The translations under genes and the position numbers were made by a program. DNA of 64,000 bases from Candidatus Aegiribacteria sp. GTDB taxonomy: Bacteria; Fermentibacterota; Fermentibacteria; Fermentibacterales; JCC-6. Every line of letters begins with the position of its first letter. Position 1 is the first letter of the stretch. Shown piece after piece: positions 1 to 64,000 of this stretch. The notes beneath the pieces were generated by a model. That model was not told where the DNA came from. It saw nothing but the letters and a program-made list of their open reading frames with translations, and did not search any database. Location: contig JAWOBF010000043.1 of the NCBI GenBank assembly GCA_046498225.1, positions 16,957 through 80,956 of the forward strand, read 5' to 3'.

Positions 1-350
1 TGTTTCGCCAGCCTGTTCTTGGGGAGCATTCCCCTGACGGCTTTTCTGAGAATCCTGTCCGGGTGCTTCTGCAGCATCTCTTTCATGCTCGTGGTCTTTC
101 TGCCCCCGGGATATCCGGTGTGCCTTCCGTACTCCTTCTGCTCCAGCTTCCTTCCGGTGAAGTCCATCTTCTCCACATTGGTCACTACGACGAAGTCGCC
201 GGTGTCGATATGGGGAGTGTACACCGGTTTGTTCTTGCCCTGAAGAATTACGGCGATCCTGGATGCCAGTCTGCCGGGAGAGTGTCCGGCGGCGTCCACG
301 TGCCACCATTTCCTCTCGATCTCCCCCGTCTTGGCCGAATAAGTCTTCAC
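1..350 (-). CDS. rplM: 50S ribosomal protein L13 (N-terminal ~116 aa; gene continues past window start)
   Basis: Reverse-complement translation from GTG at 350 (GGAGG RBS upstream) gives VKTYSAKTGEIERKWWHVDAAGHSPGRLASRIAVILQGKNKPVYTPHIDTGDFVVV..., the canonical L13 N-terminus; not in the ORF track because it is truncated. Confidence 0.85.
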   Translation of the reverse strand, partial: MKTYSAKTGEIERKWWHVDAAGHSPGRLASRIAVILQGKNKPVYTPHIDTGDFVVVTNVEKMDFTGRKLEQKEYGRHTGYPGGRKTTSMKEMLQKHPDRILRKAVRGMLPKNRLAK

Positions 351-424
351 TTCTTACAAACCTCCACTATGGATAGCGTCCGAGCCCTCCAGTTTTCCGT
401 GAGATTGAAATAACTGGAACACAA

Positions 425-470
425 CATTTTATAATACCCCCTCGGCAAATGAAAAACGCACCTGTCCTCG
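425..470 (-). promoter_or_regulatory. candidate sigma70-like promoter upstream of rplM (TTCATT..16..TAAAAT on minus strand)
   Basis: AT-rich patch in otherwise GC-rich DNA ~80-120 nt upstream of the rplM start; hexamers read by eye. Confidence 0.2.
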
Positions 471-606
471 CTTCCCGCTCTCGTCTGCGCCCGCAACGCC
501 TTAGGCGAAAAACAGTCGACAGCGGAAACTCCGAAGGGAACCGCTAAACTGTTAGAATTTCAAGAGAAAGTCAAGGTCGGGGCCGATCCGCTCCCGGCGA
601 TGTCCA

Positions 607-1116
607 TCACCCATGGCCGCCGTCCAGCACTTTTTTCAGCATGTCCGGAGAACATACCCTCACTCCGCCTTTCCCGAGAACGGCCAGCAGTTCGTCGTTC
701 CAGCGGGCCGCCGCCACCCAGAGGGTGACGCCCGCCCTTTCAGCCGCGGCCGACCTGCCCACCAGGGACAGCGCCCTCTTTCCCGGGGGCACCCGGTGTG
801 CGAAGGACTGGGGCATGACCGCCACGCCGTCCCGAAAGAAAGGTATGAGGAGAGTTATTCCCTGCCACGGCTCCAGCCTCAGGGGCCGGCTGAAGCCCAT
901 GCCGCGCAGTTCCTCCCATACATGACCGTAGATGAACCTGCCCTGTCTCGACGGCAGAGGCTCACCCAGAACCGTCACGCCGGCGGCGGGGGGCGGAACA
1001 GGCGAACTGAGAACCCCTGCCATGACCTCGGGAAGATGGGAGGGGAGCGGTCCCGGATCCCCGATTATCCTTCTTCCCAGTTCGGTCCAGAAGAAGAGGT
1101 ACCACCTGTTTCTCAA
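607..1116 (-). CDS. hypothetical protein (169 aa) downstream of recX
   Basis: ORF with 4-nt overlap to recX stop; no family recognised by eye. Confidence 0.35.
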   Translation of the reverse strand: MRNRWYLFFWTELGRRIIGDPGPLPSHLPEVMAGVLSSPVPPPAAGVTVLGEPLPSRQGRFIYGHVWEELRGMGFSRPLRLEPWQGITLLIPFFRDGVAVMPQSFAHRVPPGKRALSLVGRSAAAERAGVTLWVAAARWNDELLAVLGKGGVRVCSPDMLKKVLDGGHG

Positions 1117-1751
1117 TCCGGCGGCCCCCCGGAAGAGCCAAGAGCCTCCTCCAGCACCCTTCGCACCAGGTCGAAACTGAAGCCTCTTCTCCTGAGATAT
1201 CCGGATGCTCTGCGGAAAGCCCTTTGATGTTCCATATTCCCGTACTTCCCTTCGATCTCCCTGACCAGGACAGAGTGGAGCTCTTCCTCGTCACGGCCGG
1301 CCAGGATTTCCTCAACCACATTCGAAGGGACCCCCCGCTCAAGAAGCTCCATCCTTATTCGAAAGTTGCCCATGGGAGACCTGCGAGAGTGGCTGCTTAC
1401 GAAAATTTCCGCGTACCGCCTGTCATTCACAAGTCCGGTGTCCGTCGCCCATCCGCTGATATCGCTCACCACCGCGGAATGGTAGCCCCTTCTTTCCAGG
1501 TAGGAGCGAAGCTGCTTCATGGTACGCTCGCCGGCCGAGATATACCTCTGCGCATCGCTTCCGGCCCGGGGGAGCTGCTCCCGGCGCGCCAGCCCGTCCA
1601 TTTCCGCAGGCAGCACCGGCAGGCCGGGGCGGATGCCCGCGCTGTCCACCGCCCTCTCCGGCAGAAGCCAGGACCCTTCGGTCGCGCGCACCAGGACCCA
1701 TCCTTTCCTGACCTTCTCGATGTCGGTTACCGGGACGCGGTTATTCCCCAT
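1113..1751 (-). CDS. recX: recombination regulator RecX
   Basis: Immediately downstream of recA with overlap; C-terminal [16 protein letters not shown] resembles RecX repeats. Confidence 0.75.
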
Positions 1752-2790
1752 CCTCCTGCTTCTCTTCAGCTGCGCCCCCGGGGCTCGGAATGCTCAGCTT
1801 CTCCCTTATCTGGCTTTCCAGCTGCTGGGCCAGCTCCGGGTTCTCGACCAGGAAGACCCTGCTTTTCTCCTTGCCCTGCCCAAGCTGGATATCACCCATG
1901 GAGTACCATGTGCCTCTCCTGGTCACCAGGTCGTTCTCCATTCCCAGGTCGATCAGTTCACTTTCCCTGGAGATACCGTACCCGTGGAGTATATCGCACT
2001 CCGCCTTCCTGAATGGGGGGGCCAGCTTGTTCTTCACCACCTTGATGCGGGTCCTGCTTCCGATGATGTCCTCTCCGTCCTTGAGAGAGGCCACCCGCCT
2101 GACGTCCAGCCTCACGCTGCTGTAGAATTTCAGCGCCCTGCCTCCGGTAGTGGTCTCCGGATTGCCGAACATCACGCCTATCTTCATCCTTATCTGGTTT
2201 ATGAAGACCACCGCGCACTTGGACTGGGAGACGACGCCGGTGAGCTTCCTCAGCGCCTGGGACATGAGGCGGGCCTGAAGACCCACGTGGCTGTCCCCCA
2301 TCTCCCCCTCTATCTCTGCCCTGGGCACCAGGGCGGCCACCGAATCGATTACCACCACGTCCACCGCGTTGCTCCTGACCAGCATCTCGGTTATCTCCAG
2401 GGCCTGTTCGCCGTTGGATGGCTGGGACACCAGCAGATCGTCGATATTGACTCCCAGGTTTTCCGAATAGACGGGATCCAGCGCGTGTTCCGCGTCGATG
2501 AAGGCCACCTCGCCTCCCAGCTTCTGGGCGCTGGCTATTATGTGGAGGGCCAGGGTGGTCTTGCCGGACGCCTCGGCTCCGTAGATCTCGGTCACCCTCC
2601 CCCTGGGAATCCCACCGATGCCCAGCGCCGCGTCGAGGGCGATGGACCCGGTGGGTATTACGTCCACCTTCATGTGAACGTTCTCTCCCAGTCTCATAAC
2701 CGCGCCCTGGCCGAACTGCTTCTGTATCTGGTGGAAAGCCGCTTTAAGCGCTTTATCCCTGTCCTCGGAACCGCTCTTCTTACCCGCCAT
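1741..2790 (-). CDS. recA: recombinase RecA
   Basis: [13 protein letters not shown] Walker [11 protein letters not shown], loop L2 [35 protein letters not shown]; start set at ATG 2790 (MAGKK) preceded by GAGAGGTGA RBS; ORF-track M1 at 2829 lacks RBS. Confidence 0.95.
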
Positions 2791-2809
2791 GGGATCACCT
2801 CTCAGATTG

Positions 2810-3331
2810 TTATAACTCGTATCTTTCAAGAAATGTGTATTCCGGCCCTTCGGAGGTCAATCTGCTGTCGACCAGCGCGGCCCGGGTGATGACGCCCCCT
2901 ATCCCCTCAACCGGCCCCGGCAGGCTGACCGGGAGCCCGCCCCGGCGCCTGGCGACGGTAAGGTGGGGCAGGAACCTCCTGCCGAGGACGGCGCCTTTCC
3001 CGTCCGGTATCGCTCCCAGCCTTCGCGCCTGTTCCATAACTTCCACTGGAAATTCCCCTCCGAGCCAGTATACAGAAGGAGAGCCTTTTCTGCCAAAGGA
3101 GCCCACCCCGGAAAGAGTGAAACCGAGAGGTCCGGGGCGCCACTCCGCCATGGTTCCCCTCACCCTCTCCAGAATATCCTTGCCGATGTCGCCGTAGAAG
3201 CGGAGTGTAATGTGCATATTGTCAACGGACACCCATTTCAGGGAGGGGTACCGGGAGATCAGCGGGCTCTGCCATTCGGCGATCATCCTCAGGGACTCCT
3301 CCGGCAGCTCCAGGGCGGCGAACACTCTCAT
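2810..3331 (-). CDS. thpR: RNA 2',3'-cyclic phosphodiesterase (2H family, ThpR/LigT-like)
   Basis: Two H-x-T-x motifs (HITLRF and HLTVAR) about 85 residues apart in 173 aa. Confidence 0.7.
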
Positions 3332-3822
3332 ACCTCCGGCTCCCTCAGATAATGGTGGAGTTCACGAAGGATGAACCGGGATGCCCCGGTCCTTACCTCT
3401 TCCCGGTTTCCGCCGAACAGTTCTTCCCAGGTCCGGCATCCATCTTCACCGCGGAGCGCCATACAGACGGTGCCCACAGGTTTTTCCGGTGTTCCTCCCC
3501 CGGGGCCCGCTATACCCGTGACGGCGAGGGCCAGGTCGGTGCCGGCCCGCTCCATTATTCCTGCGGCCATGGCGGCGGCCGTCCTGCGGCTAACCGCTCC
3601 GGTGCTTTCGATGACAGCTTCCGGCACGTTCAGAAGGTCAACCTTCAGCCGGTTCGAATAGGCTATGACACCTCCGGCGAACCAGTCCGACGCCCCGGCA
3701 GCAGATGTAAGAAGGCCGCCCAGCAGCCCGCCGGTGCATGACTCCGCCACCGACAGGGTCTTCCCTGCCCGGCGCAGCAGGTTGCCCGTCCTCAGGACCA
3801 GTTCGCGGTCAGACAGCGCCAT
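3328..3822 (-). CDS. pncC: CinA C-terminal-domain protein / NMN amidohydrolase PncC-like
   Basis: LSVAESCTGGLLGGLLT...AYSNRLKVDLLNVP...TGIAGPGGGTPEKPVGTV typical of CinA_C; start moved to ATG 3822 (MALSD) to avoid large overlap with pgpA. Confidence 0.75.
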   Translation of the reverse strand: MALSDRELVLRTGNLLRRAGKTLSVAESCTGGLLGGLLTSAAGASDWFAGGVIAYSNRLKVDLLNVPEAVIESTGAVSRRTAAAMAAGIMERAGTDLALAVTGIAGPGGGTPEKPVGTVCMALRGEDGCRTWEELFGGNREEVRTGASRFILRELHHYLREPEV

Positions 3823-4276
3823 GGAGCAGGCTCCCCGCAAGGACGGATCCGGCGGCCATGACGCCCGCCGCAACATCATCGAGCAGTATTCCCGCCGCGG
3901 AGTCCATTTCGTCGAAGCGGGAGACGGGCCATGGCTTGAATATGTCAAACACCCTGAACAGGACGAAGGCTGCGGCGACCCCCGGTATCCCCCAGCCGGC
4001 GGGTACGGCCATGCATGCTATCCAGCAGCCGGCGAACTCGTCTATAACCACCCTGGAGGGGTCAGCCCCCCAGCTGTTCCTGCCCGCCAGGCAGCCCCAG
4101 TAGCCGAGTACCAGGAAGAGGGCGCACAGCCCCCAGACCAGGATACCGTCCGGCCGGACGACGACGAACAGCGCGGCGGATACCATGCTGCCGGCGGTAC
4201 CCGGCGCCAGGGGGAAGTAACCCGCGCCGAGAACGGTAGCCACCAGCCTTCCGGCGGCGGGAAACACTCCCTTCAC
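3809..4276 (-). CDS. pgpA: phosphatidylglycerophosphatase A
   Basis: GTAGSMVSAALF, VVIDEFAGCW, LFRVFDIFKPWP motifs of PgpA. Confidence 0.8.
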   Translation of the reverse strand: MKGVFPAAGRLVATVLGAGYFPLAPGTAGSMVSAALFVVVRPDGILVWGLCALFLVLGYWGCLAGRNSWGADPSRVVIDEFAGCWIACMAVPAGWGIPGVAAAFVLFRVFDIFKPWPVSRFDEMDSAAGILLDDVAAGVMAAGSVLAGSLLHGAV

Positions 4277-4884
4277 AGCACCAGTCTCCTGATTATCGAC
4301 CTGTTCCGCCAGAAGTAATCCACAGCCGATATCACAGCGAGAAGCACCGCCAGGACCAGGATGATATCGGCCGAGAACAGCAGTGCCCCGCCGCCGGTGG
4401 AGAGGTCCATGCCCGAATGGTAGAGGAAGGCCGTCCTTCCGGTGCTTTCATGGTACAGCACCGAGTAGAGAAGGTAGAGGAACATGGACAGCATCTGGGT
4501 GGAGGTCTTGTATTTGCCCGTTCTGGAGGGCAGTATGAGAACTCCCGCGTAAGCGGCGATGGAGCGCAGGCCGGTCACCAGAAGCTCCCGTCCTATGATA
4601 AGGTAGAGAGCCCAGCCGGGCACCAGGTCTATCTGGTTCAGGCCGATGAGGGCCAGGGCAATGAGCAGCTTGTCCGCCAGGGGATCCAGGAACTTGCCCA
4701 GGTTGGTCACCCAGCCGTACCTCCTGGCCAGGTAGCCGTCGTAGAGATCGGTTATGGAAGCGATGAAGAACACACCCAGGGCGGCTATCCTGGATTCCTG
4801 CCTGTTGTCGATGAGAAGCACCATGAAGACCGGGCTGAGGAGTATCCTCAGGATCGACAGCCTGTTTGGCCAGTTGAGCTGCAA
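4273..4884 (-). CDS. pgsA: CDP-diacylglycerol--glycerol-3-phosphate 3-phosphatidyltransferase
   Basis: CDP-alcohol phosphatidyltransferase motif DLYDGYLARRYG...GKFLDPLADK; 4-nt overlap with pgpA. Confidence 0.8.
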   Translation of the reverse strand: MQLNWPNRLSILRILLSPVFMVLLIDNRQESRIAALGVFFIASITDLYDGYLARRYGWVTNLGKFLDPLADKLLIALALIGLNQIDLVPGWALYLIIGRELLVTGLRSIAAYAGVLILPSRTGKYKTSTQMLSMFLYLLYSVLYHESTGRTAFLYHSGMDLSTGGGALLFSADIILVLAVLLAVISAVDYFWRNRSIIRRLVL

Positions 4885-4887
4885 TTC

Positions 4888-5475
4888 TCAGACTCTCTGT
4901 CGCCCCTGGAAGGCCTGGCTCAGAGTGAGGGAATCCGCGAATTCCACCGACGCTCCCGGAGGAAGCCCCCGGGCGAGCCTGGTCACCTTCACCGACCGGT
5001 CCGCCAGTATTCTGGAGAGGTAGACGGAAGTTGCCTCACCGTCCGCGGTGGAATCCAGGGCCAGTATTATCTCGTCCGCTTCGTACCTGTCAACCATCTT
5101 CCTGAGCTTGTCAATGCCCAGCTCGTCGGGACCCATTCCGTCCAGAGGGGCCAGAAAGCCATGCAGAACGAAATATTTGCCTCTGTACAGGCCCGCGTCC
5201 TCTATGGACCGCTGGTCCGCCGGATTGTGGACCACGCATATCGAATCTCCGCGGGAGGGGTTCGAGCAGATGTCGCAGACATCCTTCTCCGTTATGTTCC
5301 TGCAGATGGAGCATTCACCAAGGTTCTTCCAGACCAGGTGAAGGACCTCTGAGAAATCACTGGCCAGCTCCCGGTCGTCCACGATGCTGAAAGCCAGCCT
5401 GGTGGCTGTCTTCTTCCCAATTCCGGGAAGCCTCTGAAGCTGTTCAACCAGTCTGTCGAACAGGTCGGAACTCAC
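4888..5475 (-). CDS. recR: recombination protein RecR
   Basis: N-terminal HhH LPGIGKKTATRLAF, C4 zinc finger CSICRN...CDIC, Toprim DxxD region. Confidence 0.9.
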   Translation of the reverse strand: MSSDLFDRLVEQLQRLPGIGKKTATRLAFSIVDDRELASDFSEVLHLVWKNLGECSICRNITEKDVCDICSNPSRGDSICVVHNPADQRSIEDAGLYRGKYFVLHGFLAPLDGMGPDELGIDKLRKMVDRYEADEIILALDSTADGEATSVYLSRILADRSVKVTRLARGLPPGASVEFADSLTLSQAFQGRQRV

Positions 5476-5786
5476 ATCAGGCCTCCCAGTCCCGGAAGCC
5501 CCAGGGATTCCATCTTCTCCCGGGAGAGTTCCTTGCTCTCCTTCACCGCGTTCCTCACCGCCACCAGGATAAGGTCCTCCAGCATCTCCACGTCGTCCGG
5601 GTCCACCGTGTCGGGGGAGATGGATATCTCCACGAGCTCTCCCTGTCCGGTCACCACCGCGCGCACCATGCCCTCGGCGGCGATGCCCTCCACCCGTTCC
5701 TCGGCCAGGTCTTCCTGTACCTTCATCACACCGGCCTGCATCTGCTGTGCCTGGGCCATCATCTTCTTGAGCTGTTTCTGGTTCAT
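5472..5786 (-). CDS. ybaB: nucleoid-associated protein YbaB/EbfC
   Basis: 104 aa, MNQKQLKKMMAQAQQMQ... typical YbaB; sits between dnaX and recR. Confidence 0.85.
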   Translation of the reverse strand: MNQKQLKKMMAQAQQMQAGVMKVQEDLAEERVEGIAAEGMVRAVVTGQGELVEISISPDTVDPDDVEMLEDLILVAVRNAVKESKELSREKMESLGLPGLGGLM

Positions 5787-5810
5787 TTATCCTCTCCGTC
5801 TCCGTTCCCG

Positions 5811-7169
5811 TCAGACGGCATCGAAGAGCCCCAGGATCTCCTGTGACGTCTCCTTTTCCTTTTCCCTGTCCATTTCCTCATCGCCGCCCGTTTTCTTCTC
5901 CCGCTCTTCCCGCGAATCCGCGACCGTCTCCTCTGCCGGGGCCGGGTCCTCCACGGCCGCCTCTTCCAGGGGCCTGTCCTCCGAGGTGGACGGTTCCACC
6001 TTCGGGGGGACGCGAGACGCTTCCACACTCCCGGCCGAAGCCAGTGTTTCAGACACCCCGGGAAGATCGTCGATGGAAAACACCCTGGAAAGCTTCGAAG
6101 CGGTCATCACCGCCGTCTCCAGGGTGACCCGGGGAAGATTGCTTCTTTTGACCTCGGTGGAGGCGCTGCTCATGATCCGCAGGATGTTCAGCACCGCCAC
6201 GTCCGGGACACCGGCCGAAAGCTTCTTAAGGAGCTGTATCTCCGACTCCGGTACCTCCCTGAGACTCTCCGACGCGCCGGTCACCACCAGAAGGAGGTTC
6301 CTCAGAAAAGAAATGAACGCGTCCAGCAGTTCGTCGACGCTGTATCCCTCGGACAGAGCCCTGGAGACCCTGTCGATAGCCCCGGGAGTGTCTCCGGCCA
6401 GCACGCTGGCGGCTACCGAGGCCAGCAGGTCGGTTTCCACCATTCCCAGAAGCCTGGCAACCTCCTCGCCGCGTATGTCGTTGCCGGAGAAGCTGACCAG
6501 CTGGTCCATCAGTGAAAGCGCGTCGCGCATGCTTCCGCCGCTGGCCCGGCATATCAGGCTCAGGGCAGAGCTGTCCAGCTTGATATTCTCTCCAGCCGCC
6601 TCCCTGCTCAGATATTCCGACATGTCCGAGACCGGGATCCGCCTGAAATCGAACCTCTGGCACCGGCTGAGTATGGTGTCCGGAACTTTCCTCGGCTGCG
6701 TGGTGGCAAAAATGAAGACAACGGAGTCCGGGGGTTCCTCCAGTATCTTGAGAAGCGCGTTGAACGCCTCGTTGGTGAGCATGTGGACCTCATCGATGAT
6801 GTATATCCTGTACCTGCCGGTAGCGGTGGCGTAGCGGGCCTTCTCCCTCAGGTCCCTTATCTGGTCGATGCCCCTGTTGCTGGCACCGTCTATCTCCCTT
6901 ACGTCAATATGGCTTCCGGCGGTGATGCTCCTGCAGGCCTCGCACTTCTGACATGGCTGTGATATGGGGCCGCTCTCACAGTTCAGGGCCTTGGCGAATA
7001 TCCTTGCCGTGGTGGTCTTTCCCACTCCCCGGGGACCGGTCAGCAGGTATGCGTGACCTATTCTGCCTTTATCTATGGCGTTCTTGAGGGTAACTGTGAC
7101 ATGTTCCTGGGACAGTACCTCTTCAAAGGACTGCGGCCGCCATTTCCTTGCGAAGACCAGATAGCTCAA
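5811..7169 (-). CDS. dnaX: DNA polymerase III subunit gamma/tau (short form)
   Basis: GPRGVGKTT Walker A, zinc module CQKCEACRSI, DEVHML, SRCQRFDFRRI. Confidence 0.9.
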   Translation of the reverse strand: MSYLVFARKWRPQSFEEVLSQEHVTVTLKNAIDKGRIGHAYLLTGPRGVGKTTTARIFAKALNCESGPISQPCQKCEACRSITAGSHIDVREIDGASNRGIDQIRDLREKARYATATGRYRIYIIDEVHMLTNEAFNALLKILEEPPDSVVFIFATTQPRKVPDTILSRCQRFDFRRIPVSDMSEYLSREAAGENIKLDSSALSLICRASGGSMRDALSLMDQLVSFSGNDIRGEEVARLLGMVETDLLASVAASVLAGDTPGAIDRVSRALSEGYSVDELLDAFISFLRNLLLVVTGASESLREVPESEIQLLKKLSAGVPDVAVLNILRIMSSASTEVKRSNLPRVTLETAVMTASKLSRVFSIDDLPGVSETLASAGSVEASRVPPKVEPSTSEDRPLEEAAVEDPAPAEETVADSREEREKKTGGDEEMDREKEKETSQEILGLFDAV

Positions 7170-7187
7170 ATGCTCCTCCGTTCCTGT

Positions 7188-7468
7188 GGTAGGCCGGCCG
7201 TACGGGTCTGCTGGACAGGCCTCACGGGACGCATGCCGCAGCCAGCTCAGGCCAGGTTGTCCTGCGTCGCCCGCCAGACACCGCTTACCGCTGCTACCTT
7301 CCGGTCCTGACGGGGTTCACGGGCTGACGCCGCGCAGGTCCTGACCCTCAACACCGCTTGCATACATGCAGACCCGCTGCGCGCTGCCGCACAGATCGTT
7401 CGGCCCCGCTGCAGCGGATTGCGGGTACAGGGCACCGCTAGCTCCCCGCCTAGCACGGCCGGCGGGCT
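7188..7468 (-). ncRNA. ffs: signal recognition particle RNA, long (Alu-domain-containing) form
   Basis: Minus-strand sequence ...GUCAGGACCGGAAGGUAGCAGCGG... at ~7285-7315 matches the conserved SRP domain IV motif; terminal helix GCCGGCCGU (RC of 7455-7463) pairs with ACGGCCGGC (RC of 7192-7201); canonical position upstream of dnaX. Confidence 0.65.
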
Positions 7469-7510
7469 GAATATACAAGTACATGACACATGGGAGAAGA
7501 GGGGGGTGAG

Positions 7511-8122
7511 CTAATTCCGCTCCAGCGGCAGTACGGTCTCACCGCTGGGCAACGGGTCCTGTGCCCGGTTTTCCGGAGTGACTGCGGCCTCATTCCTGCA
7601 CAGAACGGCGGCCGCTGTCAGCCCCGCCAGGATGACCAGCAGCGCGTACAGGATTCTCCTTGCGCTTATCCCCTTCAGAATTCCATCGGACCTGCAGCAT
7701 CTTACCGCCGCTGCGCTTCCGCCGCTCCCTTTGAAGCGGACCCTGGTCCCGGCCACCATTTCCTCCAGGCATTTATCCAGATTATTCCGGCACCCGCGGG
7801 CAAGACCCGCTGCCGAAGGGGTACCGGCCAGCCCTCGCAGTCCTCCGGTAACCAGGACAACGGACTGCCCGGGCTGAAGGTCCACATCCATCACGGTTCC
7901 CTTTTCCAGTTCTACGGCGAGGCTGTCTTCCAGACCCTTTCCGCATAGAAAGGCCCCGCAGCTTCCCGCCGAGTAGACCCGGACATCTCCATCCAGCACG
8001 GCCGCGGCGGCAATGGACAGACTGGGACTTTCGCCCGGGGAAACGGCCAGTCCGTCCATGCAGTCCTTCAGTACGTCCCCCGCACCGTACGCGACACCCT
8101 CGGCGAAGGTGTCACGAACCAT
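7511..8122 (-). CDS. degenerate PP2C/SpoIIE-like phosphatase domain protein with C-terminal TM segment (N-terminal boundary uncertain)
   Basis: DGDVRVYSAGSCGAFLCGKG and LQPGQSVVLVTGGL resemble the SpoIIE/RsbU phosphatase fold (…YANAGH…/…LEPGD.LLLYTDGL…); ORF-track N-terminus 8123-8476 overlaps tRNA-Ala so is not coding as drawn. Confidence 0.35.
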   Translation of the reverse strand: MVRDTFAEGVAYGAGDVLKDCMDGLAVSPGESPSLSIAAAAVLDGDVRVYSAGSCGAFLCGKGLEDSLAVELEKGTVMDVDLQPGQSVVLVTGGLRGLAGTPSAAGLARGCRNNLDKCLEEMVAGTRVRFKGSGGSAAAVRCCRSDGILKGISARRILYALLVILAGLTAAAVLCRNEAAVTPENRAQDPLPSGETVLPLERN

Positions 8123-8348
8123 GTTCACGGCATTCTTTACGGAAAGGTACGCGGAAGGGGGACCTTCGGCCACCACGGCGACTCCTGCAACCGCCGGCGT
8201 TCCCCTGAAACCATCCGCGTGAGAGCCTGTGCGGGAGCCTATCCTTCCGGGCTGGTTCAGCCAGGAGATCTCCAGCCGGACCCGGGTCTTCAAGACCGGA
8301 CCGCCAGGGACCCGCTTCGGCCTGCTCTTCCGGAGGGAATGGAGGGGG

Positions 8349-8424
8349 TGGTGGAGATGAGCGGGATCGAACCGCCGACCTCTGCCTTGCGAAGGCAGCG
8401 CTCTGCCAGCTGAGCTACATCCCC
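8349..8424 (-). tRNA. tRNA-Ala (anticodon CGC), CCA encoded
   Basis: Cloverleaf read from reverse complement: GGGGAUGUAGCUCAGCUGG...CUGCCUUCGCAAGGCAG...GGUUCGAUCCCGCUCAUCUCCACCA; G3:U70 Ala identity pair. Confidence 0.9.
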
Positions 8425-8477
8425 ACGAACCGCCCTGCGGAATAGATGAAAATACACCGGTGGGCCGGCCTGGCACA

Positions 8478-10232
8478 TCACTCTATGAGATATACCTTCC
8501 CCGAACCGGAAACAACGGTGAAGCCATCCTCGGAGCCGGACAGGACAATGTCAGGGTCCGCGGCCATTATGGAAGATGTCCTCACCAGGAACACCCGGTT
8601 GTTCTGTCCCAGAAGTATGACTCTCACCGGCCTGGGAGCCTGGAAGATGACGGTCTCATGACCGGTATCCTTTATCACGAACAGGTCTTCGTTCTCCGGG
8701 ATCTCCAGAAGCTCCAGCCTGATCTCGCCGGTATGGAGGACCACGGCTTCCTTTCTTATGACCATGTTGTCCCTGACCTCGAGCCTGAGGGGTTCCTCCG
8801 AGCCGCAGTTGAGAAGGAAGGTTCCCTGCCCGGAAAGGCTGACCCTGCTTTCCTCCGCCCATTCCACCTGCAGGGTATTCTCCATCACCGAAAGCATGCA
8901 CCGGTCCAGGTCCAGTCTGCCCGATATCATGCTGACCGTAAGCAGGCCGGATTCCGAAGACCACGGGTCTATGGTGTAGTCGGCTTCGTTCCTCATGACG
9001 CAGACCCTGTGCTCCGCAGCTTCAGTAACAGGTTCCTCTTCGGCAGCAGGTTCCTCCTCGACTTCGGGCTCTTCCTCTTCTTCGGGAACCTCCTCTTCGG
9101 GTTCCTCCTCGACTTCGGGCTCTTCCTCTTCTTCGGGAACCTCCTCTTCAGGTTCCTCCCCGGTACCCTTGAAGATGTCTTCCAGCGTCCTGCCGGCACT
9201 GAATGGAACGGTCTCCTCGGCCTCGACAACGGGCTCTTCCTCTTCTTCGGGAATCTCCTCTTCGGGTTCCTCCCCGGCTGCCGGTTCTTCCTCTTCTTCG
9301 GGAGCTTCCGCTTCCGGCTTCTCCTCTTCCGGCTCACCGGAGGCGGTGCCGAATATCTCGTCCAGGCTGACGACCCTCTTCCCGCGTCCGGCGGACGTAT
9401 CATCCGGAGCGGCATCCTCCGCTTCATCAGCATCTTCCGGTTCGCTGAACGCGGATTCAAGCGCCGATGACGCTGTAACTCCTATGTTCTCCAGAAGGGC
9501 GGACACATCCGCCTCCTCATCCTCGGAGGTGGAATCTCCCGAAAGGCCTATGTTCTTCAGCAGGGCGTCCACGCTGTCATCGTCCTCGTCGTCCCGGGAG
9601 TCCGCGAAGAGTTCATCCGATGGCACGTCAGGATAGATCTGCAGACCTTCCCTGGGCGTTTCCTCCTCTTCACCGGGTTCCTCCGCTTCGGGCTTCGCTT
9701 CCTCCTCCTGAGCTTCAGCTTCCGGTTCGTTTTCCTCTTCGGCTTCAGCCGCTTCGGTCTCCTCCTCGACAGCAGCCTCCTCGGACTCCTCCTTCTCGGA
9801 AGCCTTCTCACCGACCCTGGAATTGAAGACCTCCGCCAGGTTGACCCCGGAATCCCTTTCCCTGGCGGTGATCCTGTTCATGGCCACGGAAGCGCTGTGA
9901 TGGTCCGGGTCGTTGTCCAGGACTACCTGGTAATTGTCGGCTGCCAGCTGATACTCCCCCAGCTCCTCCAGCACCTGAGCAAGTCTGAAATGATTGTTGA
10001 CGTTGCCCTCCTCCAGGGTGATGAGTATCTCCAGCTGTTCCCTGGCCTCGGACCACAGTTCCATTATCATGCAGGTATCCGCCAGCAGGCTCCTGCCCCG
10101 GGGTCTGGTTCCTATGAGTGAAATGGCCTTCTGCAGCAGTTCCCGGGCCTGTTCCGGAGAGCTCTTCGCCAGGTAGGCCTCCGCATCGTTGCAGAGAGTT
10201 GTGTAAGTTTCGCCAGTGAAAGTATCAGACAT
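8478..10232 (-). CDS. TPR-repeat protein with long poly-acidic (E/P/V) tandem-repeat linker and C-terminal domain of unknown function
   Basis: Start set at ATG 10232 (MSDTFTG) with GGAGGAAAC RBS, because the ORF-track N-terminus overlaps tRNA-Ser; N-terminal TPR-like helices, ~230-aa Glu/Pro-rich repeat region, ~170-aa C-terminal beta-rich domain. Confidence 0.6.
   Translation of the reverse strand: MSDTFTGETYTTLCNDAEAYLAKSSPEQARELLQKAISLIGTRPRGRSLLADTCMIMELWSEAREQLEILITLEEGNVNNHFRLAQVLEELGEYQLAADNYQVVLDNDPDHHSASVAMNRITARERDSGVNLAEVFNSRVGEKASEKEESEEAAVEEETEAAEAEEENEPEAEAQEEEAKPEAEEPGEEEETPREGLQIYPDVPSDELFADSRDDEDDDSVDALLKNIGLSGDSTSEDEEADVSALLENIGVTASSALESAFSEPEDADEAEDAAPDDTSAGRGKRVVSLDEIFGTASGEPEEEKPEAEAPEEEEEPAAGEEPEEEIPEEEEEPVVEAEETVPFSAGRTLEDIFKGTGEEPEEEVPEEEEEPEVEEEPEEEVPEEEEEPEVEEEPAAEEEPVTEAAEHRVCVMRNEADYTIDPWSSESGLLTVSMISGRLDLDRCMLSVMENTLQVEWAEESRVSLSGQGTFLLNCGSEEPLRLEVRDNMVIRKEAVVLHTGEIRLELLEIPENEDLFVIKDTGHETVIFQAPRPVRVILLGQNNRVFLVRTSSIMAADPDIVLSGSEDGFTVVSGSGKVYLIE
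9031..9330. repeat. imperfect in-frame tandem repeat array; two perfect 51-bp copies at 9050-9151 encoding EEPEEEVPEEEEEPEVE
   Basis: ggttcctcctcgacttcgggctcttcctcttcttcgggaacctcctcttc repeated with period 51 (9050 and 9101), partial third copy at 9152, degenerate copies to ~9300. Confidence 0.85.
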
Positions 10233-10330
10233 GTTTCCTCCCCGAATTAATGCTGAAATCGCTGGCATACCGATATCTACGATAATCAGCAGACACACGG
10301 ACCCCGAACCGGCTTCCTCCGGACGAGGGG

Positions 10331-10423
10331 GTGGCGGAGAGAGAGGGATTCGAACCCTCGAGAACGAATACACGCTCTACACGGTTTCCAACCGTGCTCC
10401 TTCGGCCACTCGGACATCTCTCC
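10331..10423 (-). tRNA. tRNA-Ser (anticodon GGA), long variable arm, CCA encoded
   Basis: RC: GGAGAGAUGUCCGAGUGGCCGAAGGAGCACGGUUGGAAACCGUG...GAGGGUUCGAAUCCCUCUCUCUCCGCCA; 7-bp acceptor GGAGAGA/UCUCUCC, discriminator G. Confidence 0.9.
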
Positions 10424-10555
10424 GCATAAGAACTGAACGGGCCGGAAAATTCCTTATACCGCACAACTGCGAACCAGGCCGACACAACGTACCGGTCCGT
10501 CCGGCGGCATCCATTGCGCCCGTCATGGAAGCCGGCCTTTCTCGCAGGCTAATTG

Positions 10556-10600
10556 ATAGGCAATATATAAAAAAGTGTCAACTTGCGGAAAAACAGGCCG
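10556..10600 (-). promoter_or_regulatory. candidate promoter (TTGACA..17..TATCAA on minus strand) in AT-rich patch upstream of tRNA-Ser(GGA)
   Basis: Only AT-rich stretch in the 10430-10660 intergenic region; hexamers read by eye. Confidence 0.2.
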
Positions 10601-10663
10601 ACGCGGATGGAGAAAGGCGCCCGGGTAGCTTCGGAAAGGCCCGGAGCTTCTCCCGGCGGGTCA

Positions 10664-11260
10664 TTACCCGTCCGTCAGACTGCTCCTGAACTCATGCACC
10701 AGCCGTGAGACGGGAAGTCCCATCACGTTGAAATAGCATCCTCTGATCCCGGCCACCAGCATGCTTCCGTAACCCTGGATCCCGTAAGATCCCGCCTTGT
10801 CCATTGGCTCTCCGGTGGAAACGTACGCGTCTATCTCCTCAGGGGACAGCGTCCTGAACTTTACGCCGGTCATCTCGGTGAACGTCAGCTCCAGGTCCCG
10901 TTCGGGCCACAGGACCGTCACACCGCCGATGACAGAGTGCCATGCGCCCGACAGCCTTGACAGCATTCGGACAGCGTGGTCCCTGTCCCTGGGTTTCCCC
11001 AGCAGCTCCCCCTCCAGGTATACCATGGTATCCGCGCCCAGCACCGGTCTTCCATCGGCAAAACCCGATACGCTCCTGGCCTTTTCCCGCGCCCAGTGCA
11101 GGACCACGTCCTCCGGTCTGCCGCTCATCTCCGTCTCGTGGACGTCACCCGGTATCTGAACGAAGGGGATGCCCGCCATTTTCAGTATGGCCTTCCTTCG
11201 GGGTGACCGGCTTGCCAGGACCAGGGGAACCGGGGACGGGTACCACCACATCGGGTTCAT
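10664..11260 (-). CDS. maf: Maf-like nucleoside triphosphate pyrophosphatase
   Basis: LASRSPRRKAIL, GADTMVYLEGELLGKP, DKAGSYGIQG motifs. Confidence 0.85.
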   Translation of the reverse strand: MNPMWWYPSPVPLVLASRSPRRKAILKMAGIPFVQIPGDVHETEMSGRPEDVVLHWAREKARSVSGFADGRPVLGADTMVYLEGELLGKPRDRDHAVRMLSRLSGAWHSVIGGVTVLWPERDLELTFTEMTGVKFRTLSPEEIDAYVSTGEPMDKAGSYGIQGYGSMLVAGIRGCYFNVMGLPVSRLVHEFRSSLTDG

Positions 11261-11709
11261 TCTCTCTCGGAGGGGGAATCGACCATTACGGTCACCGGTC
11301 CGTCGTTCACCAGGCTTACCTCCATCATGTGGCCGAATACGCCGGTCTGTACATCCAGTCCGGAGCCTTCGAGCATCTTTACGAACAGATGGTAGAGTGT
11401 TTCAGCCCGGTCCGGGTCCGCCGCCCCCATGAAGCTGGGGCGTCTTCCCTTCCTGGTATCCGCGTGAAGAGTGAACTGGCTCACTACGAGTATTCCGCCT
11501 TCCGTCTGGCTGACGGAGAGGTTCATGTTCCCCTCCCCGTCGGGAAATATCCTCAGCCCCAGTATCTTCCCGGCCATCCATTCCAGATCTTTCATGCTGT
11601 CGGACCTTCCGAAACCGGCCAGAACCAGGAGGCCTTTGCCTATTCGTCCCCTCAGCCGGCCGCCGGAACTCACAGAAGCACGGGACACTCTCTGCAGAAG
11701 AGCTTTCAA
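11257..11709 (-). CDS. dtd: D-aminoacyl-tRNA deacylase
   Basis: MKALLQRVS...GLLVLAGF...ILVVSQFTLHADTRKGRRPSF...NDGPVT, conserved Dtd motifs; 150 aa. Confidence 0.9.
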   Translation of the reverse strand: MKALLQRVSRASVSSGGRLRGRIGKGLLVLAGFGRSDSMKDLEWMAGKILGLRIFPDGEGNMNLSVSQTEGGILVVSQFTLHADTRKGRRPSFMGAADPDRAETLYHLFVKMLEGSGLDVQTGVFGHMMEVSLVNDGPVTVMVDSPSERE

Positions 11710-12203
11710 GGCGTCTCTTCCTCATCGGGGCGGGGAAAGTCAAGGTCCTCATGGATGGAGCCTGGAACTCCCGCCACCAGAGCCAGAGCCAGTCCGGCCA
11801 GGCTTCCGAGGGCAACCGGCAGACCGGCCAGCTGCAGATACCTTCCAAACCTCAGCCATGAGACCGATTCCAGCCTGAAGGCCGCGATACGGAAGGCAGA
11901 TCCGGCGGCGAAAAACAAAAGGCCGGCCCAGCGCAGTATCCAGGGAGAGCTCCAGGAGGTCAGCTCCAGGAGAAAGCCGTCGACCGCGCTCACCAGGAGC
12001 ACGGAGTAGAACACGGCGTAGGGAAGGCTGGCGGACCCTCCCCTGTACCTGCTCTCCCAGGCGCTCCAGATGAGATATACAAGGACGGTGGCGCCGCTCA
12101 CCTGGAACTCTATCGAATCCCACGGAAGGGCCTCCAGGTCCACCGCACCCAGGGCCCATAGGACACCTACGAGAACCAGGACCAGGATAAATCTCAATAT
12201 CAT
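11706..12203 (-). CDS. small polytopic membrane protein, function unknown
   Basis: Five predicted hydrophobic helices; overlaps dtd stop by 4 nt. Confidence 0.4.
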   Translation of the reverse strand: MILRFILVLVLVGVLWALGAVDLEALPWDSIEFQVSGATVLVYLIWSAWESRYRGGSASLPYAVFYSVLLVSAVDGFLLELTSWSSPWILRWAGLLFFAAGSAFRIAAFRLESVSWLRFGRYLQLAGLPVALGSLAGLALALVAGVPGSIHEDLDFPRPDEEETP

Positions 12204-12305
12204 TTAATTACAGTGCTCCTCACTATTCGTCTTCCGATGCGTGACCGGCTACGGCCGCGAAACGGCCCCTGACACCATCGAAGGCGTTAGAGACTGGCTG
12301 TCTCC

Positions 12306-14165
12306 CTACCTGACCAGGGAACATTTCATGAGATGGATGGAATCGCCCCTTCTCAGGGAGATAATATACACTCCTGACGCCGACATGCTGCCATCGCGGG
12401 ATATCCCGTCCCAGTGGAAAGCCTCTCCGGGAAGGGGAGCCCTGAAGGTTCCCGGACCCGCCCCGGCCCGCGTGGAGCGGTGCACAAGCCGGCCTGTCAG
12501 ATCGAAGACGGTCAGTTCAACGTCAACGGGACCCTGCTGAAGGTCGAATCCCACGTAAATGCCTTCCGTGGAAGGATTGGGGAATACAGAAGGAGGGTCC
12601 GAACCCGGTTCGGGGTCCACGAACACCTCCAGCTCGACCCCTTCATCATCCAGGGTTCCCGAGACGGGAATGACCGCTCCCTCCCCCCCTCCGTGCGAAA
12701 CCGTGAACGGACCGGTTACGCCGGGACAGAAGGCGAAATATCCGCTGCCGTTGGTATCAGTGTGGTAGAGGGAATCCCCCATCGTAACGGTGAGAGGGTA
12801 TTCCGGAAGGGGAGTGAACGAGGAGCTGAGAACGACCCTTCCGGTGACCGAACGATACTTGAGCGCCGCGAAGGCATCTATAATTCCGTGCCCGATACTG
12901 TTGTCCGGGTCGTGGGAACGCGACGCGGTGACCTTGAGTATTTCCATTATCTCCAGCATGTTCCATTCCGGATGTGCCTGCTGCAGGGCCGCGGCCGCGG
13001 AGGCCGCCAGGGGTGCTGAGAACGATGTTCCATTGCCCTGTGAATACCCGGAAGTACCCTGAAAGGCCAGGCTCACGTTCACGCCCAGGGCGCAGCCCTC
13101 GGGCTTAATCCTGCCGTCGAATGTGGGACCCCTGGAGGAAAATTCCGCTACGTTCCCGGCGTCGTCCACACCGCCCACGGCGAAGACGGAATCGCCGTCG
13201 GCCGGCGCGAGGAGGGTGCCCGTCCCGGGGCCCGCGTTCCCGATGGCATTGAATACCACCATTCCCCTTTTCGCGGCGGCGTCGGCGGCTACGGTCGTGA
13301 CAGCGGTGTTCCCGTCCAGGTCGGAGTAGCCGTACCAGTCGATGTAGGCCAGGGAACTGTTGACCAGATGACCGCCCCGTTCCTCCACCCATTCCAGCCC
13401 GGCCACCCAGTAGTCCTCCTCCGCCTGGTACTCGTCGCTGATGTCCTCTGTCTTGGCAAGCAGGTAGGATGCTTCCGGAGCTCCGCCGGAGAAGGAGCCC
13501 TCCGCGAATCCTCCGAGTATCGAAAGAACGGCGGTACCGTGGTCGGACTGTCCGGGGGGGTCATCCGGCTGCTGGGAGGGGTCGGGGTCGTCGTCGACGA
13601 AGTCGTAGCTGTCCAGCACCTCAATGCCTTCAAAGACCTGATGCGCCAGATTGAAGCCGGAGTCCAGCACGCCCACCACCACGCCCCGTCCCAGCCATCC
13701 CCTCTCGTGCAGCTCGTCCAGCCCCGCCTGGCCCAGCTGAAAGGATGTCACCCCCGCCCGGCTCCCGCTCAGGGGACGGAGGGGAGGCATGCGGAATGAA
13801 CTGCCGGCTACGGGGCGAACGTGACTGACGAAGGGAAGGGCCGTGACATGATGGATGTCCCGCTCCGGAATACTGACGCTCACCGCGTTGAGGAACCTGG
13901 ATTCGGTCCTCAGGACGCAGCGGTTTACCTGCAGCACCCGACTGACGTAACCGCTCCAGGGGGGGAGATCATACTCGTCCGCCCCCACAAGACCCGCCGA
14001 AACCCTCCGCTCCCATGATGGTGAGTCCATGAGCTCCGCGGTGCGTGCCGCGAGCCTTGTCTGAACATCGGGACCCCTGTCCGTGAAGAAGACCCACCAG
14101 GCGGTTGTTTCGCACAACGCTGCAGCGGAAACCACCAGCAGCAGCAGTGCAACGCGCAGGATCAT
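12306..14165 (-). CDS. secreted subtilisin-like serine protease (peptidase S8) with C-terminal T9SS-type sorting domain
   Basis: Catalytic triad motifs VGVLDSGFN (Asp), DHGTAVLSILGG (His), GTSFSAPLAASAAAAL (Ser); signal peptide; C-terminal ~80 aa ...VELTVFDLTGRLVHR...VYIISLRRGD... resembles Por-secretion C-terminal domain. Confidence 0.85.
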   Translation of the reverse strand: MILRVALLLLVVSAAALCETTAWWVFFTDRGPDVQTRLAARTAELMDSPSWERRVSAGLVGADEYDLPPWSGYVSRVLQVNRCVLRTESRFLNAVSVSIPERDIHHVTALPFVSHVRPVAGSSFRMPPLRPLSGSRAGVTSFQLGQAGLDELHERGWLGRGVVVGVLDSGFNLAHQVFEGIEVLDSYDFVDDDPDPSQQPDDPPGQSDHGTAVLSILGGFAEGSFSGGAPEASYLLAKTEDISDEYQAEEDYWVAGLEWVEERGGHLVNSSLAYIDWYGYSDLDGNTAVTTVAADAAAKRGMVVFNAIGNAGPGTGTLLAPADGDSVFAVGGVDDAGNVAEFSSRGPTFDGRIKPEGCALGVNVSLAFQGTSGYSQGNGTSFSAPLAASAAAALQQAHPEWNMLEIMEILKVTASRSHDPDNSIGHGIIDAFAALKYRSVTGRVVLSSSFTPLPEYPLTVTMGDSLYHTDTNGSGYFAFCPGVTGPFTVSHGGGEGAVIPVSGTLDDEGVELEVFVDPEPGSDPPSVFPNPSTEGIYVGFDLQQGPVDVELTVFDLTGRLVHRSTRAGAGPGTFRAPLPGEAFHWDGISRDGSMSASGVYIISLRRGDSIHLMKCSLVR

Positions 14166-14195
14166 GAAAGCGGATGCCTGCTCAGACCGGCGACA

Positions 14196-14750
14196 TCAGG
14201 TTGACGACTGGTCGTACCACCGCCAGATGTACCACTCACCGGTTGAATCCTCCCGGCATATGAAAAGCGCGTCTCCGGAGGCCCTGTAACCTGTCTGGTG
14301 GGCATCATCGGTGTATACCTTGAGGTCAAAGGTTCGAGGAAGCTGAAGGGACTGGCCGGTGGAATCGCCGGTCCAGGGGCTCTGTGCTGTTCCGGACAGG
14401 GTCAGTTCTATGGCCGTGACGCTGTTGAACATTATCTGGTGGAACTCCTCCTCGAGGTCCAGGCCCCAGTATTCGTCTATTATTCCGTCACCGTCGTAAT
14501 CGTCCCAGTCCACCTGCAGGAGGTGGAACTCGAAATCGTCGCGGAAGCAATCGAGGTAGTGGTCCAGATCCCTGCTCTCGTAGGCGTACTGAAGGTTCTC
14601 GAGCGCCTTGTAGGCGCTGTCAACAGGATTGTGGTACTGCACTTCCTCGCCGGTTTCCGTATCCGGCGAGAAGGGATTCCAGCATCCCGCCACCAGCAGC
14701 ACAGCGGCGGCCGCCGAAACCATCAGAGCATGTATTTTCGTTTTTTTCAT
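14196..14750 (-). CDS. lipoprotein of unknown function (paralog of 52401-53021)
   Basis: Start at ATG 14750 MKKTKIHALMVSAAAAVLLVAGC lipobox; C-terminal EDSTGEWYIWRWYD motif shared with the 52.4 kb paralog. Confidence 0.55.
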   Translation of the reverse strand: MKKTKIHALMVSAAAAVLLVAGCWNPFSPDTETGEEVQYHNPVDSAYKALENLQYAYESRDLDHYLDCFRDDFEFHLLQVDWDDYDGDGIIDEYWGLDLEEEFHQIMFNSVTAIELTLSGTAQSPWTGDSTGQSLQLPRTFDLKVYTDDAHQTGYRASGDALFICREDSTGEWYIWRWYDQSST

Positions 14751-14909
14751 GGTGGATTCCCTCTGTTCGCTCATTGTACTCGATGCACCTCCGATCGTAA
14801 CCATATAACTCCACCCATGGAAAATTGTTCCAGAACCTCTTCCTGTCAAGAAGACGTCCCGTGTTGACGATTGCTCCTGACCGCTGCATTTATCAATTTG
14901 GAGGATTGG

Positions 14910-16118
14910 ATGACTAACATCGCTTTATGTCTTCTGATATTCATCACCGGACAGGCTGCCACGGTGGACCAGGCAATAGAGCTGTACCTCATGGGAGACA
15001 TGAGAGGCAGCATATCCGCGCTGGAGTCGCTTCTGGACAGGGGAGGCCTTACCCTGGACGAGGAGGTAAGGGCCTACCACCGGCTGGGAGCCGCTTATTA
15101 CGGCCTGGGAGAGACGGACAATACGGAAGACTCCTTCTACAGTCTCCTCATCCTGGACCCCTACTACGATCTGGGACCGTGGGAGAATCCGGAACTCAGG
15201 AGCATACTCAACGACGTGAGGCAGGAGAACCTGGCCACGGTCCTGATACAGGGGGAGCCCCGCGGGGCTCTGGTTTTCCTCCAGGACCAGTACCTGGGCT
15301 CCACCCCCTTCATCCACGATAACCTTATCGGGGGCCAGTCCTATACTTTCACCATCATGGCGGAAGGCTACCGGACCAGTGTGAAGACCTGCAGCGTTGC
15401 GCCGGGACAGCTGCATACCCTTACCTACCAGATGGAATCGGAATCTTCTCCCGGGACCGGGACACTCGCCGGGAGGGAGGATGTCCTTGCTCAGGTGGAA
15501 TCCCGGGGACATGATACCCAATTCCCCGACACTTCCTCCGCAGCCGGACAGGACGGGTCGGGAAGCATGAGCATCGAAAGACTGAACGCGCTGCTTCACG
15601 GAGGGGAGGAGATGGCGGCCCTGGAGGATGTGGGCCCGTTGAACATGAGTTCCTCCGAGAATGAGGACCAAACCTCGGGGCGGGAGTTCACCCGCGACCG
15701 CGTCAGGTTCGAGAGTACCGGCGGAACCATAGAGACCGACTCCCGGAGCGGGGCCCGCATGGTCTTCTCCGATGTAAACGTAGAGTCGGAGGAGGTTCTT
15801 CAGACCGCTCCCGGCGCAACCTACGGCTCCAGGTCCTCCGGCGAGGTCAGGGGCGTGCTGGCCTCCAAGGAAAGCGCCGTAACCTTCATATACAACAAGC
15901 ACCTCAGATCCGACCCACTCCTGTCGGGGACGGTGGTGATCGAGATGATCATACAGCCCAGCGGCAGGGTCTCGGACGTGAGAATAATCGACTCCAACAC
16001 CATGAATCCGGCCTTCGACCTTGAACTGGCCGCCAATGTTGAAACCTGGAGGTTCGGAGCGGTGGATGAGGACGAGGGTCCGCTTCCGGTCACCTACCCC
16101 TTCGTCTTTTCCCGCTGA
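14910..16118 (+). CDS. TonB C-terminal-domain protein with TPR-like and PEGA domains
   Basis: ATG 14910 after GGAGG; signal peptide; PEGA-like LIQGEPRGALVFLQDQYLGSTPF; C-terminal VTFIYNKHL...GTVVIEMIIQPSGRVSDVRII...DLELAANVETWRF fits the TonB_C fold. Confidence 0.55.
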   Translation: MTNIALCLLIFITGQAATVDQAIELYLMGDMRGSISALESLLDRGGLTLDEEVRAYHRLGAAYYGLGETDNTEDSFYSLLILDPYYDLGPWENPELRSILNDVRQENLATVLIQGEPRGALVFLQDQYLGSTPFIHDNLIGGQSYTFTIMAEGYRTSVKTCSVAPGQLHTLTYQMESESSPGTGTLAGREDVLAQVESRGHDTQFPDTSSAAGQDGSGSMSIERLNALLHGGEEMAALEDVGPLNMSSSENEDQTSGREFTRDRVRFESTGGTIETDSRSGARMVFSDVNVESEEVLQTAPGATYGSRSSGEVRGVLASKESAVTFIYNKHLRSDPLLSGTVVIEMIIQPSGRVSDVRIIDSNTMNPAFDLELAANVETWRFGAVDEDEGPLPVTYPFVFSR

Positions 16119-16160
16119 ACCTCGCAGTTTCCCGAACCGTCGAGGGAGAATGAGAACAGT

Positions 16161-16748
16161 ATGAGCGAAAAGAGAGTTCTGGAGATACTGAGAACCACTG
16201 ACGCCCTTCTGGAGGGACACTTCAAGTACACTTCCGGCCGTCACGGCAGGGAGTATTTCGAGAAGATACGCATTGTCCGGGAACCCCGTTTCGTTGACGA
16301 GCTGGGAAGTATGATGGCGGTGATGATGGAAGATGTCCGTGAAGGCATCGATGTCGTATGCGCACCGGCCTACGGAGCGGTGGTTTTCGGATATTCCACG
16401 GCTCTGCACATGGGCCTGAGCTTCGCATTCCTTCAGCGTGACCGCCGGGCCAGGATGTCGATTCGGCCGGGTTTCCTCGACCTGCTGAAGAACAGCCGTG
16501 TTCTTCTGGTGGAGGACGTGTCCACCACCGGCGGCAGCATAGTCGAATCGATAGAGGCCCTGGAAAGGGCGGGGGCCGAGGTCGTTCAGGTGGGTCTGAT
16601 AGTTGACAGGACGGCGGGAAAGCTCGATCTGGGCGTACCTTACAGGTCCCTTCTCAGTGTGGAGGCCGTCAGCTGGGCGGCCGATGAGTGTCCCCTCTGC
16701 CTGAAGGGGGTCCCTGTCACCGCGCCGGGCTCCTCCGGCAAGAAATAG
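16161..16748 (+). CDS. pyrE: orotate phosphoribosyltransferase-like protein
   Basis: GHFKYTSGRHGREYF and PRPP-binding VLLVEDVSTTGGS motifs. Confidence 0.7.
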   Translation: MSEKRVLEILRTTDALLEGHFKYTSGRHGREYFEKIRIVREPRFVDELGSMMAVMMEDVREGIDVVCAPAYGAVVFGYSTALHMGLSFAFLQRDRRARMSIRPGFLDLLKNSRVLLVEDVSTTGGSIVESIEALERAGAEVVQVGLIVDRTAGKLDLGVPYRSLLSVEAVSWAADECPLCLKGVPVTAPGSSGKK

Positions 16749-16793
16749 ACGCCTTCGGCATACCCGGCTGCCGGACATCGCCCGCTGAGACTG

Positions 16794-17666
16794 TCAGGGT
16801 CTCTGGTTGAAGAACTCCGAGAGCTGCGTGTAGAGTTCGGGGGCCTTCCGCTTCATCGTTTCCGGTTTTTCGAAGAAAGCCTCCACCGCGCAGGCGAAGA
16901 ACTCCGCCGGATTGGTCCCTGCGTAGTGCCGCAGAATTGACCTTCCCCTGCCCACCTTCTCGAACTCCCTCTGCATCACCTCCACCCAGGGTCTGTAGGA
17001 GCCCAGGGTCAGTTCATCGGGGATCCCGTCCGGGCGGTAGCCGTCCAGCACATGGGCGAACTCGTGATAACCAACGTTGTAGCCGTCATCTTCATGCTGG
17101 AAGCCCCGCAGCAGGTGGGGAAGGGAGAGGATAACGTTGCCGGATGAGTGGACCAGTCCCGCCGCGGCGGCATCGGTTCCTCTGAGGTCGGTGGAGTAGG
17201 AACCGTCGGTCCTGAAACCTCCGGGATAGACCAGTATCTCCCCGAAATCCCTGAACTCCCACTCAGGCCTCATGAAAACCAGGCGCACGGCCGTGGCGGC
17301 CACCAGCAGCGCTACTTTCCTTGTTATCTCAACCTGATCGACCCCCGTAATACTGTGTTCCGCCAGGAATATGGCCAGGTTGGCCTCGTAGGTCTTCCTG
17401 TCCCGCTCCGAAAGCGTGCAGTAGAAGGACACGTTCTCCCGCAGTATCCTTCTGTCCTCGTCGCTGAGGGGCCGCCGGGATATCCGAAGCCTTCTGCGGT
17501 ACTTCGGGAGGTAGATACCGTAATAGTAGACCGCCCCAATAACGAACACCACCGGCACCACCGGAAGGGCCCTTCCGGCCGCGATGAAGGGAAGGCTGAA
17601 AAGAAGACAGGCCAGGAACGTGATTCCCAGCCTTGCCTTCAGTTTACCGCGGGGGTAGATCTCCAT
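16794..17666 (-). CDS. membrane-anchored zinc metallopeptidase, MtfA/M90-like
   Basis: Two N-terminal TM helices, then YPGGF...NVGYHEFAHVLD (HExxH) resembling MtfA (Mlc titration factor) family. Confidence 0.6.
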   Translation of the reverse strand: MEIYPRGKLKARLGITFLACLLFSLPFIAAGRALPVVPVVFVIGAVYYYGIYLPKYRRRLRISRRPLSDEDRRILRENVSFYCTLSERDRKTYEANLAIFLAEHSITGVDQVEITRKVALLVAATAVRLVFMRPEWEFRDFGEILVYPGGFRTDGSYSTDLRGTDAAAAGLVHSSGNVILSLPHLLRGFQHEDDGYNVGYHEFAHVLDGYRPDGIPDELTLGSYRPWVEVMQREFEKVGRGRSILRHYAGTNPAEFFACAVEAFFEKPETMKRKAPELYTQLSEFFNQRP

Positions 17667-17671
17667 TCGGG

Positions 17672-18235
17672 TCAGACCTTCTTGATGAAGTGCCGCTCCA
17701 CCTGTATGCGCTTGAGTTCCCGCTTGAATATCTCCCTGTCCTTCTGCTCGCTCTGCAGCTCTTCCTGAGCCTCCTCCAGCTTGTGCTCCTCCAGCCTGAA
17801 GGCCCTCCAGGCCTTGCTGTAGCTCTCCTTGAGCGAATCCAGCTCCTCCGGTTCCAGTTTCTCCTCATCGGCGTTTTCCGCGGCTACCCTGACCTTCTCG
17901 AAGGCTTCCCTGGCCTCAGCGGCCAGCCTGGATTCCTCCTTGACCTCCTCGCTGAACTGCTTCATCTCATCCTGGCTGAAGTCCATCTCCTTCATGATCC
18001 TCTCCTCCAGCTCGTCCAGAAGAGGTGTCAGGAATTCCCGCACATCTTCGATGAAGCTGCGGTAGCGCTCCACCGACCTTCGAAGCTTCTTCTCCCTGCG
18101 GATGTTCTGAATTCCGTTGAGTCTCTCCTGCCACTGGTGGAGCTGGCGTACGCTATCCACCAGGTCCTTCCGTATGGCGTTCTTGAAATGTATGTCAGTC
18201 TTGAGCTTTCTCTCCACCGCGGTATGCTGGTCCAT
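17672..18235 (-). CDS. coiled-coil protein of unknown function
   Basis: Start at ATG 18235 (MDQHTAV) with strong AAGGGGAG RBS; highly charged heptad-like sequence (K/E/R-rich). Confidence 0.5.
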   Translation of the reverse strand: MDQHTAVERKLKTDIHFKNAIRKDLVDSVRQLHQWQERLNGIQNIRREKKLRRSVERYRSFIEDVREFLTPLLDELEERIMKEMDFSQDEMKQFSEEVKEESRLAAEAREAFEKVRVAAENADEEKLEPEELDSLKESYSKAWRAFRLEEHKLEEAQEELQSEQKDREIFKRELKRIQVERHFIKKV

Positions 18236-18299
18236 GTAAACGCTCCCCTTAATTGGATTTGGATAACTGTCACTCACTTATGCGCAGTCCCGATAAATT

Positions 18300-18340
18300 G
18301 CTCTAAAACGCCTTTCTGTCAAGGCTGCGTCGATGGAGGC
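18300..18340 (-). promoter_or_regulatory. candidate promoter (TTGACA on minus strand) upstream of the coiled-coil gene
   Basis: RC reads cTTGACAgaaaggcgttttagagcaatttatc, about 60-90 nt upstream of start. Confidence 0.2.
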
Positions 18341-18351
18341 GGCGGGAATGA

Positions 18352-18870
18352 TCAGCTTTCCCGTTCCCCGTCGCGCTCCGCGTCCCGCTCCAGGGCGGCG
18401 TAGCTGAACCTGATACCCAGGCCGGGGTCCAGCCCCAGCTTCTCCGCGGCATGAAGAACGGCCTCTTCCGACTCCGCCTCTATCTCCACGAAGTTCCCGA
18501 ACCAGAGACTGTCCAGACATACTGAAGCCTCACCCAGGCTGCATTCCCGCCGGGTCTTCCGATACCGGTACACCACACCGTATCCCAGAAGGCCGAACAG
18601 CTCCAGCGCATCCTCCTGGGAGCAGTCCAGCACCGCCTCCTTCTCCTGACGGACCTTCAGCGCCGTCGCCGGAAGCGGCTTCTTTACCGTGACAAGGGTT
18701 CCCTTTTCATGATTCCGAAGCCGGAAGAGCAGATCGTTCCTTCCCAGGGGACCCCCCATCCTGTCCAGCACCAGATTGTTCTCCTCCACCGCTTCCCCGG
18801 GATCTATTCCCAGGTCCGAAAGACGTCTCTCGATCTCTGTGTGGTCTTCCACCCTGAACTTCAATTCCAT
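18352..18870 (-). CDS. CYTH-domain protein (class IV adenylyl cyclase / triphosphate tunnel metalloenzyme family)
   Basis: Start at ATG 18870 MELKFRVED (EXEXK signature of CYTH), ~170 aa. Confidence 0.6.
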   Translation of the reverse strand: MELKFRVEDHTEIERRLSDLGIDPGEAVEENNLVLDRMGGPLGRNDLLFRLRNHEKGTLVTVKKPLPATALKVRQEKEAVLDCSQEDALELFGLLGYGVVYRYRKTRRECSLGEASVCLDSLWFGNFVEIEAESEEAVLHAAEKLGLDPGLGIRFSYAALERDAERDGERES

Positions 18871-18906
18871 CTCAAGCAACGCACACCCCCATGCAAGAGC
18901 CGCTGA

Positions 18907-18936
18907 TTGACCGATATGATATGATAGCTTAAATTC
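18907..18936 (+). promoter_or_regulatory. candidate sigma70 promoter for tRNA-Ser(TGA): TTGACC..17..TAAATT, ~10 nt before +1
   Basis: Hexamers and spacing read directly; AT-rich in GC-rich context. Confidence 0.35.
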
Positions 18937-18946
18937 CATCTTTGCG

Positions 18947-19032
18947 GAGGACTAGTCTAACTGGTAAGGCAGCGGATTTGAAATCCGCCGGGTTTATTCC
19001 CTTCGGGGTTCGAGTCCCCGGTCCTCCGCCAT
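18947..19032 (+). tRNA. tRNA-Ser (anticodon UGA), long variable arm, CCA encoded
   Basis: GGAGGACUAGUCUAACUGG...GCGGAUUUGAAAUCCGC...CGGGGUUCGAGUCCCCGGUCCUCCGCCA; acceptor GGAGGAC/GUCCUCC, discriminator G. Confidence 0.85.
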
Positions 19033-19057
19033 CACCCGGTCGAGAACCAGCTGATTT

Positions 19058-19090
19058 CGGATTTCCATGCAGAAAGGGGAGCCCTCTGAA
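19058..19090 (-). terminator. hairpin (GGGGAG-12nt-CUCCCC) followed by CUUUCU on minus strand; likely terminator for 19124-19510 gene and 3' trailer of tRNA-Ser
   Basis: Perfect 6-bp GC stem 19067-19072/19085-19090 read from sequence. Confidence 0.4.
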
Positions 19091-19123
19091 GGACTCCCCC
19101 TCTAATCGTCAATCTGAAGAGCT

Positions 19124-19510
19124 CTAGAACATGCCTCCGCTGACCACGACCCAGCTGCCGTCCTCGAGTACCAGATCGATCTCGTCCTCCTGGGTCTCGC
19201 CCATGAAGGTCATCTCCACCATTACCACGGCTTCCTCGCCGTCGATCTCGGAGCCGAGAACCTTTATGTCCATGTCGCCGAGCATGGCCAGCATGGACTG
19301 AGCCATTTCCTTGTCCTCATCGGACATGTTCTCTATCTCAGCACGCTCGTCTGCGGGCAGGTACTGCGCCATGGCGTCGAAATCACCATTCTTCATGGCG
19401 GCGAACATTCCATTCACGGCGTCTTCGGGACTGCTGGCCCCTCCGCCGCCGCCGCCGCAGGCCATCATTGCGAGGCCGGCAATACCCAGAACAGCAAGAA
19501 GTTTACGCAT
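19124..19510 (-). CDS. small acidic lipoprotein (DUF4878-like)
   Basis: MRKLLAVLGIAGLAMMAC lipobox then Gly-rich linker; ~128 aa. Confidence 0.5.
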   Translation of the reverse strand: MRKLLAVLGIAGLAMMACGGGGGGASSPEDAVNGMFAAMKNGDFDAMAQYLPADERAEIENMSDEDKEMAQSMLAMLGDMDIKVLGSEIDGEEAVVMVEMTFMGETQEDEIDLVLEDGSWVVVSGGMF

Positions 19511-19640
19511 CTGTTTTACCTCCATTAAGAGTATCAGAAGCTGCGCGATTCCGCGAATATGGAAGGCTCAACCCCTGAAGGCCTGATTCGAACATCAGAT
19601 ACTACAAATACGCGCAGCTCGGGTCAACACCAAACAGTCC

Positions 19641-20126
19641 TCAGAAAAGGCGTTCCAGTACGGATGAGCCCGTTACCCGCCATGCGGAGTCCTCCCAGGC
19701 GAGCTGAAAGGTCATGGAGAAGCCCGAATCCCAGGTGAACACCACCTGCGCGTTCCTGCCCGACATGGAGGTGTTCTCGGATACGACTTCGTCCAGGGAG
19801 GGCAGCTGTACAGACCCGAGCAATCCTGAGACGAAATCCTCCAGCGTCATCCATTCCAGGTCAGAGGGCGCCAGGCCCGCTCCGGTTCTCCGAAGAAGCT
19901 CTTCCGCCAGCTGCGGGTTCTGCAGAGCTATCTCCTGAAGCTGGGCGTACGCGGCCTCTATCTGAGACCTGACGCTGTTGGAGAGCATTTCCATGAAAGA
20001 GTCTCCATCACACCGCTCCACAGCGTAGAGAATGTCCCAGGCGGCATCGATGGGGGTGGCGCGCGCCGACGGGGCAAATGCGACGACCGCCACGGCGACG
20101 GTCAGGGAAGTCCGCAGCAAATCCAT
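19641..20126 (-). CDS. secreted hypothetical protein
   Basis: Signal peptide AVAVVAFAPSARA; no recognisable motifs. Confidence 0.4.
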   Translation of the reverse strand: MDLLRTSLTVAVAVVAFAPSARATPIDAAWDILYAVERCDGDSFMEMLSNSVRSQIEAAYAQLQEIALQNPQLAEELLRRTGAGLAPSDLEWMTLEDFVSGLLGSVQLPSLDEVVSENTSMSGRNAQVVFTWDSGFSMTFQLAWEDSAWRVTGSSVLERLF

Positions 20127-21076
20127 GTTCGTCCTTTCCTGTAGACATGTATCGACAGGGGTCCTTCAACCGCTTGATCCATTCTGTGCTCGCCGGGGCC
20201 AAGCCGGCCGGTCCACATGCCGCCTTGGGAGCCGAAAACCGCGACTTCCCCCCCGGAAGGCAGCCTGACGGCAACCCTTCCGTCCTCCCTCGCGGCCCTG
20301 AAACCGCGGGCATCTCCCAGAATGGCGTTGCTGGTGAAGCAGGAGCCCCTTTTCAGCGCGTCGAGTATTCTTCTTTCCGCCAGGGCGTCATCGCCGGGAA
20401 GTTCCTCCTCCAGCAATATATGCGTCAGCAGCCTTCTGAACAGCATGGGGTAGGGAAACACCACCAGCTTTCTCCTTCCCGGGCCGAACTTCAGAGCGTG
20501 GGCGTCCGGCCCGGCTATGGCGCAGCCTCCCACATTCCTCCAGAACTCTATCGCGGCGGGGTCCGGATGTTCCACGGAATCGTCGGGATGCTTCAGCTTC
20601 ATTCTCATGTTCAGCAGAGAGATGTTCCTCTTCCACAGCGACATGTAGTTCCAGACCTCCACTCCCGCCAGCCCCTCCGTACTGTCCGCGGTCCATGCGT
20701 AGCTTCCGGTCCTGGGCAGTTTCCCCGGGGCTTCGGTGGGGTGGGCGGCTATGGCCACGCCCCCCCGCCGGTTCACGAATTCAATCTGTTCGGATGTATC
20801 GGCGGACGGGGGCAGACCGTCGATGCCCCAGGCCAGGATGTGGCTCTTCCGGGCGGAGTCCTCCAGCTCTGTCCCGGCAAGGACGAAGAGGGAGGAATTC
20901 CAACCGCCGTAGCCGTTGTCCCTGGCCCAAAGTGTCCTGTGGTCGTTGATGCCCAGGATATCCGCGCCGGCCGCCACGGCCTCCGCCATGACCTCCTCCA
21001 TGGTCCCGGTGCCGTCGGACGCTCTGGTGTGAACGTGCAGCAGCGCTCTCTTCTCCACGGAAGGGAAGGATATCAT
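20102..21076 (-). CDS. PHP-domain metal-dependent phosphoesterase
   Basis: LLHVHTRASDGTGT...INDH...AAHP metal-binding His/Asp pattern of PHP family. Confidence 0.6.
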   Translation of the reverse strand: MISFPSVEKRALLHVHTRASDGTGTMEEVMAEAVAAGADILGINDHRTLWARDNGYGGWNSSLFVLAGTELEDSARKSHILAWGIDGLPPSADTSEQIEFVNRRGGVAIAAHPTEAPGKLPRTGSYAWTADSTEGLAGVEVWNYMSLWKRNISLLNMRMKLKHPDDSVEHPDPAAIEFWRNVGGCAIAGPDAHALKFGPGRRKLVVFPYPMLFRRLLTHILLEEELPGDDALAERRILDALKRGSCFTSNAILGDARGFRAAREDGRVAVRLPSGGEVAVFGSQGGMWTGRLGPGEHRMDQAVEGPLSIHVYRKGRTWICCGLP

Positions 21077-23874
21077 CCCTCCGGGATGTCTCCATGCCCG
21101 GCGCGCTTCACCATCTTCATCACCTCGAAAACACCGAGGTAGAGGAGCGCCGCGCCTGTTATGAACAGCCAGTCCACGGGACCCGGACCCCTGAAGTAGA
21201 GGAAATCTCTGATGAAGGGCGCGTATACGGCTATCAGCGTGAGGCCTATCGAACCGGCTATGGACCAGAGCAGTATCCGGTTGCTGAAGAAATTGCGGTT
21301 GAAGATGGAGGTGCGGGGGAACCGCCTGGACATGATGTTCACGTACTGGCAGAAGGCAATGGTCAGAAAGGCCAGGGTGGTGGCCCTCAGATATGCGGCC
21401 GGAAAGGGCGGTTCAATGCTGGAAACGAAGGCCACGTCCACAGAGCGGAACATTCCCAGGGCGTAGTTGGCGAAGGCCAGCCCTCCGATCAGCGATCCCA
21501 GAAGCAGTATCTCCGGGGAGGTCCGGGAGTTCATGATGTGTTCGGTCTGGTCCCTCGGCGGCGATTTCATTATTCCCGGGGGAGGCGGGTCGAAGGTGAG
21601 ACAGGTGAGGGGCATGACCTCGGCCAGCAGGTCTATGGCCAGTATCTGAATGGCCATCATGGGAATGGCCCAGTCGCCCATGGCTACGGCCGCCAGGCCC
21701 AGGATCACGACCATGAGCTCCGCCATGTTGGTGGTGATGGAAGCGAGGACCGTCTTCTTCAGGTTCCGGTAGATGGTTCTTCCCTCCCTGACAGCCTCCA
21801 CCAGGGTGGGAAAGCTGTCGTCAAGGAGAATGAGCTCCGCCGCCTCCTTGGCCACATCGGTCCCGGTAATGCCCATGGCAACTCCGATGTCGGCCCTCTT
21901 CAGCGCAGGTGCGTCGTTTACCCCGTCACCCGTAACCGCAACCACCTGGTCCTGGTCCTCCAGCAGGTTCACTATTCGGAGCTTGTGCGCGGGGCTCACC
22001 CTTGAGAAGATGACGGCGTCCCTGGACATGAGTATTCCAGTGAGTTCATCGTCATCCATATCCTCCAGCTGCGCGCCGGTGAACACGTCCGGGTCTCCCG
22101 ATTCGGTAAGGTCTATCTCCCTTCCCACCGCCCTGGCGGTTATGGAGTGGTCCCCTGTCATTACCACTATCCTGACCCTGGCGTTCCTGCATGCGGCAAT
22201 GGCCCCTCTGACACCGTCCTTGGGCGGGTCCATCATTCCCACCAGGCCCAGGAACACGACGTCCTTCTCCACATCCTCAATGACGTAGTCCTTCCCTCCG
22301 GGCTCCAGGGGGCGGAAGGCTATGGCCAGGACCCTGAGGGCCCGGTCGGAGAGTTTCTCGTTCATCTTCCTTATCCGTTCCCGGTCCTCGTCAGTAATGG
22401 GAACGGACTCGCCGTCGCGGTATATGTACTTCGCCACGGAGAGAACACTGTCTGTGGAACCCTTCATTGCAAGCTCCACCCGGTCCCCGAACCGCCTGAC
22501 CGAACTCATCCTCTTCCTCTCGGAATCGAAGGGGAATTCATGCAGCTCCGGGTTTTCCTCGTCCTCCTGGGGACTTCGAGTCCCCAGTTTCGTGGACATG
22601 GTTACAAGGGCCGCCTCGGTGGGGTCCCCCACGGGGTACCAGGAGCTGTGATCGTCGTCCGGAGGATGTATCTCCGCGTTGGAGGCCATGGTGGCCGCGT
22701 CCATCATTATCTCCAGCCGGTCTATCCTCTTCCTGTCCAGGACCTCCCCCCCGGAATCCTTTATGTCACCCTCCGGTTCGTATCCGATGCCGGTGAAGGT
22801 GTACTCCTCGCCGTCGAACCAGGCCCTGGTCACCGTCATCTCGTTCTTGGTGAGAGTGCCCGTCTTATCGGTGCATATCACACTGGTGGAGCCCAGGGTC
22901 TCTACGGAGGGCAGGCTCTTGACAACGGCCTTCCGGTCCGCCAGCCGCTTGCTGGCGGCTGTGAGCGCCACGGTCACCTGGGCGGGAAGCGCCTGGGGAA
23001 CCATGGCAACGGCTATGCCGAGGGCCAGTATCATACTGGTGGTAAGCGAGAATCCCTGCCACATGGCAACTCCGAACAGGATGGAACTGATTATCACGAC
23101 TATCACGGTGAGCCATCTCGCCAGGCTTCCCAGCTCCTTCTGGAGGGGTGATGACTCCTCTTCGGTCTCCTGGGCCATGGTGGCTATCCTGCCCATCTCA
23201 GTGTTCATACCGGTCCTGACCACCACACCGGTGGCGCTGCCGGTGGACACTGTGGTCCCCATGAAGGCCATGTTCTCCCGGTCGGAAATAATGGACTCTT
23301 CGGGAATGGGGTTGGTGTGCTTTCCCTGCGGCATGGACTCACCGGTGAGGGAGAATTCCACCGTCCTCAGGTCGAATGAATCCAGGAGTCTCATGTCGGC
23401 TGGTATCTTGTCCCCCGCTTCCACCTCCACGATATCACCGGGAACTATGAGCCGCTGTGATATCTCGGCAAGTTCTCCGTCCACCATGACCTTTGCGGGC
23501 GATTTTATCAGCTCCCGGAGCTTCTCCAGTATCTTTCCCGCCTTGTACTCCTGCACGAACCCGATTATCGCGTTGATTATCACGATGGCGAACATCACCC
23601 CGCCGTCGCGGTAGCTGCCGATACCGATGGAAATGGCTCCGCCTACTATGAGCACTATCACCAGGAGGTCGCGGAACTGTTTCAGGAAAAGGAGCCATTT
23701 GGGAACCGATATGTCGGAAACTATCTCGTTGGGTCCGGTCCGTCCCCGGATCTCGTTCGCTTTTTCCCTGGAAAGCCCCTTCCTGGTCGACCCCAGCTTC
23801 TCCAGGGCCTCCTCTCCGGAAAGGCGGTAGAAATCGGTCGTCTCCTGCAGCTGTTCGATGCTGTCGTTAGTCAT
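21073..23874 (-). CDS. cation-transporting P-type ATPase (type IIA, Ca2+-ATPase-like)
   Basis: ICTDKTGTLTKN phosphorylation motif, TGES, MTGDHSITA, VAVTGDGVNDAPALKRADIGVAMG hinge, 10 TM pattern; 933 aa. Confidence 0.9.
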   Translation of the reverse strand: MTNDSIEQLQETTDFYRLSGEEALEKLGSTRKGLSREKANEIRGRTGPNEIVSDISVPKWLLFLKQFRDLLVIVLIVGGAISIGIGSYRDGGVMFAIVIINAIIGFVQEYKAGKILEKLRELIKSPAKVMVDGELAEISQRLIVPGDIVEVEAGDKIPADMRLLDSFDLRTVEFSLTGESMPQGKHTNPIPEESIISDRENMAFMGTTVSTGSATGVVVRTGMNTEMGRIATMAQETEEESSPLQKELGSLARWLTVIVVIISSILFGVAMWQGFSLTTSMILALGIAVAMVPQALPAQVTVALTAASKRLADRKAVVKSLPSVETLGSTSVICTDKTGTLTKNEMTVTRAWFDGEEYTFTGIGYEPEGDIKDSGGEVLDRKRIDRLEIMMDAATMASNAEIHPPDDDHSSWYPVGDPTEAALVTMSTKLGTRSPQEDEENPELHEFPFDSERKRMSSVRRFGDRVELAMKGSTDSVLSVAKYIYRDGESVPITDEDRERIRKMNEKLSDRALRVLAIAFRPLEPGGKDYVIEDVEKDVVFLGLVGMMDPPKDGVRGAIAACRNARVRIVVMTGDHSITARAVGREIDLTESGDPDVFTGAQLEDMDDDELTGILMSRDAVIFSRVSPAHKLRIVNLLEDQDQVVAVTGDGVNDAPALKRADIGVAMGITGTDVAKEAAELILLDDSFPTLVEAVREGRTIYRNLKKTVLASITTNMAELMVVILGLAAVAMGDWAIPMMAIQILAIDLLAEVMPLTCLTFDPPPPGIMKSPPRDQTEHIMNSRTSPEILLLGSLIGGLAFANYALGMFRSVDVAFVSSIEPPFPAAYLRATTLAFLTIAFCQYVNIMSRRFPRTSIFNRNFFSNRILLWSIAGSIGLTLIAVYAPFIRDFLYFRGPGPVDWLFITGAALLYLGVFEVMKMVKRAGHGDIPEG

Positions 23875-23926
23875 TTGAGGTGGTTCCCGTTCCTGTTCAT
23901 TATTCTCCCGGGTCTGACCGGGGAAA

Positions 23927-25129
23927 TTACTTCTCGGTTTTCCTCCTGCGCTTTATCTCCTTTATGACCAGCGGTATCACTTCGAACAGGTCGGCGACGT
24001 ACCCCTGGTGGCAGAATTCGAATACCGGGGCGGTTTCGTCCTTGTTCACCGCCAGTATCCTGTCGGCGGACTGCATTCCAACCCTGTGCTGCACAGCCCC
24101 GGAGATGCCGCAGGCCAGGTATATCCTGGGCTGAACGGTCTTTCCGGTCTGACCCACCTGGTGGGGGTAGGGTATCCAGCCCGCGTCCACCGCGGCCCGG
24201 CTGGCCCCGACGCTGCCGTCGAGAAGTCCGGCCAGCTCTTCCAGCATGGAGAAGTTCTCCGGGGACTTCATCCCTCTTCCTCCGGAGACCAGCACTTCCG
24301 CCTCGGTTATGTCGATCTCACCCTCCTCCAGCGGCTTGAACTCCAGGACCTCCGTTCTGCTCACCAGGTCTTCCGGAGATACGCCGACTTCCTCTATCTC
24401 CCCCCGCCTGCTGTCATCCGGTTCCATGGCCTTCATCACCCGGGGACGCACGGTGGCCATCTGAGGCCTGGTATCCGAGCAGACGATCGTGGCAAGTATG
24501 TTGCCGCCAAAGGCCGGGCGGGTCTGAAGAAGGCCTCCCGTCTCCGGGTCGATGGAAAGTTCCGTACAGTCCGCGGTCAGGCCCGTATCCAGGTTCTTGG
24601 CTATCCTGGGCATCAGGTCCCTTCCGGTGGTGGTGGCGGCGGCCAGGACCACAGCCGGTCTGACCTCGTTTATGACTTTCTCGGCCAGCTTCGAGAAGGG
24701 CTCCGTCCGGAAATGCGCCAGTGCCGGATCCCGGGCCAGGTATACCGTGTCGGCGCCGTAGCTTATCAGCTTCCTCGGCCAGTCTCCCGGGTCCGAGGTG
24801 AACAGCGCCACGGACACCCTGCTCTCATCCGCTCCGGCCAGTCTTCGGGCTTCGCCCAGGAGCTCCAGGGTGGAGTGGTCCACCGTGCCGTCCCTCTGTT
24901 CCGCCAGGACCATTATTCCGGAGTACAGTCCGGTATCGGCTACCTCCGACTCCCCGGTGCGGATGACTATGGCCCCGAAGGGACAGGACGCTTCGCATGC
25001 CCCGCACAGGGTGCACTCATCGCCGATGACGGCAAGCCCGTTCTCCATGTATATGGCTCCGAAGGGGCAGGCGGGAATGCAGGCTTCGCAGCCTACGCAG
25101 GTATCCTTACGGACGTCGATGCTCGCCAT
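23927..25129 (-). CDS. etfA: electron transfer flavoprotein alpha subunit with N-terminal 2x[4Fe-4S] ferredoxin domain (FixB-like)
   Basis: CVGCEACIPACP and CTLCGACEASCP ferredoxin motifs then ETF-alpha FAD-binding region (..PRIYLACGISGAVQH..). Confidence 0.85.
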   Translation of the reverse strand: MASIDVRKDTCVGCEACIPACPFGAIYMENGLAVIGDECTLCGACEASCPFGAIVIRTGESEVADTGLYSGIMVLAEQRDGTVDHSTLELLGEARRLAGADESRVSVALFTSDPGDWPRKLISYGADTVYLARDPALAHFRTEPFSKLAEKVINEVRPAVVLAAATTTGRDLMPRIAKNLDTGLTADCTELSIDPETGGLLQTRPAFGGNILATIVCSDTRPQMATVRPRVMKAMEPDDSRRGEIEEVGVSPEDLVSRTEVLEFKPLEEGEIDITEAEVLVSGGRGMKSPENFSMLEELAGLLDGSVGASRAAVDAGWIPYPHQVGQTGKTVQPRIYLACGISGAVQHRVGMQSADRILAVNKDETAPVFEFCHQGYVADLFEVIPLVIKEIKRRRKTEK

Positions 25130-25911
25130 TATTCCTCCTCCCCCAGCAGGTAGTCGACGATGTGCTTCGCCATCTCCTCCGGTTCTCCGCGGTGTATCTC
25201 TCCGCCGGCGGGAGCCTCAGGTGTCATTATCCTGACCACCCTGGTGGGAGACCCGTCAAGGCCCACGTCATCGGGCTGGAGTTCCAGGTCATCTATGCCC
25301 CAGACGGGCAGTTCCATCTTCCTGGCCTTCATTTTCCCCCGCAGGGACGGGAGTCTGGGAGTGTTGGCGTCCTTCAGGAGGGTTATGACCACGGGAAGGG
25401 ACGACCTTACCACTTCGCATCCGCCCTCAACGTAACGTTCGGCGGTGATACCGTCCCCGGTGAGCTCACTGACCTTTCCCACGAAGGTTATCTGGGGCCA
25501 GTCCAGTGAGGCGGCGATACCGGGACCGGTCTGCGCGGTGTCCCCGTCTATGGCCTGCTTCCCGGTCATGACGATGTCAACGTCGCCCAGTTTTTCCACC
25601 GCCCTGGCCAGGGTATGGCTGGTGGCCCAGGTGTCCGCCCCGGCGAAGGCCCTGTGGGAAAGCAGCACCGCTTCATCCGCCCCCATCGCCACCGCTTCCC
25701 TGAGCACCGCCTCGGCCTGAGGGGGCCCCATGGTGACTGCGATGACCGTTCCTCCGAGCTGGTCGCGCCACTTCAGGGCCTCCTCCAGGGCGTACTCGTC
25801 GAAGGGGTTCAGTATCGAAGGGACGCCCTCCCTGACAAGGGTTCCCCTCTCCTCGTCTATTCTCACTTCGGCGGTATCCGGAACCTGTTTTACCGCCACG
25901 ACTATTCTCAT
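25129..25911 (-). CDS. etfB: electron transfer flavoprotein beta subunit
   Basis: MRIVVAVKQVPDTAEVRIDE... typical ETF-beta N-terminus. Confidence 0.85.
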   Translation of the reverse strand: MRIVVAVKQVPDTAEVRIDEERGTLVREGVPSILNPFDEYALEEALKWRDQLGGTVIAVTMGPPQAEAVLREAVAMGADEAVLLSHRAFAGADTWATSHTLARAVEKLGDVDIVMTGKQAIDGDTAQTGPGIAASLDWPQITFVGKVSELTGDGITAERYVEGGCEVVRSSLPVVITLLKDANTPRLPSLRGKMKARKMELPVWGIDDLELQPDDVGLDGSPTRVVRIMTPEAPAGGEIHRGEPEEMAKHIVDYLLGEEE

Positions 25912-27086
25912 TACTTCCTACTCCTTCTGGCAGTCTCCTTGATCAGCGACGAGGCGATGACGCTCCGCTGTATCTGATTGGTGCCCTCGTAAATCTGGGT
26001 TATCTTCGCGTCCCGCATCATCTTTTCCACGGGATACTCCTTCATGTAACCGTAACCGCCCATTATCTGTACGGCGTCGGTGGTGACCTTCATGGCCACA
26101 TCGCTGGCGAAGACCTTGGCCATGGCCGCCTCCTTCTCGAACTTGCGCTCCCCGGCGTCGATCATCCTGGCCGCGCTGAATGTCAGCGCCCGCGCGGCCT
26201 CCACCTGGGTCGCCATGTCCGCCAGCATGAACTGGATCCCCTGGAAGGAGTCTATCCTCCTGCCGAACTGAACCCGCTCCGAGGCGTACATGGCGGCCTC
26301 GTCCAGAGCGCCCTGAGCTATTCCCACGGCCTGGGCCGCGACCCCGGGACGGGACCTGTCCAGCGTCTTCATGGCCACGATGAACCCGTAGCCTTCCCTT
26401 GCTATAAGGTTCTCCGCCGGTATCCTGCAGTCCTCGAATATCAGTTCCATGGTGGAGGAAGCCCGAATACCCATCTTGTCTTCCTTCTTGCCGTAGCTGA
26501 ATCCGGGGGTGCCCTCCTCCACTATGAAGGCGGAAAGGCCTCTCGCCCCTCTGGAGGGGTCGGTCTGTGCTATCACCGTATATATCTGCGCTTCTCCGCC
26601 GTTGGTTATCCACTGCTTCGTCCCGTTGAGTATGTAGCTGTCCCCGTCCTTCACCGCCTTCGTCTTGACTCCGCCCGCATCGCTTCCGGCTTCCGGCTCG
26701 GTCAGGGCGAACGCGGCCAGTTTCTCACCCGAAGCCAGCTGGGGAAGGTACTTCTGTTTCTGTTCTTCGGAGCCCGAGAGCAGGATCGGCATGGCTCCGA
26801 GAGCGTTCGCCGCGAATGAGACCGCCACGCCGCTGCAGGCCTTGCTCAGTTCTTCCGTGGCCACACAGAGCGCCATGCTTCCGCCTCCGAACATCTCCGC
26901 GGAACCGCCGAATTCCTCGGGGATGTAGATGCCGCAGAGGTCGCTCTCGGCTATGACCCTGATGATCTCCGTGGGGAACCTGTTCTCCTCGTCCAGCTCC
27001 GCCCTGACGGGAATTATGTACTTCTCCGCTATCTCCGCGCAGAGTTCCCTTACGTCATTCAGCTCATCGGAAAGAAAATAGTTCAC
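25911..27086 (-). CDS. acyl-CoA dehydrogenase (short/butyryl-CoA type)
   Basis: ACAD fold motifs FALTEPEAGSDAGG, YILNGTKQWITNG, catalytic Glu region GGYGYMKEYPVE near the C-terminus. Confidence 0.9.
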   Translation of the reverse strand: MNYFLSDELNDVRELCAEIAEKYIIPVRAELDEENRFPTEIIRVIAESDLCGIYIPEEFGGSAEMFGGGSMALCVATEELSKACSGVAVSFAANALGAMPILLSGSEEQKQKYLPQLASGEKLAAFALTEPEAGSDAGGVKTKAVKDGDSYILNGTKQWITNGGEAQIYTVIAQTDPSRGARGLSAFIVEEGTPGFSYGKKEDKMGIRASSTMELIFEDCRIPAENLIAREGYGFIVAMKTLDRSRPGVAAQAVGIAQGALDEAAMYASERVQFGRRIDSFQGIQFMLADMATQVEAARALTFSAARMIDAGERKFEKEAAMAKVFASDVAMKVTTDAVQIMGGYGYMKEYPVEKMMRDAKITQIYEGTNQIQRSVIASSLIKETARRSRK

Positions 27087-27087
27087 T

Positions 27088-27771
27088 TCAAACCGTCCTC
27101 TCGATATTGTTCAGGGCGCTTGAGGCAGCTTTTTCAGCGGCCGCTTTCCTGGTGGTTCCCGTACCGGTGCCGGCCTCGTTTCCATCAACGCTCACGGTGA
27201 CGGTAAAGACCGGGGCGTGATCCGGCCCGCTCTTATCCATGGTCCTGTATTCGGGGAGTCTCAGTCCCATCGACTGGCAGTACTCCTGCAGCCTGCTCCG
27301 CGGGTCGGGGCCGTGATCGGAACTGGGGGACATGTCCAGTATCTCCCTGCGGATGAACTCCCTGGCGGGTACAAGGCCGGAATCGGTGTATATGGCCCCT
27401 ATCAGTGATTCCACGATATCCGCCGCTATCGACAGACGGGCTCCGGGGGAGGATGTGAAACTGCCGCCCACCATGGCCAGTCTGTCCAGGCCCATTCGTA
27501 TTCCCTGCCTGGCGAGGTTCTTCTTCCGCACTATCCTTATCTTGCGCCTGGTCAGCATTCCCTCCGGCTCGCGGGGGAATCTCGCGAGAAGGTATTCCCT
27601 GGTAACAAGCTCAAGAACTGAATCCCCCAGGAACTCGAGCCTCTCGTAGTCCTCCCCGATGCTGCCGGCCCGGTTAAGGGACCCGTGGGTCAACGCCCTT
27701 CGAAGCAGGTCCCTGTCACGGAAGCTGTAGTTAAGCAGCCTCTCCGCCTTCGACAAGGGATCCTCCGCCAT
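27088..27771 (-). CDS. rnc: ribonuclease III
   Basis: ERLEFLGDSVLE signature, C-terminal dsRBD. Confidence 0.9.
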   Translation of the reverse strand: MAEDPLSKAERLLNYSFRDRDLLRRALTHGSLNRAGSIGEDYERLEFLGDSVLELVTREYLLARFPREPEGMLTRRKIRIVRKKNLARQGIRMGLDRLAMVGGSFTSSPGARLSIAADIVESLIGAIYTDSGLVPAREFIRREILDMSPSSDHGPDPRSRLQEYCQSMGLRLPEYRTMDKSGPDHAPVFTVTVSVDGNEAGTGTGTTRKAAAEKAASSALNNIERTV

Positions 27772-27776
27772 TTATC

Positions 27777-29018
27777 CTAACCTGAATACTTCTTCAGGGC
27801 TATGGTAACGTTATGCCCCCCGAAACCCAGAGAGTTGGAGAGGGCGTAGGTCATCTCGGCCTTTCTTGCTTTACCGGGGACGTAGTCCAGGTCGCATCCC
27901 TCATCTGCATTGAAGAGAGTGGCGGTGGGAGGAATGATGCCTTCCCTGAGGGCAAACGCGGTGAATATCGCTTCCACCGCCCCCGCGGCGCCAAGCATGT
28001 GACCGGTGACTGACTTGGTGGAGGAGACCGGGGTACGCATGGCGTTCTCCGTGCCCAGCGCTGTCTTGATTGCCATGGTCTCGTTTATGTCGTTCAGCTG
28101 TGTGGAAGTGCCGTGAGCGTTTATGTAATCCACGTCTTCAGGGCCGATACCAGCCTCCTCGATGGCCAGGGACATGGCTCTGGCGGAACCTTCGCCGCCC
28201 TCGGCGGGCGCTGTAATGTGGTAGGCGTCGCAGGTCATGCCCGTGCCGACCACCTCGGCGATTATTTCAGCCCCCCGGGCCCTGGCATGCTCCAGTTCCT
28301 CCAGCACCAGGACCGCTCCGCCCTCCGCTATGACGAAACCGTCGCGGTCCCGGTCAAAGGGCCTGGATGCAGTTTCAGGATCGTCGTTCCTGGTGGAGAG
28401 AGCCTTCAGCTGACAGAATCCGCCCACACCCGTAAGGGTGATGGGAGCCTCCGAACCTCCGGCTAGAATGGCGTCAGCCTTGCCCAGGACAAGCATATCC
28501 ATAGCCACGGCGATGGCATGGCCGCTGGTGGCGCAGGCGGTGACCGTAGCCAGGTTCGGCCCCTTTGCGCCAAGGTCTATACCTACCCTTCCCGCCGCGA
28601 TGTTGCTTATCATCATGGGGCAGAAGAAGGGGTTAATTCGATGGACTCCCCTCTCCATGGCCACCTTGTGCTCCTGCTCCATGGTGGCTATGCCGCCGAT
28701 GCCCGAACCTATTATGACACCCAGCCTCTCGGGCCGGATACTGTCCCGGAGGTTCGATTCCTCAAAGGACTCCCTGGCCGCCACCATGGCGAACTGGGTG
28801 TACCTGTCGATCCTCTTCACCAGTTTTCTGTCGAAGTGATCCAGGGGATCGAAATTCTTCACCTCTCCGGCTATCTGACTGGTGAAAAGCTCGGGGTCTA
28901 ACAGTGACATCCGTCTTACTCCGCTGATGCCTGACAAAGCGTTCTGCCAGCTTTCAGCAGATGTGTTTCCGACCGGCCCGATTATTCCGGTTCCGGTAAT
29001 GACTACTCTTTTTGTCAT
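27777..29018 (-). CDS. fabF: 3-oxoacyl-[ACP] synthase II
   Basis: Active-site Cys ATVTACATSGHAI, HGTSTQLND, NSLGFGGHN. Confidence 0.9.
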   Translation of the reverse strand: MTKRVVITGTGIIGPVGNTSAESWQNALSGISGVRRMSLLDPELFTSQIAGEVKNFDPLDHFDRKLVKRIDRYTQFAMVAARESFEESNLRDSIRPERLGVIIGSGIGGIATMEQEHKVAMERGVHRINPFFCPMMISNIAAGRVGIDLGAKGPNLATVTACATSGHAIAVAMDMLVLGKADAILAGGSEAPITLTGVGGFCQLKALSTRNDDPETASRPFDRDRDGFVIAEGGAVLVLEELEHARARGAEIIAEVVGTGMTCDAYHITAPAEGGEGSARAMSLAIEEAGIGPEDVDYINAHGTSTQLNDINETMAIKTALGTENAMRTPVSSTKSVTGHMLGAAGAVEAIFTAFALREGIIPPTATLFNADEGCDLDYVPGKARKAEMTYALSNSLGFGGHNVTIALKKYSG

Positions 29019-29071
29019 GGAATCAATCCCCTGTCGCTATAATTGTCTATTCCCGACCCGTTCTTGCAGTA

Positions 29072-29098
29072 CCGCACCGCAGCGGGACTGCGGTGCGG
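29072..29098 (-). terminator. perfect 11-bp stem hairpin (CCGCACCGCAG-cggga-CUGCGGUGCGG) in the acpP-fabF intergenic region; no U-tract, likely attenuator/processing hairpin
   Basis: Inverted repeat read directly. Confidence 0.4.
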
Positions 29099-29119
29099 CT
29101 CATTATCTGAGCTGAAAGG

Positions 29120-29359
29120 CTACTGATCCAGGTCCTGCTCCCGCAGATACTCCACAACCTTTCCCACCGTGGTAAGCTTGGCGGCTTCCTCTTCGTCTAT
29201 GCGAAGGCCGAAGGCGTCCTCGAATCCCATGATGAGTTCGTACTGGTCGATGGAATCAGCTCCGAGGTCGGTATCGAACTGGGCTTCCATGGTTACCTGC
29301 TCGGGCTTCACTCCAAGCTTGTCGATTATGATCTCTTGTACACGGCTTTCAAGTGACAT
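29120..29359 (-). CDS. acpP: acyl carrier protein
   Basis: 79 aa, DLGADSIDQYELIM with the phosphopantetheine Ser. Confidence 0.9.
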   Translation of the reverse strand: MSLESRVQEIIIDKLGVKPEQVTMEAQFDTDLGADSIDQYELIMGFEDAFGLRIDEEEAAKLTTVGKVVEYLREQDLDQ

Positions 29360-29372
29360 ATTCTTTCCTTTC

Positions 29373-30095
29373 TCAGGTTGTCAGTCCGCCATCTACCGGG
29401 AGTACTACCCCGGTAATATATGAAGAAACGTCCTCAAGTAGAAAATGTACCGAATCAGCGACGCTCTCCGGCTGCCCCATCCGGTTCAGAGGTACCCTGG
29501 CGGCGTAATCCTCCCTGACCTTTTCGGGCAGTTCCCTGGTCATCTCCGTCTCTATGAAACCGGGGGCTATGGCGTTGACCCTTATGTTCCTGCCGGCGAA
29601 CTCCCGGGCCAGGGCCCTGGTGAGGCCCAGCAGGCCCGCTTTAGTTGAGGCGTAATTGGCCTGCCCGGCAGCTCCGAGAATAGCGACCACCGAAGAGATG
29701 TTGATTATGGAGCCCTCCTTCTGTCTCAGCATTCCACGGGAAAACGCCCTGCACATGAGAAAGGCTCCCGTAAGATTCACCGACAGGACCGTGTTCCAGT
29801 CCGCCATGCTCATCCGCATCAGCAGCCCGTCACGGGTCACGCCGGCGTTGTTCACCAGGCCGAATACCGGTCCCAGCTCCTTCTCGATCTGCCCTGCCGT
29901 CTCATTGACGGACTCCTCGTCGGTGACATCCAGGACCCAGGGGCTGAAACCGGCCCCCAGCTCCCCGGTGACCCTGTCGAGGTCTTCCTGCAGGATATCG
30001 CATCCGGCCACGGACCATCCGGACCCTACCAGTTTCCTAGAAATCGCATAACCGATACCCCGCGCGGCACCGGTGACTACTGCCAGTCTGCTCAA
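29373..30095 (-). CDS. fabG: 3-oxoacyl-[ACP] reductase
   Basis: SDR: TGAARGIG, NAG, YxxxK (YASTKAG). Confidence 0.9.
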   Translation of the reverse strand: MSRLAVVTGAARGIGYAISRKLVGSGWSVAGCDILQEDLDRVTGELGAGFSPWVLDVTDEESVNETAGQIEKELGPVFGLVNNAGVTRDGLLMRMSMADWNTVLSVNLTGAFLMCRAFSRGMLRQKEGSIINISSVVAILGAAGQANYASTKAGLLGLTRALAREFAGRNIRVNAIAPGFIETEMTRELPEKVREDYAARVPLNRMGQPESVADSVHFLLEDVSSYITGVVLPVDGGLTT

Positions 30096-30115
30096 TTCGA
30101 TCCCCCCCTGTTCCG

Positions 30116-31102
30116 TTACCAGTGCAGAATCATGCCGCCCCAGGTCAGGCCGGCGCCGAAAGCGGCCAGCACCACGGTACTGGATTCCCGTATCGCTTCG
30201 CTTCGCCTGGCCTCATCGAGGGCAATGGGTATGGACGCGGCTGAAGTGTTGCCGTACTTCTGAATATTGATGAACACCTGCTCCGGTTCGAGCTCCAGCG
30301 CTCTGGCCGTGGCGTCGATGATCCTCAGGTTGGCCTGATGGGATACCAGCAGGTCAACGTCCTTCTTCTCCGTCCCGTCCTTCTTCAGGGCTTCCATACA
30401 GGAGTCGTGCATCGCCCTTACGGCGTGCTTGAATATGCGGGAGCCGTTCATGAATATGGTGTGGTCGTTCCTGTCGACGGTCTCGTGGGAGGCGGGATTG
30501 ATGGACCCTCCGGCATGCATGATGAGATGTTCGCCCAGCGAACCGTCGCTCCCCCAGTGCCAGCCCCCCAGTCTGCCGCCGGGTCCCTCCGAGGAGACCG
30601 CCACTGCTCCCGCGCCGTCGCCGAAGAGGATGCAGCTGGACCTGTCATCCCAGTTGGTTATCTTGGTGAGGCAATCGGCGCCGACCACTATCATCCTGTC
30701 CATGATACCGGATTCCACGAAAGCCTTGGCCTGGATAAGTCCGTACACGAAAGCGGTGCACCCGGCCTCGAAATCGTAGGCGGGAATCTTGCCCATACCG
30801 AGCTCCGTCGCCACCAGCGCTGCGGTGGAGGGAAACGGATAATCCGGAGTGACCGTTCCCACTATGATCCCCTGCACATCCCCGGGTTCCCAGCCGGCCA
30901 TGTCCAGGGCGTTCTCCACCGCTTCGGTCACAAGCCGGGAGGTGCCGGTACCCTCTTCCGTCTTCCGTCTTTCCTTGATGCCCGTCCTGCTGGTGATCCA
31001 TTCGTCGGATGTATCGACGATCTTCTCAAGGTCGGCATTGGTTATCACACCCTCCGGCACTCCATGACCGGTCCCGACTATGTAGGCGTTCCTGTTCACC
31101 AT
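30116..31102 (-). CDS. fabH: 3-oxoacyl-[ACP] synthase III
   Basis: Start at ATG 31102 (MVNRNAYIVGTG) with GGAGAAATG; C/H/N catalytic residues context (GCTAFVYGL...SHQAN...NTSAASIP). Confidence 0.85.
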   Translation of the reverse strand: MVNRNAYIVGTGHGVPEGVITNADLEKIVDTSDEWITSRTGIKERRKTEEGTGTSRLVTEAVENALDMAGWEPGDVQGIIVGTVTPDYPFPSTAALVATELGMGKIPAYDFEAGCTAFVYGLIQAKAFVESGIMDRMIVVGADCLTKITNWDDRSSCILFGDGAGAVAVSSEGPGGRLGGWHWGSDGSLGEHLIMHAGGSINPASHETVDRNDHTIFMNGSRIFKHAVRAMHDSCMEALKKDGTEKKDVDLLVSHQANLRIIDATARALELEPEQVFINIQKYGNTSAASIPIALDEARRSEAIRESSTVVLAAFGAGLTWGGMILHW

Positions 31103-31112
31103 TTCTCCAATC

Positions 31113-32138
31113 TCATGTTGTAGAGCTTTGAATCTCCTGCCGTATTCTGTCGCTGACCCCGCATCTGTAGAAGTCACAGGCGGCGACCACGGCGTTTTTG
31201 ATGGCTTTTGGGGTGCTGCTGCCGTGAGCCACGATAGAAACACCGTCCAGCCCCAGCAGAGGCGCGCCTCCGTACTCGGCGGAATCGAGTCTCTCCCACA
31301 GCTTGGAAAAGGAATGCCTCATGAGAAGATACCCCGCCCGTGAAGCCCAGTGACGCTTCATCTCCAGGTAGAGCGAACCTCCGACCATGTCAGCTATGGA
31401 CTCGTACGTCTTGAGAAGCACGTTGCCGGCGAAACCGTCGCACACAACCACATCGGCCTCGCCCTTGAGTATTCCGTCACCCTCTATATTGCCCCTGAAA
31501 TTGAGCCGGGAATCCTCGAGCATACCGTAGAGCTCCTGCAGGACCGCCGGGCCCTTGGTCCTTTCGTGGCCTACGTTCAGGACCAGGACCCTGGGGTCGT
31601 CGATATCGAAGACGCTTCTGGAATATGCGGTGCCCATAATGGCGAACTGGAACAGCTGATTCTCGTTGCATCCAACATTAGCCCCTACGTCCAGTATCAC
31701 GGTGGGATTCTTCTGAGTAGGGACGGTTCCGGCTATCGCCGGCCTGGGTATCCCTTCTATTCTCCCGAGGGCGAAGAGACTGGCAGCCATCATGGCGCCG
31801 GTATTGCCCGGGCTGACCATGGCCTGGGCCAGGCCCTTCTTCTGAAGACCGGCCATGACCACCATGGAGCTGTTCGGCTTATTCTTCAGGGCTTCGGCCG
31901 GATGGTCGGTCATGGTTATGACCTGAGAGGCGTGCTGTATCGAAATGGGAAGCTTCGCCCCTCCGCTCCTGCTAAGAAGCCCGGACAGGCAGTCCCGGTC
32001 TCCCACCAGGGTGATGGAAACGCCGTCGGTGACGGAACCGTCGCAGTCCCTGAAGAACTTCACCACTCCGCTCACGACAACGGCCGGCCCGTTGTCCCCT
32101 CCCATGGCGTCCACGGCTATATTGAAGTTTTCAGGCAA
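31113..32138 (-). CDS. plsX: phosphate acyltransferase PlsX
   Basis: IAVDAMGGDNGP N-terminus typical of PlsX. Confidence 0.9.
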   Translation of the reverse strand: MPENFNIAVDAMGGDNGPAVVVSGVVKFFRDCDGSVTDGVSITLVGDRDCLSGLLSRSGGAKLPISIQHASQVITMTDHPAEALKNKPNSSMVVMAGLQKKGLAQAMVSPGNTGAMMAASLFALGRIEGIPRPAIAGTVPTQKNPTVILDVGANVGCNENQLFQFAIMGTAYSRSVFDIDDPRVLVLNVGHERTKGPAVLQELYGMLEDSRLNFRGNIEGDGILKGEADVVVCDGFAGNVLLKTYESIADMVGGSLYLEMKRHWASRAGYLLMRHSFSKLWERLDSAEYGGAPLLGLDGVSIVAHGSSTPKAIKNAVVAACDFYRCGVSDRIRQEIQSSTT

Positions 32139-32183
32139 CTGCGAAATCCGTCCTTCCCGTTATCGGGATGAAAGTAAGGATGA

Positions 32184-32366
32184 TTATTCCTCTTCAGGTT
32201 CCGTTACCTGTCTGCCGTCGTAGAAACCGCAGTGCCTGCAGACCCGGTGAGGGATCCTGGGTTCTCCGCACTGGGGGCAGCTGCTGACCGACCTGGCCTT
32301 CAGGGCGTCGTGGGCCCTGCGCTTGTCTCTTCTTGTTGACGAATGTCTTCTCTTGGGTACGGGCAT
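32184..32366 (-). CDS. rpmF: 50S ribosomal protein L32
   Basis: MPVPKRRHSSTRRDKRRAH...CPQCGE...CRHCGFY. Confidence 0.9.
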   Translation of the reverse strand: MPVPKRRHSSTRRDKRRAHDALKARSVSSCPQCGEPRIPHRVCRHCGFYDGRQVTEPEEE

Positions 32367-32442
32367 GATTCCTTCTCTTCCTAGACATCGTTGTTACGAT
32401 CCGGGTTTGCGGCTGAAATTTACCGGGTAAACCGTAATATAC

Positions 32443-32871
32443 TCAAATATAATCTATTCCGGGGCAGTCGGAAGAGCAGAGGGGTTTTCCGGGTATGGAG
32501 AGTATTATGGCTTCCCTTACCGCTTCCAGCACGTTCAGTTCACCGGAATCGGATATCAGTTCCCTCGGTTCCTCTTCCGGCGCGGCAGGTATCCAGCTGT
32601 ATTCCCGGATTATTTCCTCCCGGACCGGAAAAACCGCGGGCTGAAGACATCTGGCGCACCGGGTCTGAAAGCGCGCGTCAAAGCTGCCGGTGCAGATGAC
32701 GGCTTTTTCCTCCAGGTCCACGGTCAGGTCCAGGACGCCTGTGTCCCCGGCAGGTTCAACATCTTCGATTGACCATTCCACATCCCTGAGAGGTATTATG
32801 AAACTGCCCCTGTTGGTGCCCCGGGAGAGGCTTCTCATGTCCAGCGCCAGTTTTTCCGTGTCCAGCTTCAC
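32443..32871 (-). CDS. yceD: YceD/DUF177 family protein
   Basis: Conserved position upstream of rpmF-plsX; C-terminal Cys cluster CLQP...CSSDCPG. Confidence 0.7.
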   Translation of the reverse strand: MKLDTEKLALDMRSLSRGTNRGSFIIPLRDVEWSIEDVEPAGDTGVLDLTVDLEEKAVICTGSFDARFQTRCARCLQPAVFPVREEIIREYSWIPAAPEEEPRELISDSGELNVLEAVREAIILSIPGKPLCSSDCPGIDYI

Positions 32872-34271
32872 CGTTCACCCGCCTCCCGGCGGAGATCGGA
32901 GGTGACCCGGTCCAGGAGCCTGTCCCTGGAATCGGGGGCATCGGACTGGGCGTATATCCTGGCCAGCGGCTCGGTGCCCGAGAGCCTGATGAGTATCCAG
33001 TCTCCCCCCTCCAGAACAAGCCTGGTCCCGTCCGTACGGTCCACCGATTCCACCCGCCGGCCGGCTACGGCCCCGGGACTGGAATCGAACCAGTTCTCCC
33101 GGATGAGTTCCCCGAGCGGCGGGGAAAGACGCATGTCCCTCCTGGATAAGAATATCCTTCCGTACCTTTTCCACAGCCCGGACAGCTGTGCGGCAAGCCC
33201 CGAGCCGGATGCGCATACCATCTCGGCCGCCATCAGGCATGCAAGTATTCCATCCTTCTCCGGGACGTGGCCGTCGATGGAGAGGCCTCCGCTCTCCTCG
33301 CCGGCAAGTATCACTCCGCCCCTGCGCATCTCGGCTCCGAGGTACTTGAAACCAACCGGCGTAACCACCGTTTCCAGACCGTGGGCGGAGGCTACCCGGT
33401 CGAGAAGACTCCCCGTGGTAACGGACCTTACAACCCTGCCGGTGAAGCCCTTCCGCTTAACCAGGTAATCGAGAAGCAGAGGAAGGAAATCATGCGGAGA
33501 AACGAAACTGCCGTTCTCGTCCACTATTCCGAACCTGTCGGCATCACCGTCGGTGGCTGCTCCAAGGGAGGCTCCGCTGGCCAGGACCTGCCTGCCGAGA
33601 TCGACGGTACCGCTCTCACCGGGTTCAGGGTGCTGACGTCCGGCGAAAAGAGGGTCTCTGGTGCCGTTGAGAACCCTGACGGAAGCGCCGAGTTCCACCA
33701 GCAACCTGTCCAGAATACCGGCGCCTGTTCCGGAAAAAGCGTCATATACAACTTTCAGTCCGCTGTCCCTGAAGGCTTCGGGATCCAGGTACTCCATGAT
33801 GTCCGGAATGTAATCGATCCTAAGGTCCGCTGAAGTCACGGAACCGGTTCCGGCGGCAGGTTTCTCTCCCGAATCTATCAGCTCCTCTATTTCGGAGGTC
33901 ATTCCGTCATCGGCGGGTCCCCCGTGCCACGGGCTGAACTTGATTCCGTTGTACAGCGGGGGATTGTGGCTGGCGGTGAAATTGATGATGCCGCCGTGCC
34001 CTCCCTTTCTGCAGGCATGGGATAGCACCGGGGTGGGGCAGGGTCCATCGGAGAGTATCACGTCAAAACCGTACTCGGACATCCTCTCCGCGACCGATTC
34101 CGAAAGCTCCGGGGAAAGGAAGCGGCAATCGCCGCCCACTACCAGCGTGTTCCTGCCTTCGCGCTGCAGCAGGACCCCGATGGCGTCCGCCACCCTGTTC
34201 ACCCTTTCCCAGGTGAATTCCCTGGCGATTATCCCTCTCCAGCCGGAAGTTCCGAACCTTATCCGCATCAC
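32868..34271 (-). CDS. alpha-D-phosphohexomutase (phosphoglucomutase/phosphomannomutase family)
   Basis: FGTSGWRG, catalytic TASHNP, GGDCR, sugar-binding loop GEESGG. Confidence 0.8.
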   Translation of the reverse strand: MMRIRFGTSGWRGIIAREFTWERVNRVADAIGVLLQREGRNTLVVGGDCRFLSPELSESVAERMSEYGFDVILSDGPCPTPVLSHACRKGGHGGIINFTASHNPPLYNGIKFSPWHGGPADDGMTSEIEELIDSGEKPAAGTGSVTSADLRIDYIPDIMEYLDPEAFRDSGLKVVYDAFSGTGAGILDRLLVELGASVRVLNGTRDPLFAGRQHPEPGESGTVDLGRQVLASGASLGAATDGDADRFGIVDENGSFVSPHDFLPLLLDYLVKRKGFTGRVVRSVTTGSLLDRVASAHGLETVVTPVGFKYLGAEMRRGGVILAGEESGGLSIDGHVPEKDGILACLMAAEMVCASGSGLAAQLSGLWKRYGRIFLSRRDMRLSPPLGELIRENWFDSSPGAVAGRRVESVDRTDGTRLVLEGGDWILIRLSGTEPLARIYAQSDAPDSRDRLLDRVTSDLRREAGER

Positions 34272-35749
34272 TCCCCCTCCCTGAGGAACTGAAGCGCTCT
34301 CTGAATGCCGTCGTCATGGGGCGTCATAACCCTGTAGTACATCTCGCGGTCCCAGACCCTGCCGGCTATCTCCGAGAAGAGGGCGGTCTCGATGTAGAAG
34401 AGGTTGTCGGTGAATTCGCCCTCCTCCCATTCGATGCCCCGGTCCAGGAGGTACTGCCTGAACTCCGCAATCGTGCTTTCATCCGGCCAGAAATCCTCCT
34501 CGATATCGTGCTCCTGGACGTATTCAGTGGCGAAATTGAAGAACTCCGAACCCAGGTAGAGTTCCGCCGGAAGGGAACCGGACAGATGCTGGGAGTCCAA
34601 TTCGATGTCGGGGACTATTCCCCAGGTGGCCAGGGAATCGTCAACCTCCTGGCCGTTCATGTAATCCTCATCCATGGTCCTGTCTATGCTCCTGCCGCTG
34701 GGAGTGTAGTATCTGGCTGTGGTGAGCTTGACGCCGTAATGGCCGAGATTGGGGAATTCCCCGAGGTCCATGAGGGTCTGGACCGAACCCTTTCCGAATG
34801 TCCTGCTTCCTATGAGGGTGGCGGCGTCGTTATCCTGAAGGGCGCCTGCCAGTATCTCCGAGGAGCTTGCGCTTGCTCCGTCCACAAGCAGCACCAGCCG
34901 CCCGCCGAACAGCACGCCCTTTGATGTGTAGTAGTCGTCCCGCCCTACTGCCTTGCCCCGGGTGGACACAACCAGGGTGCCGGAGGGAAGGAAGAAGTCG
35001 GCCACTTCCACCGCGGCTGAGAACAGACCTCCGGCGTTGCCCCTGATATCAAGTATCAGGCTTTCCGCTCCCCGGTCCACAAGGTCATTTGTGGCCTCCA
35101 TGACCTCCTTTCCCGTTTCCTCACCGAACCTGGCAAGACGAATGTAACCGACGGCGTCATCTATCATGAAGTTCGCGCTGACCGATGGCAGGTCTATCAC
35201 ATCGCGCTGAATGTTGAACTCCAGGGAATCCGAAATACCGGGCCGGACCACGGTGAGGTCCACCGTTGTGCCTTCAGGCCCCCTGATCTGCATCACGGCC
35301 TCGGTGGTGGTGATACCCTCGGTGGAGCTGCCGTCTATCTCCACTATCCTGTCACCCGCCTTCATTCCGGCCCTGAAGGCCGGGGTACCCTCCACCGGGG
35401 CGATGACGGTCAGCCAGTCCTCCCTGATGCCGATGGTTATTCCCACACCCTCGAAGGAGCCGGAGAGCTGAATTCTCAGGTTCTCGTAATCGTCCGGGTT
35501 CAGCAGCACGCTGTTGGGGTCCAGCGAATCCAGCATTCCCCTCAGCGCCGCCTCTATGAGTTCCTGGGAATCCAGTGAATCAACATAGGTCACGCTGGTC
35601 CTGGAGAAGACGTCCATGAAAAGCTCTATGGAGGAATTCGTCGTCACCGCGTCGTAGGCGATGGCGGAGGGAAGCAGCATCAGACCGGCAGCGACTATCA
35701 GGCCGGCGGCTAGCACGACTGTTACCCATCCGGGCAGAAATTTTTTCAT
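34268..35749 (-). CDS. carboxyl-terminal processing protease (peptidase S41) with PDZ domain
   Basis: GSRTFGKGSVQT catalytic Ser motif; PDZ GVGITIG...GDRIVEIDG. Confidence 0.85.
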   Translation of the reverse strand: MKKFLPGWVTVVLAAGLIVAAGLMLLPSAIAYDAVTTNSSIELFMDVFSRTSVTYVDSLDSQELIEAALRGMLDSLDPNSVLLNPDDYENLRIQLSGSFEGVGITIGIREDWLTVIAPVEGTPAFRAGMKAGDRIVEIDGSSTEGITTTEAVMQIRGPEGTTVDLTVVRPGISDSLEFNIQRDVIDLPSVSANFMIDDAVGYIRLARFGEETGKEVMEATNDLVDRGAESLILDIRGNAGGLFSAAVEVADFFLPSGTLVVSTRGKAVGRDDYYTSKGVLFGGRLVLLVDGASASSSEILAGALQDNDAATLIGSRTFGKGSVQTLMDLGEFPNLGHYGVKLTTARYYTPSGRSIDRTMDEDYMNGQEVDDSLATWGIVPDIELDSQHLSGSLPAELYLGSEFFNFATEYVQEHDIEEDFWPDESTIAEFRQYLLDRGIEWEEGEFTDNLFYIETALFSEIAGRVWDREMYYRVMTPHDDGIQRALQFLREGE

Positions 35750-36411
35750 GGCTTTTCTCCTCCGCTGTCACTTTCGGTTATCAGCTCGATCACTCTGCTC
35801 TCTATAATCCTGTCCTGGACTTCAGGTTCCTCGGCGGCATCTATGACCAGGTACCTGTCGTTCTCCCCGGCCAGCTGCAGATATTTATTCCTCACCCTGC
35901 GATGGAAGCGGATCTCCTCCCGTTCTATCCTGTCCCTCTGCCTGCCCTGCCTCTGAAGTCTCTTCATTCCCGTTTCCGGGTCCAGGTCCAGCAGGATGAC
36001 CAGGTCCGGCAGAAGCCCGCCGGTGGCCAGACTGTCGGCGTTCCTTACGGGAGTCTCGGGAAGTCCGCGTCCACCGATCTGGTAGGCGAAGGTAGCGTCG
36101 GAGAACCTCTCGCACACCACGTTGATACCCTCCGCCATGGCCGGCCTGACCACCAGGTCCACGTTGGAGGCCCGGGACGCCAGGTAGAGCATCAGTTCGG
36201 TGAGAGGGGTTACCTTCAACCGGGGGTCGAGAAGTATGGCCCGAACTTTTTCCGAGGCGGGGGTTCCGCCGGGTTCACGGGTGTGAATGACGGGTATTCC
36301 GCCGGCCTCCAGAGATTCCACAAGCCTTCGGCAGCGAGTGGACTTGCCCGCCCCCTCCACTCCCTCGAAGGTAATGAAACGTCCGGTATGGCCGGCTTCA
36401 TTGATCTTCAA
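35746..36411 (-). CDS. tmk: thymidylate kinase
   Basis: FITFEGVEGAGKST P-loop, TREPGGT. Confidence 0.85.
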   Translation of the reverse strand: MKINEAGHTGRFITFEGVEGAGKSTRCRRLVESLEAGGIPVIHTREPGGTPASEKVRAILLDPRLKVTPLTELMLYLASRASNVDLVVRPAMAEGINVVCERFSDATFAYQIGGRGLPETPVRNADSLATGGLLPDLVILLDLDPETGMKRLQRQGRQRDRIEREEIRFHRRVRNKYLQLAGENDRYLVIDAAEEPEVQDRIIESRVIELITESDSGGEKP

Positions 36412-36414
36412 GAG

Positions 36415-37536
36415 CTATTTCTTAGGCTTCTTCTCCGAAGCCTTCGTCTCCTGCTTGTTCTGGTGGTACTGCTCTATGTAGTCCTCTGTCATCCTGCGGC
36501 ACTGGTCATCGTAATACTGGACCGGAGGCGACTTGAAGAAGTAGGATGAGGGAGCCTCTATCGCTCCGGAGAGCCCGTTGTCAAGAGCCAGCTTGGCGCA
36601 TCTGACGGCATCGATGATAACCCCGGCGGAATTGGGGCTGTCCACCACCTCCAGCTTCGCCTCGATGTTCAGGGGGACCTCTCCGAAACTGGTGCCCTCC
36701 ATTCGAATGTAGCACCACTTCCTGTCATCCAGCCACTCTATGTAATCGCTGGGACCGATATGGACGTTCCTCGGCTCCAGTCCCCCGGGAAGCTGAGAGG
36801 TAACCGCGTTGGTCTTGGATATCTTCTTGCTCTCCAGCCTTTCCCTCTCCAGCATGTTCAGGAAATCGGTGTTGCCTCCCACGTTCAGCTGATAGGTCCT
36901 GTCGAGCCTGACCCCCCTGTCCTCGTAAAGCCTTGTCATCACCCTGTGAAGGATGGTGGCTCCCACCTGGCTCTTTATGTCGTCGCCCAGGACGGGAAGG
37001 CCGCGGTCACGGAATCGCTTCTGCCAGTAGGCCTCGCCGGCTATGAAGACCGGAATGGCGTTGACGAACGCGCAACCGGCGTCCAGTATCTGTTCAACGT
37101 ACCATTTGGTGGCCTCTTCGCTTCCTACAGGAAGGTAGCTGACTACTACGTCGGTCTTTGTCTCCTTCAGAATGCCCACTATGTCCGAGGTGGGGCCCGG
37201 CGCCTTTTCGATGACTTCCTTCAGATATTTCCCCAGGCCGTCATGGGTCATTCCCCTGTGAACCTTTACGCCCATCTTGGGAACGTCACAGAGCTTCACG
37301 GTACAGTTGGGCTCTGCGAAGATGGCCTCGCTGAGATCCTTTCCGACCTTGGTGACGTTGATATCGAAGGCGGCGGAGAACTCGACATCGTTAATGTGAT
37401 AGCCGCCCAGGTTCACGTGCATCAGCCCCGGGACCTTCTCCGTGTCCCTGGCGTTACGGTAGAACTCCACGCCCTGAACCAGACTGCTGGCGCAGTTGCC
37501 TACACCGATTATGGCTACTCTCACTTTCTTGGACAT
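36415..37536 (-). CDS. myo-inositol-1-phosphate synthase
   Basis: N-terminal [18 protein letters not shown] Rossmann, ...[10 protein letters not shown]..., length 373 aa typical of the bacterial/archaeal MIPS. Confidence 0.8.
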
Positions 37537-37588
37537 TCATATCCTCCCTGAAGGGATTGAACGAATAAATAAACGGCCTGCAGGAGTC

Positions 37589-38167
37589 TCATTCCTCATC
37601 CAGCGCGACTCCTCTGCCGTCCCTGATTACTCTTGCGAACCTCTGCGCCGCGGTGAACCAGGTCCCCGCGGACATCACCGCCAGCATGATGACTATGGCC
37701 CGTGTGTCCCACAGGCCGGCGGCCACCAGGCCGGCTATCAGAAGGACCAGCCTCTCCGTTCTGGTGAATATACCAACAGAACCGAAAAGTTTCACTCCCT
37801 CTGCCCTGGCCCTGATATAGCTGACCATGTACGAGCCTCCGATGGCGGCCGGGACCAGATAGACCAGCGAATGATGAACAGAACCCGCTTCTCCCGCAAG
37901 CATCGCGCCGAAGATAAACAGTTCGCCGACCCGGTCGGAGCTGGAATCGAAGACCGCCCCCGCCTTGCTGACTATGCCCTTCCTGCGGGCAAGCTCCCCG
38001 TCGACTGCATCCAGGATGCTTCCGCCGGCGAGGAATGCCGTTCCCGCAATGTAACTGCCACCCCATACGAACCATGCGGCCACGGCCGTGAGCAGCAATC
38101 CCGCGGTTGTGACCGAGAAGGGTCCAACTCCCATGCCCAGAAGCAGCCTTACAAGGGGTTCAAGCAA
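37589..38167 (-). CDS. CDP-alcohol phosphatidyltransferase (candidate phosphatidylinositol-phosphate synthase)
   Basis: DAVDGELARRKG...GAVFDSSSDRVGE = D(x)2DG(x)2AR...G(x)3D(x)3D motif; adjacent to MIPS. Confidence 0.7.
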   Translation of the reverse strand: MLEPLVRLLLGMGVGPFSVTTAGLLLTAVAAWFVWGGSYIAGTAFLAGGSILDAVDGELARRKGIVSKAGAVFDSSSDRVGELFIFGAMLAGEAGSVHHSLVYLVPAAIGGSYMVSYIRARAEGVKLFGSVGIFTRTERLVLLIAGLVAAGLWDTRAIVIMLAVMSAGTWFTAAQRFARVIRDGRGVALDEE

Positions 38168-38263
38168 TCTCCTGCCGGCGTCCTTAATATCGTCCAGGTT
38201 AAATCATCCCCCCTGGAAACAGTTCCGCAAAGCATTGTAAAATAGAGCCGGCGGATGTCATCG

Positions 38264-38962
38264 TCAATCAAAAAGACCGGATTCCACACCCGCTCCACCT
38301 ACAACCAGCGTTATCTCCCCGCGGACCTTCTTTTCGGAGAAGTGCTCCGCTGCCATTTCGATGTTTCCCCGCACGTACTCCTCATGGAGCTTGGTCATCT
38401 CCCTGGCTACACAGACAGGTCTGTTGCCAAGAATTCGCCTCATTTCCTCCAGATACCTGAGGAGATGATGGGGACCAAGGTAATATACAATGGAACCGGC
38501 GTAGGTGGACATCTCTTCCAGCCTGGAGGTTCTGGCCCCGCTCTTCCGTGGAAGGAATCCCTCGAAGGCGAACCTGTCGGTGGGCAGCCCTGACGCGGCA
38601 AGAGCGCAGACCACCGCGGAGGGACCGGGCACCGCTGTCACCTGATGACCGTCTTCCAGAGCCGCCCGCACAGCGCGGTATGCGGGGTCGGATATACCGG
38701 GCATTCCGGCGTCGGAGACCAGGGCCACGGTAAGTCCGTCCGTGAGGAACCCCAGTATCTGGGGGATTCTGCCCGAGGCATTGTGGTCATGGTAACTGTA
38801 CAGCCTTCGGCGGTCTTCCACGAACTTCGCCGTCCTCCTGGTATCCTCCGCCATCACCACATGCGCCGTGGCGATGGTCTCCCGGGCACGGGGAGATATG
38901 TCGGACAGGTTTCCGATGGGCGTCCCCACCAGCACCAGCTTTCCATCTCCGCCCGGCGTCAT
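38264..38962 (-). CDS. rsmI: 16S rRNA (cytidine1402-2'-O)-methyltransferase
   Basis: LVLVGTPIGNLSDISPRARETI...VVMAEDTR tetrapyrrole-methylase fold. Confidence 0.85.
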   Translation of the reverse strand: MTPGGDGKLVLVGTPIGNLSDISPRARETIATAHVVMAEDTRRTAKFVEDRRRLYSYHDHNASGRIPQILGFLTDGLTVALVSDAGMPGISDPAYRAVRAALEDGHQVTAVPGPSAVVCALAASGLPTDRFAFEGFLPRKSGARTSRLEEMSTYAGSIVYYLGPHHLLRYLEEMRRILGNRPVCVAREMTKLHEEYVRGNIEMAAEHFSEKKVRGEITLVVGGAGVESGLFD

Positions 38963-39216
38963 TCCCCTGCGTCCTCCCGACCGCGCCGGTCAGTTCTCTC
39001 CAGGAGCCTTCTCTGAAGTTCCGCCACCCTGCCGGAAAGCTCCTCCGTTTCCCGGAGGTTCCTTCTGAACTGTACATCGAGAACGTCTCCCTCCCTGCTG
39101 CCGGGGGGAAGGTACCGGGCGGGAACCAGCCAGGACTGGCCGTCCTCCGTTATCAGGACCGCCAGATCCTCCTCTATCCTGTCAAGCGAAACCATCAATC
39201 CATTTTCAAGAGCCAT
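38959..39216 (-). CDS. small hypothetical protein (DUF3006-like)
   Basis: 85 aa ORF overlapping rsmI start by 4 nt. Confidence 0.4.
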   Translation of the reverse strand: MALENGLMVSLDRIEEDLAVLITEDGQSWLVPARYLPPGSREGDVLDVQFRRNLRETEELSGRVAELQRRLLERTDRRGREDAGE

Positions 39217-39244
39217 ATCCCTCCCTCAGGCAAATGTCCCATTT

Positions 39245-39682
39245 TCAGCCCCGGCACCGAAATGGGACATTTCCGAAGAACAGTACAGTTATTCCCAGGC
39301 CGGCGGCAAGTCCGGTTAGCATTCTCAGCAGGTTGCCGCTCTGGTAGATATTGTGATACTGCAGAAGCCCGTCGACGGCAAGGGGAAGCAGGGCGGGAAT
39401 TCCAGCCCAGAACGGAACGCGTATCGCGGGCCTGTACATCAGGACGGTTCCCGCGGCGGCTCCCAGCCAGAAGGCGGTACATCTGGCGCAGAGGGCCGAG
39501 TACCCCCACGGCAGCAGCACAGACCGGGAGGGCAGCCGGTGGCATACGGCGGAAAGCGCGGGGTCGAGGAAACCGCAGGCCTTCCCGGTGAGAGGTCCGG
39601 CCATGGAAAGGGCGAAAAGCAGGAAGGAGGGCACACCCAGCATAAGAGCCAGGACGAGCCTCCCCCCGCTGAACCGTTTCAT
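39245..39682 (-). CDS. DUF2085 family membrane protein
   Basis: CHR...C.RC.AFW Cys pattern between TM helices. Confidence 0.5.
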   Translation of the reverse strand: MKRFSGGRLVLALMLGVPSFLLFALSMAGPLTGKACGFLDPALSAVCHRLPSRSVLLPWGYSALCARCTAFWLGAAAGTVLMYRPAIRVPFWAGIPALLPLAVDGLLQYHNIYQSGNLLRMLTGLAAGLGITVLFFGNVPFRCRG

Positions 39683-39713
39683 CGGCTGCCTTCCCCGCAG
39701 ACGGCCCTGAGGT

Positions 39714-41312
39714 TCAATCCCCTATCCAGATTATTCTGGTCTGGTTGTCGGGTTCCACCATGTCAAGCATGTCGATATAGGCGGTAACAGCCTCACGCAG
39801 AGTCATCTCCGCGGGGACAGCCTGGTGTTCCAGCATTATATCGTATCCCACGTTTCCCTGGGCCAGGTATCCGGTGGTGACGAATCTGTATACGCTGTCC
39901 GGATGCCAGGGCTCTCCCCCGACAAGGATATTGTCCATTTTCTGACCGTCGGGCATGGACTGGTCCCTTGTGGCGGTGAGGCCGCCTATCTCCATGTCCC
40001 TTCTCCGGCCCTGCATGCCTGTCTCCAGGATGTCCTTCAGCTGGGAGCCGGTGAGTTCCATGACGAAAAGCTGCTCCTCGAAGGGAAGGCACTGGTAGAT
40101 GATTCGGGGAGTGACGGGACCCCTGGGCAGGGCGGCCCTTATTCCCCCCCGGTTCATAAGGGCGACGTCGGCATCCGTGCTCCAGAGCATGGCATCGGCC
40201 ACCAGCCTTCCCATGGGATGCTCGGCCCCTCCCCTGGGTATCTCGTCCAGGGCCTCACCGATGACCTGGTCCATGCCGGCTTCGGCCACCGACCTGAATT
40301 CCTCTATCATTCGGGCCACTTCCGGGTCGGGCCAGAACTGGTCATGCAGAAGACTGATATACTCCTCGCCCTCCGGCAGGTCGTAGCCGACCAGGGTCCC
40401 GCTGTCGGTATCAATGGCCAGCCTTATCCGCCCTATGCCTGTGCCGTTGGCGTAACCCTGAACTACTACGGTGTGGCTTACCGGGCTCACCCATGGCTCC
40501 GCGAACCCCACGTGGAAATGACCGGAGACGATAAGGTCGATGCCCTGGACAAGGCAGGTGAGTTCGGCGTTGTTCATGGAGAAGTCCTTGGTGTACTCCT
40601 CCCCCTCCCTCCATGCGTCGAAGACCCTCTGGAGGTAGCGGTCCGGGTCCGACGGCTGGCCCAGGTGGGAGACGAGTATGATGATGTCGGCACCCAGTTC
40701 GGTGACCTCGCTGACGTATCTCTCGGCGGTCTCCACCTCGTTCAGGAACACATAATCGCCCAGGAGCTCGGGGGTTACCAGGCCGTAGGTGTCAGGTGTG
40801 TTGAGCCCTATGAACGCTACTTTCGCGCCGTCGTACTCCCTTATCTCGTAGGGAACGACCGGGTCCGGTATCTCCCCGGTGGAAGCATTTACGAAGTTCG
40901 CGCAGACAACGGGGAACTCCGCCTGCTCGCACAGTTCCAGGGCATTGTCGGTCCCGTCGTCCAGATCATGGTTCCCCAGGGTCATCATGTCGTAACCGGC
41001 GGCGTTCATCCATTCCATCACGAACTCCCCACCCTCGTAGTTCCCGGTGGGGGTGCCCTGGTATATGTCTCCCGCGTCGATGAGAAGGACGTATTCTCCA
41101 TTCTCCCGGCATTCCCGCCTTACATCGTTCACGTAGGCGCTTATGTAGGCCCCGCCGCCTATCATGGGGGGAAAGTCCGGGTTGAGAAAACTGGCCTTCT
41201 GAGGCACTATCCCTCCGTGCATATCGTTGGTGTGAAGTATATTGAGGTATATTATCTCTCCCGACGCCCCGAAGGCCAGCACAAGCGACAGGATGGGAAG
41301 CAGTAGTCTCAC
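39714..41312 (-). CDS. secreted bifunctional metallophosphatase / 5'-nucleotidase (UshA-like)
   Basis: Signal peptide; HTNDMHGG, GDIYQGT, GNHDLD calcineurin-like motifs plus C-terminal 5'-nucleotidase domain. Confidence 0.8.
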   Translation of the reverse strand: MRLLLPILSLVLAFGASGEIIYLNILHTNDMHGGIVPQKASFLNPDFPPMIGGGAYISAYVNDVRRECRENGEYVLLIDAGDIYQGTPTGNYEGGEFVMEWMNAAGYDMMTLGNHDLDDGTDNALELCEQAEFPVVCANFVNASTGEIPDPVVPYEIREYDGAKVAFIGLNTPDTYGLVTPELLGDYVFLNEVETAERYVSEVTELGADIIILVSHLGQPSDPDRYLQRVFDAWREGEEYTKDFSMNNAELTCLVQGIDLIVSGHFHVGFAEPWVSPVSHTVVVQGYANGTGIGRIRLAIDTDSGTLVGYDLPEGEEYISLLHDQFWPDPEVARMIEEFRSVAEAGMDQVIGEALDEIPRGGAEHPMGRLVADAMLWSTDADVALMNRGGIRAALPRGPVTPRIIYQCLPFEEQLFVMELTGSQLKDILETGMQGRRRDMEIGGLTATRDQSMPDGQKMDNILVGGEPWHPDSVYRFVTTGYLAQGNVGYDIMLEHQAVPAEMTLREAVTAYIDMLDMVEPDNQTRIIWIGD

Positions 41313-41326
41313 TTTATTCCCCCCGC

Positions 41327-42559
41327 CTACAGCTGGAACGCCCGGCTGATGGAGAGCATCAGCCTGGTTTCGGTTTCCTCCACGGTGAGGCTGTCACCCG
41401 GAGTGAATGAGGGAAGCCCGGTGACCTCCGTCTGCCGCCATCTGTCAGGCGAGAAGCTGGCCCCCAGGTCCAGGTCCCACTCCTCGAACTGGAAGCCGAG
41501 ACCGGTGGTGAAGCTCATCCTGTCAAGCGAAGCGGCTATGGGAGAACGCCGGTAGCTGAAGCCGAACCTCGCGGTGGGTCCTCCCGGCAGTGAGTTCTCC
41601 ACCCCGGCGCTGATGCCCCAGGAATTGTGAAGCCCCAGGCTTGTCCCCTGGAATTCAAGTGAGCTCTCGTTGCTCCAGTGGAACTCCCCGGTGACCCTGG
41701 ACCTCAGGATATTGCCGGGCACGTAGAGGGCGCCCAGCCTCGCGGTCATCGGCATGTCAAGGTCGTAATCGTCGTCGGACAGGGTGTTCCAGTCTACAGG
41801 GTCACCGCTGTTCTCCGGCGAGACCGAGAGTTCCATGGGATACTCCAGGCCGGCGCTGACGAAAACCCTCCGGTGGGGTCTGAACAGCACCGAACCCCTG
41901 GTCACGATACCGGACATGGACTCCTCGCGTCCGGCCAGTGTCCCGATCTGGGTCGGGTCAACGTTTGTAACCTCCCAGGTCACATTCCTGCTCCCGGTCA
42001 GGTAGCCGCCCGCCAGTCCGAAGGAGAAGTTATCGGAGGGGATGAAAGCCACCGCCAGGTCGAACTCGCTCAGCTGACCCGAGACATCCAGAAGTTCCTC
42101 CCCGGTCCTGACGTAGGAGGCGTCCCTGATGACGCGGCCGTAATCGTAGTCGAAGAGGCAGGGGACCCTGAAACCCGCCGCGAAGGCCAGGGATCCCGGC
42201 ATGCCGCCGGCTCCCCGAAGAGCGGCGGCCGCCCCTCCGGGAAAGAACCCCAGCTCCTTGTTGAAGGCGATCTCAGACTCTCCTATGGAACTCTCGAACT
42301 GGTCGTAGACCCGTCTGGTGCGCTTTTCCACGAAGAAATCCATACCTGCGGACAGCTCCATCAGCAGGCCGTCATCAGATATTCCCAGAAGGGCGGGGTT
42401 CTCCAGTATGCCCAGGGCCGAGGCCTCCATGAAACCGGACGCTCCCATTCCCAGCGAAGCCGCCGACTGGGAACCCGAAGGCTCCCCCAGCCACATCACT
42501 TCCGGCAGCCCGGCCGTTACCGTCATTAGCGAAATCATTCCTGCTGCGATAATGCTCAT
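41327..42559 (-). CDS. outer-membrane beta-barrel, PorV/PorQ (FadL-like, T9SS-associated) family candidate
   Basis: Signal peptide; N-terminal AASLGMGASGFMEASALGILENPALLG resembles the GMGGAFTAVADDA..NPAGLA motif; alternating beta pattern; terminal RAFQL. Confidence 0.45.
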   Translation of the reverse strand: MSIIAAGMISLMTVTAGLPEVMWLGEPSGSQSAASLGMGASGFMEASALGILENPALLGISDDGLLMELSAGMDFFVEKRTRRVYDQFESSIGESEIAFNKELGFFPGGAAAALRGAGGMPGSLAFAAGFRVPCLFDYDYGRVIRDASYVRTGEELLDVSGQLSEFDLAVAFIPSDNFSFGLAGGYLTGSRNVTWEVTNVDPTQIGTLAGREESMSGIVTRGSVLFRPHRRVFVSAGLEYPMELSVSPENSGDPVDWNTLSDDDYDLDMPMTARLGALYVPGNILRSRVTGEFHWSNESSLEFQGTSLGLHNSWGISAGVENSLPGGPTARFGFSYRRSPIAASLDRMSFTTGLGFQFEEWDLDLGASFSPDRWRQTEVTGLPSFTPGDSLTVEETETRLMLSISRAFQL

Positions 42560-42571
42560 TGTTCCTCCACC

Positions 42572-45001
42572 CTACCAGCGGAAATCCAGCTGACAGCGGA
42601 TCCCGTATTCCGTAGCATGATCGATGAAATCCCTTACCGGGCTGCCCGGGTCTCCCTCGTAGTAGAAGCTGTCGTCCGGGTCGGGCCTGTACAGCCCGGT
42701 TCTGGGATAGAAAGTGTCTTTGCGAAGCACCCTCAGCCTTAGCTGCAGGTTGTCCGATAGGTTGTTCTTCACGGTCACGTAGAACTTCGTGCCGTCCCCG
42801 TCAAGGAAATCTATTCCGGTATCCTCGAATTCCCACTGGCTCATTCCGTCGGTGGACCACAGGGTGGACCCGCCCAGTACGGACAGGTTCCGGCTGAAGT
42901 TGTGCTCCCACCTTACGGCCACGTAGCCCCCGGTCATCAGCCTGTCGTCCCCGTAGAGAGGGTTGGGGGTCAGCTCCACCATCCCGTACCTCAGCCGCAC
43001 ATCGAAATAGTCGCTGTTCGTGGGAAGGAAGAACGTCCTGAAGGTGTACTCGGTGGTGCGTGAGGTGGTAGGCACCACGTCATGCATCTTGGTCTTCTCC
43101 TGGTACTTGTACTTCAGCCTGAACCTGACGGTGAAGTCGGGTCTGTACTCAACCTCGCCCTGCAGCCTGTGGTTGTCGAAACCGTAGGGGAGCGACCTCC
43201 ACATGTCCAGGTATACCCTGGTGAACGTAATGCTCCTGCTCACCTGGAACCGGCTCTCCAGGTAGAGGCCCTCCTCGGGTTTAGGCGTGGGCCACTGGGC
43301 CAGCTGGGACGCCAGGGGGTCGTTCAGGTAGTAGGGTTTCTCGAAGATGGTGTCGTCGTAGCGGAGCTGTTCGGCGAAGCCGCGGTTGTAGGGATTATTG
43401 AAACCCAGGTCGTAGCGGCGCCATATGCCAAGGAGGTAGAAGTAGTCATTCTGCCATCTGCCCCTGGCCAGCGCGGCCATGGCGTCGTTGTCCTGTCGGA
43501 CGACTTCGCCCTCCAGGCTGACGTTGTCGATGATGGTCTGGGCGGACAGGCCGAGGAAGGAGGCGGATTCCCCCGCCTCCAGGATATCGTACTCCGGGCA
43601 GTCCCAGTTCTGGGCATCCCCGGGAATGTCCATGACGGCCGCGTCCGGCACCAGCGAATCGCTGTAGTTCACGCTCATCGCTCCCAGTCCGATGGCGGTG
43701 CCGTAGGGAAGGAATCCTCCGAAGTCGTAAAAGCCGTATCCTCCGTAGGTGGTCTCCTTCAGGACGTCCGCGTAGGGAGTTGTCCTGGTGGAGGACATGA
43801 CCGGAATGCTGGGTGTGCCGTCAAGCGCGGTTATGGCGTCCCGGGAGGCATTGGAGTAGAAACCGTAACCGAGGAAGGGTCCGCTCTGGAATTCGAGGGC
43901 TCCTCCCAGCAGGGCGAACTGCCTCGTGGACGTAAGGTCCGGGTAGAGGCCCCAGTTACGGTATGTGGACCTGTACATCATCTCATCCGTATTGTCCACC
44001 AGCAGGCCCTGTCCCAGCGAGAGGTGGTAGTTGCCCAGGACCACCTGCCTTACCGCCCCTATGTTCTCGATGGAGGCGAACCCCTTGGCCACGTCGAACC
44101 GGTCGTTGAGGTCTCCCAGTTCCAGGTCGTTGACCAGCCCGAAACCGGACGTGGAATTCCTGCCTCGGGACAGCCTGGCGCCGCCCCGGAACCGGTCCCC
44201 GAGACCCACTCTCACCCGGTGTTCCCATCCAATGGTGTTCTGCGCCTGAAGAAGCTCCTGGTACTGGTCCTGAACCCTTCCGGCCCAGGCGATGCTGTCG
44301 GATTCGGTATAGCCGCGGCCGTCGAGAATGTCGTACTCCGCGGACCGGAGTTCTCCCAGCATGGCCGAGAGTCCCTCCTCGTCGTACAGCCTTCCGTCGC
44401 CGCCGTCCACGACTATCCTGTAACTGCCGAAGAATTCCATGGAGGTGAGGTCCAGCTGCCTGGTGGAGACGAAATCCCTCATGTTCCGGTAACCGTAGTA
44501 GGTGAGGTTGTCCACGCTCCTGAGCGAAGTGACGCTGGAGACGGGACCGAGGACCTTGAGCCTTCGCTCCACCGCCACGGCGTCAACCAGGCTCACCCTG
44601 TCCAGGCTGCGAAGCTGCCAGGACGTGGCGGAGTTGACCGGAATGGGCCTGATGAGATAGTTCTCCCACATGTCCACCGCCGCGTCCCCGGGTCCGTCCT
44701 CTGTGGCCAGCCTCTCCATGATGCTGATCACCTCGGTGGAGATGCTGCCCTCGGCAGGGGGTACGACCACGCAGTTGTTCTTCAGATAATCCAGCTCCCG
44801 CGGTCCGAAACCGGGAATTTCCATCACGTCGTAGATACTGCGCAGTCCCCCCGTCTCGAAGATGAACATGTAAAGGTCTTCCACCTGTCCTGCGTCCAGC
44901 TCCTCCAGTTCCCGCAGCTCCTCCAGGCTGGCGGTGTTGAGGTCGAATCCTCCGGGAACGGAGAGACCGATGCAGGCGGCCAGTATGAAACTAGAAATCA
45001 T
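42572..45001 (-). CDS. large outer-membrane beta-barrel protein with two N-terminal ComEA-like helix-hairpin-helix motifs
   Basis: DLNTASLEELREL...IPGFGPRELDYL and PVNSATSWQLRSLDRVSLVDAVAVERRL HhH signatures; ~650 aa of amphipathic beta strands, Y/G/F rich; terminal aromatic LDFRW. Confidence 0.55.
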   Translation of the reverse strand: MISSFILAACIGLSVPGGFDLNTASLEELRELEELDAGQVEDLYMFIFETGGLRSIYDVMEIPGFGPRELDYLKNNCVVVPPAEGSISTEVISIMERLATEDGPGDAAVDMWENYLIRPIPVNSATSWQLRSLDRVSLVDAVAVERRLKVLGPVSSVTSLRSVDNLTYYGYRNMRDFVSTRQLDLTSMEFFGSYRIVVDGGDGRLYDEEGLSAMLGELRSAEYDILDGRGYTESDSIAWAGRVQDQYQELLQAQNTIGWEHRVRVGLGDRFRGGARLSRGRNSTSGFGLVNDLELGDLNDRFDVAKGFASIENIGAVRQVVLGNYHLSLGQGLLVDNTDEMMYRSTYRNWGLYPDLTSTRQFALLGGALEFQSGPFLGYGFYSNASRDAITALDGTPSIPVMSSTRTTPYADVLKETTYGGYGFYDFGGFLPYGTAIGLGAMSVNYSDSLVPDAAVMDIPGDAQNWDCPEYDILEAGESASFLGLSAQTIIDNVSLEGEVVRQDNDAMAALARGRWQNDYFYLLGIWRRYDLGFNNPYNRGFAEQLRYDDTIFEKPYYLNDPLASQLAQWPTPKPEEGLYLESRFQVSRSITFTRVYLDMWRSLPYGFDNHRLQGEVEYRPDFTVRFRLKYKYQEKTKMHDVVPTTSRTTEYTFRTFFLPTNSDYFDVRLRYGMVELTPNPLYGDDRLMTGGYVAVRWEHNFSRNLSVLGGSTLWSTDGMSQWEFEDTGIDFLDGDGTKFYVTVKNNLSDNLQLRLRVLRKDTFYPRTGLYRPDPDDSFYYEGDPGSPVRDFIDHATEYGIRCQLDFRW

Positions 45002-45821
45002 ATGTCACCCCGAACTGGTGGGTAAGGTCCAGCTTTGGATGGCTGATAACGGCGTAATCCAGCTGAATGCCGCTTACCGTCGTCCCGAGGCCGCCGGATA
45101 CGGTCACCGGGCTGCTCTGTACCCCCGCCATCAGCGTCATCGCCCCGAGGGGAAGGGACTGGCCCGCGTGCAGCCTCGTCCCGTTGAAGTCCCGGGAGAG
45201 GGTGACGGCGGACATCATGCCACTGGAAGGTTCGTAGCGGAGCCCGGCGTCTATCCTCCTCTTCATATACTCGCCGCTCTCCCCCACCCTGGCCTGGAAG
45301 GGGTTCCTCATGGAAGCCGCCAGAAGCCATCTGCCGTACATCCTCACCTGGAACCCGGTATTCACAGCGAAGGCGGTGGCGCTTCCGTACTCGGACACCC
45401 CCTCGGCGATCTCGGCCCTGCATATTACCGGCTGCACTCCGAAGGACATGTCATCGGTGAGCATGCCGGCAAAGGTAACCGCCGCCATCTGTTCGCCGTA
45501 GAGGTCTCCTCCGAAACTGCGCAGGCTCAGCCCGGCGCTCCATTCGCCGGCCAGGGGCAGGGCTCCGTCCAGGCCGTAGGTCCCGAAATCCAGGTTGGAG
45601 AATGGAAGTCTTCCGGAGATGACGGCCGCTGTCCCCTCCATCCCGGCGATGGAAGCGGGGTTGAACAGCACCGAACCCGGGCCGGTAAGGACGACGCCGG
45701 TGCCCCCCATGGCCTGGGATGCAACTCCTATCTCCAGCTCCTCGAAGGAAGCGGCGGCCTGTCCCAGCGTGACGAACAGAACCAGAAACGCTACTGTAGT
45801 CTTGATTCGCATATGTGACAC
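44991..45821 (-). CDS. outer-membrane beta-barrel, PorP/SprF- or PorQ-like candidate
   Basis: Signal peptide LGQAAA; SQAMGGTGVVLTGPGSVLFNPASIA motif; ends YDF; immediately downstream of a CTD-bearing cargo gene. Confidence 0.45.
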   Translation of the reverse strand: MSHMRIKTTVAFLVLFVTLGQAAASFEELEIGVASQAMGGTGVVLTGPGSVLFNPASIAGMEGTAAVISGRLPFSNLDFGTYGLDGALPLAGEWSAGLSLRSFGGDLYGEQMAAVTFAGMLTDDMSFGVQPVICRAEIAEGVSEYGSATAFAVNTGFQVRMYGRWLLAASMRNPFQARVGESGEYMKRRIDAGLRYEPSSGMMSAVTLSRDFNGTRLHAGQSLPLGAMTLMAGVQSSPVTVSGGLGTTVSGIQLDYAVISHPKLDLTHQFGVTYDF

Positions 45822-45822
45822 C

Positions 45823-46842
45823 TCAATTCAGCGGAGCGGCCACCACGACGGTCTCGGTGGTGGTATAACGCTTGCCTTCGGAATCCATACCCTCCAGGAG
45901 CACGAGATAGGGACCCATGGGGAGGTAATCCCCCGAATCGTCCGTCCCGTCCCACTGGACCACGTCCCCCGCCGGTCTGGAATCGGCCAGAATCGCCACG
46001 TCCCTTCCGGCCCTGTCGAACACGGTAAGAGTGAAGCTCATATCGGACGGTCCTCCGTACTCCAGGTTCACCGTCTCTCCCAGCACCGGAGCGAAGGGAT
46101 TCCCGGTAAGGACGGTTAGATGGAATCCGCTGGAAATGGAAGGCTGATAGACCTGAAGGTCCGACTGGTACCGCGGCAGCAGCTGGTAGCCGCTGTCGTA
46201 GGGGGGCTCCGAATCGTACTGTCCCCCGATGCCTTTCATGAACAGCCTGGTGCCGGCGGTCAGGCCGGCGACACTGATACCGGTGGATCCGCTGACCCTG
46301 ACGGCTACCGCGTTCTGGCCGTTCCAGACGCTGAAATTGTAGCCTCCCCCGGCCGATTCCGGATCGCTGGCAACGGTGACCCACTGTCCCTGGGCGCTGT
46401 TGCCCAGCGCCAGAAGCTGCCCTTCAACGTCCTCGGTGACACCCTGGTTGATCCCCAGCTGCAGAGGATCGGGCATTCCCGGAGTATCGATGAAGGTGAA
46501 GTCCGAAGGGGTTGCGGGGGAGATCTCCACAAGGCCGTTGTACTGCTTGATCTCACCCGTTATCCTCCAGCGTTCTCCCGCCGCGATGGGACCGGGGCTG
46601 GCGGACTCGTAGGCGTAGACGTTGATTCCGGCGGTCTCGTCCTGAACGTAGAAGCTCAATCCCGTTTCGGAGAAGAGAGTGCCCTCGCAGGTGGCCGTTC
46701 CTTCGATGGTGAGGATCTCGCCCAGGTGGTCCGGGATGCCGTCACCGTCAAGGTCCTCCCGGGCCTCCAGAATAGTAACGGTCTGGGCTCCGGACAACGA
46801 GACGAAAAGTGTCAGGACCAGGACCGGGAAACTGTTTTTCAT
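45823..46842 (-). CDS. secreted protein with N-terminal OB-fold-like (extracellular-nuclease-type/DUF5689-like) domain and T9SS C-terminal sorting domain
   Basis: TVTILEAR...GEILTIEGTATCEG...SFYVQDETAGINVYAYE...WRITGEIKQYNGLVEI; C-terminus MSFTLTVFDRAGRDVAIL...GPYLVLLEG resembles that of the S8 protease. Confidence 0.55.
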   Translation of the reverse strand: MKNSFPVLVLTLFVSLSGAQTVTILEAREDLDGDGIPDHLGEILTIEGTATCEGTLFSETGLSFYVQDETAGINVYAYESASPGPIAAGERWRITGEIKQYNGLVEISPATPSDFTFIDTPGMPDPLQLGINQGVTEDVEGQLLALGNSAQGQWVTVASDPESAGGGYNFSVWNGQNAVAVRVSGSTGISVAGLTAGTRLFMKGIGGQYDSEPPYDSGYQLLPRYQSDLQVYQPSISSGFHLTVLTGNPFAPVLGETVNLEYGGPSDMSFTLTVFDRAGRDVAILADSRPAGDVVQWDGTDDSGDYLPMGPYLVLLEGMDSEGKRYTTTETVVVAAPLN

Positions 46843-46869
46843 CGTCTCCCCTTTCTTGATTGCTTGAAT

Positions 46870-48246
46870 TCAGTCGAGCTCGGATTCCAGCTCGGCGTCC
46901 GCGAGCCTCGCGGCCCTCTCCAGAGCCTCCTCCGCGCTCATTCTTCCGTATATCGCTATCTCGACGGCCTCGGAGAGGAACATCCTTCCATCGTACCAGA
47001 ACGTTCCCTGGGGCTCGAACTGGGCGTATTCCACCTGAAGCATCACTTCCTCCAGACCCGGATACTCCTGGAATCTCTCCCGTATCGCCGAATGGTCAAG
47101 AGAACTCTCTGTTGCCGGTATGTAACCGGTGGCGGCGCTCCATCTGGCCTGCTGTTCGGGTTCGGTGAACCATTTGATGAACTCCCAGCCCGCCCGGACC
47201 GTGGCGCTGTCGGACCTGAAAAGGATAACGTTGGTGCCCGCTATTATGACGGCTTTCTCCCTTCCGGCGGGAAGGGGGGCTATGCCCAGGGTGAAGACAT
47301 CATCACCGCTGTTCTCCATTCTTTCGACGGTATTCTCAAGGAATGACAGGGAGACCGTGGAGCCCTGGACCATACCCACCTTACCCTCGAGGAAATCATT
47401 CTGATGCGTATACCCCGACGATATCCTGGCGGAGCTGTCGGTGTATATAAGGTGGATCAGCAGCTGAAGGGCCTCTATACCCTCCGGCGAGTTGAACGCG
47501 GTGCTGGAGCTGTCGCTGCTGAGCAGCGCGCCTCCGTTCTGGAGCAGAAGGTTCTCGAACATTCCCACACTGGGATTGAAGGCGGTGCCCCACCTGTCGC
47601 AGTCGTCCATAAGGTCGCCGTCATCGTTGCCGTCATGGGTGAGGGAATCCAGGACCATCCTGTACTCCTCCCAGGTGGCCGGAGGTCGCAGCCCGAGGCT
47701 GTCCATGAGCTGGGTGTTGTAGTAGAGGGCCTGAACGCTCTTGTTGAAGGGGAAACTGTATATCCGGCCATTGTAGGTGTTGTTGCGGCGGAAAACGGTG
47801 AAGAAATCGTTCTCCCATCTCTCCGTCACCGCCGGGTCATCCAGCCGCATAAGCGAATCCAGCGGGACAAGCGCTTCCCCTCTTATCAGCTGTGATGTCC
47901 AGGTCTCGTACGCCTGGGCCACCACCGGAGTGTCCCCGGCCATGACGCTGGCCAGTATCTTCTGGCAGAGGGCCCTGTAGTTGCCCATGCTCACAGGTAT
48001 CACCCTGATACCGGGATGAGTAGCGTTGAACTCCTCTATCAGGGTATCTTCGAGATATTCGCCCAGAGGGCCGCCCATGGCATGCCAGAATATCACCTGG
48101 ACCTCATCGGCGGTGTTCGATGAACCGTCCCCGCAGGCCAGCGCCAGCGCGAGTATCAGGATGGCCGGGCAGGATCTTGTGAGCAGAATCCACCTCCCTG
48201 GATGGAGCCGGAGAATAATGGCTAGTATACTATCTTGAAAATGCAC
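46870..48246 (-). CDS. ABC transporter substrate-binding lipoprotein (family 1, sugar-type)
   Basis: Lipobox LALAC; typical SBP_bac_1 features. Confidence 0.7.
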   Translation of the reverse strand: MHFQDSILAIILRLHPGRWILLTRSCPAILILALALACGDGSSNTADEVQVIFWHAMGGPLGEYLEDTLIEEFNATHPGIRVIPVSMGNYRALCQKILASVMAGDTPVVAQAYETWTSQLIRGEALVPLDSLMRLDDPAVTERWENDFFTVFRRNNTYNGRIYSFPFNKSVQALYYNTQLMDSLGLRPPATWEEYRMVLDSLTHDGNDDGDLMDDCDRWGTAFNPSVGMFENLLLQNGGALLSSDSSSTAFNSPEGIEALQLLIHLIYTDSSARISSGYTHQNDFLEGKVGMVQGSTVSLSFLENTVERMENSGDDVFTLGIAPLPAGREKAVIIAGTNVILFRSDSATVRAGWEFIKWFTEPEQQARWSAATGYIPATESSLDHSAIRERFQEYPGLEEVMLQVEYAQFEPQGTFWYDGRMFLSEAVEIAIYGRMSAEEALERAARLADAELESELD

Positions 48247-48264
48247 CTACCAGAGACACGAAGC

Positions 48265-48528
48265 TCAGGATTCGTCGCAGCGGCCTCCGGCGGGACAGCT
48301 GTCCCCTTTCTCTCCGCAGCTTCCGCCGGCGCAGCCGCCGTCCCCGCCACGGGCGTAGTCCGTAGCGTAAAAACCGGTTCCCTTGAAGATGATGCCAGAA
48401 CCCGTACCTATCATCCTCTCCGCCTCTTCCCCGCAGTCGGGGCAGGCCCTGGGAGCAACATCGTTCATGTTATGGAACACATCAAACCTCAGGCCGCAGC
48501 CTTTACACCTGTATTCGTAAGTCGGCAT
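48265..48528 (-). CDS. FmdB-family zinc-ribbon regulatory protein
   Basis: MPTYEYRCKGCGLRFDV...CPDCG CxxC-x18-CxxC. Confidence 0.7.
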   Translation of the reverse strand: MPTYEYRCKGCGLRFDVFHNMNDVAPRACPDCGEEAERMIGTGSGIIFKGTGFYATDYARGGDGGCAGGSCGEKGDSCPAGGRCDES

Positions 48529-48733
48529 TTGGAACTGTACCTTTCAATGGTTATTCACTGGTTCTTCCTGACATACTGCAACAACCTGTGGAACCGGCGG
48601 GTTCCCGTCCGTATACAGGCAATATTCATTCCAGTCGGCACAAATCCTTAATTTACTGTTCTATATATATTTGCATGTCCACATAACGGTACCGCGCCCG
48701 CAGGCGCGTCAAAGGGACATAGGCGCCGGCCCT

Positions 48734-49777
48734 TCAATCGCGGACGGATGCGCCGGTATCGGTAATATTCAGTTCATCCTCGTGCTCGGCTATCCTGCTG
48801 ACCTGGGATGCTGTCACGCCCTCCCCGATGGCCGCCACCAGCCCCACCAGTATGACGGGAATGAACTGGGTGGTATGAAATACCAGTGCCAGCACCCTGG
48901 CGGTTTCCGCCGTGATGCCCGCCAGCCCCGGCAGTACCAGTACCAGCGCTCCGTGCACCGTGCCCGTTCCCGCCGGAGTCGGTATGAGCATTCCCAGTCC
49001 CGCCAGGACCAGGACCATTACAGGGTAGTACCACATCATGGCCAGACGCATGGCCCAGAAGACGGGTATCACCGAAAGGGTCAGTGACGTCCAGACAAGC
49101 AGGGACAGCAGACCGACCCTGAGGGTGTCCTTCCAGTCCCTCATTATCTCCAGCCCTTCGGCGAAGGACATCAGTAGTCCCTCCGTCTTCTTCCCCAGGG
49201 ACTCGAGGCCGACCCACTTCAGAGGCAGTGACAGGGCTCCGGCCGCCCTTTCCCTGAACCTTCCGAGGAGTATCAGGACAGTCAGAACGCTAAGGTAAAG
49301 CAGGCCCGCCGCCATCAGCCCCGCCCTTATGCCTCCATCCAGCCTGTCCCACAGCACCGTCAGCGCCAGAAGTGTCATGGCGGCCAGGGTGAGGCCGTCG
49401 AACAGCCTCGCCAGCACCACCGTCGCGAAAGAACCCGCCCTGGGAACCGAGGTCCTGCGTGACAGCAGCAGCGCCCTGAGTATCTCACCGACCCGCCCGG
49501 GAAGTAGCGTATTGACGAAAAAACCCGTTATCAGAGGACCCGAGGCGTCCCCGACGGAAACCTTCTCCATGGGAGAAAGCAGTTTCCTCCACCTGACGAC
49601 CCTGAAGAGATAACTGAGGACAAGCGGCGGCAGCACCAGCAGAAGGACCGGCCACTGCATATCGCGCAGGGCACCGAGCAGAGCTTCCGTATCGGTCTTC
49701 CTGTAGGTGAGGTAGAGAGCGACGCCGGCTATGACAAGTCCCGGGACCAGGTGCTTCCATAGGACTCCCTTTTTCAA
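48734..49777 (-). CDS. UPF0104/lysylphosphatidylglycerol-synthase-TM-like (flippase-like) membrane protein
   Basis: 8 TM helices, LLPGRVGEILRALLL motif of LPG_synthase_TM family. Confidence 0.65.
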   Translation of the reverse strand: MKKGVLWKHLVPGLVIAGVALYLTYRKTDTEALLGALRDMQWPVLLLVLPPLVLSYLFRVVRWRKLLSPMEKVSVGDASGPLITGFFVNTLLPGRVGEILRALLLSRRTSVPRAGSFATVVLARLFDGLTLAAMTLLALTVLWDRLDGGIRAGLMAAGLLYLSVLTVLILLGRFRERAAGALSLPLKWVGLESLGKKTEGLLMSFAEGLEIMRDWKDTLRVGLLSLLVWTSLTLSVIPVFWAMRLAMMWYYPVMVLVLAGLGMLIPTPAGTGTVHGALVLVLPGLAGITAETARVLALVFHTTQFIPVILVGLVAAIGEGVTASQVSRIAEHEDELNITDTGASVRD

Positions 49778-50347
49778 TCAGTCATCCCCCCTGCCGCGGA
49801 AGGCTTTTTCTACCGCGTCACAGACGGCGTGGCCCGCTATCAGCAGAGCTTCCTGCACATGGCTGGTCTCCGGGGATTCCGCAGATACGCATACATCGGA
49901 AAGGCGGCCCACGGCTCCTTCCGCCGCTCCGGTGAAGCCGATGGTCTTCATTCCCATCTCCCTGGCCTTCTCCATGGCCTTTATCACGTTCATGGATCCG
50001 CCGCTGGTGGATATTCCCACCAGAAGGTCCCCGGGGCGGCCCAGAGCCTCCACCTGTCTGGAGAAGACAAGGGAATAATCGTAATCATTGGCTATCGCGG
50101 TGATAACGGCGGAATTAGCGGTTATGGCCACCGCCGGCAGAGCCCTTCGGTCCATTCTGAACCTGCCCACCAGCTCCCCGGCGAAATGCTGTGAATCGGC
50201 CGCGCTGCCTCCGTTGCCGCAGAAAAATACAGTCCCCCCGTTCCCGATACATTCGACACAGAGTTCCGCCGCCTTCCGGACAGCGTTCCCGTTCAGGGAC
50301 GCGGTGGCTTCCCGGGCGGCCGCGAGATAACGCTCTATATCAGACAT
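49778..50347 (-). CDS. gmhA: D-sedoheptulose-7-phosphate isomerase (SIS domain)
   Basis: Start ATG 50347 (MSDIERYL) with GGAAGG RBS; FFCGNGGSAADSQHFAGEL, GISTSGGS. Confidence 0.75.
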   Translation of the reverse strand: MSDIERYLAAAREATASLNGNAVRKAAELCVECIGNGGTVFFCGNGGSAADSQHFAGELVGRFRMDRRALPAVAITANSAVITAIANDYDYSLVFSRQVEALGRPGDLLVGISTSGGSMNVIKAMEKAREMGMKTIGFTGAAEGAVGRLSDVCVSAESPETSHVQEALLIAGHAVCDAVEKAFRGRGDD

Positions 50348-51149
50348 TCCGTTCCTTCCATCGTTCAAGGGCGTCCTGAATGGCCGGCAGTTCAACCCCT
50401 CTCGAGGTGCCGAGTTCCGAATAGAAGGGTCTGGGGGCATCAAGGTCAAGGTCGGCCCACTCCACGTACCGGACTTCGCCTCCGGTCTCGCCGGCCGCCA
50501 GGTCGGCCACTCGGGCCGGGGTCATGCCCGGCCTGTTGACCAGATGGAACACCCCGCTCCGGCCCTGTTCCATCAGCCCTATCATCGCCGCGGCCAGGTC
50601 AGGCGCGTATGTCAGGCAGGCCTGCTGATCGCTGACCGCCATCACCTTGCCCCCGCGGGAAAGACTTCTCCAGATGAAAGGGACCATGCCTTCCCTGTCC
50701 GAGAACATCCATGAAGTGCGGACCACGATATTACGGTGGCCGGACCCCAGCGCCTCAAATTCCCCCAGAAGCTTGCTCCTGCCGTACAGGTTCGCCGGAA
50801 GGGTCCTGTCATCCTCCAGGAAAGGCCTGCTGCGCCCCTTCTCCCCGGTGAAGACATGGTCCGTGGAAATGGTCAGCAGTCTTCTGCCGGCCGCGGCCAG
50901 GTTCGCCACTCCGTCCCGGTGAACCCTCATTGCCAGTTCCGGCTCCCTCTCGCACCTGTCCACATCGGTGACCGCGGCGCAGTTCACTATCCATGAAGGG
51001 TCCCAGGTATCCACCGCGGCCCGAACCGAATCGGCGGAAGTCACATCCAGACCGGGAAGGTCAGTGCCCGCCGCTCTTTCGCCCAGCAGCCGGAGAAGCG
51101 CCCTGCCCAGCTGTCCCGAGGCGCCTGTTATCAGGAATTCAGCTTTCAT
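50340..51149 (-). CDS. rfbD: dTDP-4-dehydrorhamnose reductase-like NAD(P)-dependent reductase
   Basis: ITGASGQLG Rossmann, YGRSK catalytic motif, 269 aa. Confidence 0.65.
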   Translation of the reverse strand: MKAEFLITGASGQLGRALLRLLGERAAGTDLPGLDVTSADSVRAAVDTWDPSWIVNCAAVTDVDRCEREPELAMRVHRDGVANLAAAGRRLLTISTDHVFTGEKGRSRPFLEDDRTLPANLYGRSKLLGEFEALGSGHRNIVVRTSWMFSDREGMVPFIWRSLSRGGKVMAVSDQQACLTYAPDLAAAMIGLMEQGRSGVFHLVNRPGMTPARVADLAAGETGGEVRYVEWADLDLDAPRPFYSELGTSRGVELPAIQDALERWKERNV

Positions 51150-51315
51150 CTCAACTTTCTTCAGAACAGAGACGGCCTGGACTGAGGAGCCCTGACCGTC
51201 CGGGGTATCCCGGGTGGCCCGGGCTATGTATTCCTGGAACTATACGAAAGAAAGCGTGCTTAAGTAAATGGAAGCGGAAACAGCAACCGGAAAGGGCGAA
51301 GGGGGAGAAGGTGGA

Positions 51316-51753
51316 ATGATGATCAGGGCGGTACTCCCGGCGCTGCTCCTTGTTCTCGTTCAGTCAGCTGCCAGGGGAGATGAGGCGGCGGCGCTGAAGC
51401 GCTTGCTGAACATGGTGGAGACTTTCCAGGAGATGGGTGATGAGGTCATGGGGGAGCCGGTAACGGGAACACTGGCGCTTGGGGACACGGTCGACCTGGA
51501 ACTGGCCCTGGACAGCAGTTTCATGTACCATGTCCACGTCTGGTCGGATTCCTATTTCAATATCCTGGACGTATGGCTCACCGACCCGGGAGGTGAGCGG
51601 TGGGGTGTCGCCGGAGGGGACAACGCTTCCCTGGCCGTCTACCCGGACACCTCGGGAACCTGGACCCTGAACCTGCTTCTGCTGGAGGGCGCCTACTCCG
51701 ACTCCGCCTCCTACGCCGCGGCCCTGTTCAGGGGGTGGCGCTATACCGATTGA
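51316..51753 (+). CDS. small secreted hypothetical protein
   Basis: ATGATG at 51316 after GAAGGTGGA; signal peptide MMIRAVLPALLLVLVQSAA. Confidence 0.4.
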   Translation: MMIRAVLPALLLVLVQSAARGDEAAALKRLLNMVETFQEMGDEVMGEPVTGTLALGDTVDLELALDSSFMYHVHVWSDSYFNILDVWLTDPGGERWGVAGGDNASLAVYPDTSGTWTLNLLLLEGAYSDSASYAAALFRGWRYTD

Positions 51754-52400
51754 CCGCCTTCGGTTCCGCCGCCGGAGATGATCTCCTCCGCCGAACTCTG
51801 TGGCAGGATGATAAGCTCAGCCGAGGACCCCTTGCCGCATCTCAGGACCGCGTGGACCGCGGGACCGCCCTTCCGTCCCACCGGCTGAAGAGTCTCCGGA
51901 CCCAGGTTCCAGGTCGAACAGCCAAGCATCATGACCGGGAGCATGGACGGTCTGCCCACCAGCAGGAAGCATCCGCCGGGAACGAGCAGGTGGGCCGCCG
52001 CTCTGATGAAATTCAGCACCAGAAGTTCCGAACCGGTCCTTGATACCGACCTGGAAGGGCAGGGGCTCACCCTGCCCCGCCCCGCAGAGGTAAAGGGGGG
52101 ATTGCAGATTACAGCATCCGCGGCTTCCCCGGGAAGGGCCCGGGGTACGTCCTCCACCCTGCAGCAGACGGCATTGAGGCTTGAACTCCCGAAGGTACGC
52201 ATCATCTCCGCCAGGGGGCGGGGACGGATATCTATACCTATCCACCGGCAACCGGGATTTTTTTCTGAAGCGGCTTCCATGGCGCCGCCGGAGCCGCAGC
52301 CGAGGTCCACCACCGTTGAACCGGGAGGGACCGAGAGAAGGGAAGCAAGAAGGAGTGTATCGGTAGTTACCGGAGCTCCCGGGTCCCCTCCGCCTTCCAT
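51741..52400 (-). CDS. class I SAM-dependent methyltransferase (N6-adenine/N5-glutamine type, NPPF motif)
   Basis: VVDLGCGSGG motif I and ICNPPF motif IV. Confidence 0.6.
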   Translation of the reverse strand: MEGGGDPGAPVTTDTLLLASLLSVPPGSTVVDLGCGSGGAMEAASEKNPGCRWIGIDIRPRPLAEMMRTFGSSSLNAVCCRVEDVPRALPGEAADAVICNPPFTSAGRGRVSPCPSRSVSRTGSELLVLNFIRAAAHLLVPGGCFLLVGRPSMLPVMMLGCSTWNLGPETLQPVGRKGGPAVHAVLRCGKGSSAELIILPQSSAEEIISGGGTEGGQSV

Positions 52401-53021
52401 CTACCTGAAGGTGGCCTTGGCCACGCCCCAGGTGTAGTACTCTCCGGTGTAGTCGTCGGGTCTGTAATCGTACCATCTCCTGATCGACCAGAGACCGTAG
52501 CTGTCCTCCACCATCAGGAACATCACCCTGCCTATGGCGGGGCTGTCCCAGCCGGCGTAGTCGCTTCCGGCGGCCACTATCTGGTAATCCCTCCACAGCT
52601 CGGCGGAATCCGAAGGCGCCACCGGGTCCGGCAGCGTGGGCACCGTTTGCATCACCACGGACAGCAGGCTGTCCTCCGGCAGACCCGATCCCTCCACGGA
52701 GCTGTATATGTTCATCAGGGTGTTCTGCTCCACCTGGTAGTCCCATTCGCTGAAATCCCATGAGCCGCCGAACTCCGCTATATCCGCTCCGTCGGCGATG
52801 AAGTAGTAGGATGAGTCGCAGCAGGCCATGGTTATCGATACAGACCGTCCCTCCATGGCGCTCTCCAGGTTCACTATGACGGTTGTGGGGGAGTACGGCT
52901 GCTGCCACTGGATCTCTTCCCCGGGGTCCGGATCCTCCGGGTCCCTGGGGTCGAAGAAGGAGCAGGAAAGCAGCGTCGCGCATATGACCGCGAGCGTCAT
53001 CTCAATGTACCGGTCTCTCAT
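52401..53021 (-). CDS. lipoprotein of unknown function (paralog of 14196-14750)
   Basis: Lipobox ATLLSC; C-terminal EDSYGLWSIRRWYD motif. Confidence 0.5.
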   Translation of the reverse strand: MRDRYIEMTLAVICATLLSCSFFDPRDPEDPDPGEEIQWQQPYSPTTVIVNLESAMEGRSVSITMACCDSSYYFIADGADIAEFGGSWDFSEWDYQVEQNTLMNIYSSVEGSGLPEDSLLSVVMQTVPTLPDPVAPSDSAELWRDYQIVAAGSDYAGWDSPAIGRVMFLMVEDSYGLWSIRRWYDYRPDDYTGEYYTWGVAKATFR

Positions 53022-53033
53022 TCTCTCTCCCGA

Positions 53034-54860
53034 CTAGAACTGATAGTTCATGCCTACCGAGGCTTTCCAGTAGCTTTCCCTGTCGTCCCTGGAATAGAAG
53101 GAGCGGGTAACGTTCAGGTTCAGCGTACCGCTTCCGAGGTTCATCCTGGTCTTCAGTCCCACGTGATGTATGTGCTCCACCCGCGACGGTATGCTCTGGG
53201 CCAGGTAATTCCTCCTCTGGTACTCCCAGGCGTAGCTGGGGGTCAGGCCGGTATTGCCGCTGACATGGAAACCCAGGTTCAGCTGGATCCTGTTGTTGAT
53301 CACTTCTTCGGACCTAAGGAAGACGGAGTTGGTGTAGCTGCCCTGGTCCTGGAAACGGAACGTATGAGTTACGCCGAGGGCGGTGCTGTCCTGGGACACC
53401 CTCTGGAACGAGGTGTTGGTATTGACCCTCCTGAAGAGCAGGTCGTTGCCGGCGGAGGAGTACTCCGGAAAGAGGAAGGTTGTGTAATCCGCGCTGAGCT
53501 TGATCGATTCTTCAAGGGTCCAGTCCCCGCCGGCCGAGTATTCGAAGCCCGGCTCGAAGCTGTAGGTGGAGGACCTCTTGCTGTTGCCGGACTGCTCGGA
53601 CATGATGTAGATGGTCTCCCTGCTCTGTCCCTGTATCACCGCGTTGAATGTAATCCTATCGCTCACAGGCAGCTCCGAACTCAGCGAAAGCACCTGTCTT
53701 GTCTGGTCGTAGTCGTAATTGTCCGTATGCTCGATGCCCCATATATCCGTCCAGGTGCCGTAGGTATCACGCTTAAGAAGATGCACCGACCTGACGAAGG
53801 TGATGCGGCTTTCTCCCGGAGTATAATCCAGGGCCGCGGTGAACAGGCGGTCATCATCTATGTAGTAGGTATCGAACAGGGTTTCCACTCCGGTTGCGGT
53901 CCGCTTCTGGTCGACCCGGAGTATGTTCCTGGAGAGATTGAGGTTCAGCTTCACTTCATCCATTATCTGGTAACGGAGGGAGGATGATATGTCCCTGTTG
54001 TTCTCCGTCCTGTCCAGGATATCGTCCTGGCTGCCGGCCGAATCGGGGTCGGCATACTCGTAGAACCTGTCGGAATATCTCCATCCGGTGGCTACTTCCA
54101 TGGACACGTTCTCCCAGGGTATCGGCACCACCATGGCCAGACCGCTGGAGAGATCGTCCTGTCTCTGCGTCCTGTTGGAATCATTGTAGGTAATGAACAG
54201 CTTCGAGGCTCTTACCTGGGCATCCAGGCTGCCGCCCCTGAACTGCCGAGGAAAATCGTATCCTATGCGAACTGCGAGGTTGTCGTTCCCGGTATCCTTC
54301 TGGTAGCCCAGTGTCCTGCGCTCGGCGAAGGAGATGTTCCCGGCGAGGCCGGGCAGGATGTCCCGGTTCAGGGTGATATCGGCGTTCCTCACTCCGCCCT
54401 CGTCGTAACCGGTTATTGTACTGTCGCCGGAGGGATTCATGTAGTCAACGAAATGGGCCCCCAGGCTCATGTTGACCGTGAGCCAGGAATTCGGTCTGTA
54501 GCGGATCTGCCCGGAGGTGGTGTTGTTCAGCTGGTCCCTGATGATCTCCCCGTTCTTCTCCTCGGAGCTGACCGTGCGTGACAGGTTCAGGCCGAGTTCG
54601 ATGCCCCGGGCGGGAACGAAGGTGAGATTCGCGTTGCCCGTCCTGCCGTCCAGAAACCTGTCCAGGTCCTGGTTCTTCTCACCGGTGAACGTGGCGGTGG
54701 CGTTCATGGATATCCTGCTGGTGAGCTGCTGTTGAAGGGAGAGGGAGTTCATCAGCTTCATCCTGTCCTTGAACTGGTCGAGTTCCACGTTGTAGCCGAT
54801 GGTCACCCCTCCCGCAACGCCGGCGAGGGTAAGGAGAGCCAGCAGCGCCGGGGTCCTCAT
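53034..54860 (-). CDS. large outer-membrane beta-barrel protein (possible LptD-like)
   Basis: Signal peptide, 608 aa of alternating beta strands, terminal NYQF; overlaps ksgA stop by 4 nt. Confidence 0.55.
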   Translation of the reverse strand: MRTPALLALLTLAGVAGGVTIGYNVELDQFKDRMKLMNSLSLQQQLTSRISMNATATFTGEKNQDLDRFLDGRTGNANLTFVPARGIELGLNLSRTVSSEEKNGEIIRDQLNNTTSGQIRYRPNSWLTVNMSLGAHFVDYMNPSGDSTITGYDEGGVRNADITLNRDILPGLAGNISFAERRTLGYQKDTGNDNLAVRIGYDFPRQFRGGSLDAQVRASKLFITYNDSNRTQRQDDLSSGLAMVVPIPWENVSMEVATGWRYSDRFYEYADPDSAGSQDDILDRTENNRDISSSLRYQIMDEVKLNLNLSRNILRVDQKRTATGVETLFDTYYIDDDRLFTAALDYTPGESRITFVRSVHLLKRDTYGTWTDIWGIEHTDNYDYDQTRQVLSLSSELPVSDRITFNAVIQGQSRETIYIMSEQSGNSKRSSTYSFEPGFEYSAGGDWTLEESIKLSADYTTFLFPEYSSAGNDLLFRRVNTNTSFQRVSQDSTALGVTHTFRFQDQGSYTNSVFLRSEEVINNRIQLNLGFHVSGNTGLTPSYAWEYQRRNYLAQSIPSRVEHIHHVGLKTRMNLGSGTLNLNVTRSFYSRDDRESYWKASVGMNYQF

Positions 54861-55675
54861 GACAGCTTCTCCGCCATGGAGAGGAACTTGTCCGGGGGTA
54901 TCTGCTCCGCCCTGCGGCCGGGCGCTACACCGGCGTCCTTCAGAAGGGCCAGAGCTTCATCCCTGCCCAGTGCGGCCTTCAGATTGTTCAGAATGGTCTT
55001 CCTCCTCATGGAGAAGGATACCTTCACAAGCCTTCTGTACACCGCGAAATCATCCGTGTTCAGCAGCGGCTCCTCTCTCCTTTTCAGTACAACGACCCTG
55101 GAATGCACCTCCGGGACCGGATAGAAATCCTCGGGCCCCGCGTCCAGCAGCGTCTCCACCAAGAACAGGGGCCAGAACTGAAGTGAAAGTTTACCGTAAT
55201 CCTTTCCGCCGTCAAGGGCCGCCAGTCTCGCCGCCACCTCTCTCTGCAGCATCAGGACCGCAGTGCGGACGTCCCGGAACCCATCTTCAAGCAGCCGGAA
55301 GAGTATGGGAGAGGAGATGGAATAGGGCAGGTTTCCGGCAAGGACGGCAAAAGGGAATCCGGGAAGAGAAGCGGGGTCCACCCGCAGAAAATCGGAATTG
55401 ACCACGTTCACGGCATCCCCCCGGAACCTGTCCAGAAGAAAATCGGACATCCTCGCGGATATCTCCACCAGGGTCAGCTCCGCGCATCTTTGAACCAGCC
55501 TCTCAGTCAGGGCCCCGAATCCGGGGCCCACCTCCAGGACGCTCTCCCCCCGGGGAACGGCGGCGGCGATACCGGCGGCGATTGACGGGTTGACCAGGAA
55601 GTTCTGCCCCAGGTTCCTGTCCGGAGACAGTCCCGCCTTCCTCAGGTTCCGTCTCAGCCGGGTGAGCAGCATCAT
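54857..55675 (-). CDS. rsmA: 16S rRNA (adenine1518/1519-N6)-dimethyltransferase
   Basis: LGQNFLVNP, VLEVGPGFGALT, NLPY motifs. Confidence 0.85.
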   Translation of the reverse strand: MMLLTRLRRNLRKAGLSPDRNLGQNFLVNPSIAAGIAAAVPRGESVLEVGPGFGALTERLVQRCAELTLVEISARMSDFLLDRFRGDAVNVVNSDFLRVDPASLPGFPFAVLAGNLPYSISSPILFRLLEDGFRDVRTAVLMLQREVAARLAALDGGKDYGKLSLQFWPLFLVETLLDAGPEDFYPVPEVHSRVVVLKRREEPLLNTDDFAVYRRLVKVSFSMRRKTILNNLKAALGRDEALALLKDAGVAPGRRAEQIPPDKFLSMAEKLS

Positions 55676-57027
55676 CTCACCCTGAAGGGGAGGTCGAGTT
55701 CTTCCGCGAGCTTTCCGACCGCGTCCATGTCCACTCCGGGGTACCTGACCGCCGTTGCCCTGATCCCCACACGTCCCCCGGCCAGTTCAAGGAATTCCAT
55801 CAGGCTTTCCCACGCGCCGCGGCCGGAGGGCCTGCATATCCTGTCGTATTCCTCCATGGAGGAGGCGTTCAGGCTGACGCTGACCGTGTGGAAAGGCTCC
55901 AGCATCCTCAGGGTCTCCCGGCGGGACAGCCTCTGAAGGCAGGTTCCATTGGTGTTCAGCCGCACCCTGTACCCTTTTCCGGCCGCGGAGCGGGCAAGCT
56001 CTTCCAGCAGGAGGTGCCTCATGGTTGGTTCCCCGTACCCGCAGAAAACCAGCTCCCGTCCCGACCCGGGCGGAAGAAAGCCGACCAGCGCCCTGAGCCT
56101 GTCCGGGTCGGGCTCGTGATGATGCCTCAGGTAGTAACCCCCCAGTCCGTCGGTCCTGTCGCGGATGCAGAACCTGCAGTGATTGGAGCAGAGGCCGGTT
56201 ATGTTCAGGTAGAGGTTACCGTACAGTTCGTAGATGAGATCGGTCCTTCGAGGGTCTTCCAGCTGAAAGGCCCGCATGGAGTTCCGCATGAGGATCCGCG
56301 CAGTCTCATCCAGATCCTGTTCCAGCACTTCGGAAAGGGTCTCGGCCACGTGGACCAGGTATGCCGGTTCGTTCCTGCGCCCCCTTACCGGCTCCGGGGA
56401 AAGGAAGGGTGAATCGGTCTCTATCAGTATCCTGTCCCGCGGTAGAGCCGCGGCCAGCTCTCTCAGCCTTCCGTTGGCCCTGTATGTAATCGGGCCGGTG
56501 AAACCTATGTAGAATCCTCTTTCCGCGGCCCTGAGAGCATGTTCCGAAGGGCCGGTGTAGCAGTGCATTATCACGGGGACGGAGGGTTCCCCGCCCAGAA
56601 CTTCCAGAACCTCGGCCTCAGCGCTCCGCGAATGCACCACCAGGGTAAGGCCGAATGCCCCGGCCATTCGGACATGTTCGGCGAAACATTCCCTCTGCCG
56701 TTTTTCGGCTGATCTGTCACGGTACAGGTCCATGCCGGTCTCACCCACGGCTACCACACCAGGGGATACCAGCATTCCGGTTAACTTCCCCATTTCTTCG
56801 GCCCAGCCTTCGCCGCAGTGGCCCGGATGGATACCGGCGGCGGCGAAGATACCGCTTCGCACATCGGCCATGGCCTCCGCCAACCTGCTTGTGTCCAGGG
56901 TAATGCCCGGGATCATGAAACGGTTGACCCCGGATCTCCTGGCCGAGTCCATGACCCGGTCCGGGTCATCGTCGAACCGGTTGTGGAACAGGTGGCAGTG
57001 AGTGTCGAAAAGCCCTACGTTCTCCAG
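55672..57027 (-). CDS. fusion protein: TatD-family metal-dependent hydrolase (N) + TatD-associated radical SAM domain (C)
   Basis: N-terminal part has the TatD His/Asp/Glu pattern (HCHL..., HSRS, HCYTG, DSPFL). The C-terminal part has CSNHCRFC (CX3CX2C) and FCGYGEP. The ORF-track start at 57165 overlaps purA by 150 nt, so the real start is near 57027; that codon is CTG, no canonical start, so the start is unresolved. Confidence 0.6.
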   Translation of the reverse strand: MENVGLFDTHCHLFHNRFDDDPDRVMDSARRSGVNRFMIPGITLDTSRLAEAMADVRSGIFAAAGIHPGHCGEGWAEEMGKLTGMLVSPGVVAVGETGMDLYRDRSAEKRQRECFAEHVRMAGAFGLTLVVHSRSAEAEVLEVLGGEPSVPVIMHCYTGPSEHALRAAERGFYIGFTGPITYRANGRLRELAAALPRDRILIETDSPFLSPEPVRGRRNEPAYLVHVAETLSEVLEQDLDETARILMRNSMRAFQLEDPRRTDLIYELYGNLYLNITGLCSNHCRFCIRDRTDGLGGYYLRHHHEPDPDRLRALVGFLPPGSGRELVFCGYGEPTMRHLLLEELARSAAGKGYRVRLNTNGTCLQRLSRRETLRMLEPFHTVSVSLNASSMEEYDRICRPSGRGAWESLMEFLELAGGRVGIRATAVRYPGVDMDAVGKLAEELDLPFRVR

Positions 57028-58289
57028 ATCAGATCCTCTCTCGCGGGTCCTGTGGAGACGGCCCTGACCGGTACCCCCATGATGTTCTCTATGAAGAGCA
57101 CGTAGCTCCTGGCATTCTCCGGCAGGGCGTTCCAGCTGCGCTCCCCGGTGATATCCTCGGTCCACCCGGGAAGGGTCTCGTACACCGGAATGTGCTTGCC
57201 CAGTCTGGCCCCTGTTTCGAAAAGGTTGAGGTCTATCTCCGGATCAAGCTCGTACTTCTTGCACACTTTCAGCTCCGGAAAACCGCTGAGCACGTCAAGC
57301 AGGGTGAGAACCGTCCAGGAGCTTCCGTTTATTCTTGCGGCATAGCTGGCGAGCACCGCGTCGAACCATCCGCATCGCCGCGGTCTTCCCGTGGTGGCGC
57401 CGTACTCGTTGCCCCGCTCCCTCATCATGTCCCCGATATCCCCGGTGAGCTCCGTGGGAAAGGGACCGTTCCCCACCCTGGTGGTGTAGGCTTTCATGAT
57501 GCCCACCACCTCGTCGATCATCAGAGGACCTATGCCCAGGCTCACGCAGGCGGCACCGGAAACGCAGGACCCGCAGGTAACGAACGGGTAGGTCCCGTGG
57601 TCGGGATCCAGCAGGGTCCCCTGGGCTCCCTCGGCGATGACGGTGCCGTCGGAATCGAGTATCCTGGATATCACCATTGACACGTCGCTGGCCCTGGTCA
57701 CCAGCTCCAGTGAACGGTCCTGGAAGACCTCCGCCTCGTCCCTGAGAGCTCGGGCTTCGCCCTCCTCCAGCTCCAGGTCCCGGATGCACTCCTCCGTCAT
57801 TCCGGATGACCTTTCGATGAAGATTTCCGGTACCGCGGCGTCCTCCAGCCTCAGTCCCGTTCGGGCGAACTTCCGCACGTAGGTGGGTCCGATGCCACGG
57901 CCGGTAGTGCCCACCGGGGAGTCTCCGAGTTCCCTCTCGCCGGCCCTCTCCCGGTATCTCGCCGCGGGATGCACCAGGTGGACTTTCCCGGAGATGATGA
58001 GCCGGTCGGACACCTCGAAACCCTCCTCCTCCAGCCCTCCCATCTCTTCGCGCAGGGAGACCGGGTCAAGGACGCACGAGGCTCCGATGATGCCCAGCAC
58101 TCCCGGGCGGAGGAGACCGCTGGGAAGCTGATGAAGCGCTATCCTTCGGCCGCCGGTCTCCACCGTATGACCGGCGTTGGCCCCGCCTGAGAATCTGGCC
58201 ACCGCCGCGGCGTTCTCCGCCAGATGGTCCACCATCTTGCCCTTGCCCTCGTCGCCCCACTGAAGCCCTGTTACTACGGTTGCCGGCAT
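57015..58289 (-). CDS. purA: adenylosuccinate synthetase
   Basis: QWGDEGKGK P-loop, GGANAGHTV, TTGRGIGP. Confidence 0.9.
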   Translation of the reverse strand: MPATVVTGLQWGDEGKGKMVDHLAENAAAVARFSGGANAGHTVETGGRRIALHQLPSGLLRPGVLGIIGASCVLDPVSLREEMGGLEEEGFEVSDRLIISGKVHLVHPAARYRERAGERELGDSPVGTTGRGIGPTYVRKFARTGLRLEDAAVPEIFIERSSGMTEECIRDLELEEGEARALRDEAEVFQDRSLELVTRASDVSMVISRILDSDGTVIAEGAQGTLLDPDHGTYPFVTCGSCVSGAACVSLGIGPLMIDEVVGIMKAYTTRVGNGPFPTELTGDIGDMMRERGNEYGATTGRPRRCGWFDAVLASYAARINGSSWTVLTLLDVLSGFPELKVCKKYELDPEIDLNLFETGARLGKHIPVYETLPGWTEDITGERSWNALPENARSYVLFIENIMGVPVRAVSTGPAREDLIWRT

Positions 58290-58317
58290 GTCATCCCTTT
58301 CGTATGTCCGGCGGATC

Positions 58318-58884
58318 TCACGTCGCCGCCTGGAATATCCATTTCCTCAGCTCCCGGAGTCCCTGCCCGGAAACCGATGATACCGGTATGACCGGCCCCA
58401 TATCCTGTGCCTTCCGGGCGGATGACGCAAGCTTGCCTCTCTTCAGCTTGTCGGCTTTGGTAAGCGCTATGATATACGGCCTGCCCCTCTCCCTGAGGAA
58501 ATCGCTCATCTGAACGTCGCTGGGCAGGCAGGGATGCCTGGCGTCCGCCAGCAGTATCACTCCTCTAAGGGGCACTCTCTCCATGAGGTATTCCGCTATC
58601 CAGCCGACCCAGCGGTCCCTTTCCTTCTCGGGAGCCTTTGCGTACCCATAGCCCGGCAGGTCCACGAAATAGAAGCCGCCGGCGACGGAATAGAGGTTCA
58701 GGAACTGGGTGCAGCCGGGTCTTGCGCTGGTCCTGGCCACCTGACGGCTTCCGGCCAGACTGTTGAGCAGGGAGGACTTCCCCACGTTGGACCTGCCCGC
58801 CAGGCAGATCTCGGGAAGACCGTCCGCGGGAAGGTGGTCCGGCCCGGGACAGCTTCTGACGAAACTTATGTCCAGGGACGGCAT
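58318..58884 (-). CDS. engB: ribosome biogenesis GTPase YsxC/EngB
   Basis: GRSNVGKSSLLN G1, DLPGYG G3, TKADK G4. Confidence 0.85.
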   Translation of the reverse strand: MPSLDISFVRSCPGPDHLPADGLPEICLAGRSNVGKSSLLNSLAGSRQVARTSARPGCTQFLNLYSVAGGFYFVDLPGYGYAKAPEKERDRWVGWIAEYLMERVPLRGVILLADARHPCLPSDVQMSDFLRERGRPYIIALTKADKLKRGKLASSARKAQDMGPVIPVSSVSGQGLRELRKWIFQAAT

Positions 58885-58896
58885 CAGGCGACCATA

Positions 58897-60147
58897 TCAG
58901 CCGGCTCTGCCCGATTCTTTCTTTCCGGACTTCACGACCACCGGTTTGGCCTGACCCCTTACCACTTCCGGTGAAATGATCAGTTTTCTCACGTCGGTCA
59001 GTCCCGGCAGGTCGTACATGGGTTCGAGCAGGACGTTCTCGATAACCGAGCGAAGTCCCCTGGCGCCGCTTCCCGCTTCCCGGGCCTTTTGCGCTATCTC
59101 CTCCAGGGCTCCCTCCGCGAACTCCAGCTCAACGTCCTCCAGTTCGAAGAGGTACTGGTACTGGCGCACCAGAGCGTTCCTGGGCTGTGTCAGGACCTTC
59201 ACCAGATCCTCCGTGTCGAGGTCGTCCAGCGCCACCAGCACCGGAAGTCTTCCCACCAGCTCAGGCACCAGACCGTACTTGACCAGGTCGTGCGATTCCA
59301 CCCGGGCCAGAATGCCCGCGGAATCGGCGGCCACGGGTCCGGGGTCCGGGCTGAAGCCCATCGCGTTCTTCTTCACGCGCCTCTCGACAATGCTGTTCAG
59401 CCCGTTGAAAGCGCCTCCGCATATGAAAAGGATGTTCCCGGTATCGATGAGGATGTTGTCCTGATAGGGATGCTTTCTGCCTCCCTGGGGGGGGACGCTG
59501 GCAACGGTGCCCTCGATTATCTTGAGAAGCGCCTGCTGTACGCCCTCGCCGGAAACGTCACGGGTGATGGAGGGGTTCTCCGATTTCCTTGATATCTTGT
59601 CTATCTCGTCGATGTAGATAATGCCCTGCTGAGCAGTTGGAACGTCCATGTCCGTGACCTGCAGAAGGCGCAGGAGGATGTTCTCCACGTCCTCTCCCAC
59701 GTATCCCGCCTCTGTCAGTGTGGTGGCGTCCGCTATGGCGAACGGCACGTCCAGTATCCTGGCCAGGGTCCGCGCCAGAAGGGTCTTTCCAACCCCGGTG
59801 GGTCCGAGGAGCAGGATGTTGCTCTTCTCCAGCTCCACGTCCCCCGCGTCCCTGGATGACCTGAGACGCTTGTAGTGATTGTAGACAGCCACCGAAAGGA
59901 CTTTCTTGGCCAGCTCCTGCCCCACCACGTAATCATCCAGCCGCAGTTTTATCTCGGCCGGCGTGGGCAGGTCCTCCCTGAGCAGCTCGGGAACCTCCAT
60001 CATCTGTTCCGACTCCAGGTCCACCAGTTCGCTGCAGTACCTTATGCACTCGTCGCAGATGTGTACTCCCGGTCCCTGTATCAGCTGGTTGACCTCACCT
60101 ATCGGTCTTCCGCAGAAAGAACACTTCTTCTCTTTACCCATATCCAA
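58897..60147 (-). CDS. clpX: ATP-dependent Clp protease ATP-binding subunit ClpX
   Basis: N-terminal C4 zinc finger CSFCG...[12 protein letters not shown] Walker [10 protein letters not shown] Walker B. Confidence 0.95.
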
Positions 60148-60152
60148 TCCCG

Positions 60153-60737
60153 TCAGCTCCTCGAGGACAGAACGTTATCCACGATACCGTACTCCACGGC
60201 CTCCTGAGCGTCCATCCAGTAGTTCCTGTCGGAGTCCTTCTCTATTCTATCGAGGGGCTGTCCCGTGTGCCTTGAGAGGATCTCGTTCAGCTTCTCCCTC
60301 AATTTCAGTATCTCCCGGGCCTGTATCTCTATATCACTGGCCTGTCCCTGGGCTCCGCCCATGGGCTGGTGTATCATCACCCTGGCGTGGGGAAGTATGT
60401 TCCTCTTCCCCTTCTCACCTGCCGCCAGAAGAACCGCCGCCATGCTGGCCGCCGTGCCCATGCAGAATGTTGCGATAGGAGGCTTTATGAACTGCATGGT
60501 ATCGTATATGGCCAGTCCGGAGGAGATTATTCCACCGGGGCTGCTGATGTACATGTTTATGTCCTTCTTGGAATCCTCCCCCTCCAGGAACAGCAGCTGG
60601 GCGACTATCAGGCTGGCCGACTGGCTGCCGAGGGAATCTCCCACGAAGATTATCCGCTCCTTGAGAAGACGGGAATAGATGTCGTAGGACCTCTCCCTGT
60701 TGCCTTCCCGCTCCACCACAAATGGTACGAATGACAT
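60153..60737 (-). CDS. clpP: ATP-dependent Clp protease proteolytic subunit
   Basis: Ser-His-Asp triad context [18 protein letters not shown]. Confidence 0.95.
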
Positions 60738-62014
60738 CAGCTTCCTTCCTCCCCGGCGACGTCTTCGCCGGCGCCGGTTTCGCCTTCCTCAACAAGGACC
60801 CATCGCCATGACGCCCCGGGCTTGTCCGAAGTCTCGGCTTCCCCGTCGCTCTTTTCGGGTTCCTTCTCAGTAATATCGGCCCTCTCGATAATTAGTTCCA
60901 GGGCCCTGGCGTTCCTGAGCCTGTCAAGGACGGACGATTTGGATTCCTCGGGACCCATCTCCTCCTCCACCTCTTCGGGGGAGACCTGAATGCCCTCCTT
61001 CCCGGCCACCGCCCTGAGTATGAGGAATTCCCTCACCTTGTCCTCCGCTATCTCCTCCGCGGCGCTGACGGTCGCATCCTCCGGGCTCTCCTCTCCCAGT
61101 CTGTGGAGGTAATCCCTCTTGAGGTTGTTCACCATGTAGGCCGGGGGATCGAAGGGGTTGCTTTTCAGAAGGCTGTCCAGCACGGTCCTTTCCTTCAGGT
61201 AGTTGACCTCCTGCTCGTAACGGGCCTTGACGCTCTCCTCCACCCTGTTCCGGAGTTCCTCCATGTTCTCCACGCCTGCGGCCTTCTCGGCGAATTCATC
61301 GTCGAGTTCGGGCAGCACCGGCCGCCTTACCTCCGTCACCAGGAAAGAGTGCACGGGGTTCCGCTTCTCGTCCGGGTCATCGCTTTCCATCCTGGCGGAG
61401 AACCGGTACCCCGGCTCCACTCCCGTAACCAGGAGGTCGAACCCCTCACCAATATGGGAATCGCCTATCCTGACGCTGAAAACCTGGGGGTCGCCACCCT
61501 CCTCGGCGGGGTCCGCCTCCAGCATCACGAGGTCGCCCTCCTCCGCAGGCCTGTCCACCTGCTCGAAGCTCACCATCTTCTCCCGGAAGGACTCGATGGT
61601 CCTGTCCACGGCATCCTCCAGCTCCAGGGGGGGAATCTCTACGGTTATTCCGTCGGTTCCGGAAGGCTCGGGTGTCTCGAACAGGGAGAAGGTCATCTCA
61701 AAGGAGTAGGGACTTCCCTCTGCAGGCATCCGGACCTCGTTCTCATGGTCGGTGTCGTCCAGTATCCAGTCCTGTTCCTCGAGGAGGCTACTGGTCAATT
61801 CCTGCCTCACCGTGTCGGCCACCTCGGCCTTGATGATGTTACCGTACTGCCTGTCTATAATGGATTTAGGCACCTTGCCGGGCCTGAACCCCGGCAGATC
61901 CAGGTCCCTGGATATCTGTTTTCTGACTTTTCCGAACAGCTCGTTTATGCGTTCGGCTGTCTCGGTGAAGCGCACCGTTCTTACGTTTCCCTCTGACTTG
62001 ACGATATCATGCAT
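60737..62014 (-). CDS. tig: trigger factor
   Basis: Conserved position upstream of clpPX; ribosome-binding GFRPGKVP motif. Confidence 0.85.
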
Positions 62015-62043
62015 GTGAGATTCTTTCCATTGTTCGTTCGAAA

Positions 62044-62129
62044 TGGTGCGAGAGGGGGGACTTGAACCCCCACAAGCATGGCTTACCAGATCCTAAATCT
62101 GGCGCGTCTGCCAATTCCGCCACTCCCGC
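62044..62129 (-). tRNA. tRNA-Leu (anticodon UAG), CCA encoded
   Basis: RC: GCGGGAGUGGCGGAAUUGGCAGACGCGCCAGAUUUAGGAUCUGG...GGGGGUUCAAGUCCCCCCUCUCGCACCA. Confidence 0.9.
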
Positions 62130-62202
62130 AGCGCGCGCTGTCCATAATCGGGAAATATGCTTCAGCGAACCGTTTCCGTCAAAGCCGGGCCGGATGAGCC
62201 TC

Positions 62203-62877
62203 TCAGTCCTGAAGCTCCCTGACCAGGGCCGCCTCATCGCTCCCGGGGTAGCGGTTCAGCAGCAGGTCGTAAAGCCGCTCCTTCTCACCCCGCGCCCCGT
62301 GGGCGCCGTATATGTCGGCGGCCCTGAACAGCGCTCCAGGGGCCCATTCCGAGTCCGGATACATGTAATAGAGCGCCACCAGGTCCTCTATGGCCCTGTG
62401 GGAAGACCCGGATTCCTCCCAGCAGATGGCCATGTAGTAGAGGGCGTCATCAGCCAGCGACGAGGAGGGATATCGGTCATGAAGCTCCAGGAATCCCTGG
62501 GCGGCTATATCGAAACTGCCCTGCTGGAACTGCCTGTAAGCCTCATCGAAAATGAGCTGTGCGTCAGGGCCGGCGGTTGTGTCCTGCACCGAAACGCCAC
62601 CGCCCCTGTTCATTCTTGTCAGGGCCAGGTCCAGCTCGTCCGCCAGGGCGGACAGTCTTTCCAGCAGTTCGGCGGTTCTGCTTCCGGACTGGGCCTGCAT
62701 GCCGCGGAGAAGGCTCTCGTTCTCTTCCGCGGCGGCTGCGAGGTCCAGCAGTTCCTGCCGGATATCCTGCTGGTCGGCCCGAATGTCCTCTATCTCCCGG
62801 GGAGTGCGGACCCAGATGCCGAAGCACCCGGTAAACAGAAGAAATGCGGCGATCGACAGTATTGACAGCCTGAGCAT
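62203..62877 (-). CDS. cpoB: Tol-Pal system protein YbgF/CpoB (coiled coil + TPR)
   Basis: Signal/lipobox FTGC, coiled-coil N half, C-terminal TPR (YYMAICWEE...ALYYMY...LLLNRYPGS); downstream of pal. Confidence 0.65.
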   Translation of the reverse strand: MLRLSILSIAAFLLFTGCFGIWVRTPREIEDIRADQQDIRQELLDLAAAAEENESLLRGMQAQSGSRTAELLERLSALADELDLALTRMNRGGGVSVQDTTAGPDAQLIFDEAYRQFQQGSFDIAAQGFLELHDRYPSSSLADDALYYMAICWEESGSSHRAIEDLVALYYMYPDSEWAPGALFRAADIYGAHGARGEKERLYDLLLNRYPGSDEAALVRELQD

Positions 62878-62879
62878 GT

Positions 62880-63422
62880 TCAGTTCCCGGGAAGAACTCT
62901 GAAATGGGCTCTTCTGTTGCGTGCCCAGGCCTGTTCGTTATGCCCGGGGTCGAAGGGTCGTTCCTTGCCGTAGCTCACGTACTCCAGACGGCTGCGGTCC
63001 ACGCCGTAGTTCACCAGGTACTCGTAGGCTGCAAGAGCCCTCTTCTCCCCCAGCGAGAGGTTGTAATCTATCGTTCCCCTCTCGTCGCAGTGGCCCTCTA
63101 TCAGTACCCTGTAGCCATCGGTGTCCATGATGTAGGAGGCGTTCTCCGAAAGGACCTCCAGCGCCTCCGAAGAGAGCTGGTGGCTGTCGTATTGGAAGAA
63201 CACGTCCTCCAGGTTCTCCTGGTGGACCGTCATCATCTCGGTGAAGGCGGAAAGGGTGTCGGATTCCCACACTCCATCCAGCGTGTCCGGAAATTCCTGC
63301 ACAACCACCGTGGTCGTGTCGGTGCCGTCGGGGACGGTCTCGTCCGGTCGGCATCCGGCGAAAGAGCCCAGGCCGGCCACTACAACCACCGCGGCGATGA
63401 ACGATGCATATCCTCTTTTCAC
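62880..63422 (-). CDS. pal: peptidoglycan-associated lipoprotein (OmpA-like domain)
   Basis: Lipobox GSFAGC; OmpA_C motifs FQYDSHQL, LIEGHCDERGT, YNLSLGEKRA. Confidence 0.85.
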   Translation of the reverse strand: MKRGYASFIAAVVVVAGLGSFAGCRPDETVPDGTDTTTVVVQEFPDTLDGVWESDTLSAFTEMMTVHQENLEDVFFQYDSHQLSSEALEVLSENASYIMDTDGYRVLIEGHCDERGTIDYNLSLGEKRALAAYEYLVNYGVDRSRLEYVSYGKERPFDPGHNEQAWARNRRAHFRVLPGN

Positions 63423-63456
63423 TGTATTCTCCTTCTGGAAAAAGATCGAAGCCGGT

Positions 63457-64000
63457 TCATTTGAATCCCAGGGGCGACCAGGCCGGACAGTAGTTCTCCC
63501 CTCCCCCGGATACCTTTCTCACTGTCAGTCCGTTCAGTTCTATCATGTATACACCCCGCCCGCCGTCCATGTCGCTGCTGAAGGCGATGTGCCTGCCGGT
63601 GGGTCCCCAGACGGGATCCTCGTTCAGGGTCCCGTCGAAGGTAAGCTGACGGACATTGGAGCCGTCAGCGTCCATGACGAATATGTGAAAATCCCTTCCG
63701 GACCGGGCGGCATAGGCTATCCTGTCCCCGTCCGGCGACCAGGCGGGGCTGTCGCAGTAACCGTGCGAAGCGGTAATTCTCCTGGCGGTCCCGCCGGAGC
63801 TGTCCATCACGTAAAGCTGGGGATAACCTATCCTGTCGCTGGTGAAGACTATCTGTCTGCCGGTGGGCGAGAAGCTGGGGGAGGTCTCGATGGATTCTCT
63901 GAGGGTGAGCCTGGTGGTCTGCGAAGTTCCGGTATCGAGCAGGTATATGTCCGAATTCCCGCCGCGGGACATGGTCAGGGCGATGGAGCCGCCGTCCGGC
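63457..64000 (-). CDS. tolB: Tol-Pal system beta-propeller protein TolB (C-terminal part; N-terminus beyond window end)
   Basis: Repeated DxSPAWSPDG / SPSFSPTG blades. Confidence 0.85.
   Translation of the reverse strand, partial: PDGGSIALTMSRGGNSDIYLLDTGTSQTTRLTLRESIETSPSFSPTGRQIVFTSDRIGYPQLYVMDSSGGTARRITASHGYCDSPAWSPDGDRIAYAARSGRDFHIFVMDADGSNVRQLTFDGTLNEDPVWGPTGRHIAFSSDMDGGRGVYMIELNGLTVRKVSGGGENYCPAWSPLGFK

Follow-up and report, generated by a model that had tools for sequence, protein, structure and literature searches.

Where does translation of a gene begin when its protein match requires a start that the usual codons do not provide? This question is raised by an open frame in the window analysed here, a 64,000-nucleotide stretch of a Fermentibacterota genome (Candidatus Aegiribacteria-like). 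The frame occupies 55672..57165 on the minus strand and comprises 497 codons counted from its first canonical start. As the first-pass annotation of this DNA had stated, a single ORF encodes both a TatD hydrolase domain and a radical SAM (rSAM) domain; the codon at 57165, described there as ATG, reads GTG, and the CTG noted at 57027 is indeed present at 57027-57025. The fusion had also been said to abut purA, which is its neighbour, but the two genes overlap, either by the final 13 nt of purA if translation starts at the CTG or by 151 nt if it starts at the GTG. The features of the locus are the following:

55672..57027, minus strand: TatD-rSAM fusion gene in its most likely extent (451 aa, CTG start, TGA stop at 55674-55672)
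57015..58289, minus strand: purA, adenylosuccinate synthase (PF00709, E=5.5e-145; NF002223, 485.9 bits)
54857..55675, minus strand: rsmA/ksgA, 16S rRNA dimethyltransferase (TIGR00755, 211.2 bits)
56263..57012, minus strand: TatD metal-dependent hydrolase/nuclease domain (PF01026, E=1.5e-68; TIGR00010, 227.9 bits)
55675..56238, minus strand: TatD-associated rSAM domain (TIGR04038, 148.3 bits; PF04055, E=6.5e-17)

The operon order clpX-engB-purA-tatD/rSAM-ksgA, followed by the gene for a 608-aa protein, is conserved in synteny within Fermentibacteria. From purA onward the last four genes are chained by overlaps of 13, 4 and 4 nt. The purA stop codon UAG occupies 57017-57015 (-), and at the 3' end of the fusion gene the ATG of ksgA/rsmA overlaps the TGA by 4 nt (ATGA); in all related loci these two genes overlap by 1 or 4 nt. 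A search of the interval between purA and the fusion gene for a promoter or a terminator found none.

Two domains of a widespread family

The N-terminal part of the protein matches PF01026 (Pfam TatD_DNase) over the whole profile (1-253/253; aa 53-301 of the 497-codon frame) with 231.4 bits against a cutoff of 27, and exceeds the NCBIfam TIGR00010 cutoff of 206 bits. Together with HCHL, HSRS, HCYTG and ETDSPFL in the translation, these matches bear out its earlier assignment to TatD. The HxH motif lies at 56992-57000 (-), and an alignment of 89 family members showed that the metal ligands H11, H13, E97, H133, H156 and D206 are all present and invariant; the full ligand set requires a translation start upstream of HxH. 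Foldseek comparison of the predicted structure gave a TM of 0.92 both to 1j6o (E=5e-22, rmsd 1.5) and to YcfH 6l25, evidencing the TIM-barrel amidohydrolase fold of solved TatD structures. Judged from these matches, the N-terminal domain is a TatD-family (YcfH/YabD-type) divalent-metal hydrolase/nuclease of predicted activity.

Profile HMM searches, which had been proposed as a check of the C-terminal half, matched radical SAM models: PF04055 (Pfam Radical_SAM; aa 321-486 of the 497-codon frame, 62.6 bits vs a cutoff of 29.5) and TIGR04038 tatD_link_rSAM (aa 310-497 of the same frame, profile 2-189/192, cutoff 129.7 bits). The runner-up family for this domain, TIGR04100, reached 104.4 bits, far under its cutoff of 262. 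With TIGR04038 above its cutoff and both CSNHCRFC and FCGYGEP in the translation, this half is a member of the rSAM family associated with TatD, as had been suspected. The CX3CX2C motif (CSNHCRFC; C281/C285/C288) is encoded at 56167-56190 (-), FCGYGEP is likely the SAM-binding motif, and all 89 sequences share C281, C285, C288, C330, G331, G333 and E334. The nearest folds detected by Foldseek were those of DesII, BlsE, viperin-like enzymes, TYW1, PFL-AE and MoaA, and phmmer against PDB sequences retrieved TYW1 (E=0.0015) and QueE (E=0.029).

The AlphaFold2 model of the fusion is compact and comprises two domains (pLDDT 95.7, pTM 0.92). The covalent fusion had been put forward as a Rosetta-stone event, and a survey of its phylogenetic spread had been recommended. 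That survey confirmed 595 genome loci, and among the best 80 of these, 79 span about residues 7-452; the full-length fusion is present in 79 or more representative genomes spread over more than 10 phyla, and it was seen in Fermentibacteria, Desulfuromonadales/Geobacter, Nitrospirota, Aquificota, Planctomycetota, Omnitrophota and Ignavibacteriales, among others. As PF01026 and PF04055 occur together in 120/120 homologues listed and the fusion extends to so many genomes and phyla, it does not constitute a new Rosetta stone. It is rather how most of the nearest relatives are built, since the best 150 rSAM-domain clusters include 78 fused and 45 stand-alone ones (a cluster being called fused when it has at least 420 aa with the rSAM domain C-terminal). 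The name “TatD family nuclease-associated radical SAM protein” is already in use at NCBI, and TIGR04038 itself is a domain-type model. The fusion is thus an ordinary member of an already named and widespread family, and adds nothing new to the link between TatD and rSAM that the family name contains.

Upstream of the fusion gene metG was found in 28/72 loci, and downstream of it ksgA in 8/62. Outside Fermentibacteria the gene usually follows metG and sometimes precedes ksgA. It holds the slot of the housekeeping YabD/YcfH TatD (after metG, near ksgA); in Bacillus subtilis the gene order is metS-yabD...ksgA.

The start of translation

Four elements at the 5' end of the frame are relevant to the start of the protein:

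57025..57027, minus strand: proposed CTG (CUG) initiation codon, the only near-cognate start common to clade members without a canonical start
57034..57038, minus strand: Shine-Dalgarno (SD)-like GAGGA, 6 nt upstream of the CTG, in the Arg-Glu-Asp codons of purA
56950..56952, minus strand: internal ATG, the start in most gene calls, giving a 426-aa product without the HxH metal site; rejected
57163..57165, minus strand: GTG, first canonical in-frame start, with no SD and not conserved; rejected

In 15 loci the amino acids FDTHCHL are invariant with two to four synonymous codons per column, and third positions also vary in the codons immediately 3' of the purA stop. No ATG, GTG or TTG separates DTHCHL from the in-frame stop upstream of it in 12 related loci and in clade relatives of the window; 13 of 19 related loci lack these codons altogether upstream of DTHCHL. 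Since FDTHCHL undergoes only synonymous changes and no canonical start lies upstream, the comparison of these loci indicates that the start-codon puzzle is real and no sequencing error. An assembly or sequencing indel, by which a start codon was lost or the frame artificially changed near 57015-57030, has nothing in its favour beyond the absent start; the purA/tatD junction is the same, with zero indels, in 19 related loci of 55-88% protein identity obtained from separate samples and with independent assemblers. This cross-assembly conservation refutes an indel, the chance of which is practically negligible. The frameshift or sequencing error considered by the first-pass annotation can accordingly be set aside, and the non-canonical initiation that it had also suggested is sustained by the relatives devoid of a canonical start and by the lack of an SD before the GTG at 57165.

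The comparative evidence points to translation that probably begins at the CUG at 57027-57025, with a GAGGA/GGGAGGA SD in the last purA codons, and that would probably be coupled to purA termination 10 nt downstream. In purA, Ile421 (ATC) supplies the C of the CTG with its last base, and Trp422 (TGG) supplies the TG. Codons 421-423 (ATC TGG AGA) are the sole run of at least three nucleotide-invariant codons among the 424 of purA in 12 loci, which are phylogenetically related, so that these invariance counts are not independent. Ile421 is ATC in 12/12 of them. Of the 7 columns in which Ile is invariant, no other keeps to a single codon, although among Ile codons in purA the share of ATC is 36% and ATA is used most often. 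A silent switch to ATA or ATT at this position would yield an ATG or a TTG start. The SD reads GGGAGGA in most relatives, other genes of the window have this motif at identical spacing (e.g., cagggaggatatgaATG at 37536(-)), and two Fermentibacteria loci with a canonical start (L004, L005) have no such SD at the equivalent position. The distance from the CTG to the Asp of DTHCHL is 7 or 11 codons, and that from canonical starts elsewhere is 2-11 codons. The junction region shows less structure than its shuffled counterparts (z=+1.93), and a distant locus (L006) carries GGAGGGACGT-CTG-A, a start/stop overlap at a different purA end. An identical NCBI protein of 451 aa, MFO8183184.1 (P0121), starts exactly at the CTG and begins MENVGLFDTHCHL, this start being an algorithmic call. 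Initiation at the CUG would give the N-terminus (f)M-ENVGLFDTHCHLFHNR.

Other observations weigh against the CTG or limit it. The codon is partly imposed by the conserved Ile-Trp residues of purA, it also occurs in two loci with canonical starts downstream of it (L004, L005), and the SD of the window and its closest relatives (GAGAGGA, 4-nt core) is weaker than the GGGAGGA found in most of the clade. In Escherichia coli, CUG initiation amounts to only ~1-2% of that at AUG (10.1101/063800), and in another study the reporter signal from CUG was undetectable (10.64898/2026.09.08.748864). As two loci (L001, L087) carry an additional GTG 5 codons before the Asp, the start codon may not be uniform across loci. 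A separate question is whether such starts are in general use in the window: scanning it for an SD followed by CTG, ATT, ATC or ATA starts returned mostly hits in antisense spurious ORFs and no convincing second case.

A closely related possibility is that the CUG is used only by termination-reinitiation, in which ribosomes ending at the purA UAG move back by ~10 nt and begin again at the CUG, with no free 30S initiation there, which would tie the output to PurA synthesis at a small, fixed ratio. The 13-nt overlap, the overlap-chained operon from purA onward (13, 4, 4 nt), the lack of both promoter and terminator between the two genes and the CTGA start/stop overlap of L006 are in line with it. 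However, the conserved, well-spaced SD is needed by independent initiation too, and sequence alone does not separate the two mechanisms. Reinitiation as the exclusive route is considered unlikely, and it is a variant of the CUG-start explanation that does not contradict it.

The canonical codons of the frame offer two other starts, each of which is very improbable. If gene callers were right about the internal ATG, at which P0001-P0004 are called and which agrees with the calls of 374-426 aa in many relatives, the product would be a 426-aa protein without the first HxH ligands and the upstream match would be a relic. Nevertheless, H11 and H13 are invariant in the 89 family members, FDTHCHL shows synonymous codon changes only in the 15 loci, and the internal Met is replaced by L, F or I in relatives, the called lengths of which vary between 374 and 439 aa. 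The 25 codons upstream of this ATG, FDTHCHL included, are under protein-level purifying selection, and a start at 56952 is rejected because of this protein-coding substitution pattern. Use of the GTG at 57165, the earliest canonical start in the open frame, would lengthen the N-terminus by 46 aa, translated from purA sequence in another frame, for a protein of 497 aa. No SD precedes this codon, however, and relatives lack it: five loci (L081, L083, L084, L094, L095) keep the frame open at the equivalent distance without a canonical start, and seven others (L082, L085, L086, L003, L002, L088, L089) have an in-frame stop just 23-27 codons upstream of the DTHCHL Asp (27 in L082). The amino acids of the extension are not conserved, residues of the tatD frame upstream of the CTG varying with purA synonymous sites. 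The GTG is thus rejected for want of an SD and for its absence from relatives.

Recoding would produce a PurA-TatD-rSAM chimera, by -1 frameshifting or by a short CUG-to-CUG hop in GAUCUGAUCUG. In its favour are the SD-like GGAGGA upstream, the GATCT GATCT direct repeat and the unusual nucleotide invariance at the junction. The hop is rejected because of loci L092-L094, which break the repeat (GAC), and of L093, in which the take-off codon is CTC. The frameshift is rejected as well: the junction has no slippery heptamer and no conserved downstream structure (0 compensatory pairs, covariation term 0.01), and is less folded than shuffled sequence. Moreover, fused relatives elsewhere have ~450 aa and are unattached to PurA, leaving recoding hardly credible.

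Altogether, the reading of this gene as one encoding a 451-aa TatD-rSAM protein, an ordinary family member translated from a CTG, is held with somewhat better than even confidence. The one unusual feature of the fusion appears to be its conserved weak CTG start inside the end of purA, in its clade. In public databases most Aegiribacteria-clade copies are cut to 374-426 aa and lose the catalytic HxH site, since only ATG, GTG or TTG is accepted by standard callers; recognition of the CTG start would repair the clade-wide annotation of a housekeeping enzyme.

Possible function and regulation

A search of the accessible literature on the function of TIGR04038 or “TatD radical SAM” found no characterising paper. 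It may be tentatively proposed that a single substrate, a nucleic acid or a nucleotide, is shared by both domains. By means of a [4Fe-4S] cluster (C281/C285/C288) and SAM, the rSAM domain would generate a 5'-deoxyadenosyl radical that would modify or attack a nucleotide or a lesion, and the TatD domain would next carry out phosphodiester or 3'-end hydrolysis. The chemistry of TatD-rSAM is a reasonable target for enzymology.

The gene infC retains a weak non-canonical AUU start codon. In the fusion gene the CUG likewise appears, from codon usage at Ile421, to be kept by selection and not upgraded to AUG or UUG, which would imply a deliberately low or regulated output. The locus may serve as a clean comparative-genomics example of a weak start that is fixed despite a one-step synonymous route to ATG/TTG in purA. 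When KsgA methylation is lost in E. coli, start codons are discriminated less strictly and initiation at near-cognate codons goes up (PMC6868393). It could be speculated, although this is improbable, that the CUG is a selected regulatory device, an infC-like feedback sensing 30S maturation: under-methylated 30S subunits would translate the CUG gene more, and translational coupling through the ATGA would lift ksgA output too. If true, this feedback would connect quality control of rRNA or ribosomes with the uncharacterised TatD-rSAM enzyme.

Comparison with known systems

The housekeeping TatD paralogues Staphylococcus aureus YcfH (6l25), Thermotoga maritima TM0667 (1j6o) and E. coli YcfH/TatD share the fold of the N-terminal domain (TM 0.92, 31-34% identity) and its metal ligands; they are single-domain proteins of ~260 aa without the radical SAM partner that the fusion protein has. 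Minimal rSAM proteins with nucleotides or RNA as substrates, namely viperin (CTP), MoaA (GTP), TYW1 (tRNA), QueE and PFL-activating enzyme, likewise possess a ~190-residue partial-barrel rSAM core with CX3CX2C and a GGE-type motif. Their similarity to the rSAM half is low (16-20% identity, target-normalised TM 0.4-0.58), none of them is joined to TatD, and the fusion differs in the additional invariant C330 of FCGYGEP.

The closest counterparts are the fused TIGR04038/IPR023821 proteins of Geobacter, Nitrospirota, Aquificota, Planctomycetota and others, in which TatD is followed by rSAM in ~450 aa, as here. They have the invariant ligands and the linker RRxD..Y...G..Y.N.T..C in common with the window protein, to which members outside Fermentibacteria are 32-42% identical. 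In those genomes metG usually lies upstream, whereas the window gene has purA upstream and a non-canonical start. With regard to this start the comparison is with infC, which begins with AUU; in the fusion gene the proposed codon, CUG, is situated within the gene upstream, and the regulatory loop is hypothetical. As in infC-type genes, a near-cognate start is conserved in the fusion gene though a single synonymous or neutral change would give a canonical one.

The fused gene and its neighbours

The ORF 55672..57165 (-) proposed in the first-pass annotation is real on translation of the window, and all the motifs quoted for it are present in that translation. Along this long ORF, Pfam domains TatD_DNase (aa 53-301, E=1.5e-68) and Radical_SAM (aa 321-486, E=6.5e-17) were detected, while in NCBIfam the N-terminal half matched TIGR00010 (227.9 bits vs a cutoff of 206) and the C-terminal half TIGR04038, 'TatD family nuclease-associated radical SAM protein' (148.3 bits vs a cutoff of 129.7, profile positions 2-189 of 192), confirming a TatD hydrolase joined to a TatD-associated radical SAM (rSAM) domain. 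The genes of the region are:

57015..58289 (-): purA, upstream of the fusion gene, with profile matches
55672..57027 (-): tatD-rSAM fusion gene, proposed CDS, 451 aa
54857..55675 (-): rsmA/ksgA, downstream of the fusion gene, with profile matches
53034..54860 (-): 608-aa protein with a signal-peptide-like N-terminus and C-terminus ...NYQF, resembling an outer-membrane beta-barrel; no Pfam match
52401..53021 (-): 206-aa lipoprotein-like protein with an LLSC lipobox; no Pfam match

From purA through tatD-rSAM and ksgA to the 608-aa gene, overlaps of 13, 4 and 4 nt form a chain (window 54857-57027 (-); same genes in the related loci L081-L095), the tatD-rSAM/ksgA overlap being 1 nt in some relatives, which suggests that the four genes form a single translationally coupled unit. 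In every Fermentibacteria locus reaching that far, the 608-aa gene follows ksgA and overlaps it by 4 nt; in the two loci where the 206-aa gene was listed, it comes next.

Start codon of the fusion gene

The first-pass annotation placed an ATG at 57165 and suggested either non-canonical initiation or a frameshift. The codon at 57165 is GTG; it occurs only in the window, lacks a Shine-Dalgarno (SD) sequence and lies in sequence that varies with purA synonymous sites, and was thus discarded as a start. In 12 related loci (L081-L086, L003, L002, L088, L089, L094, and L095), no ATG, GTG or TTG was found from the in-frame stop upstream as far as DTHCHL, the conserved TatD N-terminus containing the HxH metal site. 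All share just one near-cognate codon, CTG 57027-57025, which lies 7 codons ahead of the DTHCHL Asp (11 where a subclade has inserted 4 codons) and is preceded by GAGGA (GGGAGGA in most relatives) ending 6 nt upstream. Similar SDs occur elsewhere in the window (cagggaggatatgaATG at 37536(-), and GGAGG 4-10 nt before many other starts), and the SD is absent at the equivalent purA codons of L004 and L005, loci with canonical starts. In the distant locus L006, an independent case, GGAGGGACGT-CTG-A overlaps another purA terminus, in which Ile-Trp does not impose the CTG. The proposal of a non-canonical start is supported, and translation of the fusion gene probably begins at CTG 57027.

In the databases, gene callers chose internal Met codons at various positions, giving products of 374-439 aa from which the HxH site is deleted. 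The stretch upstream of these called starts nevertheless has the signature of translated sequence: the seven FDTHCHL codons encode invariant amino acids with 2-4 synonymous codons per column (15 loci), and the two codons directly 3' of the purA stop vary at third positions (GGG/GGT/GGC/GGA and CTT/CTC/CTG). In addition, the NCBI protein MFO8183184.1, of 451 aa and from Candidatus Aegiribacteria sp., starts with MENVGLFDTHCHL and matches the window translation from CTG without a difference, so that one public annotation has, independently, already made this call; it is the sole entry using CTG among the Aegiribacteria-type database entries examined. Shortened entries of this type (L081-L095; P0001-P0004, P0009, P0015, P0017, P0028, P0032, P0037) are named 'radical SAM protein', 'hypothetical protein' or 'TatD DNase family protein'. 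In practice, a CTG start means that this gene is systematically mis-annotated.

Two loci, L001 and L087 (about 3995-4010 and 2495-2510, respectively), have the 4-codon insertion after CTG and have gained a GTG, 5 codons ahead of Asp, that gene callers take as the start (P0005, P0006); their sisters L002, L088, and L089 lack such a GTG, evidencing turnover of the start codon within the clade. Elsewhere in the window, an in-frame ATT at 17729 (-) follows AAGGA with a 9-nt spacer; ORF 16794-17666(-) has its first canonical start 21 codons downstream of this ATT, which may be a further non-canonical start or a chance occurrence.

Initiation mode and constraint on the CTG

The purA/tatD junction, AG[AG]GAGGA[TC]CT[GC]ATCTGGAGAA..TA[GA], is indel-free in the window and in 18 related loci from independent assemblies (55-88% protein identity), and the reading as a frameshift or sequencing error was rejected. 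For a -1 frameshift there is neither a slippery site nor conserved structure (0 compensatory pairs, covariation term 0.01), and the CTC of L093 and the GAC of L092-L094 contradict a CUG-to-CUG hop. The start region carries less structure than shuffled sequence does (z=+1.93), which is what one would expect where initiation takes place. Since no promoter or terminator was found between purA and the fusion gene, initiation is probably coupled to purA translation, free initiation fitting the sequence as well.

Codons of 12 complete ungapped purA genes (424 codons) were compared. Only at ATC TGG AGA (codons 421-423) do three or more successive codons show no nucleotide variation, and of the 7 columns in which Ile is invariant, Ile421 alone uses a single codon, in genes where ATA is the commonest Ile codon and ATC accounts for just 36%; Glu418 (GAG, within the SD) and Arg423 (AGA) are likewise exceptional. 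At Ile421, a change to either synonymous codon would give the tatD frame a canonical start, ATG from ATA and TTG from ATT. These patterns suggest that the bases concerned are under selection for more than purA coding, specifically to keep the weak CTG, the 12 loci being related so that the counts do not amount to a P-value. In the Aegiribacteria-like clade, selection appears to maintain the non-canonical start.

In Escherichia coli, initiation from CUG reaches about 1-2% of the AUG level (10.1101/063800), and low expression of the fusion gene would be expected. Loss of KsgA in E. coli raises initiation at near-cognate and non-cognate codons (PMC6868393), and ksgA is overlap-coupled to the fusion gene via ATGA; a feedback sensing 30S maturation through the CUG gene and ksgA is therefore conceivable, and we regard it as very unlikely.

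Protein anatomy and distribution of the family

When 89 fused proteins of the phyla scanned are aligned (numbering of the 452-aa query), the TatD ligands H11, H13, E97, H133, H156, and D206, the cluster cysteines C281, C285, and C288, the linker residues Y267, Y274, N276, and T278 and the motif FCGYGEP are invariant. This likely SAM-binding motif includes a fourth invariant Cys, C330 (window about 56041-56043; 89/89), and C399 occurs in 77/89; either could be a cluster ligand, hydrogen-atom donor or thiyl radical site. The AlphaFold2 model is compact, with two domains (pLDDT 95.7, pTM 0.92). By Foldseek the N-terminal half matches TatD structures 1j6o, 6l25, 4p5u, and 1yix (TM about 0.9) and the C-terminal half small rSAM cores (DesII, BlsE, viperin-like enzymes, TYW1, PFL-AE, and MoaA), the closest solved rSAM relatives by sequence being TYW1 (E=0.0015) and QueE (E=0.029). 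Most of these rSAM neighbours act on nucleotides or RNA, which fits, short of proving, a possible nucleic-acid or nucleotide substrate common to both halves.

All 120 homologues among the matches listed combine the TatD and radical SAM Pfam domains; NCBI names among them, with Candidatus Aegiribacteria, Fermentibacteraceae and Sabulitectum as sources, include 'TatD family nuclease-associated radical SAM protein' and 'YchF/TatD family DNA exonuclease'. Scanning one genome per species gave at least 595 confirmed loci, with query residues about 7-452 covered in 79 of the best 80. The best loci belong to Fermentibacteria, Desulfuromonadales/Geobacter, Nitrospirota/Thermodesulfovibrionales, Nitrospinota, Planctomycetota/Brocadiaceae, Omnitrophota, Ignavibacteriales, Elusimicrobia, Zixibacteria, Acidobacteriota, and Aquificota (including an Aquifex aeolicus MAG), mainly anaerobic or thermophilic lineages. 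A search with the rSAM domain by itself among 1.84 billion cluster representatives gave 424 clusters at E<=1e-10. Of the best 150 clusters, 78 were at least 420 aa long with the domain C-terminal, 45 were stand-alone (180-239 aa) and 22 were intermediate, mostly truncated calls; hence the premise that this rSAM is usually a separate gene fails among the nearest relatives. Nor is the fusion a fresh Rosetta-stone argument, as the family name already contains the TatD-rSAM inference. IPR023821 is cited as the TatD-associated radical SAM family in 10.1101/2024.11.19.624229, and no paper characterising the family was found in the literature searched. The family to which the window fusion belongs, as an ordinary representative, is widespread and already known and named, and it is the start codon, not the fusion, that stays unusual.

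The order clpX-engB-purA-[tatD-rSAM]-ksgA-608-aa protein is kept in Fermentibacteria. Outside their phylum, methionyl-tRNA synthetase is the upstream gene in 28/72 fusion loci and ksgA the commonest downstream gene (8/62). Going by the order metS-yabD...ksgA of Bacillus subtilis, this is the classic slot of the housekeeping TatD paralogue (YabD/YcfH); placed in this position, the fusion looks like the organism's usual TatD with an added domain.
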